DNA from: a virus
Taxonomy: Duplodnaviria > Caudoviricetes
DNA length: 44,638 nucleotides
Reading direction: 5' to 3' (one strand)
IMG/VR virus record: IMGVR_UViG_3300037692_000212
Location: 1-44,638 of that record
Position numbers and translations under genes: made by a program. The notes beneath the pieces were generated by a model. That model did no database searches. It was not told the DNA's origin and saw only the letters and a program-made list of their open reading frames with translations. Positions 1-44,638 of the stretch are shown piece by piece; position 1 is the first letter of the stretch, and the number at the start of each line of letters is the position of its first letter.

Positions 1-201
1 TCCTCCGACACCATCGCAAACACGGCACTGTTCTGCCCCGACCATGCGCGCCTCTCCGATGGGCAATATGGCGGGCACGGCCGCCAATGGTATGAAGATG
101 AGCTCTGGCGGATCGGGTGTGTCGCCGAGGATGGGGCGTGGCAGATCGCCGAGACCCTCATCGAAAGGATCGGGCAGGCCCGGAAAGGGAGGCTCAAGTG
201 A
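1..201 (+). CDS. Partial (5'-truncated) protein, HNH-like C-terminal half
   Basis: Frame 1 is open from base 1: SSDTIANTALFCPDHARLSDG...GRLK*. D-x2-N-x4-C-x2-H resembles the end of an HNH fold. The stop overlaps the WhiB start (GTGA). Confidence 0.55.
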   Translation, partial: SSDTIANTALFCPDHARLSDGQYGGHGRQWYEDELWRIGCVAEDGAWQIAETLIERIGQARKGRLK

Positions 202-497
202 CGAAGCGTTTGAACCCCCCCAGCTTGCAGGCTGAGTGGCGAAACGATGCTGCCTGCAAAGGACAGACCGACCTGTTCATGTCCGGGATGCGGGGCGACG
301 TTGCCAAGGCCCGGGCCATCTGTGACCTATGCCCGGTCAGGGTCGAATGCCTCGAATGGGCGCTCACCGAACCGCAACTCTTCTGGGGAATATGGGCCGG
401 TTACACGCCCGGGCAACTGTCGAGGCTCCGAACCAAGCTCGGCGTCACCACCATACGTCGACCGTCGCTATATGCCGTCTCCGGGAGAGTCACCTGA
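198..497 (+). CDS. whiB: WhiB family Fe-S transcription regulator
   Basis: W...AAC...DLF...A.AICDLCPVRVECLEWAL...GIWAG.T: four Cys plus GIWxG turn. GGAGG lies before GTG 198. Confidence 0.93.
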   Translation: MTKRLNPPSLQAEWRNDAACKGQTDLFMSGMRGDVAKARAICDLCPVRVECLEWALTEPQLFWGIWAGYTPGQLSRLRTKLGVTTIRRPSLYAVSGRVT

Positions 498-583
498 AAC
501 GCGAAGCAGGGCCAGCCACACAGGAGGGGGCCGACCCTGCTACGATCGCGACTTACCATCGTCTAGTGGAGGAGTGTACACCA

Positions 584-1891
584 GTGTCTAACCCGGTGCT
601 ACCGGTCACCGACCATCAAGCCGCGGTGGATGTCGGTGAACCGTTCGGCTGGACAGTTACCCCCATCGACCAGGTCGAAGTCACCTACCAATGGCTCGCC
701 TATTTAGTGACGGTCTCGTGGCCGGAACGTACCCGCTCCGACACCATCTCCTCGACAGTCGAGGTGGTCCGTCTCGATGTGCGGCCACCCCGCCTCGTCT
801 GGTCACCCACCCGCATCAACTGGCTATCAGCCACCGCCAAAACCTCCCTTATCCGTAGCCTCCAGACAGTCGACAAAGGCATCGCACACGTCGACGAGTT
901 CGTGCACCGCATCGCTGCCGACATCATCCGCCGCTACAGGCAAGGCGGCACCTCCACAGTCCCGGCCCCCCGCCGCCAAAACGGGGCCAGATACACCCTC
1001 TACCCGCTCTGGCCATCCATCGGCGGCACCCTCGTGTCGGCCGCGACCAACAGCTTCAAATCGTGGATCGGGATCGCCGCAGCCGTGCAATGCACCCTCG
1101 GTGTCGAGGTGCTCACCGGCAACACCAGCAAACCAACCCCACAGACCGCCTACTACTTGGATTGGGAAACCGACGAGCAGACGTTCGCTGAACGCCTCTA
1201 CGCCGTACTCGAGGGGGCAGGGCAACCACTCGAGCCATGTGTCGCCTATCGGCAAATGTTGGCCCCGTTGGCAGACACAGCCGAGTCTGTAGCAGGAGAG
1301 ATTGCACGAAACGGCTACGGAGCTGTGATAGTGGATTCACTCTCGGCAGCTATCGGCGGGTCGCTGAATGATGATGAGCCCGCTCGCCAGTTCTGGAACT
1401 CGCTGACATCGCTGCGGGTACCCGTCCTCGTCCTGGCCCACAAGTCATCTGAGGCGATCCGCAAAGGGTGGAAACAGCCGTTCGGTTCCGTCCAGCACCG
1501 GAACCGGCCACGCATGATTTGGGACGCCGTACGTCAGGAAGGTGAACCGTTGGTGCGGTGGGAAGTCGTCGACGACAACAACAGCGGCCGCAAAGGCCAA
1601 CGGTTGGCGTGGCGTATCGACATCGCCACCGAAGGTGAGCATGAGGATCAGCGACTCTCCACAGTCACCTTCTCCGGGGTCAACCCCAACGACGTCCGGA
1701 TCGCAGCAAACGACGGCGACACTCTCGCCGACAAGATCGCCTACGCACTCATCAACGGACCGGCGACCCCGAAAGAGCTCGCCGAACAGGTCGGTATCAC
1801 CGACTCGTCGGTGCGGAAGGTCCTGTCCCGCTACCCGGACCTGTTCACGAAAGACCCGGACGGGTTCCGGTGGACGCTCAAAACCCACTGA
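584..1891 (+). CDS. AAA/RecA-fold (AAA_25/RepA-like) replication helicase-like protein with C-terminal winged HTH
   Basis: Degenerate Walker A (AATNSFKS), YYLDWE, Walker B (AVIVDSLS), LVLAH, PFGS; C-terminal TPKELAEQVGITDSSVRKVLSR. GGAGGAG precedes GTG 584. Confidence 0.75.
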   Translation: MSNPVLPVTDHQAAVDVGEPFGWTVTPIDQVEVTYQWLAYLVTVSWPERTRSDTISSTVEVVRLDVRPPRLVWSPTRINWLSATAKTSLIRSLQTVDKGIAHVDEFVHRIAADIIRRYRQGGTSTVPAPRRQNGARYTLYPLWPSIGGTLVSAATNSFKSWIGIAAAVQCTLGVEVLTGNTSKPTPQTAYYLDWETDEQTFAERLYAVLEGAGQPLEPCVAYRQMLAPLADTAESVAGEIARNGYGAVIVDSLSAAIGGSLNDDEPARQFWNSLTSLRVPVLVLAHKSSEAIRKGWKQPFGSVQHRNRPRMIWDAVRQEGEPLVRWEVVDDNNSGRKGQRLAWRIDIATEGEHEDQRLSTVTFSGVNPNDVRIAANDGDTLADKIAYALINGPATPKELAEQVGITDSSVRKVLSRYPDLFTKDPDGFRWTLKTH

Positions 1892-1907
1892 TACCTTCCA
1901 GTTTTTA

Positions 1908-2064
1908 CGCGCGACAGCCCGCGCGACACGCTTTCCGCGACATGCGCGCGACACACCCCCAGAAACCCCCCGTATCTATTGGGCGCGACATGTCGCGCGA
2001 CATGTCGCGAAGGCAACGCGCGACATCAGGGGTTCTATACCCTGATGGCGTCGCGCGTCGCGCG
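1908..2064. repeat. Iteron-like CGCGACA direct/inverted repeat array, putative replication origin
   Basis: About ten (CG)CGCGACA / TGTCGCG units plus the inverted repeat CATCAGGG-N8-CCCTGATG, immediately after the replication gene. Confidence 0.6.
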
Positions 2065-2086
2065 GCAAAGCAACGGCAGGTAAAGA

Positions 2087-2248
2087 ATGGTTAGACGTCG
2101 GAAGTTGAGAAGGCATACAGACGGGCAGCTAGCAGACATTTCCGATCGGTGTGCTGCCTCAGTGATGAGACGTGGGGAGTTGTTTCCTGACCGTTGCCGT
2201 CGTGCTCGGCTGCGAGGATCTGCCTTCTGTCGACAACACCAACCCTAA
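2087..2248 (+). CDS. Small basic CCCH zinc-finger-like protein (53 aa; not in ORF track)
   Basis: MVRRRKLRR...RCAASVMRRGELFPDRCRRARLRGSAFCRQHQP*. Confidence 0.55.
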   Translation: MVRRRKLRRHTDGQLADISDRCAASVMRRGELFPDRCRRARLRGSAFCRQHQP

Positions 2249-2262
2249 GTGTAAATACTCTA

Positions 2263-2291
2263 TTGACAGTCGAAGGCTCGACGTGCAAGAT
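2263..2291 (+). promoter_or_regulatory. SigA-type promoter with an imperfect inverted repeat over the -35
   Basis: TTGACA-N17-CAAGAT; dyad AGTGTAAATA-CTC-TATTGACAGT; AAGGAG RBS downstream. Confidence 0.6.
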
Positions 2292-2314
2292 GGGGACCGA
2301 CAACAAGGAGAACC

Positions 2315-2710
2315 ATGATTGACCAACCGACGGATGTCAACCTTGGCGGAGATCGCTCAACGCCTGAACTCCATCACGAAAGGCACCACATGACACACGA
2401 CACGATCGACCGGCTCTTAGAGCTCATCGACAAGATGCGGGACGACATCGCAGCAGACGAGCGGGCGAAGATACACGACGCCATCAGGGATCTGTGGTTC
2501 GCCGCCGTGCTAACCGGCAGCGCAACCCAGGACGACACCTACACCTATCTCGCGGTCGTACTCACCTATTCGGCGCTCGAGTCCGACACTGAAAGGGCCG
2601 TCGCATGGACGGTCAAGCAATGGCGCCAAGACGCAGCCGCTAGCGCCTCCACATCCCGAGCCTCCATCATCAATGCTTATGCCGACGCCCTTGAACGGAG
2701 CATCACATGA
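2315..2710 (+). CDS. Hypothetical protein (alternative start 2390)
   Basis: AAGGAG RBS; ATGA overlap with the next gene. Confidence 0.6.
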   Translation: MIDQPTDVNLGGDRSTPELHHERHHMTHDTIDRLLELIDKMRDDIAADERAKIHDAIRDLWFAAVLTGSATQDDTYTYLAVVLTYSALESDTERAVAWTVKQWRQDAAASASTSRASIINAYADALERSIT

Positions 2711-3609
2711 GACACCTACTCGCAGCGTTTGCCGCTGTCATCCTGGTCATTGCCCCCGCGGTGATGATCCCACCATCCGCCGACGCAGCCACCGGACAGA
2801 TCGTCATCCCCCACATGTGGCTATGTGTCGACGGGGTCGACCCGTCGCTCCCCTGCCAGCACGTCGACGGCCCCACCTATCAGGTGTGGTCCGGGCCGAT
2901 GCCCGTCGTCGGCGAGATGTGCACCGTCGGGGCGGTCGGCAACAACGAGTCGGTGCATCCCGGCACTGATCTGATCCTGACGTCGGGTGGCCAGTCGGTC
3001 ACCATGGTCGATGTGGAGCGGGCAGTGGGGGCAGACACGCCAGCCGACGGGACGATACTCACAGGGGAGACGGGCAGCATCGATGTCAGGTTCGGCCGCG
3101 ACGGGCAAGCCTCGCTCGACTTTGTGATCACGTTCGACTGCACACCGCCGACCACGACTACGGGAGGGACGACATCCACCACCACCACAACGAGCACAAC
3201 CACGACGGCCGCTGGGTCAACGACTTCTTCGACGACAACATCGACCACACCACCGACCACGACCACGACTTCCACCACCACCACAACGTCGCCGGGCACT
3301 ACCTCATCTGCCCCAACGACGACTGTGCCTTTGACGTCTACATCCACGACTTCGACTACAACGCCGAAGACGACGACCACAAGTTCGGCCCCGCCGAACA
3401 CGAGCACGACACTGGCCCCGACGACAAGTACCACGGCAACGACCCAACCAGTCGTGACAGTGGTGAGTGATCCGCCGCCGACGACCGGACCGCCAACCGA
3501 GCTACCAGCCACCGGGTTCTCGAGTATGGCTGCGGTGGCGTTTGGGACGTTGCTGCTGCTCGCCGGGGCCGGGATGGTTGTCGGGACACGGATAAGGGGC
3601 AGGCGATGA
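2707..3609 (+). CDS. Secreted, sortase-anchored (LPxTG) surface protein with Thr/Ser/Pro-rich stalk
   Basis: N-terminal signal peptide (ADA site), Cys-containing beta domain, long poly-Thr linker, ELPATG + hydrophobic helix + RIRGRR tail. Confidence 0.85.
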   Translation: MRHLLAAFAAVILVIAPAVMIPPSADAATGQIVIPHMWLCVDGVDPSLPCQHVDGPTYQVWSGPMPVVGEMCTVGAVGNNESVHPGTDLILTSGGQSVTMVDVERAVGADTPADGTILTGETGSIDVRFGRDGQASLDFVITFDCTPPTTTTGGTTSTTTTTSTTTTAAGSTTSSTTTSTTPPTTTTTSTTTTTSPGTTSSAPTTTVPLTSTSTTSTTTPKTTTTSSAPPNTSTTLAPTTSTTATTQPVVTVVSDPPPTTGPPTELPATGFSSMAAVAFGTLLLLAGAGMVVGTRIRGRR

Positions 3610-3809
3610 CGAGTGACGAGATTGCCCGCCTCGCAGCCGCATACCGGGACGCCACCGACGCAGCCGAGGACGCCCCCACCCGACGAGCCGTCGCCGTAGC
3701 CGAGATGCACGACTCAGGCCTCAGCTACAGCGAGATTGGGGCACTCATCGGAGTCACCCGGCAACGCGTCGCGGTGCTCGCCAAACGCGGAAGGGACCTG
3801 AGGGACTAA
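3606..3809 (+). CDS. Small HTH DNA-binding protein
   Basis: GLSYSEIGALIGVTRQRV helix-turn-helix. Confidence 0.8.
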   Translation: MTSDEIARLAAAYRDATDAAEDAPTRRAVAVAEMHDSGLSYSEIGALIGVTRQRVAVLAKRGRDLRD

Positions 3810-4138
3810 TGGCACACCCCCCACTAACCGAACGGCAACTCCTCGACTCCATCGGAGACCTCCTCGACCATCACGGCCTACTGTGGGACCACTTCCGGCC
3901 GGCAAGAACACAACACGGATGGGTCACACCGTTGCAAGGCCACAAAGGCGCCCCGGATCTACGCATCGTCGGGACGCGCCTCATCCATGCCGAACTGAAA
4001 TCGGACAAAGGGAAGCTCGGAGACGAGCAATCTGTGTGGCTGAACGCTTTGCGTGCGGCCGGGGCCGAGGTATATGTGTGGCGTCCGTCTGACTGGTGGG
4101 ACGGGACGATTGATCGAGTGCTAGAGACGTTGACATGA
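3809..4138 (+). CDS. VRR-NUC (PD-(D/E)xK) nuclease
   Basis: KGAPDL...AELKSDKGKL...Q..WL..L...G.EVYVWRPSD. Confidence 0.88.
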   Translation: MAHPPLTERQLLDSIGDLLDHHGLLWDHFRPARTQHGWVTPLQGHKGAPDLRIVGTRLIHAELKSDKGKLGDEQSVWLNALRAAGAEVYVWRPSDWWDGTIDRVLETLT

Positions 4139-4356
4139 TGACTCTCCGCTGTGGCCTCGACTGTGGCCTCGGCTGTGACCCGATCCGCATCGACCATATC
4201 CCCGACCCGGAAATGCTCATCACCTACATCGAGGCGCACGGTGTGACACACGGACGGGACTGGCGGATGCTCGCCATCGACATCGTATCGGACGTCTACA
4301 GCGACACACTGGCGGCGGCACTGATCCGACAGATCAAGGAGGCAGACGATGAGTAG
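4135..4356 (+). CDS. Hypothetical protein
   Basis: ORF translationally coupled on both sides. Confidence 0.55.
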   Translation: MMTLRCGLDCGLGCDPIRIDHIPDPEMLITYIEAHGVTHGRDWRMLAIDIVSDVYSDTLAAALIRQIKEADDE

Positions 4357-4561
4357 GGCAGCCTTCGCCGTCTGTCCACACGGCGTACGGATCGCTGGGC
4401 ATCGCATAAATCCCGAGAGGTTAGACGCTGATCAGGCGTCTGTGGCGTGGGCGATGGAAGGGGCCCCATTGGGGTCACACAGCGAGATTGTCGAGGCGGA
4501 AACGCTCCCCCCAATCCAGATGTGTGGCCCCTGCATTCAGAAGCGAGGAGACAGACCATGA
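4349..4561 (+). CDS. Hypothetical protein (CPH...CGPC)
   Basis: GGAGG RBS; coupled overlaps. Confidence 0.55.
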   Translation: MSRAAFAVCPHGVRIAGHRINPERLDADQASVAWAMEGAPLGSHSEIVEAETLPPIQMCGPCIQKRGDRP

Positions 4562-4752
4562 GTGTCGACCCGGCCGTCTGCGCCGTCCTCGACCTGGTGC
4601 GTCGTGTCACCGACACTGAGCAGCAGATCGACGCTGTACACACCGCATGGACCGGACTGCCACACGTCGACAAGGTGTGGCTGGGGGAGAGATGTCCCGA
4701 CCTGGTCGATGCGCTGGTACGGATACGGCCTCCTGGAGAGCGCGAAAACTAA
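4558..4752 (+). CDS. Hypothetical protein
   Basis: GAGGAG RBS; ATGA overlap. Confidence 0.55.
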   Translation: MSVDPAVCAVLDLVRRVTDTEQQIDAVHTAWTGLPHVDKVWLGERCPDLVDALVRIRPPGEREN

Positions 4753-4757
4753 CCCCA

Positions 4758-4795
4758 CATATGTACTAGACAGGCTCTAGCACATATGATATGTT
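4758..4795 (+). promoter_or_regulatory. Promoter overlapped by a 13-bp inverted repeat (operator candidate)
   Basis: TAGACA-N17-TATGTT; CATATGTACTAGA-caggc-TCTAGCACATATG with one mismatch. Confidence 0.6.
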
Positions 4796-4831
4796 GAGGG
4801 TATGGGACAGCACAACAAAGGAGCAGCCACC

Positions 4832-5041
4832 ATGCAGACCACCCGCACACTCGAAGAAACCGCAAAGCTCGCAGACCGCTACGGCTGGCGGTGGGCCACA
4901 TCAGACCAAGCCCTCACCGTCCTCGGTCACATCAACGGATTTGTCGCCTACGAGAAGGGACTCACCAGCGACAAGCATTTCCTCGACCCGGCTGACGCCG
5001 CTGCCATCACCGTCATCGACCACGGCAGTGTGCGGCGATGA
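4832..5041 (+). CDS. Hypothetical protein (alternative leaderless start 4802)
   Basis: AAGGAG RBS before ATG 4832. Confidence 0.6.
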   Translation: MQTTRTLEETAKLADRYGWRWATSDQALTVLGHINGFVAYEKGLTSDKHFLDPADAAAITVIDHGSVRR

Positions 5042-5343
5042 CCACCGACACCGACATCATCACCACCCTCGCAGGCGTCGCTAAAGGCGCCTGGCAGATC
5101 GAGATCGCAGCCGCGCTCCTCGCCGGCCAAACCGTCGGACCATTCGGCGGACGCCCCAAAGACGGGGAACGCTGGAGGCTCACCGGCAACGCAGCCAAAT
5201 ACGGGCAGCACTACCGGCGCTCACTGCTCGCCCTCATCGACGCATTCGAACAGCACGGCTACCGAGTCGTACACACGCCCGGACCCCGCGGAGGCACATC
5301 ATGGGAGAGCGGCACCTACCACCTGGAGGTCAACAATGGGTAA
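5038..5343 (+). CDS. Hypothetical protein
   Basis: Coupled ORF. Confidence 0.6.
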   Translation: MTTDTDIITTLAGVAKGAWQIEIAAALLAGQTVGPFGGRPKDGERWRLTGNAAKYGQHYRRSLLALIDAFEQHGYRVVHTPGPRGGTSWESGTYHLEVNNG

Positions 5344-5584
5344 GCCCTGGAAGGCCACCATGGTCTGCCGCTATTGCGGTCACAGAAAGCATTGGCACAC
5401 CGGACGGCCGGAATCAGCGTGCGTAGCAGTAGACGGAGCGATCGTGAGTGAAGCGTATCTGTGCGACTGCCTCGAATGGCAGTACGGCGTCAACGCCGAC
5501 AAGCTGCCCATACCGCCAGACGACGAATCAGAAGCGGACGAGTACTTCGGCGAGAGAGCCGACCACCTAGAGGAGACACCATGA
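5336..5584 (+). CDS. Small Cys/His metal-binding protein
   Basis: CRYCGHRKHWH...C...CDC; GGAGG RBS. Confidence 0.6.
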   Translation: MGKPWKATMVCRYCGHRKHWHTGRPESACVAVDGAIVSEAYLCDCLEWQYGVNADKLPIPPDDESEADEYFGERADHLEETP

Positions 5585-5790
5585 CACACGCACCATCATC
5601 GACCCGCACCGACTCGCACACGCCCGGAGGCAGCACAGCCGAACGCCTATTCGACCTGCTTGTCTGCGACTGTCGCACCTGCACCATCCGGCGACACAAC
5701 CCCCGCGCCTGGGTCCAGGCGAAACGGGGGTCACGGACCCCGCCGTTGTCCCCGAGGGCCAAGACGTCGAAAGGATGGGTGACACGATGA
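5581..5790 (+). CDS. Hypothetical protein (CDCRTC)
   Basis: GAGGAG RBS; ATGA overlap. Confidence 0.5.
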   Translation: MTHAPSSTRTDSHTPGGSTAERLFDLLVCDCRTCTIRRHNPRAWVQAKRGSRTPPLSPRAKTSKGWVTR

Positions 5791-5990
5791 CCCCCGAGAT
5801 GGACATGATCTTGAGGCTACTCAGCCGCAACCTAGAACTGAGCCGACGGGACCCGGACGCCGAGGGTCTGATAGGCGAAGAGGTCAAGCCAGAGGTCGCC
5901 CGCGTATGGCTCCAGGGGTACAGCTATGGGCTCCGCCATGCCGCCGACGAGATCACCCGACTGAGACGAGCACTGGAGGGGACCGAATGA
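5787..5990 (+). CDS. Hypothetical protein
   Basis: Coupled ORF. Confidence 0.6.
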   Translation: MTPEMDMILRLLSRNLELSRRDPDAEGLIGEEVKPEVARVWLQGYSYGLRHAADEITRLRRALEGTE

Positions 5991-6667
5991 CCAAGACCCC
6001 CTATTACAAGGCTACTCGCCCCGACGGCACCGACTTTTGGACAGGGACAGTGCTCTATCAGGTCGGTGAGCGCACCACGCATCCGACATCGACACGCCGC
6101 ACAAAGGACGAGCCGGCCACCTACCTGTCGGTGTCGACTGTGCCGACCGATTGCACAGGGATGAAATGGCCGTGCCGCCTGTTCGCCGTTCACGGGGTCG
6201 GCAGAGCCATGACATCGGAGAGGCTGCCGAACAAACGGGCATTCCTCTCTGTCGACGTGATTGAGGAACTCCCCGCTTATCAGGTGTTCGGCCCGCAGGG
6301 TGAACATATGGCGGCGCTGATTGAGCGGGCGGAGCGACTAACAGCCGCCGAGATAGATCAACTGGCCGCCGCCGCCTGGGCCGCCGGTAGGGACGCCGCC
6401 AGGGACGCCGCCAGGGACGCCGCCAGGGACGCCGCCTGGGCCGCCGCCTGGGCCGCCGCCTGGGCCGCCGCCTGGGCCGCCGCCTGGGCCGCCGCCTGGG
6501 CCGCCGCCTGGGCCGCCGCCTGGGCCGCTAGGGACGCCGCCAAGGCGCTTATAGTTGCTGACCTTATCGGTCAGCACGGTTTCACGCAGGCACACTACGA
6601 CCTGTTGGTCGGTCCGTGGGAGTCGGTGATCGGGCCGGTGATGCCCAACGACGGGAGTGCATCATGA
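5987..6667 (+). CDS. Phage protein with AAWA/AARD tetrapeptide repeats
   Basis: YYKATRPDGTDF N-terminal domain followed by tandem AARD/AAWA; GGAGG RBS. Confidence 0.8.
   Translation: MTKTPYYKATRPDGTDFWTGTVLYQVGERTTHPTSTRRTKDEPATYLSVSTVPTDCTGMKWPCRLFAVHGVGRAMTSERLPNKRAFLSVDVIEELPAYQVFGPQGEHMAALIERAERLTAAEIDQLAAAAWAAGRDAARDAARDAARDAAWAAAWAAAWAAAWAAAWAAAWAAAWAAAWAARDAAKALIVADLIGQHGFTQAHYDLLVGPWESVIGPVMPNDGSAS
6365..6541 (+). repeat. 12-bp coding tandem repeat (GCCGCCTGGGCC / GCCGCCAGGGAC)
   Basis: Tandem array directly visible in the sequence. Confidence 0.95.
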
Positions 6668-6912
6668 TGCCCTACACGTACCCCATCGACCACCTCCCCG
6701 ACGCACCTACCCCCGGCGACTGTGCCAGAGACGAGGCGCTCGCCGCATTCTGGACGCATGATCCGCGTCTCATCGCAGAGTCGGGACTGGACGAGCTCTG
6801 GACCGACGACATGGGTAACGGGGTTATCCGTGGCGAGGACTATGAGATCATCGGGTGGTGGCATGTGGTTGAAGTGACATGGGAGCAGATGGAGCAGGAG
6901 AGGGGCATGTGA
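6664..6912 (+). CDS. Hypothetical acidic protein
   Basis: GGGAG RBS; ATGA overlap. Confidence 0.55.
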   Translation: MMPYTYPIDHLPDAPTPGDCARDEALAAFWTHDPRLIAESGLDELWTDDMGNGVIRGEDYEIIGWWHVVEVTWEQMEQERGM

Positions 6913-7013
6913 TGTGGGTGACTGTGATCGCAGCCGTGGCCAGTGCCGTGTTGGTGTTTGCGATGGCGTTGCTGTGGGCAGCGGCAGATGAAGGCGAGGC
7001 AGACGATGAGTGA
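6912..7013 (+). CDS. Small membrane peptide (33 aa; not in ORF track)
   Basis: MWVTVIAAVASAVLVFAMALLWAAADEGEADDE*, coupled on both sides. Confidence 0.6.
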   Translation: MWVTVIAAVASAVLVFAMALLWAAADEGEADDE

Positions 7014-7197
7014 GCAGAGCAAAGGGGTCGAGTGGAACCCGGCGACGAAAGAGTTGACTGTCCGATTCGCCACCGATAATCCGGCTGAGCAGATAGTGGC
7101 GATTGCTAAGGCGTTACTCGAACGGGGTTGGTACTACCAGTGGGCGGACCTGACACGGCTGGCAGAAACGATTGTCGAGGAGGCAGACGATGAGTGA
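7006..7197 (+). CDS. Hypothetical protein
   Basis: GAGG RBS; 8-bp overlap. Confidence 0.6.
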   Translation: MSEQSKGVEWNPATKELTVRFATDNPAEQIVAIAKALLERGWYYQWADLTRLAETIVEEADDE

Positions 7198-7537
7198 CAC
7201 ACCGAACCTGCCGAGCCGAGAAGAAGCGGCCGAGACGCTAGACATCTACAACTCGGTGCCTTACGACCCCGACGACATCGATGATTGCCGGGCCGCTGCG
7301 TTGCTTGAAGCCCGAGCCGACGGCGTCCTCCTCACCCGCGAAGAAGCTGTCATTGACCTTATGGTGCAAAGGAAAGTCATGGAAATGTTCTCCGCAAAAT
7401 GTGACGGGAAAGGGAACGAGATGGAGGACTCACTAACTGCGCTTGGTATCCCCGGCGGCGAGGTCACGGTTGGCCCCTGCCCCGGCGGATATGTGATTCC
7501 TCGTCTTCCTTGTGTTGAGGAGACCGTCGATGAATGA
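7190..7537 (+). CDS. Hypothetical protein
   Basis: GGAGG RBS; 8-bp overlap. Confidence 0.6.
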   Translation: MSDTPNLPSREEAAETLDIYNSVPYDPDDIDDCRAAALLEARADGVLLTREEAVIDLMVQRKVMEMFSAKCDGKGNEMEDSLTALGIPGGEVTVGPCPGGYVIPRLPCVEETVDE

Positions 7538-7712
7538 CCTCCTCCGCACCGCCCGCCAAGCCGCATGGCAACACGACAACATGACATACCCGGCACGTTG
7601 GTGGACGGCAGCCCGGGCAGCACATGACCACATTGCCTATCAATGGCGGCTGGGGTGGCTCGTGCTACCACACACAATCGAGATTGAGGAGCTGACGCTA
7701 TGGCAAACGTGA
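7530..7712 (+). CDS. Hypothetical protein
   Basis: GAGGAG RBS. Confidence 0.55.
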   Translation: MNDLLRTARQAAWQHDNMTYPARWWTAARAAHDHIAYQWRLGWLVLPHTIEIEELTLWQT

Positions 7713-8143
7713 AGCGACGCAAACTGTGGGCGTTGACCGCCGGGTCCTACTCCGACTACCAGGTCCACGCACTATTTCCCACCAAGAAACTAGCCGAGGC
7801 CGGGGTGGAGGCACACAACAAGGACAAGGAGGCATGGATCGAGGGCGCTCAGGTCGAAACGCTCTACCTCTACGACGAGGTGCCCGAGCCGACCACCTCG
7901 TGGAAGTATCAAGCCGAACTGTGGGACGACGGGTTGACCACCAACGAGTATTTAGATTCGACCACCGCGCTGCCGTGGAATCACCTGCGGGGTGAGGCGC
8001 CAAAACGGCCCAAAGTCCGGTACGTGCGCGCCCCGATCTATAACAACAAGGGCGGACGGTTAGAGGTATACGGGTCGGACGAGCAGGCCGTGAAACAGGC
8101 CTTTTCCGACAACAAGGCTCGGATACGGGACGGCCAACAATGA
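7700..8143 (+). CDS. Hypothetical phage protein (GSYSDY motif)
   Basis: GAGGAG RBS; LWALTAGSYSDYQVHALF..K..AE N-terminus. Confidence 0.7.
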   Translation: MANVKRRKLWALTAGSYSDYQVHALFPTKKLAEAGVEAHNKDKEAWIEGAQVETLYLYDEVPEPTTSWKYQAELWDDGLTTNEYLDSTTALPWNHLRGEAPKRPKVRYVRAPIYNNKGGRLEVYGSDEQAVKQAFSDNKARIRDGQQ

Positions 8144-8220
8144 GCGGCTTTTTCCTCGAAGCGGCTTTCAACGCGGCGCTGCTGCTCATCGGCTTCTGGC
8201 TGGGTCGCCGATGGCGATGA
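8140..8220 (+). CDS. Small hydrophobic peptide (26 aa)
   Basis: MSGFFLEAAFNAALLLIGFWLGRRWR*, ATGA overlaps at both ends. Confidence 0.5.
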   Translation: MSGFFLEAAFNAALLLIGFWLGRRWR

Positions 8221-8528
8221 AACGTGCCTGCAGCGTCACAGGATGCGACCAGCCGAGCCGCACCAACAACATGTGCTCCGCGCATTACCGACGCGTCCTC
8301 TTCGGCCGTGACCTCGCCCCACCGATACGCGTGAGGCAGCCGGTACAACGCGACACCCTCGACCTGCTTACCATCGACACGGGATGGTGGACCGCCGACG
8401 CAATCGCCGACCGGCTCGGATTCGAGCGCCTGTACGTCAAGCGTGCACTGGCCCGGATGAGTTCTGTCGGCAAGGTGGTCGGCAGGCAACGGGTCGGGAG
8501 TTTGGAGAAGGAATGGCGGGCCGAATGA
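8217..8528 (+). CDS. Zinc-finger plus winged-HTH protein
   Basis: CSVTGC...MCSAHY and WTADAIADRLGFERLYVKRALARM. Confidence 0.65.
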   Translation: MKRACSVTGCDQPSRTNNMCSAHYRRVLFGRDLAPPIRVRQPVQRDTLDLLTIDTGWWTADAIADRLGFERLYVKRALARMSSVGKVVGRQRVGSLEKEWRAE

Positions 8529-8568
8529 GCACCGACCTCACCTGGCGAGACAGACAGGAGACACTGCT

Positions 8569-8886
8569 ATGACCAAGAAACGACGATACGAGGCGATACG
8601 AAGCTACTTCACCACCGTCAACGCCCGCGACGGATCCGTAACCGACATCCTCCGCCACTACGAACGGGTCCACCCAACCCGGGATAGCCGACTAGAGGCC
8701 ATCACAGACGGCTGGGACGCCTGGCATCACGACGATTTCAACATCGCAGTATGGCGCGGCGACAAACTGATCTCATGGGACTGGATGGACGATATCCTCG
8801 TTGCCATCGCCGACGGAGAGGATGAGCTGGCGCGCATCCAGCGCGAATTGTTGCCGCCACCAAGGGGTTGGAGCACCCTTCGGTGA
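8569..8886 (+). CDS. Hypothetical protein
   Basis: AGGAG RBS. Confidence 0.6.
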   Translation: MTKKRRYEAIRSYFTTVNARDGSVTDILRHYERVHPTRDSRLEAITDGWDAWHHDDFNIAVWRGDKLISWDWMDDILVAIADGEDELARIQRELLPPPRGWSTLR

Positions 8887-8887
8887 C

Positions 8888-8965
8888 CTACAGCAGCTCA
8901 CGTACCAGCCACACAACCAACACAATCAAGATGATGATTACAAGCACACGCTCATACCGTGACAC
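8888..8965 (-). CDS. Small hydrophobic membrane peptide (25 aa), antisense to the operon
   Basis: GTG start after GGGGG; MSRYERVLVIIILIVLVVWLVRELL*. Confidence 0.45.
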   Translation of the reverse strand: MSRYERVLVIIILIVLVVWLVRELL

Positions 8966-9026
8966 AACTAGACCCCCAACCGAAACCGGATAGTCAAACC
9001 TGTAAAACCTAGGTAACATCATTGAC

Positions 9027-9503
9027 ATGGGTAGGGAAACACGCAGCTACACCGACGAGGAACGCGCCGAAGCAATCGCGCACTATGTCGATCACGGTGC
9101 GGCCCAAGCTGGCCGCATGTTGAACATTCCCCCACGTACTATCCGATACTGGGCCAACCAGGCCGGGCTTGCCGCGGCAAGGGACCAACAACTAGAAGAA
9201 GGCACCCAGCGGCTCGAAAAGCAGCACGCCGAAATGAGGGAGGAGCTACGACTCCGGTTACTCGAGGTCGCGCTGCTGGCGATTGATCGGATGACGGAGG
9301 AGCACATCGACTATCGGGGCAAGGATGCCACAGAGGTCCGCTTCGAGATGGCGTCTGCTCGGGACATGCAGGCGTATGCAACGACTCTTGCGATTGTCCT
9401 CGACAAGTATCGGTTAGAGGTGGGCGAGTCGACATCGAAGACCGAGGTCGGTGGCCGGCTAGAGATCCTGGCCAACGGGGTTGATATCAATGCGGTGAAA
9501 TGA
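9027..9503 (+). CDS. Terminase small subunit (N-terminal HTH)
   Basis: YTDEERAEAI...AGRMLNIPPRTIRYW HTH and coiled coil; directly upstream of and coupled to TerL. Confidence 0.75.
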   Translation: MGRETRSYTDEERAEAIAHYVDHGAAQAGRMLNIPPRTIRYWANQAGLAAARDQQLEEGTQRLEKQHAEMREELRLRLLEVALLAIDRMTEEHIDYRGKDATEVRFEMASARDMQAYATTLAIVLDKYRLEVGESTSKTEVGGRLEILANGVDINAVK

Positions 9504-10912
9504 CGGCCGGCACACTCACCCACGCATACACACCGCGGGGTTCAGCGGCGACACTGATCGAATGTCACAACCCGGAAGTCTTGCTCGCCGGCCCGTCAGG
9601 TACCGGCAAATCAAGAGCGTCGCTCGAGAAAATGCATTTGGCGGCCCTGCTCAATCCGGGGATGCGTGGCCTGCTAGTGCGTAAGACCCTCAACTCGTTG
9701 ACGGGGTCCGGTGTTGTAACGTGGCGGAATTGGGTCATCCCCGAGTCAGAGGCGGTGGGTGCTGTCGCGTTCTATGGCGGCTCGAAAGAACAGCCGGCAC
9801 AGTACCGATACTCGAACGGCTCGAAGATCATGCTCGGCGGGATGGACAAGGCGTCGAAGGTGATGTCGACAGATTACGATCTTATCTTTGCGCAGGAAGC
9901 CACCGAGTTGACGGAGCATGATTGGGAGTCGTTGACGACTCGGCTACGCAACGGGGTGTTGTCGTTTCAACAGTTGTTGGCGGACTGTAACCCGTCACAC
10001 GAATCACATTGGCTGAAGAAGCGCTGTGACCGTGGCCAGACCCGCATGTTGTTATCGAGGCATGAGGATAACCCGCGACTGTTTGACGCCGACGGTGTCG
10101 CCACAGCAGAAGGCATCGACTACATGGCGAAGCTCGATGCGTTGACCGGGCCCCGCTATCAGCGTCTCCGGCTTGGTAAGTGGTCGTCGGCGGAGGGTGT
10201 CATCTATGAGATGTTCGACCCTGCCATACATCTTGTCGACCCGTTCCCGATCCCCAACGACTGGCCAAGGTTCTGGTCTGTCGACTTCGGGTTCACCAAC
10301 CCGATGGTGGTGCAATGCTGGGCGGAGGACCCGGATGGGCGTCTCTACATGTACCGTGAGTGGTATCGGACTGGGCGGACCGTGCCGCAGTTCTGTCGAG
10401 ACATCATGGCTGTCGTAGCGCCTGGCGGTGAATGGGTGGGCGATAACCAGGACGAATATCGGGGCGGCCAGTGGACCGAACCTAAACCGCGGACGCTCGT
10501 GTGTGATCACGACTCTGACCGACAGGGCACCTCGATGAGGGACATTATGGCTCGACACCTGAACCTGTCGACCCGGCCGGCGTTGAAAGAGGTCAAGGTC
10601 GGTATTCAGCGTGTCACCGACCGGCTCAAAGTCGCAGGAGATGGGAAGCCCCGACTGTTTTTGCTGCGGGACGCGTTGGTTGAGGCGGACGACTCGCTGA
10701 TCGATCGAGCGAAACCGACATGCACCGCGGATGAGCTCCCCGGCTACATTTGGGATTCGACACCCGGCAACGAACTGAAGGAGTCCCCGGTAAAGCAGGA
10801 CGACCATGGCGCTGACACTCTCCGCTATTTGGTCATGCATCGGGATGGAAGGCCGTCATCGAAAGTGTCTATGTCCTCGGGGTTTGGTCGTCTGCCGGAT
10901 AGGATCGGCTAG
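9500..10912 (+). CDS. terL: Terminase large subunit
   Basis: Walker A GPSGTGKS, Walker B LIFAQEATE, DCNP, nuclease motifs SVDFGFTNP and DDHGADTLRY. Confidence 0.95.
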   Translation: MTAGTLTHAYTPRGSAATLIECHNPEVLLAGPSGTGKSRASLEKMHLAALLNPGMRGLLVRKTLNSLTGSGVVTWRNWVIPESEAVGAVAFYGGSKEQPAQYRYSNGSKIMLGGMDKASKVMSTDYDLIFAQEATELTEHDWESLTTRLRNGVLSFQQLLADCNPSHESHWLKKRCDRGQTRMLLSRHEDNPRLFDADGVATAEGIDYMAKLDALTGPRYQRLRLGKWSSAEGVIYEMFDPAIHLVDPFPIPNDWPRFWSVDFGFTNPMVVQCWAEDPDGRLYMYREWYRTGRTVPQFCRDIMAVVAPGGEWVGDNQDEYRGGQWTEPKPRTLVCDHDSDRQGTSMRDIMARHLNLSTRPALKEVKVGIQRVTDRLKVAGDGKPRLFLLRDALVEADDSLIDRAKPTCTADELPGYIWDSTPGNELKESPVKQDDHGADTLRYLVMHRDGRPSSKVSMSSGFGRLPDRIG

Positions 10913-10965
10913 CTATCCTGTGCATAACCGTGTAGTGTGGTAGTTACATCGGCAAAGGGACAGAG

Positions 10966-11139
10966 ATGAGAGGCTACACATTGCAACTAGACCGGGCGTT
11001 GAGTTACGAAGCGACCCACGCCCCGGAGCACGTGTGCACCTGGTGTATGCATCAACGGTCGCTGCATAGGGACGGGCGGTCTTGCGTGTCGGACGGTTGC
11101 CGCTGTCTCCGGTTCTCAAGGGCAGACACGGGCCGGTGA
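10966..11139 (+). CDS. Small Cys/His metal-binding protein (57 aa; not in ORF track)
   Basis: CTWCMHQRSLH...C...GCRCLRF, same pattern as 5336..5584; AAGGGA RBS. Confidence 0.55.
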   Translation: MRGYTLQLDRALSYEATHAPEHVCTWCMHQRSLHRDGRSCVSDGCRCLRFSRADTGR

Positions 11140-11180
11140 CGGCTGGTAGGCTGCCGGGCAGGATCAGATAGGAGACGACT

Positions 11181-11330
11181 GTGGCTTGTGGCTGCAAAGG
11201 CAATCGGAAACCCCCCGACGCTGATAATCAGAAACGCCAGGCACAGGCAGCGGAACGTCGCGCTGCGGTGGAGGCTGCCCGCAAACTGATCGCCCAAGGC
11301 GGCGTCCCCGAGTTCGTTCGACGGAGATAG
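11181..11330 (+). CDS. Small protein with MACGC N-terminus (49 aa)
   Basis: AGGAG RBS, GTG start; MACGCKGNRKPP...VRRR*. Confidence 0.6.
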   Translation: MACGCKGNRKPPDADNQKRQAQAAERRAAVEAARKLIAQGGVPEFVRRR

Positions 11331-11336
11331 GGAAGA

Positions 11337-11723
11337 ATGCACGACCCGGTAGCGTTAATCATCGACGGCCTAGCAGTGTTTCGGCTGTCCCGCCTCATTG
11401 TCGCCGACGAGATCCTGCGACCAATACGGGAGTGGCTGTGGCTGCGATGGCCAGGCGACAACACCGAGTTCTACGCATCAGCAGTGGATCGGGTGAAGGT
11501 CGCCACATTCGAGGTCGAGCCGCGGCAATCCCCGCCAGTGTATGTAGCTGCCCGTCCGTCGTGGCTTGGCCGATGGCTCGAATGTGTCTGGTGTGTCTCA
11601 ATGTGGATAGCCCCGGCAGTCGTGACAATGCGGGCTTTGACGGGTTGGTGGCAGTGGCCGGCCACAATGCTGGCCCTATCCGCCGTGGCTGGGATACTGC
11701 ATGTCTGGTCGTATTCGGAGTAG
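11337..11723 (+). CDS. DUF1360-like membrane protein
   Basis: LAVFRLSRLIVADEI..P.R and L.CVWCVSMW motifs. Confidence 0.8.
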   Translation: MHDPVALIIDGLAVFRLSRLIVADEILRPIREWLWLRWPGDNTEFYASAVDRVKVATFEVEPRQSPPVYVAARPSWLGRWLECVWCVSMWIAPAVVTMRALTGWWQWPATMLALSAVAGILHVWSYSE

Positions 11724-11764
11724 CGGCTAGTAGCATCACGCAAAGCCGACCTAAAGGAACCGTG

Positions 11765-13927
11765 ATGCCCATAGGACATCCCCTCATCGCCTCCGCCCAC
11801 CGTGTCCGATACAGCCGCACCAACCCCCCGAAACTGGCCGACCCGACCTGGGTTGACCGGGCATGGGACGCCTACGACCGGCTCCCAGAGCTGCATTTCG
11901 GCATCAACGTTCGGTCGAACATTGCGAACCGGTTCGACTATTTCCCCGCCACACTCCCTGATCCGACATCGGAACCGGAGCGGTTAGAGGACGGCCCGGT
12001 CGTTGATTGGCTCGACAATGAGGGCGGCGCCGCGCTGCTACGCCGTCTCGTGTCGTCACTGATTGTCCATTTCGACGTCCCCGGTCTGGCCTATTTGGTG
12101 TCGGTCGATGAGGAGAAGCGGCGCCTGTGGGACATCTACTCGACGCAGGAACTCCGCAAAGAAGTCGGTGACACTCAATATTCGGTCACTGACAACTCGG
12201 GCAACCCGTTACAGGGCGAGGCCCACATCAACGACGCCGACGTGTATGTGGTGTGGCGCCCCCACCCTCGGGACCGGACACAGGCCGACTCGCCGCTGCG
12301 GGCATCCCTCGAGGTGGCTGAACAGTTGGTGCTGGTGGGTCGGGAACGGCGAGCAGAGCTGATGTCGCGCCTGTCGGCGGGTATGTTGTTGCTGCCCGAC
12401 TCGATGGATTTAGGTGGCGACGAAGACACCGACGAAGGTGACCCGGTCGAGTCGTTCCAGCGGCGTCTGACAGAGGTGTTGACGCAGCCGATCAAAGACC
12501 CTGGCGCCGCGTCTGCGGTTGTCCCGTTTGTGATCACCGCCGCCGCCGAAGACATCGAAAAAGTAAAGCTCCAAACATTCAGCCGACTGAACCAGTACGA
12601 ACGTTCCCAAGGTGAGCAGCAACTGATCCGCCGCCTAGCGAACGGGTTGGATTTGCCCGCCGAGATCCTGCTCGGACTAGCTGATACGAACCACTGGTCA
12701 GCATGGCTTGTATCCGAGACGGCTGTGACGCAGCATGTAGACCCGACAGTGCGCACCATCTTGGACTCGTTGACGACCGGATGGTTCCACCCGCTACTGC
12801 AAGCCAACCAGATCGACACGCAAGGGGTCGTGTTGTGGCGGGACATCACCCCCGCGATCGTCCCAGCCGACCGCACCGGTCAACACTTCGACGCCCTCCA
12901 AAACGGGGTGATCGGATTCGACGCGGTGCGGGAGCGGCTCGGCTACGACGACAACGAGGCACCGACAGAAGCCGACCTCGAGCTGTTGGAACGTATCCAA
13001 GGCACTAACCAGTCGGCCGAAGTGTTGCCGCGGGGTCCGGCACAGTCCGACCGGCCCGCCGCCATCATCGCAGCACTGCCAGGTCCGTCCCCGATGAGAC
13101 TGACGGAACTCGCCGACCTGGACGACACTAACCTTGAATACACCCTGACGCAGTGCGAAGCCGCCGCCGACCGGGTATTGGAGAAGGTGGCTTCCCGCCT
13201 GCGTAGCCGAGTGCAAGGCAACGACAAGCTGGCGGTGCTGGTCGGTGACGCCCCCAACTCGGAGCTGATCGGCATGCTGGCGGGCCGCTTCGCGCCGGCC
13301 GATGTGGTGAAACCAGAGGACTTCGATTCGGTGATTGCTCGTATCCGGGCCCGCTGGTCCCGTACTGTCAACGCCACCAACAGTTTCTTATCCCGCTTGG
13401 TTGAAGCTGAACCGTCGACCGTGACTGTGGAACAGGACCTCGACGCCGGGTCGCATCGGTTGCGTAACATTCTGGTCGCCGCCGTGACTGCGCTGCTGTT
13501 CACCCCCGACGGTAAACCCGATCCGGTCGACGAGGGCGAGATCCGGGATCAGCGTTTACCAGTGTCGGAGATTCGGCAGGCTGTGTCTGTCGCCGGTGGC
13601 GGCGAAGCGTCAACTGTGGATGGGCAGGTGTGGGAGCTGATCGGCAACGGGTACAGGACAGACCGGACATTGCAAGACCACGGGATGGCGTCACTGTCGT
13701 TTGAGTGGCGCTACGGCGACCCTGCTTCCAGGGTCACCAACTTTGAGCCGCACGCCCGTCTCGGTGGGGCAGTGTTCGAGTCGTGGCAAGACCCGCAACT
13801 GTCGGTGACACCTGACGGTGACTGGGTCGGTGGCACCCATTACCGGCCCGGTGACCATCGGGGATGTCTTTGCACCTACGTCCGCGCGATCAGTGTGAGC
13901 CTGCCAATCGCAGCATCGGTAAGGTAA
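11765..13927 (+). CDS. Portal protein with C-terminal MuF-like extension
   Basis: Follows TerL; AWDAYD..PELHF, WRPHPR....DSP, LANGLDLPAEILLG..NHWSAW; C-terminal PGDHRGCLC; AAGGA RBS. Confidence 0.85.
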   Translation: MPIGHPLIASAHRVRYSRTNPPKLADPTWVDRAWDAYDRLPELHFGINVRSNIANRFDYFPATLPDPTSEPERLEDGPVVDWLDNEGGAALLRRLVSSLIVHFDVPGLAYLVSVDEEKRRLWDIYSTQELRKEVGDTQYSVTDNSGNPLQGEAHINDADVYVVWRPHPRDRTQADSPLRASLEVAEQLVLVGRERRAELMSRLSAGMLLLPDSMDLGGDEDTDEGDPVESFQRRLTEVLTQPIKDPGAASAVVPFVITAAAEDIEKVKLQTFSRLNQYERSQGEQQLIRRLANGLDLPAEILLGLADTNHWSAWLVSETAVTQHVDPTVRTILDSLTTGWFHPLLQANQIDTQGVVLWRDITPAIVPADRTGQHFDALQNGVIGFDAVRERLGYDDNEAPTEADLELLERIQGTNQSAEVLPRGPAQSDRPAAIIAALPGPSPMRLTELADLDDTNLEYTLTQCEAAADRVLEKVASRLRSRVQGNDKLAVLVGDAPNSELIGMLAGRFAPADVVKPEDFDSVIARIRARWSRTVNATNSFLSRLVEAEPSTVTVEQDLDAGSHRLRNILVAAVTALLFTPDGKPDPVDEGEIRDQRLPVSEIRQAVSVAGGGEASTVDGQVWELIGNGYRTDRTLQDHGMASLSFEWRYGDPASRVTNFEPHARLGGAVFESWQDPQLSVTPDGDWVGGTHYRPGDHRGCLCTYVRAISVSLPIAASVR

Positions 13928-13968
13928 CCTACCGATTGGAACCTACCGGCCATCCAAAGGACCGCATT

Positions 13969-15210
13969 GTGGATACGCTCCTAGCAACCATCGGCAGAAT
14001 CACCACCTACCAAACCGAAGGCAACAGCGGCTACAAAGTGTGGCTCGCCCCCGAAGGACTCCGAACCTCTGATGACAGGTTCATTCAGGAAGGGGCTTTG
14101 TCGTGGCGCAAAGGACGCCTCCCCCTCACCTTCTCCGACAATGAGGGCAGCCACGACGACGCGGTGCATGTCGGCAACCTGTTCGACTTCCAGAAAGAGG
14201 AGGACGATCAGGGGGTCGTGTGGGTGACCGCGTCTGCAGAGTTCGACAGCGACGATGAGGCGCAAGAAGCGAAACGGCTCGTCGACGAAGACAAACTGCG
14301 GGGCGTGTCGGTGCATTTCGCCGACTTCGAAGCTGACCTGGAATGCGCCGACGAAGAAAACTACGACGGCTGCATCCTGAATGTGACGATGGGTGTCATC
14401 GCTGCGGCAACGATCGTCATCATCCCCGCCTTTGAGGACGCCCACATTGAACCCATCGCTGCGTCGGCTACACCCGTGGACCTGTTCACCCCGCCCCGCG
14501 ATTGGTTCGAAGATCCGCAACTGCCGGAAACAACGTTTACGACCGTGACTGAGGATGGCCGCATTTTCGGGCATCTCACCCCCGACCAGTCCGCCTGCCA
14601 TCTCGGCTTTACCGATTGTGTCCCGCCCCCGTACGGGAACGTCGACTATGAAGAGTTCAACAGCCATGCCCGGGTGACGTGTGCCGATGGGGCAAACATC
14701 CCGGTAGGTGTGTTGACGTTCGACGGTCCACACGCCCCCATCGACAGGTACTTGTCGATCGAGTCTCGGATGAGACGCTACGACGACACCACTTCGGTAG
14801 CTGCCTATGTGCGGGCTGGGGAAGATGAGCACGGCACATGGATCGCTGGGGCGATCGCCCCCGACCTGGATAAAGGCGACGTAGAGAAGGTACGGCGTCT
14901 GTCCCTATCCGGTGACTGGCTGCCCCGTGGCGGCCGTCAAGTGTTGGCTGCGGCGCACGCCATACCAGTACCCGGGTTTGCGATCAAAGCGAAAGTAGCT
15001 TCTGCGGGTGGCGCCATGTTGACAGTCGGCCCCCGCCCACCAGAGCCCGTCAAACCGGATTTGGTGCTGGTCGCTGCTGCGATCCAGTCGCTGCGGGAAA
15101 CGATCGGTGAGCTGCGGGCCGACCTGACCCCGGTCGTTGAGGACTACACGGCGAGGGAACGTGAAGCTAGGCTACAAGAGGCACTGGCAGTCTTCGGCGA
15201 TACCGGGTAA
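13969..15210 (+). CDS. Capsid maturation protease
   Basis: EG.RTSDDRFI..GAL.WR..LPL, H, GVSV (catalytic Ser), AATIV.IPAFEDA; second domain GHL...CH.G...C, SLSGDW. Confidence 0.85.
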   Translation: MDTLLATIGRITTYQTEGNSGYKVWLAPEGLRTSDDRFIQEGALSWRKGRLPLTFSDNEGSHDDAVHVGNLFDFQKEEDDQGVVWVTASAEFDSDDEAQEAKRLVDEDKLRGVSVHFADFEADLECADEENYDGCILNVTMGVIAAATIVIIPAFEDAHIEPIAASATPVDLFTPPRDWFEDPQLPETTFTTVTEDGRIFGHLTPDQSACHLGFTDCVPPPYGNVDYEEFNSHARVTCADGANIPVGVLTFDGPHAPIDRYLSIESRMRRYDDTTSVAAYVRAGEDEHGTWIAGAIAPDLDKGDVEKVRRLSLSGDWLPRGGRQVLAAAHAIPVPGFAIKAKVASAGGAMLTVGPRPPEPVKPDLVLVAAAIQSLRETIGELRADLTPVVEDYTAREREARLQEALAVFGDTG

Positions 15211-15303
15211 CATTCAGGCTGCCCGGGATGTTTCCGGCCTGACCCGTCTTGGACAACCGGCGCACTCTCCAAGGCGGGGCCAGGCCGATTCTCGACCCTC
15301 TAC

Positions 15304-15312
15304 TGCTACACT
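15304..15312 (+). promoter_or_regulatory. Extended -10 promoter for the capsid gene
   Basis: TGcTACACT in the 215-bp gap before the capsid gene. Confidence 0.5.
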
Positions 15313-15425
15313 CCGCCACGTAGCGGGTTTGACCCAACTTGATGCTCCATAGGGGCCTACGGGAACGCCGCCCATTCGGAACCACCCCCCGTTCAGTGAA
15401 CCCCCCCTTTTTAGATTGGAGCATT

Positions 15426-17039
15426 ATGGATGAGAAGTTTCTCGAGCTGCTCGCAAAGCTCGACGAAGATATCGCCTCCCTGTCGAACGATGAACTGGTA
15501 GAGGCCCGCCACGGTCTTGTCGAAGCCGGGAAGCAGTTGGGCGCCGACATCAAGGCCGGTGAGGTCGAGGACGCCGAGAAGGCGTTGGAGGATGTGGACC
15601 GTCTCGCCGCTGCAGTGAAGGCGATCGACACCGAGTCAGAGACTCGCACCGCTGCGGCAGCCGAGACCGACGCGAAGCTGGCCGAATCAATGTCTGTGTT
15701 CGACGATGAAGCGACCGAGCCTGTTGAGGAGACCGAAGAGGCTGTGGCCGAGGAGCCGCCGACAGAGGCGAAGGCAAAGGTGGCGTCTGTCGCCGACATT
15801 GCCCGTCGGCGCAAGCCGCCCGCCCCGCAACCGGCCCGCCCGTTGGTGGCGTCCGCAGTCGGTGGCAGCGGGTCGACCCAGATGGGACAGGCGTACGGTG
15901 ACCACACCGAACTGGCGCAGGCCATGTGGGATGCGCATCGGCGAGGCCCCAACGGCGCGCAGACGGTGGCGAGGGTCCGACTTGACACGCCGTTCCAGCT
16001 CGGCTCCGATGAGGAAGCAAACTACAACCTGGTTGAGCAGGTCAAGCGCGACTATCAGCGGGAAGCTGCGTCGGCGATGGACGCCGGCCGACCGTTGGCA
16101 ACTGTCGCTGCCGGGTTCTGTGCCCCCGCCCAACCCGTCTACGACTATCTTCAGGCCGGAAGCCGCGACGGGATCTTCACCGCCCCAGAGTTGACGGCGT
16201 CCCGTGGCCGGTTCACGTTCCCGGAGCTGTTCAACATCCGTGACCTGCAAGTCCAGAACGGTGTCGCGTGGGAGTCCACGTCGACAATGGACGAGGACGC
16301 GGTGGAGAAGCCGTGCTACACGGTTGCGTGTGGCGACGGGATCACCGCCCAGGTTTCGGCCTACTCGGACTGCATCAAGTTCTCCAACTTCGATTCGCAG
16401 TTCTGGCCGGAGCGGGTCACCCATGTGACCGGGCAGGTAGCGATCGCCCACGACCATGAGGTGAATCTGGCGCTCCTCCTCGACATTGTGGGTGATGCCC
16501 GCACCGAGACGGCAATAGACGGGTTCACAAACGGTGGCACGTGGGCACAGACAATCCAGTCTGTCGCCCTACACGGCGCCTACGTAAGGAACCGATACCG
16601 TCTGCCGATCAACTCGGTGCTGGAGGCGATCATCCCCGCCTACGTGCTGGATGCTCTGATCGCTGATCAGGTCGCCCGGTCGGCCACCACCGAATACGGG
16701 ATGGCACGTGCCGCGGTCGAGGCGGCGTTTGCCCGTGCCCGCATTTCGGTGCAGTGGGTATATGACTGGCAGGAACTCGCAGCGGCGAACTGGCCCGCAG
16801 CGTTCAACTATCTGCTGTGGCCCGCCGGCCATGTGCTCAAGTTGAACGGTGGCACCCTCAACCTGGGTGTCGTACGTGACTCGACCTTGAATGTCGCCAA
16901 CGACTTCCAGGTGTTCAACGAGACGTTCGATGGTCACGCCATTGTTGGTCCCGGAGTCATGTATGTGACCGGTGTCAACCTGTGCCCGAACGGTGAAGCG
17001 TCCAGCAACGCTGCCCTGTCGTGCGCTGCCGGGTCGTAA
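15426..17039 (+). CDS. Major capsid (hexamer-type) protein with N-terminal acidic scaffold region
   Basis: Acidic coiled-coil N-terminus; AAGFCAPAQPVYDY; KPCYTVAC; LNLGVVRDSTLNVANDFQVFNETF; GGAG RBS. Confidence 0.9.
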   Translation: MDEKFLELLAKLDEDIASLSNDELVEARHGLVEAGKQLGADIKAGEVEDAEKALEDVDRLAAAVKAIDTESETRTAAAAETDAKLAESMSVFDDEATEPVEETEEAVAEEPPTEAKAKVASVADIARRRKPPAPQPARPLVASAVGGSGSTQMGQAYGDHTELAQAMWDAHRRGPNGAQTVARVRLDTPFQLGSDEEANYNLVEQVKRDYQREAASAMDAGRPLATVAAGFCAPAQPVYDYLQAGSRDGIFTAPELTASRGRFTFPELFNIRDLQVQNGVAWESTSTMDEDAVEKPCYTVACGDGITAQVSAYSDCIKFSNFDSQFWPERVTHVTGQVAIAHDHEVNLALLLDIVGDARTETAIDGFTNGGTWAQTIQSVALHGAYVRNRYRLPINSVLEAIIPAYVLDALIADQVARSATTEYGMARAAVEAAFARARISVQWVYDWQELAAANWPAAFNYLLWPAGHVLKLNGGTLNLGVVRDSTLNVANDFQVFNETFDGHAIVGPGVMYVTGVNLCPNGEASSNAALSCAAGS

Positions 17040-17066
17040 CATCGCCTAGTCGTCCCCTCCGACGGC

Positions 17067-17128
17067 GGACGTGGAGCCCCCCAAGCCTTTCCCTATCGGC
17101 TGGGGGGCTCCCCCGCGTCCCCGTTTTC
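17067..17128 (+). terminator. Intrinsic terminator-like hairpin after the capsid gene
   Basis: GGAGCCCCCCAAGCC-loop-GGCTGGGGGGCTCC, extendable stem, then GTTTTCTGTT. Confidence 0.7.
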
Positions 17129-17137
17129 TGTTACAGT
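17129..17137 (+). promoter_or_regulatory. Extended -10 promoter of the tRNA
   Basis: TGtTACAGT, 6 nt before tRNA nucleotide 1. Confidence 0.55.
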
Positions 17138-17143
17138 GCGGAC

Positions 17144-17217
17144 AGCACGGTGGAGCAGTCTGGTAGCTCGCTGGTCTCATAAGCCGGAGGTCGCAGGTTC
17201 AAATCCTGTCCGTGCCA
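17144..17217 (+). tRNA. Initiator-type tRNA-Met(CAT), no encoded CCA
   Basis: Cloverleaf: acceptor GCACGG/CCGTGC with 1:72 mismatch, D arm GAGC/GCTC (A11:U24), loop CTCATAA, T arm GCAGG-TTCAAAT-CCTGT. Closely follows the bacterial tRNA-fMet consensus. Confidence 0.93.
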
Positions 17218-17255
17218 CGATATGTCAGATAGGGGACAGTGATGGCGGCAGGATT

Positions 17256-17780
17256 GTGATAGATGTCAAGGTATGTCGGGGTCCGGTTCCTGTACCGATG
17301 ATGGACCGCCTGGAGCCTCGCATAGACATGGGTACTCCAAATGAATGCTGGCCGTGGCTTGGCTATATCATGCCCAATGGGTACGGCAAGTTGACAGTGG
17401 CGGGGATTAGGTCAAACCTTGCTCACAGGCTTGTCTATGAGGAGATGGTGGGTTCCATCCCAGAGGGACTGACGATAGATCACCTTTGTCGCAACCGGTC
17501 TTGCGTCAATCCGAACCACCTCGAGGTAGTGACTCAGGCCGAGAACCTGAACCGATTGCCGATTGTTCACGCCATCAGGGAACTGCAAGTGGCTACAGCT
17601 ACCAAGAGGCGATTGAACCGCACCAGTCGCCACAATAGAGATAAGACTCATTGCCCGCAGGGTCACAGATACGATGAGGAAAATACTCGCACCTATCGCG
17701 ACGGCCGCCGTTGCAAAGAGTGCGACCGGATACGCTCCAGGGTTCGGTACTGGAAGCTAAAGGGGGTGGTCGGCCCATGA
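17256..17780 (+). CDS. HNH homing endonuclease (start uncertain, 17256 or 17298)
   Basis: CWPWLG...NGYG...AHRLVYE...IDHLCRNRSCVNPNHLEVVTQAEN; KTHCPQGH...CKEC. Confidence 0.92.
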   Translation: MIDVKVCRGPVPVPMMDRLEPRIDMGTPNECWPWLGYIMPNGYGKLTVAGIRSNLAHRLVYEEMVGSIPEGLTIDHLCRNRSCVNPNHLEVVTQAENLNRLPIVHAIRELQVATATKRRLNRTSRHNRDKTHCPQGHRYDEENTRTYRDGRRCKECDRIRSRVRYWKLKGVVGP

Positions 17781-18701
17781 AGATTTCTTACGTGGGCAAT
17801 TGACTTCGAACCGTTACACTCCACAGAGAACGACGTCAAAGGCGCTCTCGAAAACTTGGGCCATATCGTCGACCCGTGGCAGGAACAGCACATCGATTGG
17901 CGCCTACTGGCGGACCGCTCCAGTGATTACGATCTGGTGTTGTGGACCCGCACCGGCAGCCTCGACCACTCGGCCGATCATGTCGACGCAATCAAACGCA
18001 TCAAACCGCCACTCGTCGGATTCCACCTGGACCTGTTCTGGGGGTTGAAGGCCCGCTCCGACAGGGAACGGTGGGTACTGGAACTGCCATTCTTCCAACT
18101 CACCGACTGGCTGTTTACAGCCGACGGGGGGCATGATGGCATGTGGCGGCGGGCCGAAGTGAACCATCGCTGGTCACCGCCGGCTGTGGCTGGTAAGCAT
18201 CTTGTAGAGGTCGGTAACCGGCGGGTCGGCTTCAAGGCGCAGGTCGGGTTTGTCGGGTCGTGGCGCAACTACCACCCCGAATGGGCCCACCGCAAACAAC
18301 TGGTGCAATGGCTGAGTCGCAACATTGCGGGCTTTCGCGAGTGGGAGGGCGGTCTACGGGGCCAAGACCTGGCCGACCTGTACGCGACAGTGCCGATCCT
18401 CATCGGTGACTCGTGCATGCTCGGTCCCCGCTACTGGTCTGACCGTATCCCAGAGACACTCGGCCGTGGCGGGTTTCTGCTGCACCCAGAGCAGGAAGGG
18501 CTGCGGGACCATTTCCCGGAGGGCACATTGGTGACCTGGCCGCTCGGCAACTTCGGTGATCTGCGTTGGCTCATCGACTACTACCAGGACCATGAGGGGG
18601 AACGGGCTGACATTGCGAAAGCGGGTAAGGCGTGGGTGGCGCAACATCACACCTACGAGGTACGGTTGCAGTGGGTGCTCGAAACGATAGGGGTTGGGTG
18701 A
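17777..18701 (+). CDS. Glycosyltransferase (CgeB/Glyco_trans_1_2-like GT-B), interrupted by TGA and a +1 shift after codon 8
   Basis: MKISYVGN* then, in the +1 frame, FEPLHSTENDVKGALENLGH...YWSDRIPETLGRGGFLLHP...IAKAG...HHTYEVRL. Confidence 0.8.
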
Positions 18702-19426
18702 TGACTGACACATTGATGAACGGCCGATGGACGCTGAACCTACCCGACCACCGAGCGACACAATGGGCGAACGGCTGGGAGGTGGCACGCCTCAACGACA
18801 TGGCCGACCGGATCAAACCTGGCATGACCATCATCGACGTGGGCGCTGAGGAGGGTGACATGTCGGCCCTGTTCGCCCAATGGGCAGGCCCCGATGGGGC
18901 GATGATCCTCGTCGAACCGGCCGTGGTCAAGTGGCCGGGTATCCGCTACATGTGGGAACACAACGACGGGCTGGCCCCGGTGTACCGGTGGTGGGTCGGG
19001 TTCGCAGCCCGTGACACGTTGTATGAGCCGCCACACATCAATGAACCGTGGCTGCGTGGCTTGGAGCTGCTAGGCTGGCCGTCTGCCGCCTGGCTCGACA
19101 TCAGCCCCGAAGGGCGGTTTCACCACCTCGCCCAAGAAGCCGACGCAATACCACGCACCAGACTCGACGACCTGATGCCCGCCTATCGGCGCGTCGACGT
19201 GATCACCATGGACATTGAAGGTGCGGAACTCGAAGCACTCTACGGCGCCACACGAATCCTTGACGAAGCCCGTCCGATCGTGTGGGTGTCGATCCATCCC
19301 GACTTTATGAGAGACATGTATCATCAACACCCCGACGAGCTGTTCGCGTTGATGGAGTCGCACAAGTACACGTGGGAGGATCTCGGCCGGGACCACGAAT
19401 GGCATGTCAGGTTCGACCCTCGATGA
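18701..19426 (+). CDS. FkbM-family SAM methyltransferase
   Basis: IIDVGAEEG, LVEP, RLDDL, VITMDIEGAELEALYGA. Confidence 0.88.
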   Translation: MTDTLMNGRWTLNLPDHRATQWANGWEVARLNDMADRIKPGMTIIDVGAEEGDMSALFAQWAGPDGAMILVEPAVVKWPGIRYMWEHNDGLAPVYRWWVGFAARDTLYEPPHINEPWLRGLELLGWPSAAWLDISPEGRFHHLAQEADAIPRTRLDDLMPAYRRVDVITMDIEGAELEALYGATRILDEARPIVWVSIHPDFMRDMYHQHPDELFALMESHKYTWEDLGRDHEWHVRFDPR

Positions 19427-20199
19427 AACTGGCCCTGTCGGACGCAGACATAATGTGGACACGCTGCCGCTCCGGGCATATCCGCCACGACCACCAGTTG
19501 ATGACGACCAGCCGCGGCCTGCACCGCGGTCTGGATCTGCCAGACCGCCGGATGATGATTTACGACAGTCGCCGATACATGGACCGCTACGACACGTACT
19601 GCCCGGGCCAGGACATTATCTCCTATGAGATCGATCGCACCGGCATGTGGGAGCAGGCCGAGACTCGCCTGTTTGTCGACCTGCTACGCCACTCGGACGC
19701 TGGTGTCGTGTTGGATCTCGGCTGCCACATCGGATGGTATGCAACGATCGCTGACATGCTCGGCTTCGATGTGATCGGGGTGGACGCTTCCCCCGAGAAC
19801 GTTGAGTTGGCCCGCTGGAATGTGGGACACCCGGACGCTATCCATCTGGGTGTGATCGACGGGACTGTGCCGCCACTGCCCGTTCTCGACATTGCGGTAG
19901 CGAAGATCGACATCGAAGGGGCCGAGCAGCACGCCGTCAACATGCTGGCTCCTGCCCTAGAGGCCAGGACAGTCGAGTATGTGTTGATGGAAATCTCGCC
20001 CGTGTTCAACGACAGCTATCCGAAGATCATGCATCAGATGGCCGAGTGGGGATACGAGGCATACGAGATACCCCTAGCCGCCACACCCGAGGTCGACCTC
20101 CCGCACGTCCGGGCGGCAGGAAGGATCACCGAGGTTGACGTTTGGCTGGCGACCATCGACCAGACAGACGTCCTTTTCATGCCGAAGGAGCCTGTGTGA
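19423..20199 (+). CDS. FkbM-family SAM methyltransferase
   Basis: G.WEQAET, VLDLGCHIGWY, AKIDIEGAE, LMEISP. Confidence 0.88.
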   Translation: MKLALSDADIMWTRCRSGHIRHDHQLMTTSRGLHRGLDLPDRRMMIYDSRRYMDRYDTYCPGQDIISYEIDRTGMWEQAETRLFVDLLRHSDAGVVLDLGCHIGWYATIADMLGFDVIGVDASPENVELARWNVGHPDAIHLGVIDGTVPPLPVLDIAVAKIDIEGAEQHAVNMLAPALEARTVEYVLMEISPVFNDSYPKIMHQMAEWGYEAYEIPLAATPEVDLPHVRAAGRITEVDVWLATIDQTDVLFMPKEPV

Positions 20200-20420
20200 G
20201 CGAGAGATCTCTTGAAGTCACAGAAGAAAACATCGAACGTTTGGCGAGGCTCATGGTGCCTAAGGCCCGACTCGTCGCTTATGACGAAACCTTGTTCGAC
20301 CCCCTACCGCCGGAGGTGCTTGATCGGGTGGTCGCCAGCGTCGTGTATCAGGTTATCTTGGACATGCTGATCGGCGTGAACGATCCTGCCCTATTTGATC
20401 GGTGGGAACGGGAACTATGA
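20196..20420 (+). CDS. Hypothetical protein
   Basis: AAGGAG RBS; GTGA and ATGA overlaps. Confidence 0.6.
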   Translation: MSERSLEVTEENIERLARLMVPKARLVAYDETLFDPLPPEVLDRVVASVVYQVILDMLIGVNDPALFDRWEREL

Positions 20421-21994
20421 ACGTTGACTGGTTGAATCTTCATCCCGGCACTGTGACCCATCCGGGCATGTGGGACGACACGTTCCTGCGGGAACTGCTT
20501 GCCGGTAGGCATGGACCCGTACCAGAAACGGGCCGGGTGGTGGTGGTGCCCGGCCGCTACCATACCGCCGACGTTGACCAAATCAACCAGACATTACGCC
20601 ACTCCCCCACCCTCACCATCATTACCGCAGACGAAGCATCAGAACTGCCTGCCGACCTGCTCCACCCTGACACGCCGGTATGGTGCCAAACGCTTCGACC
20701 GGGTGCATATCAGCGGGGCGTGACACCGTTCCCGCTCGGCTACCCGCCAGACACCCGCGAGTTGATCTCCCAACAGGGCTTCCCGCCACCCGACAAAGAC
20801 ATTTGGTGGTGGTTTTCCGGGCAGATCACCCATGAGCGTAGACGGCAAGCCGCCGACGCGTTGCAGGGACTACCGGGCGGTGAGTTCCATTCGACCGAAG
20901 GATTCACACTCGGACTGCCACGCCCCGCCTATTTGGAGCGGATGAACCGGGCACGCATCATCCCATGCCCATCGGGACCGGAGACACAAGACACGTTCCG
21001 GCTGTGGGAAGCATTGGCGGCCGGGGCGATCCCGCTAGCAGACGCCGCGACGCCCAGCCGCAACGACGGGTATTGGCAGGCGCTCTGCCCCGATGCGCCG
21101 TTCCCGATCGTCGAAGACTGGGGCAAGGTCAGGCCACTCATCGAAGAACTAGCGGCCGGTTGGCCACATACCGGCAACCGGGTCGCTGCATGGTGGAGCC
21201 GCTACCGCCGTCAATGGGCGAAACGGCTTACCGACACTCTGGTAGATCTAGGCTCGCCCCCACTCGACGATGCTGAGTCGAAAGTGACATGTGTGGTTCC
21301 GACGTCGCCGATCCCGTCACACCCCGACACCCGGTTCATCGAGCAGACAGTCGAGTCGATCCGGGACCAATGGCCACAGGTCGACATTCGTATCATGGTC
21401 GACGGGGTCCGACCCGAACAGTGGCACCAGACCGGCGACTACCAAGAGTACACGCGGCGTGTCCTGTGGCTTGCCGAGCATCAATGGTGGAACGTCACAG
21501 TCACCGTCCACGATGCGCATATGCATCAGGCGGCGATGATGGCCCACGAGCTCGAAACTATCTCGACACCACTGATACTGTTCGTCGAACATGACACACC
21601 GTTGATGGGGGAATGGCCACGCGACCAGTTAGTGGAGGCTGCGCTACTACCGGAAGTGGATCTACTCAGGTTGAACCATGAGCACCAGATCCACCCGGAA
21701 CACCGGCACCTACTGGCGGACGACCAAACCTATACCTTGGCCGGGTTGCCGGCAGTGAAGACACGGCAGTGGTCGCAACGGCCGCACCTAGCCAAAACAG
21801 CCCGCTATCGGGAATGGCTCAACGACTGGTTCAAACCGACCGAACGCACCATGATCGAGGACCGGATGCATTCAGTGGCGCAACGGTTTTCGTGGGGTCG
21901 CCACCGCATCTGGCTATACACCCCGGACGGGAATCAGCAACGGTCTTGGCACAGCGACGCTAGGGAAAGGGACATCAAATGGCCGAACAATTGA
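20417..21994 (+). CDS. Two-domain glycosyltransferase (exostosin/GT47-like plus GT-A/GT2-like)
   Basis: WFSGQ..H.RR, YLERM....IIPCPSG....TFRLWEALAAGAIP; then VTCVVPTSP, IMVDG, LFVEHD. Confidence 0.82.
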   Translation: MNVDWLNLHPGTVTHPGMWDDTFLRELLAGRHGPVPETGRVVVVPGRYHTADVDQINQTLRHSPTLTIITADEASELPADLLHPDTPVWCQTLRPGAYQRGVTPFPLGYPPDTRELISQQGFPPPDKDIWWWFSGQITHERRRQAADALQGLPGGEFHSTEGFTLGLPRPAYLERMNRARIIPCPSGPETQDTFRLWEALAAGAIPLADAATPSRNDGYWQALCPDAPFPIVEDWGKVRPLIEELAAGWPHTGNRVAAWWSRYRRQWAKRLTDTLVDLGSPPLDDAESKVTCVVPTSPIPSHPDTRFIEQTVESIRDQWPQVDIRIMVDGVRPEQWHQTGDYQEYTRRVLWLAEHQWWNVTVTVHDAHMHQAAMMAHELETISTPLILFVEHDTPLMGEWPRDQLVEAALLPEVDLLRLNHEHQIHPEHRHLLADDQTYTLAGLPAVKTRQWSQRPHLAKTARYREWLNDWFKPTERTMIEDRMHSVAQRFSWGRHRIWLYTPDGNQQRSWHSDARERDIKWPNN

Positions 21995-22947
21995 GGGTCG
22001 GGTGTATCGCCCGCATCGACGAAACCGGCCTAGGTAACCAGGCGCTCGAGTTCGTCCGTCACATGCACCCAGCGGTTGTGGTCGCTGTCGACTTCTCGCG
22101 CCTCCCCGACGCCATGACCCAGCATCGTGGCCGTTTCCCCGACTCCACTTTGACGACTTGGAGAGGGGTCGGGTTTCACTTCGACAACCCGGCAGCGTTG
22201 GAGCAGCTTGCCACGTGTGACGTCATCTTCTCGATCGAAACGTTCTACGACCAGCGTGTCGCACAGCTCCCGGTGCCGTCGATCTTGTATGTCAACCCTG
22301 AACTGTTCCGTGGCTACGGTGCCCCCACCTATTGGGCACCGACGTCGTGGCTGCTCGACCAGCTACCGAACGGTACGAGGGTGATGCCGTGGCCTGTCGC
22401 CACTGATCGGCCGTATCGGCGAGGCACCGGACTGTTGCATGTTGCGGGTAGGAACGCGTCGTATGATCGCAACGGGACAGTTCCGGCAGCGGAGGCGGCG
22501 AGACGGACGGGCCAGATGTTGAACGTGATGCACCAGTCTGCTGATCTGCCGTCGATCAAAGGCATTAGACGGATGGGCACCGTCGACAGTTATTGGGACC
22601 TGTACGCATACGGGTCGGTGTTGGTGATGCCCCGCCGCTACGGCGGCATGTGCCTCCCGGTGCAAGAAGCACTCGCGGCTGGCCTGCCGGTGGTAATGAC
22701 TGATACGGAGCCGAACCGGGACTGGCCGGTCCGGTTGGTGAAAGCCACCGCTGGGAAGGTGCGTACGGTCGCGTCCTATCCGATCCCGACAGCCGACGTC
22801 GATATCGACGCTCTGGTGGATGCGCTGCGGGACATTGACAGATGGGCCGAAGCGAACCGGGCCGCACAGGCCGATTGGGTCGCGGCGCACTCGTGGGACA
22901 CACTCCTACCCGTATGGCAGCAAGCCTTGAAGGAGGCAGCGAAATGA
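21979..22947 (+). CDS. GT-B (GT4-like) glycosyltransferase
   Basis: TGLGNQ, LHVAG...DRNGT, LVMPRRYGGMCLPVQEALAAGLPVVMTD, HSW. Confidence 0.88.
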   Translation: MAEQLRVGCIARIDETGLGNQALEFVRHMHPAVVVAVDFSRLPDAMTQHRGRFPDSTLTTWRGVGFHFDNPAALEQLATCDVIFSIETFYDQRVAQLPVPSILYVNPELFRGYGAPTYWAPTSWLLDQLPNGTRVMPWPVATDRPYRRGTGLLHVAGRNASYDRNGTVPAAEAARRTGQMLNVMHQSADLPSIKGIRRMGTVDSYWDLYAYGSVLVMPRRYGGMCLPVQEALAAGLPVVMTDTEPNRDWPVRLVKATAGKVRTVASYPIPTADVDIDALVDALRDIDRWAEANRAAQADWVAAHSWDTLLPVWQQALKEAAK

Positions 22948-23186
22948 TCGGAAGAAACGGACCGAGCACAGGACCACGAAAAGCCGAGATCAGAGTGGAA
23001 CCCCTATGTGACTGGTGCCTCCTTGAACTATACATTTCAAGATCGGATCTTGTAGACGAGGGAGAGGGCGCGCTTCGGTACGACTGTCCGAGATGTGAGG
23101 ATTCGCAGTGGTATAACGACGATTTGGTGCGGATGTACCGCAATAAATGCTCCGAGGGATGGGGTCCGATGGGAAGCAGTGAATGA
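22944..23186 (+). CDS. Small zinc-ribbon-like protein
   Basis: CDWC...CPRC; GGAGG RBS. Confidence 0.55.
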   Translation: MIGRNGPSTGPRKAEIRVEPLCDWCLLELYISRSDLVDEGEGALRYDCPRCEDSQWYNDDLVRMYRNKCSEGWGPMGSSE

Positions 23187-23204
23187 CAGACATCAGAATG
23201 AAAC

Positions 23205-24059
23205 ATGATTGGGTTCGCTAGTCAGTCTCATTACCGGGACCACTTGGAGCCGCTCGGCTATCCATTCACAGACACGGCCGTGAAGCAGACTCCGCATGTG
23301 GTGGCGTCACGCAAAGACGCCCGACAGTTGGAGGCACGCGGCTGCCCGGTTGCGTTGGTGGAGCACGGGGCAGGGCAGCGTTACCATATCGACGCTGGCG
23401 GCCCCGATTCGTCACATCCGAACGTTGAGCTGTTCCTTGCCCCGTCGCAGCGGGTCGCTGACCAGTCGGCGCACCTGTTTCCGAATGCCGAGACGGTGGT
23501 GGTCGGATCACCCCGGCTTGAACACCTCGCCTCGCTGGATCGCCCCCCGTCGAAAGTGATCCTGGCGTTTCATTGGGTGTCGACTATCTGCCCTGAGGCC
23601 GGGTCGGCATGGACCCACTATCAACGGGCCCTGTCTCTACTCGGCCGGTTCGATGTGGTCGGGCACGCCCACCCGAAGATGCTGTCCAAGTTGCGCACCT
23701 GGTACAAGCAGGCTGATATCCCGGTGGAGCCGGACTGGCGAGAGTGTGTGAAACAGGCTGCCGTGTTGGTGTGCGACAACTCGTCGATCATGTGGGAAGC
23801 GTGCGCCCTCGACATTCCGGTGGTGGTGTTGAATGCACCATGGTTTCGCCGGGACGTCGACTTCGGGTTGAGGTTCTGGGAGTTCGCGGACATTGGTCCG
23901 CAAGTGGAGCAGCCCCGAGACCTACCCTGCGCTATCGAGGCGGTACTGACCGGTGATGTGTGGGCCGACCGTAGGCGCGAAGCCGCAGCCTATGTGTATG
24001 AGCGTATCGACGGATCGATCGCAGCGGCAAGGGAAGCAGTCGAGCGTTGGCGGGTCTAG
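23205..24059 (+). CDS. GT-B fold transferase (TagF/KpsS-like)
   Basis: EHGAG, VVGSPRL, HAHP, VLVCDNSSIMWEACALDIPVVVLN. Confidence 0.78.
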   Translation: MIGFASQSHYRDHLEPLGYPFTDTAVKQTPHVVASRKDARQLEARGCPVALVEHGAGQRYHIDAGGPDSSHPNVELFLAPSQRVADQSAHLFPNAETVVVGSPRLEHLASLDRPPSKVILAFHWVSTICPEAGSAWTHYQRALSLLGRFDVVGHAHPKMLSKLRTWYKQADIPVEPDWRECVKQAAVLVCDNSSIMWEACALDIPVVVLNAPWFRRDVDFGLRFWEFADIGPQVEQPRDLPCAIEAVLTGDVWADRRREAAAYVYERIDGSIAAAREAVERWRV

Positions 24060-24094
24060 CCCGAATTTCGCGACCCTGCTGGTAGCATCCCACT

Positions 24095-25018
24095 ATGACC
24101 ACAAGATCACCCCGCTACGATCTCGACGCAGCGGCCCCGCAACGATGGCGCATCGGACTCTTCGAGGGCGCCGGAGCTGTACCCCTTACAGCTGAGGCTT
24201 TAAACCGGCTCGTTGGCGGAATCGAATATGTGCCCCTCGACCCTGGCGTGACTCTCAACAACGCGTCGTTTGACCCGTGCGACTATACGACACTGAACGG
24301 TGAAGCTGTCGCCGATAACGACGAATGCGGCATCCAATGGAACGCGTGGGGTATCGCCCTCGGCGAAGAGATATCGACGTTGAACGGCGACGACGGCCGT
24401 CTCGAAGATGTCGAAGCGCGTGCCCGTGCCCGCATGGAAGCCCAAACGTCTTATCTCGGTGAGTACACGTTCTGGTCCGGGAATGTGGGCACCACCGACT
24501 TCGCCACCTTGACATGGCCCAACATTGCCCTCACCGACGACACCTCAGCGGCAGCCAACTTCACCGACTTGACCCCAACAGACGGGGAAGCCGGACCGGT
24601 TGAGGCGTTCGGGTTGATCAACGAATACTTGTCAGACACACTACGCGGGTTGCGGGGCATGATCCACGTATCACCCCAAACTCTCCCCTACCTGTCGAAC
24701 TATCGCCTGGCGGTCCGTGACGGGTTCGTATTGGGCACCACACTCGGTGACCACATCATCGTTGCAGGCTCCGGCTATCAAGGCACCGGCCCCGGCAACG
24801 AAGCCCAACCCAACAACCGCACCTGGATTTACGCCACTTCAATGGTGCGGGTCGGTGCCTCCGCCATTGAAGTCCGTTCCGCATATGACCGAGCCAACAA
24901 CCAAGCTAAAGCAATCGCCTTCCGTACCGTCCTCGCAGAATGGGACCTAGTCGCCCATGCAGGCGTCAGGGTCTGCCTCACCGACCCGGGCCCAACCTGT
25001 GCTGACGCTGGAAGCTAA
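24095..25018 (+). CDS. Second capsid protein (major capsid pentamer-type)
   Basis: GGIEY, RARARM...E..FW, GMIHV, T.LG..IVAGSGY, WIYAT..V, NN...A.A.R: pattern of actinophage pentamer proteins; precedes the tail tube. Confidence 0.72.
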   Translation: MTTRSPRYDLDAAAPQRWRIGLFEGAGAVPLTAEALNRLVGGIEYVPLDPGVTLNNASFDPCDYTTLNGEAVADNDECGIQWNAWGIALGEEISTLNGDDGRLEDVEARARARMEAQTSYLGEYTFWSGNVGTTDFATLTWPNIALTDDTSAAANFTDLTPTDGEAGPVEAFGLINEYLSDTLRGLRGMIHVSPQTLPYLSNYRLAVRDGFVLGTTLGDHIIVAGSGYQGTGPGNEAQPNNRTWIYATSMVRVGASAIEVRSAYDRANNQAKAIAFRTVLAEWDLVAHAGVRVCLTDPGPTCADAGS

Positions 25019-25044
25019 TGAGAAACACCAACTAGGAGGCCAAC

Positions 25045-25749
25045 ATGCCTACAACCACACTACCCGGATGCTACGGGGCGCGTGACCTGGTGGCCATCAG
25101 GGCCTCCCGGTTGAACGCCGACGGCACCCGCATATGCCCGAACGAGGACGGCTCCGCCTTTATGGTCGGAGGCCCTATCAGCTTCAGTGTGACCCGCACC
25201 GTCGATGCTGGAGCGACCGACACGCAACGTGACGGCGCCGGAAACGTGTGCAACACAAACACGACCCCCGACGTTGTTACCGGGATCGGCGGCACCCTGC
25301 TGTTGTGCAAACTCGACTTTCAAATGATCGAGATCCTCACCGGCGGGCGTCTCCTCGTCTCCGGCGGGGTCGCCTACGGCTACGAGGAAGCAGATCCGGG
25401 TGACACGCCCCCCGCGGTCGAGTTCCACTGGTGGACGAAAGCATGGGGTGCTAGCGGTCAGGCCGCCTCCCCGTACTCATACATCCACCACGTCGCACCG
25501 TATACGCAGTGGCGGTTGGGTGACGAGACATTCGACAACAACGCCCTCGAGGTACCGTTGACGTTCAAGGGTCAGTCCAACACGTCCATTGTGATCGGTT
25601 CGTTCGATGACATCCCGCTCGATGCGCAGGGTGACGGGTTCACTGCCCGCTGGTTCGCCACTGACGTGCCGGACGCTGACGCTGCACCGTACAATGAGAA
25701 TGCGTTGACGTGCGGCTATGTCGACACACCGAGCTGCTCGTCCTCTTAG
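25045..25749 (+). CDS. Major tail (tube) protein
   Basis: IRASRL..DG, G..C, L.LC..D....EILTG, E..WTKA, F.N; AGGAGG RBS. Confidence 0.8.
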   Translation: MPTTTLPGCYGARDLVAIRASRLNADGTRICPNEDGSAFMVGGPISFSVTRTVDAGATDTQRDGAGNVCNTNTTPDVVTGIGGTLLLCKLDFQMIEILTGGRLLVSGGVAYGYEEADPGDTPPAVEFHWWTKAWGASGQAASPYSYIHHVAPYTQWRLGDETFDNNALEVPLTFKGQSNTSIVIGSFDDIPLDAQGDGFTARWFATDVPDADAAPYNENALTCGYVDTPSCSSS

Positions 25750-25762
25750 TCACAAAAAGGCT

Positions 25763-25790
25763 TGTAAATACGGGGGATATTGGGTAAGGT
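25763..25790 (+). promoter_or_regulatory. Promoter for a leaderless HNH transcript
   Basis: TTGTAA...TAAGGT, 6 nt before ATG 25797. Confidence 0.5.
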
Positions 25791-25796
25791 GCTTTC

Positions 25797-26453
25797 ATGG
25801 CACCTTTACCTATTGTCCTGTGGGACAACACGCAGTATCAGTCACAGCTCCGAGACAAGGTTCTCTGCAACATTGTCAAGTACGACGGAGGGGAAGGCTG
25901 TTGGGAATGGCAAGGCTCTAAGGGGCATTGGGGACACGGACAGGTTCAAGTTCGGGAAACGGCGCATCGAAACCGTAAGGTCATGGTGCATCGACTCATG
26001 TGGTACTGGGAGCATGGAGACACTGAGAAGGTGTTGGATCACCTTTGTGGGAACCCGCCGTGCTGTAACCCTCTGCATCTGCAACCGGTCACCCAACGAA
26101 CCAACACGCTTCGAGGCGACGCGCCAGTGGCTGCAAAGGCTCAGCAGACACACTGTGTCAATGGCCATCCCCTGTATGGGGAGAACATGTTTATGGATCA
26201 GGGTCGGCGCCGGTGTCGGGCGTGTAGCCAGCAGCGGTCTCGAGAGTGGAAGGAACGTAACGACTATGGACGTAGTGGGGCGGGGACTCGCAAGTATCGG
26301 TCGGCGAAGTCGGGGTTGAAGACGCATTGTGTCAATGGGCATGAGTGGGTGCCGGAGAACATCACATATCGCAAGTCGGGGCGGGGCGAGTGTCGGGTGT
26401 GTCACCGGTTGCGGCAGCGGGCCAGGTATCGGCGTGAGACTGGTTTCGGCTAG
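25797..26453 (+). CDS. HNH homing endonuclease with duplicated THCVNGH zinc module
   Basis: CWEWQG, VHRL, LDHLCGNPPCCNPLHLQPVTQRTN; two THCVNGH...CRxC modules. Confidence 0.92.
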   Translation: MAPLPIVLWDNTQYQSQLRDKVLCNIVKYDGGEGCWEWQGSKGHWGHGQVQVRETAHRNRKVMVHRLMWYWEHGDTEKVLDHLCGNPPCCNPLHLQPVTQRTNTLRGDAPVAAKAQQTHCVNGHPLYGENMFMDQGRRRCRACSQQRSREWKERNDYGRSGAGTRKYRSAKSGLKTHCVNGHEWVPENITYRKSGRGECRVCHRLRQRARYRRETGFG

Positions 26454-26473
26454 TCGGCTGGTACTATCGCTGT

Positions 26474-26812
26474 ATGGCTGAAGGAATCATCCTCAAGCAC
26501 GACAGTCTGAGCAACCAGTTGTGGGTGGTTGAGAACCCGGCGCGCCCATTCAGCGACGGTGGCTATGACTGCAACCTGTGTGTCGGGGTGCACCATGTCG
26601 GTAAGACAACACATTTGTGGCTGGAGCCGAACGGGTGCTGCATCGTGTCGCCGGGTGTGTTGGACGAGCTGCGGCGGGCCGGGATGCCATCTCTCACAGT
26701 GGTCGGTCACGTGGCGGCTCCGCCACCGTTGCGGATCGGCCGCAAATCCGATAGGCAGCGGATTGACAATGAGAACCGTAAGATGTGGCTGCCCCAGATG
26801 ATTGGAGTTTGA
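26474..26812 (+). CDS. Hypothetical protein (CNLC...H..KT.HL)
   Basis: ORF with TGG-TACTAT 6 nt upstream. Confidence 0.65.
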   Translation: MAEGIILKHDSLSNQLWVVENPARPFSDGGYDCNLCVGVHHVGKTTHLWLEPNGCCIVSPGVLDELRRAGMPSLTVVGHVAAPPPLRIGRKSDRQRIDNENRKMWLPQMIGV

Positions 26813-26814
26813 CG

Positions 26815-27072
26815 ATGGTGACGAAGGAAGATATCGACGCTGCGTTAGCTGCCGACGAGACAGCGGCCGCTGATTTGCGGGCAGCCCGCGACGCCAAACA
26901 GAAGATGCTCACCGACGGCGGCGGCACGGTCGCTGAGGTGGCTGCCGTGTCGGCCGAGATCGTGGCGCTCCGTAGCGTCTACGACGGGACACATGCAGCG
27001 TGGGCAGAGCTCCGCCGCCAGTATCTGGCCGATAAGGGCGCTGAGGCAGCCCGAGTGATCGGAGGCAGATAG
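26815..27072 (+). CDS. Hypothetical helical protein
   Basis: GGAG RBS. Confidence 0.6.
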   Translation: MVTKEDIDAALAADETAAADLRAARDAKQKMLTDGGGTVAEVAAVSAEIVALRSVYDGTHAAWAELRRQYLADKGAEAARVIGGR

Positions 27073-27503
27073 TGGCTGATGCACTGTACGATGAGGGCCG
27101 CAACGGTCTGTTGGGTGGCGGCGTCCATGCACAGATCAATTTGGCGACCCATGACATCCGTGTCGGGTTGCGTGACGAAGGCACCACAGCGTTGAACTTG
27201 GCGACCCAGATTGATCTGGGCGATATAGCGTCGGCGCTGGTCGGGACTCATACGGCGTTGGCGTCGCTCACGGTCGGGGTGGTCGGTGTCGGTGTGTTTG
27301 ATCATGCTGACGAAACGTACCCGTCGCTGTCGGGGGCAACGGTCGAGTCGCTCGACTACTTCGACTATGAGACGGGGGTTGATGGCACGTCGCCGCTGAT
27401 CGCCAATTTGGATTCGTGGACTGGTTTGCCGTTGACACCGAACGGTGGTGACGTGATCTTGGCGCCGGCTGCGGGTGGCGTACTTGTCTTACCCGCCAGT
27501 TAA
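27072..27503 (+). CDS. Putative virion structural protein
   Basis: MADALYD.GR..LL.G, GLPLTPNGGDV; GGAGG RBS; structural context. Confidence 0.65.
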   Translation: MADALYDEGRNGLLGGGVHAQINLATHDIRVGLRDEGTTALNLATQIDLGDIASALVGTHTALASLTVGVVGVGVFDHADETYPSLSGATVESLDYFDYETGVDGTSPLIANLDSWTGLPLTPNGGDVILAPAAGGVLVLPAS

Positions 27504-27515
27504 GGGAGCCTCCCG

Positions 27516-28514
27516 ATGTCCCTCCTCTTTATCGACGGTTTCGCCGACGGGCTCGGCGCTGCCAAGTATGTTTCCGGGTCGTTTGCTGCCGACGCTGCTT
27601 ATGGCCGGGTCGGTGGTAACGGTGGCCGGTTCGGAAACATCGAGAACGGCACAGCCGTAATCGGGTTCCCGTCACTGACCTCGATCGTCGTAGGAATGGC
27701 TGTGTACTTGGATTCTGCTGCCGATGGTGACGTGCTGTGGGGGCTCGGTGACGAGGGCCGGATGCGCTGGTATGCCGACGGGTCGCTGGCGTGGCGGCTT
27801 GGGACGTCGGGGGCGGTCCTTGCCCAGTCGTCGCCTGGTTCGGTGCCGACAGGCGCCTGGCATTACGTGGAACTTAAGCTGGTGCTTCACAACTCGACGG
27901 GTGCCGCGACAATCGCTATTGACGGTGTGGTCGACGGTGTGGGGTCAGGTATCGATACCGCCGTGGCTGGGTCAGCTACCGCACTCACGCTCGGGTTCGA
28001 CAGTTCGGCGTGGATCGATCGCTGGTATTGCGCCGATTTGTACGTTGCCGATATCGACGGCTCCGGGATCGTTGATTTCTTGGGCGACGTCCGAGTCGAA
28101 ACCGTGCTCCCATCCGGGAACGGCACCACCTCCGACCTGATCGGTTCGGACATGGACTCGACCGACAACTACCTGTTGGTCGATGAGGCCACCCCGTCGA
28201 CCGCCGACTTCGTCCAATCGGCGGCGGAAGGCGACCTCGACACCTACACAATGTCCGACCTGGCATCGTCGGCAGTCACTGTCCACGGTGTCCAAACCTG
28301 CATTTATGCCACGAAGTCGGACGCGGGCAACAAGTTCATCCGTCCAGTGATCCGCTCCGGCACCACCAACTATCCGGGGACATCGAAGGCGCTAGCCGCA
28401 GTCACCTACCTAGCCTCCCTCGAAGTGTGGGAGCAGGACCCGGACACAGCCGCGGCATGGACCGCGTCGGGCGTCAACGCGATGGAGGTCGGGCAAGAAG
28501 TCCGGGACTCCTAA
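27516..28514 (+). CDS. Putative virion protein with LamG/concanavalin-like beta-sandwich
   Basis: WHYVELK...G...I.IDG, DLYV.D, FLGDVRVET..P. Confidence 0.65.
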   Translation: MSLLFIDGFADGLGAAKYVSGSFAADAAYGRVGGNGGRFGNIENGTAVIGFPSLTSIVVGMAVYLDSAADGDVLWGLGDEGRMRWYADGSLAWRLGTSGAVLAQSSPGSVPTGAWHYVELKLVLHNSTGAATIAIDGVVDGVGSGIDTAVAGSATALTLGFDSSAWIDRWYCADLYVADIDGSGIVDFLGDVRVETVLPSGNGTTSDLIGSDMDSTDNYLLVDEATPSTADFVQSAAEGDLDTYTMSDLASSAVTVHGVQTCIYATKSDAGNKFIRPVIRSGTTNYPGTSKALAAVTYLASLEVWEQDPDTAAAWTASGVNAMEVGQEVRDS

Positions 28515-29440
28515 TGACGATCGCCCGCACCGCCCGCACATCGGTCGAGGTCCTGGTATCCCCCACCGACACGTCGGCCCGCACGGTACGCGTCTCGGTC
28601 GAGGTGCTTGTCCAGGACGTCGCTGGCAGTGATACTCTCGACGGGGTCCTGTTCACCCTCGGCCTCACCTTCCCCACCGGGACAGTCACACCCCAATCGG
28701 TGACCCTTGCCGGTGCGGCATTCACCGTCGCACCGACCTTCCCTACAGGTGCCGTCTCCCCCCAAGCTGTCACCCTCGCAGGTGCCACCTTCACCGTCGC
28801 ACCGACGTTCCCGGCTGGCGACGTCAACCCGCAAGCAGTGACAATCACCGGGACACCCCTCACCATCACACCAACGTTCCCCAGCGGAACAGTGACTTCC
28901 GACACGATCGTTGCCGGGACGCCATTCAGTGTCGCCGTCACGTTCCCCACCGGGACTGCCACGCCCCAATCGGTCACAATCAACGGGTCACCTTTCACCG
29001 TTACACCGACCTTCCCGACAGGTGCGGTCACTGCACAGGCTATGACCCTCACAGGTGCCCTATTCACTGTCCCGCCGACATTCCCCAGCGGAACAGTGAC
29101 ACCTCAGGCAGTGACGATCACAGGCACACCCTTTACGGTGCCTCCGACGTTCAACACGGGAGCAGTCACCCCACAACCTGTCACCATCGCCGGAACCCTA
29201 TTCGCCCTGAACCCCACCTTCTTCAGCGGTGACCTACAACCCCAACCTGTCACGATTAGCGGAACGCCGTTCACTGTCGCAGTTTCGTTCCCGGGCGGCA
29301 CCGTCACAACAATAGGGACCAGCGTCGCAGCTTCCGGCTACGCGACGGTGGGCAACCTGACGGCGGCGGCTGTCACAAACCGAACCACAGTTACGGTCAC
29401 GTCCCGCCGCCCAAACGCAACCGTAACCACCATCGGGTAA
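28514..29440 (+). CDS. Thr/Pro-rich fibre-like protein with ten ~23-aa repeats
   Basis: Repeat consensus PFTVxPTFPxGxVTPQxVTxxGx. Confidence 0.75.
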   Translation: MTIARTARTSVEVLVSPTDTSARTVRVSVEVLVQDVAGSDTLDGVLFTLGLTFPTGTVTPQSVTLAGAAFTVAPTFPTGAVSPQAVTLAGATFTVAPTFPAGDVNPQAVTITGTPLTITPTFPSGTVTSDTIVAGTPFSVAVTFPTGTATPQSVTINGSPFTVTPTFPTGAVTAQAMTLTGALFTVPPTFPSGTVTPQAVTITGTPFTVPPTFNTGAVTPQPVTIAGTLFALNPTFFSGDLQPQPVTISGTPFTVAVSFPGGTVTTIGTSVAASGYATVGNLTAAAVTNRTTVTVTSRRPNATVTTIG

Positions 29441-29449
29441 CATGCGGAC

Positions 29450-29734
29450 ATGGCAAGCAAAGCGATCGTGGGCGCCACAGACGTGACCAGGGTCACATAT
29501 CGGGACAGCAACGACACGGTGACCGACCCGGGGGTAGTAGTGGCGTGGGTCAAGAAACCGAACCAGACAATTGCGCAGATCACAGCTATCACGAACGTGT
29601 CGACCGGGATCTACGACGTCGCCGTAGCACTTGATCAGCCCGGCATCTGGTATCTCAAAGTCACTGCGACTGGGCTGATCACCCCGACTGTGGTCGAGAA
29701 ACGGATCTGCGCCATATCGTCGAGTGTCGCATAG
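29450..29734 (+). CDS. Small Ig-like structural protein
   Basis: DP..V...KKP, STGIY, QPGIWY. Confidence 0.6.
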   Translation: MASKAIVGATDVTRVTYRDSNDTVTDPGVVVAWVKKPNQTIAQITAITNVSTGIYDVAVALDQPGIWYLKVTATGLITPTVVEKRICAISSSVA

Positions 29735-29747
29735 GAGGACCTGGGAC

Positions 29748-30446
29748 ATGAGCCTTTGCACACCGTGGATACTCGAAGACGAACATTTGAGTGACTGTGG
29801 CTGCCCCGACGCACCACAACTCGTCCTGCAATCCACCATTGAGATCGCCTCAGATGTCCTCTACCGGCTGTCTGGTAGGCAATGGCCCGGGCTGTGCTCC
29901 GAGACCGTCAGGCCCTGCTACAAGCGATCTGGTGTCACGTGTGGACATGACCAGCCGTGCACCTGCATCTCCGCCGACATCATCCGCCTACCGAGACGTC
30001 GCGTGACAGAAATCACCGAGGTTTTGATCGACGGTGCCGCATTCACCGACTACATGCTGTACGCCCCGAACCTGTTGGCCCGCACCGACGACCAGCCCTG
30101 GCCGACATGTCAAGACCTCGGTGAAGCAACCAGCGCCGACGGCACCTGGTCGATCACATACAGTTACGGGGCCGAACCGCCCGAAGGGGCGAAACACGCC
30201 GCCCGGCTACTCACAACCGAACTAGTCAAATCGTGCACCGGGGCTGCATGCGCACTACCACCCGGGACCACCTCCGTCACCCGCCGCGGTGTCACCATAC
30301 AAAAAGACGTGTTTGACGGCCGCACCGGCATCACCGCCGTCGATCTGTGGCTCTCCGCAGTGAACCCGCACAAGCGGTCCAGGTCGGCCACAATCGTCTC
30401 CCCCGACGACCCCCTGTTTATCCCCGCCACAGTGACCGGTAGCTGA
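29748..30446 (+). CDS. Head-to-tail adaptor
   Basis: ASDVLYRLSGRQWPGLC..TVRPC, WPTCQD, C.LP....VTRRGV, TG..AVDLWL.AVNP. Confidence 0.82.
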   Translation: MSLCTPWILEDEHLSDCGCPDAPQLVLQSTIEIASDVLYRLSGRQWPGLCSETVRPCYKRSGVTCGHDQPCTCISADIIRLPRRRVTEITEVLIDGAAFTDYMLYAPNLLARTDDQPWPTCQDLGEATSADGTWSITYSYGAEPPEGAKHAARLLTTELVKSCTGAACALPPGTTSVTRRGVTIQKDVFDGRTGITAVDLWLSAVNPHKRSRSATIVSPDDPLFIPATVTGS

Positions 30447-30829
30447 TGGCCGACACCCAGGCGTTGCGGAAACAGATCCGGGACTCGGCAGAGCAGCGTA
30501 TCCGCACCGGCACCCCCGAGCTGCAATCCCGGTTACGGAAAGCAGCACCCGTCTCCGACGGCGGCGGCACGTTGAGGGACTCGGTCTCGGTCACTGCGGA
30601 TGGTCTCACCGCACATGTCCAGGTCGCTGTCGAATACGCCACATACACAACGGAAGGTACCGACCCGCACCCGATCATCGCCCGCACCGCCCGAGCGCTG
30701 AGGTTCTTCTGGCCACATGTCGGGCCACCACAACCCCGCTACTACCGCTCTGTGATGCACCCCGGTACGAAACCAAACGACTGGTATCAGCCTGTGCTCG
30801 ACACGTGGTCTGATATCCTAAACAGATGA
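30446..30829 (+). CDS. Neck/tail-completion protein (HK97 gp10-like)
   Basis: APV..G.LRDS, YA.Y..EGT.PH.I, V.HPGTKPN. Confidence 0.75.
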   Translation: MADTQALRKQIRDSAEQRIRTGTPELQSRLRKAAPVSDGGGTLRDSVSVTADGLTAHVQVAVEYATYTTEGTDPHPIIARTARALRFFWPHVGPPQPRYYRSVMHPGTKPNDWYQPVLDTWSDILNR

Positions 30830-31260
30830 GTCTCGCCACTGCCGCCGCTACCCTCGCCGCCTGGCTCACAACCGGTGCCGACCTCGCCGACTGGGATATC
30901 ACCCCCGACGTCGCCGCTGTGGAACCCTCCTTCGACTGTGACCAGATCAGCATATGGGTCGAATCGATCGTACCGGCCACGTCCGACGGGGGATGCACCA
31001 CCACCCTCACCGTCACGTTCCGTTACGGCATCTCAATGTGTATCGGCATGGACGAGGCAGACAGTCTCATCTTCACCGAAGCCGGCACTGCGCATCTGCG
31101 ACTGTGGCAGATCGTCGCGACCCTTGCCTCTGCATGCTGCGGCAACACACTGTTAGGCGAAGGCACCGACACCAACCGGCTCGGTAACGTCACCATCCTG
31201 CACGGGTTAGGTGACGTGCCGGTGTGGTCTGGTACAGTGTCAGGGATCATCTCAACGTAG
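30826..31260 (+). CDS. Putative tail terminator
   Basis: Lies between the gp10-like gene and the chaperone; size fits. Confidence 0.5.
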   Translation: MSLATAAATLAAWLTTGADLADWDITPDVAAVEPSFDCDQISIWVESIVPATSDGGCTTTLTVTFRYGISMCIGMDEADSLIFTEAGTAHLRLWQIVATLASACCGNTLLGEGTDTNRLGNVTILHGLGDVPVWSGTVSGIIST

Positions 31261-31273
31261 ATAGGGAGCAGCG

Positions 31274-31825
31274 ATGGACGATGACACCAACATCTATGAG
31301 GCGGTCCAGTTCCGTCCCGACGGCAGTATCGCCTTCACGATCGACGACGTAAAGATCCGGTGGCGGCCCCCCAAAGTCAAACACATGAGGGCCGCCCGCA
31401 ACTTGCAATTCGATATCACCAAAAAGGTGCGGGAACTCAACGACCACGTTCGCGACATGTCATCTGAGGTGAAACGGCTGGTGATCCGGTCCAACAACAC
31501 CGACGACGAGGACCTGAAAGCCGAAGTGGCGACACAGATCCGTGCCCTGTCAGACAAGGCAGATCAGGCGTCCCGCGACCAACTCGAAGAGATGGCGCGC
31601 CTCTACGCCGAATGGGTCTCAACCGTCCATACCATGCTGCGTATCGAAGGGGATTTGCCCGTCGGCGAGGATGGCGAGCTCGGCGAGGATGGCGAGCTCG
31701 GCGACGAATGGCCGTCATGGCTACCCTCCCTCCAATTTGCGGGCCGCTGCCTCCGCCATTGGGGGGCCTACCCTTTCGGCTCGAGCGATGGGAACCAGCC
31801 AAATCCCTCAGAGACAAAGCCCTAG
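31274..31825 (+). CDS. Tail assembly chaperone (G)
   Basis: Upstream of the tape measure; contains slippery heptamer C CCT TTC. Confidence 0.65.
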   Translation: MDDDTNIYEAVQFRPDGSIAFTIDDVKIRWRPPKVKHMRAARNLQFDITKKVRELNDHVRDMSSEVKRLVIRSNNTDDEDLKAEVATQIRALSDKADQASRDQLEEMARLYAEWVSTVHTMLRIEGDLPVGEDGELGEDGELGDEWPSWLPSLQFAGRCLRHWGAYPFGSSDGNQPNPSETKP

Positions 31826-32064
31826 CCGCCGCTAAAGGCCGCTCCGCTCTGCCACCCGGCGACCTGTTCGCATTCTCCTACTGGCATGTACTGACCCGCC
31901 GCTACCCCGCGTTGACTTGGTCCGAGTTTTTGGACTGGGAGTTGTGGCAGGTGGCTGCCGGGTTGGGGTTGGACCGGATCGACCCGACCGACGACGACCA
32001 GGAACTACTGGCCCGGTTCGAGACAGAGGGTCGGCGGGCCCCTTCCCCGAATCGGAGAGGCTAG
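31771..32064 (+). CDS. -1 frameshift extension of the tail chaperone (GT)
   Basis: XXXYYYZ heptamer CCCTTTC at 31771-31777 in the correct phase; -1 frame open to 32064 and protein-like. Confidence 0.6.
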   Translation, partial: PFRLERWEPAKSLRDKALAAAKGRSALPPGDLFAFSYWHVLTRRYPALTWSEFLDWELWQVAAGLGLDRIDPTDDDQELLARFETEGRRAPSPNRRG

Positions 32065-32100
32065 CCACTACCATGAGCTGCAGCGACTAGGAGATTCCTT

Positions 32101-34536
32101 CTGGCGGAGATCCGCGATGACCTGATACTCGATATCGACCGGGCCCTCCGTCAGGTTGACGAAATCGAGAGTGCCCTCAACCGGGCTTTGTCTGATCTGG
32201 TCATCAACATCAACACCGGTGCCGCGACTACCGCCGCTGATCAGGTCGCCGACTCGTTACGTGCTGCGGACGTTGCAGCGGATCAGGTTGCCGCAGCTAC
32301 CGATCAGATGACTGCCGATTTGCGGTCTGCCGCCACCGCATCAGACCGGGTCGACGATTCGCTTGACGATGTGCGCCACTCCGCAGACCGGGCCGCTGAT
32401 GAGGTGGGCCGTATCGATAATGAGGCCCGCAACGCGTCCGGGTCGTTCCAGTCACTGGCCGGGTCGCTGCGTAACCTGGCTATCGGTGTCGGTTTAGCGG
32501 TCGGTCTCAACGAGGTACGCCAGTTCTTCCAAGGTGCGGTGAGTGAAGCGTCCAGCCTGGCCGAATCAGTCAACGCCGTCCAGGTGGTGTTCGGTGACGC
32601 TTCACAGACGATCCTCGACTTCGGCGCGGACACGTCCGATGCGGTGTTCCTGGCAGCGTCCGAGTTCAACCAGCTCGCCACCGCTACCGGCAACCTGTTG
32701 CAAGGGTTCGGGTTGGGTGTGCAGGACGCCGCCGATATCACAATCGAACTCACCAACCGGGCCGCCGATCTGGCTTCGGTGTTCAACACTGAAGTTGCTG
32801 TCGCGCTGGATGCAATCAACGCAGCACTCAGGGGCGAGACGGAACAGATCCGCCGCTTCACCGGATCTTTCTCGGTCGAGGAAGTCAAGGACTTTGGGCG
32901 GGAACTGTTCGGTGTCACCGGTGAGCTCACTTCACAGCAGACAGTCTTAGCGGCGGTTGAGCTGATCATGTCCCGCACCGCGGCGGTGCAAGGCGACGCT
33001 GCCAACACAGCCGGTGAACTAGCGAATCAACAGCGCGCATTGACGGAAGTATGGGCCGAGTTCCAAGTCACGGTCGGTCAACTGCTCGTCCCGGCGCTCG
33101 AAGCCTTGCTTCCGCTACTCACCGAACTCGCCGAAAAGGGCGCCAAAGACATACCCGTTGTTGCACAGACGATCGACGATACCGTGACTGCAGCGTCCAG
33201 TCTGGGAACGTCACTAGGGAAAGCAGCAGCGGCAGCGGTCTCGTTTGTAACGTTGGATTGGGGCAGCTCGGCGTCACAGTTGAGGGAATCTGCCGACGCT
33301 GGTAACGACTTCTTTGACGTCACTGTCGGGGCCCGTTCCATTCTGCGTGACTTCGTCTCACAACTCTCTGACGGGACAGATAATGTCACTGACTATGCCA
33401 ACGCGCTCGCCACCGTCGCCGACTCCGACAACCTGATTCGATTGTTTGACGACATCACCGCAGCGGCGGAACGGGGTGGGGTCGGCATCGAAGCACAAGC
33501 CTCAGCATTACGAACGTTGATCCAGTCGGGGCAACTCTCCGGTGAACAGCTCCGGTTTGTCACCCAACAATTCAACGACCTCGCTATCGCGTTGGGACGT
33601 CCCGAACTGCGCCAATCCGAAGGGCTATTCGGTGACCTGTCATACACGGTGAGCACATTCGCCTTGTCCCTAAACGATGCCGGAACCGAATCAACGTTTG
33701 CGCAGGACCGCATATCGGCACTCGGGACTTCGCTCGGTTCCGTGACCGAGGAAGGCGGATTTGCAGCGTCCCGCATCGACGCCATCGGGGACTCGCTCGG
33801 TAATGTCGTGTCACTCTCCGACCGGCTCGAAAGCATCTCCGGCACCTTCGGCAGTATTTCCCGGGCCGCCGACATTGCAGCCGGCGATTTGATTCCGGTC
33901 GCTGAAGGCTTCGAGGATGCCGCTCAGGCCGCCGCCGACTTCCGAACCGCCACACTCGAACTGTCAGACCCGGTGTTCGCTGCAGCTAGGGCACAGGAAC
34001 GTCTCACAGACGCCGAACAGGCCCTCACCGACCTGAGAGCCTCCGGGGAAGCATCCGCCCAAGACATCGCCAACGCATCCCTAGACCTTGCCGAGGCTGC
34101 TCTCGAAGCTGACGCTGCGGCCCGTGGACTCGGCGACATCAACCTGGAAGGCGGCGCGTTCAATCGCAGCATCGGCGTCTTGGCTGCGGCGCTCGGCACC
34201 AACCGCGACACCGTTTATGAACTACTAGAAGCCGCTGGGGTCCTCGACGACACCACCGCAGAACCCGAAGTAGTATTCCTCGTCGACGACCAAGAGATCC
34301 AGAGAGCGCTCGAAGGGATACCGTCCGCCGTTGACGTGGCTGTGCGTTTCGCCGCCACCGGGACACTGCCAGGCTCAATCGGTGGGCTACTGTCCGGTGC
34401 CGTTCAACCCGGCACAGCCACGTCAACGACAACCGTGAGCGTCGCAATCAACAACCCCACCGACAGCGACATCAAAGGCAACGCTGCACAGGCAGGCGCT
34501 ATCATCGGCTCAATCCCAGCACTGGTCCCGCAATGA
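32101..34536 (+). CDS. Tape measure protein (probable CTG start)
   Basis: Long Ala-rich helical ORF with ESVNAVQVVFG, RAADLASVFN, ALRGETE. AGGAG lies 7 nt before in-frame CTG 32101. Confidence 0.9.
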   Translation: MAEIRDDLILDIDRALRQVDEIESALNRALSDLVININTGAATTAADQVADSLRAADVAADQVAAATDQMTADLRSAATASDRVDDSLDDVRHSADRAADEVGRIDNEARNASGSFQSLAGSLRNLAIGVGLAVGLNEVRQFFQGAVSEASSLAESVNAVQVVFGDASQTILDFGADTSDAVFLAASEFNQLATATGNLLQGFGLGVQDAADITIELTNRAADLASVFNTEVAVALDAINAALRGETEQIRRFTGSFSVEEVKDFGRELFGVTGELTSQQTVLAAVELIMSRTAAVQGDAANTAGELANQQRALTEVWAEFQVTVGQLLVPALEALLPLLTELAEKGAKDIPVVAQTIDDTVTAASSLGTSLGKAAAAAVSFVTLDWGSSASQLRESADAGNDFFDVTVGARSILRDFVSQLSDGTDNVTDYANALATVADSDNLIRLFDDITAAAERGGVGIEAQASALRTLIQSGQLSGEQLRFVTQQFNDLAIALGRPELRQSEGLFGDLSYTVSTFALSLNDAGTESTFAQDRISALGTSLGSVTEEGGFAASRIDAIGDSLGNVVSLSDRLESISGTFGSISRAADIAAGDLIPVAEGFEDAAQAAADFRTATLELSDPVFAAARAQERLTDAEQALTDLRASGEASAQDIANASLDLAEAALEADAAARGLGDINLEGGAFNRSIGVLAAALGTNRDTVYELLEAAGVLDDTTAEPEVVFLVDDQEIQRALEGIPSAVDVAVRFAATGTLPGSIGGLLSGAVQPGTATSTTTVSVAINNPTDSDIKGNAAQAGAIIGSIPALVPQ

Positions 34537-35345
34537 CATTCAACACCGCATGTTCACGGCTACGCCTCGGCGGCACCATCACAGGATCGACCCTCACGGG
34601 CGGCACCCTCATCGACACCGGCGGCATCGCCATTTCCGCATGGTCCGGGCTGCTCGACTTCCCAGGCTACCGCGGCACCAACCCGACACTCCTGTCCTCC
34701 GACGGCAACTTTCATCGCAGCAACAAACCAGTACGGGCACGCACGCTCACCCTCAACCTGCAAGCCAGATCACGGTCCGCAACCGGACTCGTCACCACCA
34801 GCCACAACGAACATCTTGAAGCCAACCTAGACGACATCCTCGAACTGATCGCAGGCGACGGGGAACAAGTCATCCTCGAGCGGGACATGCAGGACGGTTC
34901 GACCCGGTGGATACGCATACAACCGTTGGCCGCTATCGCCTACACGCAAGGGCCGATCTTCAACCAAACGTTGGCCATGTACGACCTGCCCGTCGTGTGT
35001 GAAGCCGCCTACCCGTTTTGGCAATCCGAAACCCTGCACGCCGAAGTGGTCACGCCGGGTGCAGACACGATCGTCAACGCCGGGAACGCACGCATCGGCA
35101 ACGCATCGCTAGCCTTCGCTGGGGCTGGGGTGATCACCAACGACGACAACGGTGACGAGCTCGAAGCGAACGCCGCATGCACCGTCGACATCGGCACCCG
35201 CAACATCAGCAATGCCGGATCACCCACCCCCGGCAGGCTCGAACCCCCGAATCGGGAATGGTGGATGAGCTTTGCGGCCGGTACTGTCAATGTCACAGTC
35301 CAGACAAGTAACGTCACTGTGACGTATAGGGATCATTGGTGGTAG
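34533..35345 (+). CDS. Distal tail (Dit-like) minor tail protein
   Basis: First gene after the tape measure; RTLTL, A.YPFW, N.GN, YRDHW. Confidence 0.72.
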   Translation: MTFNTACSRLRLGGTITGSTLTGGTLIDTGGIAISAWSGLLDFPGYRGTNPTLLSSDGNFHRSNKPVRARTLTLNLQARSRSATGLVTTSHNEHLEANLDDILELIAGDGEQVILERDMQDGSTRWIRIQPLAAIAYTQGPIFNQTLAMYDLPVVCEAAYPFWQSETLHAEVVTPGADTIVNAGNARIGNASLAFAGAGVITNDDNGDELEANAACTVDIGTRNISNAGSPTPGRLEPPNREWWMSFAAGTVNVTVQTSNVTVTYRDHWW

Positions 35346-35348
35346 ACG

Positions 35349-37790
35349 ATGCTCCGATATGAAGCCTGGCCGGTACCCGGCGCCACCCCCTACACAGTCC
35401 GGGTCCGGGACCTGCAACCTGCATCCGCCACCGGGCTACTACCACGTGTGCCATACGGTAACGGTGCCATCGAGGTCGCCAAAAACAAGACCCTCATCGA
35501 CGGCACATTATTGCTCGACGCAATCGCCTACGCCGACCCGACCACCCCAGCCAACGACGTCGCCTCCCTCATCCGTGTCTACCGGCCCGGCGAAACCGAC
35601 GAACAAGCACCCATCCACGAATGGTTGATTGAGGACCCAGTAGCTGAAAGCGACGACGCTGGCACTGTGCGGCTATCCGGCGGCAACATTGAACATATCC
35701 TCGACTACGAGCATGTGGAGGTATGGGACTGGGACGCCTCCGCCACTTTCATATCACGGTTCCCCGACCACGTCTATGGGGGCCGTAACCTGATCCGCAA
35801 CGGAGACCTCGAAGAACCCCAACACCAAAACGAAATCGTCGAACTATGGAACGACCAGGTCGCCGCCTCAACCTTCACCCTCACCTTGGAGAGCGCGACC
35901 ACCGCAGCGATAGCCTTCGACGCCACGCCCGCGCAAGTCGAAACAGCGATCGAAGCGACTGCAGGAGTCACCGACTGTCGCGTTACCGGTGCCGGAACCG
36001 AGGCCGACCCGTGGCGCATCGAATTCGACACCCCATTCATAATCGACCCCAACATGACAGTTACCGACTCAGGTGGCCTAACCTCCACGATCGTCAACAC
36101 CCAGCACGGCAAATACACCACCGAACCATTCACCATCTCCCAAACCGTCGCCGCTGGCGTCAACTGGCTACACGGGGCACTCGAACCTGACCACCCGTTC
36201 ATATCCACTGCGATTGTCCGCAACGGCACCTACTCCATCGGCTTCAACGCCACCGAACAATACGGCGGCATACAAACCATCATCAACGTCACACCCGGCG
36301 GCACCTATCAAGCATCCATGTGGGCACGCACCGCAGACACTGCGGCACTATGGCGGCTCATCATCCGCACCCCCACCGAAGAATTTGTCGCATCCACAAC
36401 CCCATTTGCCGGCACCGCACTAGCAGCCAATACGTGGACCGAGTTTGCGATCAGCGACATCGCTATCCCCGACGGTGTCACCCAAATCGTGATGCGGTTC
36501 GCGTATGTTGGGACGGGCAACCCCGGTGTCGTCTACACCGACGACTGGAGCTTCAACGAAGGGCTCGCCGCCGCGTCCGCCGGGTCGATCCTCACGGACC
36601 TGTACGACGATGCGCAAACCGACCATTCCCCCACCCGGGCCGCGCTCACGTTCATCAACCTCGACTTCGACGGCGCCAACGATTCGGGGGGCAGCTTGTG
36701 GCCCACCTCGTCACTGTCAATCACCATCAAACGGGGCGAAACCTACCTACAGATGATGCGCCAGTTCGAGAAGCTCGGCTATGAATGGAAGCTCACACCT
36801 ACCGCGGCGACACCCGGTGAGTGGGATCTACAAGTCTACGGGCCGGGCGGTCTAGGCACCGACCACACCGGAGCAGACGACCCCGCTATCGTCATCGGAC
36901 AGGGCACACTGCCATCCACCGTCACCAGGCAGAAACCGGCCGCCAACTACCTTATGGCGGAAGGCTACGGCGGGATCACCACCCGCACCGGCAACACCGA
37001 CTCGATCGGGGCTGTTGGACGTCGCACCGCCGCTGTCAAAGACACCCGCTTCACCGACGGGTACGCCCTAACCGAATGGGCCGTGACCCGCCTCGAAAAC
37101 TATCTCGCCGCAGTAGTCGCCCCCCGAATTGTGCTGACCGAACCGAACGCCGCTGACGACTGGCCACGCCCCCTCGACGAATACGCGCCAGGCGACACCA
37201 TCGACTACGTACTCATCGGCACATCAGTATCCCGCCGCATTGAACGCATCAACTACAACCACACCACCGACGATCTGGTGTGGACCGTCGAAGGCGGCAC
37301 CGCCAGCCCATTCATCGGACCCGCCCCGACAGCCGAAAGCGGTGGCGGAATCGCCGGGCATCAACAACTCAACGTGCTCGGCACCGCGGTGCGTGCCATC
37401 CTCGAAGAGTTCCGGTTCAGTGACGACACGGCACCAGTCGACCAGCCGCTCCTATCCGGCGTCGGGAACCTACCCGCCTTTACTGTCCGGGTCGCCGCAT
37501 CTGACGCCAGAGCCGAATCGAAAGCCGCCGCCGATTTTCTCTGTTCCGGCTCAAACGATCAACAGATCATCGACCTGGCATTCGCCATCTGCACCGGCCT
37601 CGGCTTCGGCGACGTGGTCCTCTCCGAAGGCACCTTTTACATCGACACAACATGGACAACCGGATCAGTTGGTAGGCTTCGAGGACTAGGAATCGACCAG
37701 ACGACGCTTCTGATGGAGGCAGTCACAGTCACTCTCAATGTCGACCACGCCGACCTTTCGCTTGTGGAGGTGGACCCGTGCGGTACCTGA
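35349..37790 (+). CDS. Large minor tail protein with carbohydrate-binding-like insert and C-terminal beta-helix cap
   Basis: NLIRNGDLE...GGTYQASMWAR...DDW (CBM-like); C-terminal VAASDA...AADFLCSGSNDQ..I...V.LSEGTF.I. Confidence 0.75.
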   Translation: MLRYEAWPVPGATPYTVRVRDLQPASATGLLPRVPYGNGAIEVAKNKTLIDGTLLLDAIAYADPTTPANDVASLIRVYRPGETDEQAPIHEWLIEDPVAESDDAGTVRLSGGNIEHILDYEHVEVWDWDASATFISRFPDHVYGGRNLIRNGDLEEPQHQNEIVELWNDQVAASTFTLTLESATTAAIAFDATPAQVETAIEATAGVTDCRVTGAGTEADPWRIEFDTPFIIDPNMTVTDSGGLTSTIVNTQHGKYTTEPFTISQTVAAGVNWLHGALEPDHPFISTAIVRNGTYSIGFNATEQYGGIQTIINVTPGGTYQASMWARTADTAALWRLIIRTPTEEFVASTTPFAGTALAANTWTEFAISDIAIPDGVTQIVMRFAYVGTGNPGVVYTDDWSFNEGLAAASAGSILTDLYDDAQTDHSPTRAALTFINLDFDGANDSGGSLWPTSSLSITIKRGETYLQMMRQFEKLGYEWKLTPTAATPGEWDLQVYGPGGLGTDHTGADDPAIVIGQGTLPSTVTRQKPAANYLMAEGYGGITTRTGNTDSIGAVGRRTAAVKDTRFTDGYALTEWAVTRLENYLAAVVAPRIVLTEPNAADDWPRPLDEYAPGDTIDYVLIGTSVSRRIERINYNHTTDDLVWTVEGGTASPFIGPAPTAESGGGIAGHQQLNVLGTAVRAILEEFRFSDDTAPVDQPLLSGVGNLPAFTVRVAASDARAESKAAADFLCSGSNDQQIIDLAFAICTGLGFGDVVLSEGTFYIDTTWTTGSVGRLRGLGIDQTTLLMEAVTVTLNVDHADLSLVEVDPCGT

Positions 37791-38233
37791 TCCTCAACAC
37801 CGGTGACGCCGACGACACGGCCGTCCACGTGCGCGGCCTCGGCGGCGACCCGGTGCTGTGGCGTGGACTACTACCGGACGGCGATCCGCCCCGTTGGGCA
37901 CGTCCCACACTCGCCAACCCGGCGAAACGGTGGGCCATCATCCGCAGCTACCAGGCACTACTCGACTCCGGCAAAGCCGACGATGCGATCGTAATGCAAG
38001 AAGACATACGCTTCGACGAGCCACCCACCGTCAACCGGCATCATCTCACCGTATGGCCCGACCGGTGGCGGGGTGCCCGACATATCTGTCCGCACGCCTT
38101 CTACCTTCCCGCCGCGTTGCGACCCCAACTACGGAACCTGTGGGCCGACGAGAGACGCCCCGTCTGCGAATCGTGGTGGCCACTCACCCGACACGCCACC
38201 ATCCATTCGGGCAAGGTGACACAATGGCGATAA
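37778..38233 (+). CDS. Hypothetical protein, weakly GT25-like
   Basis: YLILN, AIIRSYQALL...AIVMQEDIRF, HAFY; GGAGG RBS. Confidence 0.45.
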   Translation: MRYLILNTGDADDTAVHVRGLGGDPVLWRGLLPDGDPPRWARPTLANPAKRWAIIRSYQALLDSGKADDAIVMQEDIRFDEPPTVNRHHLTVWPDRWRGARHICPHAFYLPAALRPQLRNLWADERRPVCESWWPLTRHATIHSGKVTQWR

Positions 38234-38934
38234 CCATCATCACCAATGGGGCCGCCCGCAACATCGCAATCAACGGACTGGCCTCGAGCTCGTGGACCAT
38301 AAACGGGGAAGCTAAAGACTGCCGATACTCTGGTGGCGGCTTGGTCGACATATCGGGCGACGCCACTACACCAGTCGACGGGCTATATGTTTCAGGTTCC
38401 GGCTCTGGTGTCCTCACCATCTCCGGCTCCGAACAATCGATCAACAACGTCACAGTCTCTACCACTTCGACAGTCACACTCGTGTCGGTCACCGGCTCGG
38501 ACAATCAAATCACCGGATTGCAAATGATCAACACCCGCGCCACCGGCTTGTCTGTTGCCGGGTCACGCAACAAGATCGCCTTCAACCAGCAATCCAATAC
38601 AGTCACCACCAACACCTACGACGCCGTTTCAGTCACCGGGTCTGACAACCGCATCGAGGGTCTAGTCAACTTGGAAGCCTCAAACGCCTACCGCTACGGC
38701 GTCAACGCATCCGGTGACGGGAACTGGACCAATGTCACCGCCGACGATGCCGCAACCGCACATCACACAGACAGCGGCACCGGGAACCGGTTCTTCCACA
38801 CCGGCCAAACCTACACCCCCACAAACGTCACACCGGATCGAAACTACGACGCGGACGCGACGACGTTAGATGAACTCGCCGACGTGCTCGGTACGTTGAT
38901 CGCCGACCTGCAATCGACCGGTATTATCGACTAG
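38224..38934 (+). CDS. Beta-helix tail spike/fibre-like protein
   Basis: Repeated V.VTGSDN.I beta-solenoid pattern; C-terminal LADVLGTLIADL...GII. Confidence 0.65.
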   Translation: MAITIITNGAARNIAINGLASSSWTINGEAKDCRYSGGGLVDISGDATTPVDGLYVSGSGSGVLTISGSEQSINNVTVSTTSTVTLVSVTGSDNQITGLQMINTRATGLSVAGSRNKIAFNQQSNTVTTNTYDAVSVTGSDNRIEGLVNLEASNAYRYGVNASGDGNWTNVTADDAATAHHTDSGTGNRFFHTGQTYTPTNVTPDRNYDADATTLDELADVLGTLIADLQSTGIID

Positions 38935-39157
38935 AGCCAGCCGGGCAAGGCCCGATCTTGTGGTCCCGGGTTGGTAGGCCACACAGTCGGCAACGGATCA
39001 CGCCACATCCGTAATCGTACGGGTCGCCCTCTATCGGCCGGTCGAGACGTCGCCGGATATTGCGCACCGTCGTCGTCTGTAGCCCTGTCGAGGCGACAAC
39101 GGCCCGGACGGTGGCACCGTCGATCAGCATGTCGGCCGCTTGCTGTTTTCGACTCAT
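38924..39157 (-). CDS. Small HTH plus zinc-finger protein
   Basis: GATVRAVVASTGLQTTTVRNIRR; CRLCG...H...C. Confidence 0.65.
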   Translation of the reverse strand: MSRKQQAADMLIDGATVRAVVASTGLQTTTVRNIRRRLDRPIEGDPYDYGCGVIRCRLCGLPTRDHKIGPCPAGSSR

Positions 39158-39179
39158 TACCCGTCACTATACTGGCGTC

Positions 39180-39440
39180 GTGAAGCTGTTTGCTGCCCCA
39201 TCGATACGGCACCGTTGGACCGGCACGACCGCACTGGCGCTCCGGGCCGACACTCTGTGCACCCTCTGCGGCACCGCGTACCGGGACGCACATACCCAGC
39301 CGGCCCTGTTTTATCACGGCGGCTACGGCGAGGCTCAGCGCCTTGACGTCTCCTGGTGTAGCTGCGGCGCACTCAATAGGGTCGATGTCGACCCCGTCAA
39401 CCCGCGGCATCTCGACGCGGTCCTAGTAACATCCCACTGA
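39180..39440 (+). CDS. Small zinc-ribbon protein
   Basis: CTLCG...QPALFYHGGYG...CSCG; TATACT 6 nt before GTG. Confidence 0.6.
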   Translation: MKLFAAPSIRHRWTGTTALALRADTLCTLCGTAYRDAHTQPALFYHGGYGEAQRLDVSWCSCGALNRVDVDPVNPRHLDAVLVTSH

Positions 39441-39793
39441 TGGATATAGCTGCTGTGACAGGTGTGGGAATTGGGGCTGCCCTCGGCGGTGTGGCTGTGC
39501 TACTTACTGCCGCAGCCGGAGCATACGTGCAGGTGCGATCGAACAAGACCATCCAATCGACAGCCCGCGACGTGGAAGAAGTGAAAGCGACGACCCATGA
39601 GATCGACAGGGCGGTCAACGGCAAGATCAAAGGTGCGCAGACGATCGGTGAACAAGTCGACGACTTGCATGGTGAAATCCCGGTGCGACACCTAGAGACT
39701 GTGGACGACAACGACGCCATCCTGCCCCTCGTCCGGGCAATGGCATCCACCATCGAAGCAATCGAAGCCCGCCTATCGAAAGACCAGACATGA
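39440..39793 (+). CDS. Membrane protein of the lysis cassette
   Basis: N-terminal TM helix then coiled segments. Confidence 0.6.
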   Translation: MDIAAVTGVGIGAALGGVAVLLTAAAGAYVQVRSNKTIQSTARDVEEVKATTHEIDRAVNGKIKGAQTIGEQVDDLHGEIPVRHLETVDDNDAILPLVRAMASTIEAIEARLSKDQT

Positions 39794-40149
39794 TCATCCC
39801 TTTCGTCATCGCCGGCGTGGACGTCCAGGCGCTCCTCACAGCCATCGTCCTTGCCGGTGCCGCATTCGGGGTCGTCTGGAAATGGGTGCTCATCCCGATA
39901 CATCGCGCGGCAAAGACAATCGACCGGGCAGCCGAAGCCTCCCCAACTTTGCTAGCCATCTCAGACCAGTTCAAACCGAATCACGGCACCAGCCTACGGG
40001 ACGTCATCGACCGGATCGAGGCGCAGCAAGGTCGACAGGATGAACGGCTAGACCGACAGGATGAGCAGTTGGGGACGATCGAAAACAAGATCGACATATT
40101 CTTGCGGGACCGCCGACCCGGTGGGCAACGATCGACAGACGCCGAATGA
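39790..40149 (+). CDS. Membrane/coiled-coil protein of the lysis cassette
   Basis: TM helix; PNHGTSLRDVIDRIE motif. Confidence 0.65.
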   Translation: MIIPFVIAGVDVQALLTAIVLAGAAFGVVWKWVLIPIHRAAKTIDRAAEASPTLLAISDQFKPNHGTSLRDVIDRIEAQQGRQDERLDRQDEQLGTIENKIDIFLRDRRPGGQRSTDAE

Positions 40150-40160
40150 CAGGAGATGCG

Positions 40161-40319
40161 ATGACACCTCACGAGCTCCCCGCACTCGACAGCGACCCTG
40201 ACCATTGGGGACCCGACCACGATGACCTGACTATCACCGACGACGAGATCGCCGAAGGGAACCGGCAAGGTGCTGAGATTGACACCGACGATGACGACGA
40301 CAACGGTCTATCAAGATGA
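40161..40319 (+). CDS. Small, very acidic protein (52 aa; not in ORF track)
   Basis: AGGAG RBS; MTPHELPALDSDPDHW...DTDDDDDNGLSR*; ATGA overlap with the lysin. Confidence 0.55.
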   Translation: MTPHELPALDSDPDHWGPDHDDLTITDDEIAEGNRQGAEIDTDDDDDNGLSR

Positions 40320-41146
40320 GCTACACGGTCGCACATGCCCGCGTCGGACGGTTCCGTGAAGCCCTCCTCGACCACGGCGTCAAGGCCGTCTCAATCGAAC
40401 TCGTCGAAGGCCGCGGTGGGCAAGGCTGGGACGCACCAACCCACCTCGGCACCATGGGTCACCACATCGCATCCCGCCGCAGCCAAGGCAACACACCATT
40501 CCTCAACCTAGTCAAGGTCGGACGGGCCGACCTCCCCGGCCCGCTGTGCAACGGGTACGGCGGATTCGACGAAGTAGCCCGCATCATCTGCATGGGATGG
40601 GCGAACCATTCCGGAGCCGGTGGCCCCTACACCATCCCGGCCGGTACCGTCCCAGTCAACAATGGGCGACCCTACTTTTTCGGCTGGGAGTTCGAAGGCG
40701 GGATCGTCGAGGCTGATTTCACCGACCCGTACCGGCTGTTCATGGCCCGCTGCCTGGCCGGGACGTTGGATTGGCTGGGCCAACCCGTCGCCGCGCACAT
40801 CGAGCACAAGACGTGGGCACCGACCCGCAAATCGGATAGGCTCGGCTACACTCTGCAGCGAGCCCGACAAGAAATCGAGGACACTATGGCAGACCACAAA
40901 CATGTAGTCGACCCGTCGGCACTGCCTCGCTCTTGGGCCGACACCCCTTGGGCGCAATACTTGGCGGCGGGCGGTTCGACCGTTCCGGCGTCCCGCACTT
41001 ACGAGGCATACCGGGAGGACATCGCGTGGTTCTATGCCAAGTTTGTTGCCCCGCTTGAGAAGCGCGTGGCCGCCCTCGAAGCAACCGACAATGACACGAG
41101 TAGCGGCATCCCCTACGGTGCCACTGTCCGATTGGAGCGAACATGA
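40316..41146 (+). CDS. Endolysin, Amidase_2-type N-acetylmuramoyl-L-alanine amidase
   Basis: GHHIA, GRADLPGPLCN, G.ANHSG.G, GWEFE, HKTWAPTRKSD. Confidence 0.9.
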   Translation: MSYTVAHARVGRFREALLDHGVKAVSIELVEGRGGQGWDAPTHLGTMGHHIASRRSQGNTPFLNLVKVGRADLPGPLCNGYGGFDEVARIICMGWANHSGAGGPYTIPAGTVPVNNGRPYFFGWEFEGGIVEADFTDPYRLFMARCLAGTLDWLGQPVAAHIEHKTWAPTRKSDRLGYTLQRARQEIEDTMADHKHVVDPSALPRSWADTPWAQYLAAGGSTVPASRTYEAYREDIAWFYAKFVAPLEKRVAALEATDNDTSSGIPYGATVRLERT

Positions 41147-41367
41147 CCGACCTCGTAACATCATGGATCAGGACCGTCGTCCCCTCCGTCACCGGCTACG
41201 TGCTCGCACGCTTGCTCGCGGTCGGGATCGACGTCGACGGCGAAGCACTCACCCTCGTACTCACCGGCACCTTCACCGGCGTGTGGTATGCGCTGGTGCG
41301 GCTCGTCGAGTCCCGCTGGCCGTCCGCCGGTTGGCTGCTCGGCCGAGCCAAGACCCCAAGCTACTGA
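41143..41367 (+). CDS. Holin
   Basis: Two TM segments, IRT.VP...WY..VR..E.RWP..GWLLG; directly after the lysin. Confidence 0.8.
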   Translation: MTDLVTSWIRTVVPSVTGYVLARLLAVGIDVDGEALTLVLTGTFTGVWYALVRLVESRWPSAGWLLGRAKTPSY

Positions 41368-41468
41368 GACCGCCGCGCTGGCAGCTCCTCCTAGCTGAGC
41401 TGCTTATCACCGGAACCATCGTGGCCGCTATCGGGTGGTGGCTCATTGCTGTCCTGCCTCACCTGTGA
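41364..41468 (+). CDS. Small membrane peptide (34 aa), probable CTG start
   Basis: CTGA overlap with the holin stop; RPPRWQLLLAELLITGTIVAAIGWWLIAVLPHL*. Confidence 0.4.
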   Translation: MRPPRWQLLLAELLITGTIVAAIGWWLIAVLPHL

Positions 41469-41656
41469 TCGCGCGTCCGCGGCGGATCACACACCTTACA
41501 AACGCGCGACCCGTGACGCAGCTTGGCTCTCAATAGCTCGTCGTCGGTGACGGCGTCGGCCCAACTCCAAGGGATGCGGGCGTGCCGACATGATGCCCGA
41601 TGGATCACGCTACCGTCATGGCTGCGGGCTAGGTTTCTCGCTTCCGTTCCCATCAC
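41459..41656 (-). CDS. Small Ada-like metal-binding protein
   Basis: VIHRASC...RVCKVCDP. Confidence 0.6.
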   Translation of the reverse strand: MMGTEARNLARSHDGSVIHRASCRHARIPWSWADAVTDDELLRAKLRHGSRVCKVCDPPRTRDHR

Positions 41657-41895
41657 TTACCTCCGTCACCTTCCGCATCTGTAAGGTCGGCCGTCGCGGC
41701 AATCCACCGACCCCGCTGTCTTGTGGGCTTCTCCCGCCAATATTCGATCACCTCATCATGATGCACCCCCAGCCACTCGACTACCTCGTCGACTGTCGGC
41801 GCCTGCCCACCCTTGCAGTGCTGCCCGCCGCTGCCGATGATCGTGTGCGGCTCCCACCACAAATGTACACAGGGGACACGGAGACGTTCAGACAT
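41653..41895 (-). CDS. Hypothetical protein
   Basis: GGAG RBS; coupled overlaps. Confidence 0.55.
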   Translation of the reverse strand: MSERLRVPCVHLWWEPHTIIGSGGQHCKGGQAPTVDEVVEWLGVHHDEVIEYWREKPTRQRGRWIAATADLTDAEGDGGK

Positions 41896-42289
41896 CGTCG
41901 GGCTCCGGTCGCAAGACATACGTCCCGCACGTAACACAAGTCTTTCCACGGGGAAAGCCGCGGCTTAGGAGTACGGGTGGGTTGTCTGCCAACCATTGCA
42001 GAGCCTGGTCATGCGCACATGTGGCCCGTGCGGCAAGCTGCGCCCATGTGCAATTTTGGTAGATCGCTACGTCTCGCCAATCCTCACCAGCTTCTTCACC
42101 GTCGGGCTCGATGGACTCGATATAGGCCCTCAATCGGCTCTGATGATCCCACCATTGGTCGATAAGGCGACGATACTCATCAACCAAACTATCGGGGATC
42201 TCTATGCCATAATCCTCGATCATCCCGTCTGGCGGGGTCACCTCAATGTTGTATGACTCCCACTCGTTTTCGGTTATGACTGCTTTCAT
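41888..42289 (-). CDS. Hypothetical protein with C-terminal zinc ribbon
   Basis: GGAG RBS; CAH...CVTCG. Confidence 0.6.
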   Translation of the reverse strand: MKAVITENEWESYNIEVTPPDGMIEDYGIEIPDSLVDEYRRLIDQWWDHQSRLRAYIESIEPDGEEAGEDWRDVAIYQNCTWAQLAARATCAHDQALQWLADNPPVLLSRGFPRGKTCVTCGTYVLRPEPDDV

Positions 42290-42307
42290 CGCATGACTCC
42301 ATTTTCG

Positions 42308-42763
42308 TTATTCATCGCTGCTCCTATCGTCCCACCCCAACACACCCAAACCCGCCACCCACAAACACCCCGCCACGTACGCGACCGGGTCAACGGTACC
42401 CGCCTCAATGTCTACGAGAGCCTCCGAGATCGTCAGAGAGCGGCGCAACCCCGATGATGCGCCATCTGGTGCCACAAGGAGTCTCCGTGCACCATCTGAG
42501 ACGATGTGTGCACCCTGCGCTATCCCGACCGCGCGGGCCGTCAAGATCTCGATTGCACCCGACTCGACTAGATGTGAGGCGTCCTCTTTGCGGCCTGTCA
42601 CCTTCCAGTGCTCCGCAGCCGCATCCGGGGTGGGTGGGTCGGTGAGCAACATGCGGGCACCCCGCCGTAGTTGACCGGCGAGGGACGACTCGACCTCCGA
42701 CCCGATCGTGCGCAACCCGTCGTAGATGTCGTCTGGGAGGGTCACCGTCACACGCTTAGCCAT
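42308..42763 (-). CDS. Ribbon-helix-helix domain protein
   Basis: MAKRVTVTLPDDIYDGLR...SSLAGQLRRG. Confidence 0.7.
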   Translation of the reverse strand: MAKRVTVTLPDDIYDGLRTIGSEVESSLAGQLRRGARMLLTDPPTPDAAAEHWKVTGRKEDASHLVESGAIEILTARAVGIAQGAHIVSDGARRLLVAPDGASSGLRRSLTISEALVDIEAGTVDPVAYVAGCLWVAGLGVLGWDDRSSDE

Positions 42764-42772
42764 TGCCGTTCC

Positions 42773-42943
42773 TCACGGCGTGAACTCCAGCAACCGGTCG
42801 ATAGCTTCCCACAGAGTCGGCCACTCGGCCCGATGCTTCCGCAACACCCGGCGATGAAACTCGGGGTGCGGTCCCGGGTCCTCCACCGCGGCACGTATCT
42901 GCTTAGCGGCCGCCACCAACTCGGCAGGATGATCACTTTGCAT
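42773..42943 (-). CDS. Hypothetical protein
   Basis: GGAGG RBS; G.HPEFH...HRAEWPTLWEAIDRL. Confidence 0.55.
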   Translation of the reverse strand: MQSDHPAELVAAAKQIRAAVEDPGPHPEFHRRVLRKHRAEWPTLWEAIDRLLEFTP

Positions 42944-43583
42944 CGTCGCCTCCGTCGCTCTCCACGGCAAACATGTCTCTGGCCGCAGCAATCACCTTGT
43001 CACGTGCTGCCCGTGACTGCACCTCAGCAACGCCGGCCTTCTCGAGTACGAGTGGCCAAGCGGTCGCAGCCTCCTCGATGTCGTTGCCAACCAGGCGAAA
43101 CACCTCTTCTTTCGCTGCGTTCTCGTAATGCGCCTGCGGCGAAACCGGGTCTTTTGCAGCCTCTTTGGTGGAGCTCTCTTGAGCGGCCCGGCCGTCGTCG
43201 TCCTCATCCGGCGCCAAACCCAACGCTGCAACCAGGGCATAGCGGCGCGCATAGGTGATTGCCGACCCGATCGTCTGGGCGCCACCGCCACCGGGGATCA
43301 CAAGCGGTCCGTAGCGGCGCTGCTCACCACTGTCATGGTCGATGATCGTGACCACTGCCGGGTCACCCCGGTCGCTCATCGTCACGTCCTGGGTGGCAAT
43401 AAACCCGTGCTTCGCCATCACCGGCTTGACGACTTCGAGTATCCCGGGCAGATTCGCATATGCGTAGCTGTAGCGGCCCCCCGTCTTGGTTGGTACGTCG
43501 GCTTTCTCGGTGGCGTGAATGTTGGGCAACGCCGCCAGCATCTCGACCCACGCTTTAGCTGACTTCTCGAACTCGGCCATCAT
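42933..43583 (-). CDS. erf: ERF-family single-strand annealing protein
   Basis: YSYAYANL..I...VKPVM.KHG, AQTIGSAITYARRYALVAALGLAPDEDDDG. Confidence 0.93.
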   Translation of the reverse strand: MMAEFEKSAKAWVEMLAALPNIHATEKADVPTKTGGRYSYAYANLPGILEVVKPVMAKHGFIATQDVTMSDRGDPAVVTIIDHDSGEQRRYGPLVIPGGGGAQTIGSAITYARRYALVAALGLAPDEDDDGRAAQESSTKEAAKDPVSPQAHYENAAKEEVFRLVGNDIEEAATAWPLVLEKAGVAEVQSRAARDKVIAAARDMFAVESDGGDDAK

Positions 43584-44146
43584 CCCTCCCCATCGTCGTC
43601 AGGCGGCGGCTCCGGTAGCGGCTCAACCTCGAGGTCCGGTTTCGGGTCGATGGGGACCCGCTTCACCCCGGCCTCCTTGCGGACCTCGCCGACCATCGGG
43701 GCAGCGGTGCCGTCGTCGTCTGTGACTTCCACATATGCTTTGTGCAACGGCACATTCAGGCGGGACAGGAACTTGTTCAGGTCCGTCCATCGCCATGTCC
43801 AACGCACCGCATCGGCCCGGCGGGCCTCCAGCAACACTTGCCACGCGTCCCACTCGGTGACCCGCTGGATCGCGACCAGAATCGCAGGCGTGTTGAAACT
43901 CCGCTCGATCTTGTACTGCGGCACAAGCTCATATTCACGGCCCCGTACTGTCGGTGGCTCACCACGAGTCTTCGACTCGACTGGTGGCAACTCGTAGGCG
44001 ATGCGTTCCCACCTGCGGCGTGTGTCGGCCAACAGCACCTCCATTTCGCGCATCGCCCCGACTGTGTCTGCCAGCTCATCGTCGGTCGGTGGCTCGTGGA
44101 TCACCGCCAGGGCCGCTGCCTTCAACGCCGCTAACCGTTCTGTCAT
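43580..44146 (-). CDS. Hypothetical protein (start uncertain)
   Basis: Long ORF coupled to erf. Confidence 0.6.
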   Translation of the reverse strand: MTERLAALKAAALAVIHEPPTDDELADTVGAMREMEVLLADTRRRWERIAYELPPVESKTRGEPPTVRGREYELVPQYKIERSFNTPAILVAIQRVTEWDAWQVLLEARRADAVRWTWRWTDLNKFLSRLNVPLHKAYVEVTDDDGTAAPMVGEVRKEAGVKRVPIDPKPDLEVEPLPEPPPDDDGEG

Positions 44147-44154
44147 TGTCCCTA

Positions 44155-44298
44155 TCATCGGCAAAGTTCTCCTGTCTCGATCTCGATGCCACAATCGGCG
44201 CATACCAGCACCCACCGTTGCAAATCCTCCGACACCTGCTCGACTATCAGCGCGAACCGTTCACAGGCAGGACACAGGTCGGCGAGGTCTACGGTCAT
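44155..44298 (-). CDS. Small zinc-ribbon protein
   Basis: CPAC...CADCG; ATGA overlap. Confidence 0.55.
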   Translation of the reverse strand: MTVDLADLCPACERFALIVEQVSEDLQRWVLVCADCGIEIETGELCR

Positions 44299-44513
44299 TT
44301 CCACACCTTGCCTTTCGGGTCCCACCGGAGAACAGTCCCATCCGGTGTCATCTTCCCCGCTGCGATGCCCCATTCGACGATCACGGCCCGGTCCCACACT
44401 GGCCCGGACGTGTGCGCTGGTTCCGGCAGCAGGCCCCGGTAGCGCCACATGCGGGCCGCCGCGTCCGACACCCCGAACATGGCAGCGATCTGTTTCAGGT
44501 CGATAAGATCCAC
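44295..44513 (-). CDS. AlpA/MerR-type HTH DNA-binding protein
   Basis: LIDLKQIAAMFGVSDAAARMWRYRGLLPEP...PVW; GGAGGAG before GTG. Confidence 0.82.
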   Translation of the reverse strand: MDLIDLKQIAAMFGVSDAAARMWRYRGLLPEPAHTSGPVWDRAVIVEWGIAAGKMTPDGTVLRWDPKGKVWK

Positions 44514-44594
44514 GTTGTCTCCTCCGAATTCCGGGTTGCAGCCCCTATCCCGCTGTGTTACCGTCACTCTACACAAGCGAGTAGGGGAGAGCAA

Positions 44595-44638
44595 GTGGAT
44601 AGATCCGAGCTTCGCCAGCACCTAGCCGACTTCACGAT
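44595..44638 (+). CDS. Partial (3'-truncated) ORF
   Basis: GGGGAGA RBS, GTG, MDRSELRQHLADFT..., open at the window end. Confidence 0.45.
   Translation, partial: MDRSELRQHLADFT

Follow-up and report, generated by a model that had tools for sequence, protein, structure and literature searches.

Can a phage tRNA gene place its transcription start on the first nucleotide of the tRNA itself, so that no 5' leader has to be removed by RNase P? This question is raised by one tRNA gene in a phage sequence of 44,638 nucleotides, here called the window, by which we mean the whole stretch of DNA that was analysed (44.6 kb, 61% GC). The window is siphophage-like and about 70% complete, with terminase, portal, capsid, tail and endolysin genes, and its sole tRNA is a tRNA-Met(CAT) whose 5' end was placed at 17144 by both ARAGORN and Rfam RF00005. 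The initial annotation had read this gene as an initiator tRNA that is apparently transcribed with no 5' leader. We consider it probable, judging from the sequence, that this initiator-type tRNA is transcribed leaderless from A1 by its own extended -10 promoter. In the assembly check, one contig spanned 15300-17996 with no differing letters, and no variant joints were listed for this region, both from a single DNA run, a sediment metagenome that may be the window's own source. The features around the tRNA gene are as follows.

15304-15312, + strand: TGnTAnnnT promoter-like site of the capsid gene (motif scan)
15339..17039, + strand: major capsid protein gene (PHROG 777, E 6e-54)
17068..17132, + strand: GC-rich hairpin with CCCG and TTTTCTGTT behind it, probably an intrinsic terminator for capsid transcription
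17129..17137, + strand: putative extended -10 element TG-T-TACAGT, TGTTACAGT (letter check, motif scan)
17138..17143, + strand: 6-nt spacer GCGGAC, with C at -1 giving a pyrimidine/purine start context
17144..17217, + strand: initiator-type tRNA-Met(CAU) (ARAGORN, Rfam RF00005, RNAfold), predicted transcription start at 17144
17218..17259, + strand: 3' trailer with an SD-like AGGGGA at 17231-36 and a 5-codon mini-ORF at 17242-17259
17256..17780, + strand: HNH endonuclease gene (PHROG 826, E 2e-40)

The cloverleaf is supported by the RF00005 score (59.1 bits versus a gathering threshold of 29), by ARAGORN and by the predicted fold, and position 1:72 was left unpaired by both Rfam and RNAfold. 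The acceptor strands are AGCACGG and CCGTGCC with the discriminator A73, and the characters of an initiator are present in the CAU anticodon at 17178-17180, in the A1:C72 mismatch together with G2:C71 and C3:G70, and in the D stem GAGC/GCTC, which gives A11:U24. Formylation by Fmt is reported to require the 1x72 mismatch with the 2:71 and 3:70 pairs (PMC6393288, PMC5389676) and also A11:U24 (PMC4611024); in the phage tRNA these determinants are intact and every stem pairs. In the anticodon stem, G29:C41 and G30:C40, described as contacting 16S rRNA (PMC4611024), are kept and the third place is taken by U31.G39, so that two of the three GC pairs of an initiator are found; we therefore call the gene initiator-type and not a canonical tRNA-fMet. 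This U31.G39 differs from the G.U variant given for cellular initiators in PMC5389676, and may leave the efficiency of the tRNA as an initiator in doubt. It was found again in 29 viral stretches, in none of which (0/29) TAnnnT stood at spacer 6; U31.G39 was thereby rejected as a hallmark of leaderless tRNA genes. The gene has no encoded CCA, the bases directly 3' of it being CGA. In a wider view, the initiator pattern was matched by about 2900 viral stretches and the phage tRNA itself by 141 phage records. Viral initiator-type tRNAs seldom retain the full set of three anticodon-stem GC pairs (23 canonical among 80 distinct genes), and 13 different 1:72 combinations occur among them.

Downstream, the scan of the window gave no terminator-like site between the tRNA and the HNH gene. 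With the SD-like site, the mini-ORF and the HNH gene coming next, transcription probably continues past the tRNA, which would then form the 5' end of a longer RNA that probably includes the HNH gene. This arrangement, with the SD-like site and the HNH-coupled mini-ORF 14-25 nt beyond the tRNA, is what would be seen if transcription did start at A1 and the RNA acted mainly as the structured 5' end of the HNH/glycosyltransferase message, or as an anti-defence decoy; the broken third GC pair and the absence of CCA fit such a role, and phage tRNAs have been proposed to counter host anticodon nucleases (PMC10264068). However, all the stems pair, neither the Fmt determinants nor pairs 29:41 and 30:40 are disturbed, U31.G39 recurs in viral tRNAs that are seldom canonical in this stem, and CCA is reported to be absent from about half of the tRNA genes of P. 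acnes (PMC3848588). We regard a mainly structural or decoy role as quite unlikely. As to the neighbouring genes themselves, the SD-led 5-codon ORF ends in a stop that shares bases with the HNH start codon GTG, possibly for translational coupling or as the remnant of an insertion site. The ATG of a glycosyltransferase gene at 17777 overlaps the HNH stop, and this frame meets a TGA at 17801-17803 and goes on in another frame (17777-17805), which could reflect a broken gene, an assembly error or a recoding site. Between the capsid and the tail genes stands a cluster (17856-22947) coding for glycosyltransferases and methyltransferases.

Upstream, the letters reported for the promoter are all in place, with TG at 17129-30, TACAGT at 17132-37, GCGGAC at 17138-43 and A at 17144. 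A consensus scan gave no -35 match for the tRNA promoter, and the sigma-70 scan was silent on it because that scan demands a -35 box. The lack of a -35 element would be expected if the hexamer were a chance match and no promoter at all, as would the number of TGnTAnnnT sites on the + strand, which is not enriched (15 seen vs 11.6 +/- 3.3 in 200 composition-matched simulations); we dropped the + strand count as evidence, since it is within the simulation. The signal lies rather in the absence of the motif from the - strand (0 seen vs 11.6 simulated; Poisson P = 9e-6). This absence, the chance of TGnTAnnnT per site (2.6e-4 in the same simulations), the intergenic position behind the hairpin and the comparative peak described below leave a chance match with a very slight probability. 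As a separate observation, the - strand lack of TGnTAnnnT across the window suggests selection against antisense promoters.

Whether the start lies exactly at A1 is a further question. The -10 to start distance varies, and was given as 3-11 nt in C. glutamicum (PMC3890552), so that +1 could also be C17143 or G17145. An ordinary short leader, with a start 1-2 nt upstream or with read-through from the capsid gene and with the 5' end formed by RNase P, would agree with this scatter of start sites around the -10 box. Read-through would be helped by the weak U-tract of the hairpin and by the promoter-like site at 15304. The initial annotation had the tRNA insulated by an upstream terminator. There is indeed a stable hairpin (stem 17068-17119, -36.3 kcal/mol; fold of 17070-17135 with z -4.11 and none of 200 shuffles equally stable), and this stability speaks against read-through, but the U-tract is short, interrupted, 4 nt off the stem and overlaps the TG of the promoter; the terminator may therefore leak, and leadered RNase P substrates may be formed as well. 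Among positions -1 to -6, the base at -1 is C, which disfavours a start there. The remaining evidence on a short leader comes from the protein genes of the phage, from other viral tRNAs and from cellular initiators, as described in the following paragraphs.

The spacing was calibrated with protein genes of the same phage. ATG stands exactly at +1 in 4 of the 14 non-tRNA + strand TGnTAnnnT sites (P = 3e-5), and the whole window has six TAnnnT-N6-ATG sites on the + strand and one on the - strand:

29438..29452, + strand: calibrating site TAACAT-GCGGAC-ATG, without the TG extension (GGG instead)
4802, 24095, 25797, 26474 and 30826, + strand: other TAnnnT-N6-ATG starts (motif scan)

All the + strand sites open ORFs of 79-307 aa, 3-12 codons past an in-frame stop, and the single - strand site opens a 27-aa ORF. 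From this layout we infer that the six genes are leaderless; TAnnnT before the start codon is also the layout reported for leaderless genes in Actinomycetota and Deinococcus (PMC3890552, PMC4007540). Applied to the tRNA promoter, the geometry at the six ATG starts predicts +1 at A17144 and C before it, and the identical distance chosen by the phage genes argues against a short leader. That the spacer of the tRNA recurs before the ATG at 29450 had been noted from the start, and the recurrence is real; the site has no TG, and GCGGAC was rejected as a promoter motif, being found at two of the seven TAnnnT-N6 start sites only (P of about 0.002, noticed post hoc), with other spacers at the five other leaderless starts. 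Among the predicted leaderless genes there is a second HNH gene, at 25797.

We then compared viral initiator-type tRNAs at large, whose loci are partly non-independent; the statistics given here ignore kinship. An unselected sample, drawn from 3 of 64 parts, comprised 121 stretches with 120 distinct genes and had C1 in 48, T1 in 39, A1 in 19 and G1 in 14, with A1:C72 in 7 of the 116 fully parsed genes. With TAnnnT fixed at spacer 6 in a complete scan, A1 rose to 31/88 versus 19/120 in the unselected sample (P = 0.002), and A1:C72 to 13/88 versus 7/116, which is borderline (P = 0.055). For a positional profile, viral A1 initiators that carry TAnnnT at a spacer of 3-14 were taken from 58 of 64 parts, and loci L211-L300 were included so that re-used identifiers were recovered; upstreams 70% alike were collapsed, leaving 97 loci with 110 hits after ten loci (L301-L310), probably within the unscanned parts, had dropped out. 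Spacer 6 held 26 of the 110 hits (compared with a flat profile, P = 1e-6, or 1e-5 with a x12 correction), in a peak one nucleotide wide. The share was 17/38 hits in loci of GC >=0.55 and 11/20 in GC-rich A1:C72 loci; AT-richer loci had 9/72 and no significant peak (P = 0.14). Among pyrimidine-1 initiators, taken as a control (105 loci from 14 of 64 parts), spacer 6 held 12/128 hits versus 26/110 for A1 (Fisher P = 0.004), or 2/26 versus 17/38 when GC-rich loci were compared (P = 0.002), and the profile had a lower peak, of 21 hits, at spacer 5. In the G1 elongator control (TGnTAnnnT, 12 of 64 parts, 98 loci), 7/100 hits were at spacer 6 and the peak was at 9-11, as against 6/20 at spacer 6 in purine-1 initiators with TGnTAnnnT (P = 0.008). 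Because the spacer-6 peak is found in purine-1 initiators and not in G1 elongators, the layout is tied to the former, and in these sequences it does not extend to all purine-starting tRNAs. So narrow a peak, linked as it is to A1, again speaks against a short leader. The anticipated pairing of a purine at position 1 with a -10 element at this distance is thus seen as the A1 peak, but few genes have this design (1 of 19 A1 genes at spacer 6 in the unselected viral sample), and A1 by itself is no sign of a leaderless tRNA. Viral pyrimidine-1 initiators with TGnTAnnnT peak at spacer 5 (13/41; P = 2e-5), a distance that likewise places G2 at the usual start position.

The host bears on whether RNase P would be at hand. 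Matches of the capsid protein in phage records were of about 24-31% identity and came mostly from phages of Mycobacterium, Gordonia and Microbacterium, in both cases among the 25 of 872 matches listed; from these relatives an actinobacterial-type host is likely. Endolysin homologues were named from Actinobacteria, Chloroflexi and Jiangellaceae in the three of 120 listed rows that gave an organism, and a capsid relative was present in 3 of 301 Acidimicrobiia-class genomes. No tRNA was found near the capsid relatives in six viral loci (23-29% identity, within the stored flanks). RNase P RNA was present in 4 of 5 genomes of the candidate host groups, and its retention in likely hosts favours a short leader.

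In chromosomal initiators, leaders of some 4-8 nt prevail in Acidimicrobiia and in most Acidobacteriota, as a short leader in the phage would have it. Acidimicrobiia initiators had C1 in 29/30 with spacers of 10-17, the single A1 being at spacer 8, and C72 in 18/30. Bacterial A1 initiators with a nearby TAnnnT (120 loci from 10 of 64 parts) had 42 loci at spacer 5, 17 at 7 and 6 at 6, and 27 of the 42 at spacer 5 were from the Acidobacteria group as counted from record titles. In unselected Acidobacteriota (70 loci), the promoter was mostly of the -35/-10 type with a spacer of 10-14, 4 loci had spacer 5 and 1 had spacer 6, and 2 of 6 Acidobacteriota A1 genes had a -35/-10 promoter at spacer 11. 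In a Nitrospirota family (titles Nitrospirae and Nitrospiraceae; 30 loci examined among 52 matches, which came from 50 of the 61 genomes), A1 was found in 30/30 and A1:C72 in 29/30, and all 30 loci had a TTG..TAnnnT promoter at spacer 7 (28 loci) or 6 (2 loci). Chromosomal initiators in nature thus do use the A1:C72 pair, and the flip of C1:A72, rightly recognised in the phage gene as keeping the mismatch, is not phage-specific. With A1:C72 in Nitrospirota and C72 common in Acidimicrobiia, one substitution suffices for it. No rnpA over the cut-off was found in the 61 genomes of the family and no RNase P RNA (RF00010) in the six tested, but the lack of any RNase P was ruled out by HARP, the protein-only RNase P (PF08745), in 57 of 61 genomes; close promoter placement therefore occurs in cells having RNase P activity. 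The family is apparently HARP-only outside Aquificaceae. Terriglobia-type Acidobacteria have TTGAC-N17-TAnnnT 5 nt before initiator nucleotide 1, be that A, T or C (titles Acidobacteriaceae and Bryobacterales; RNase P RNA in 3/3 tested), and their initiators may start at G2 and give a tRNA without nucleotide 1. A cultured carrier of the cellular form is, for example, Edaphobacter aggregans DSM 19364.

Weighing the six N6-ATG starts and the spacer-6 peak against the scatter of start sites, the possibly leaky hairpin and the leaders of cellular initiators, we judge an ordinary short leader to be unlikely and prefer the leaderless start at A1, which stays a prediction from sequence. Under the preferred reading, host sigma-A RNA polymerase would most likely start at A17144, and the product would likely be a 5'-triphosphate tRNA without need of an RNase P cut. 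The unpaired position 1 of an initiator tRNA would be free to vary and could be the purine preferred by the polymerase, so that the open first position would become the initiating purine without cost. A 5' monophosphate matters more for elongator tRNAs. The transcript would extend into the HNH gene; host 3' cleavage and CCA addition would release the tRNA, which would then presumably be charged and formylated. The bypass of host processing proposed at the outset would thus hold for the predicted 5' end, while 3' cleavage and CCA addition are still required. Speculatively, the tRNA may supply initiators for leaderless late phage mRNAs, or replace host initiator tRNA cut in defence; translation of leaderless mRNA is reported to depend on IF2 and to be opposed by IF3 (PMC4611024).

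A broader reading would be that, among bacterial tRNAs, the initiator alone can dispense with RNase P, its promoter having been moved repeatedly so that transcription starts at purine 1 or G2. It would take in the phages of GC-rich hosts, the HARP-only Nitrospirota family and the Terriglobia-type Acidobacteriota, and implies 5'-triphosphate initiators in cells whose remaining tRNAs are all still processed; that the first base of the initiator is unpaired would be why the promoter was repeatedly shifted to start there. We put this forward tentatively, with slightly less than even confidence. RNase P cleavage is regarded as a universal step of tRNA maturation, and if the reading is true, initiators transcribed from their first nucleotide would offer a second and independent route, confined to tRNA with an open first pair, and the variable nucleotide 1 of initiator tRNAs would be explained. 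In a literature search that took in few subscription papers, we found no report of a leaderless bacterial or phage tRNA, nor any on the 5' ends of phage-encoded tRNA-Met/fMet; supplementary start-site tables (e.g. of PMC3890552 and PMC3848588) could list tRNA starts at +1. What is new here is the controlled survey of A1 and promoter spacing.

Among known systems, the leaderless mRNA promoters of Actinomycetota and Deinococcus resemble the predicted layout of the phage gene in that the promoter is -10-only and the start site coincides with the functional first base, as is also the case for the layout shared by six genes of the phage, whereas that first base is part of AUG there and a tRNA base in the phage case. 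With the E. coli-type tRNA-fMet the phage tRNA shares CAU, the 1x72 mismatch, G2:C71, C3:G70, A11:U24, G29:C41, G30:C40 and A73; it differs in A1:C72 instead of C1:A72, in U31.G39 instead of G31:C39, in an acceptor stem AGCACGG instead of a G-run and in the unencoded CCA. Phage-encoded tRNA-Met/fMet genes are a common kind, but A1 with a -10 at six bases is found in a minority of them only. A further likeness is to Nanoarchaeum equitans, whose tRNA genes are leaderless (Randau 2008, in the summaries of PMC10100707 and PMC3491384; also PMC10941002) and which is described as the only organism identified that lives without RNase P (PMC3491384). In both, a promoter at a fixed distance puts the start on the mature purine 5' end, as predicted in the phage from TAnnnT-N6-A1, and a 5' triphosphate is predicted with the RNase P cut unneeded. 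In N. equitans the promoter is an archaeal TATA promoter, the whole tRNA set is concerned, RNase P is absent and the initiator starts at an extra -1 purine. In the phage, as predicted from its sequence, the promoter is a sigma-70-type extended -10, one gene is concerned, the start at +1 is reached through a changed nucleotide 1 and host RNase P is presumably present. Since viral G1 elongators are off spacer 6, the design looks initiator-specific, unlike that of N. equitans; the phage tRNA as predicted works like the N. equitans genes, yet outside that system.
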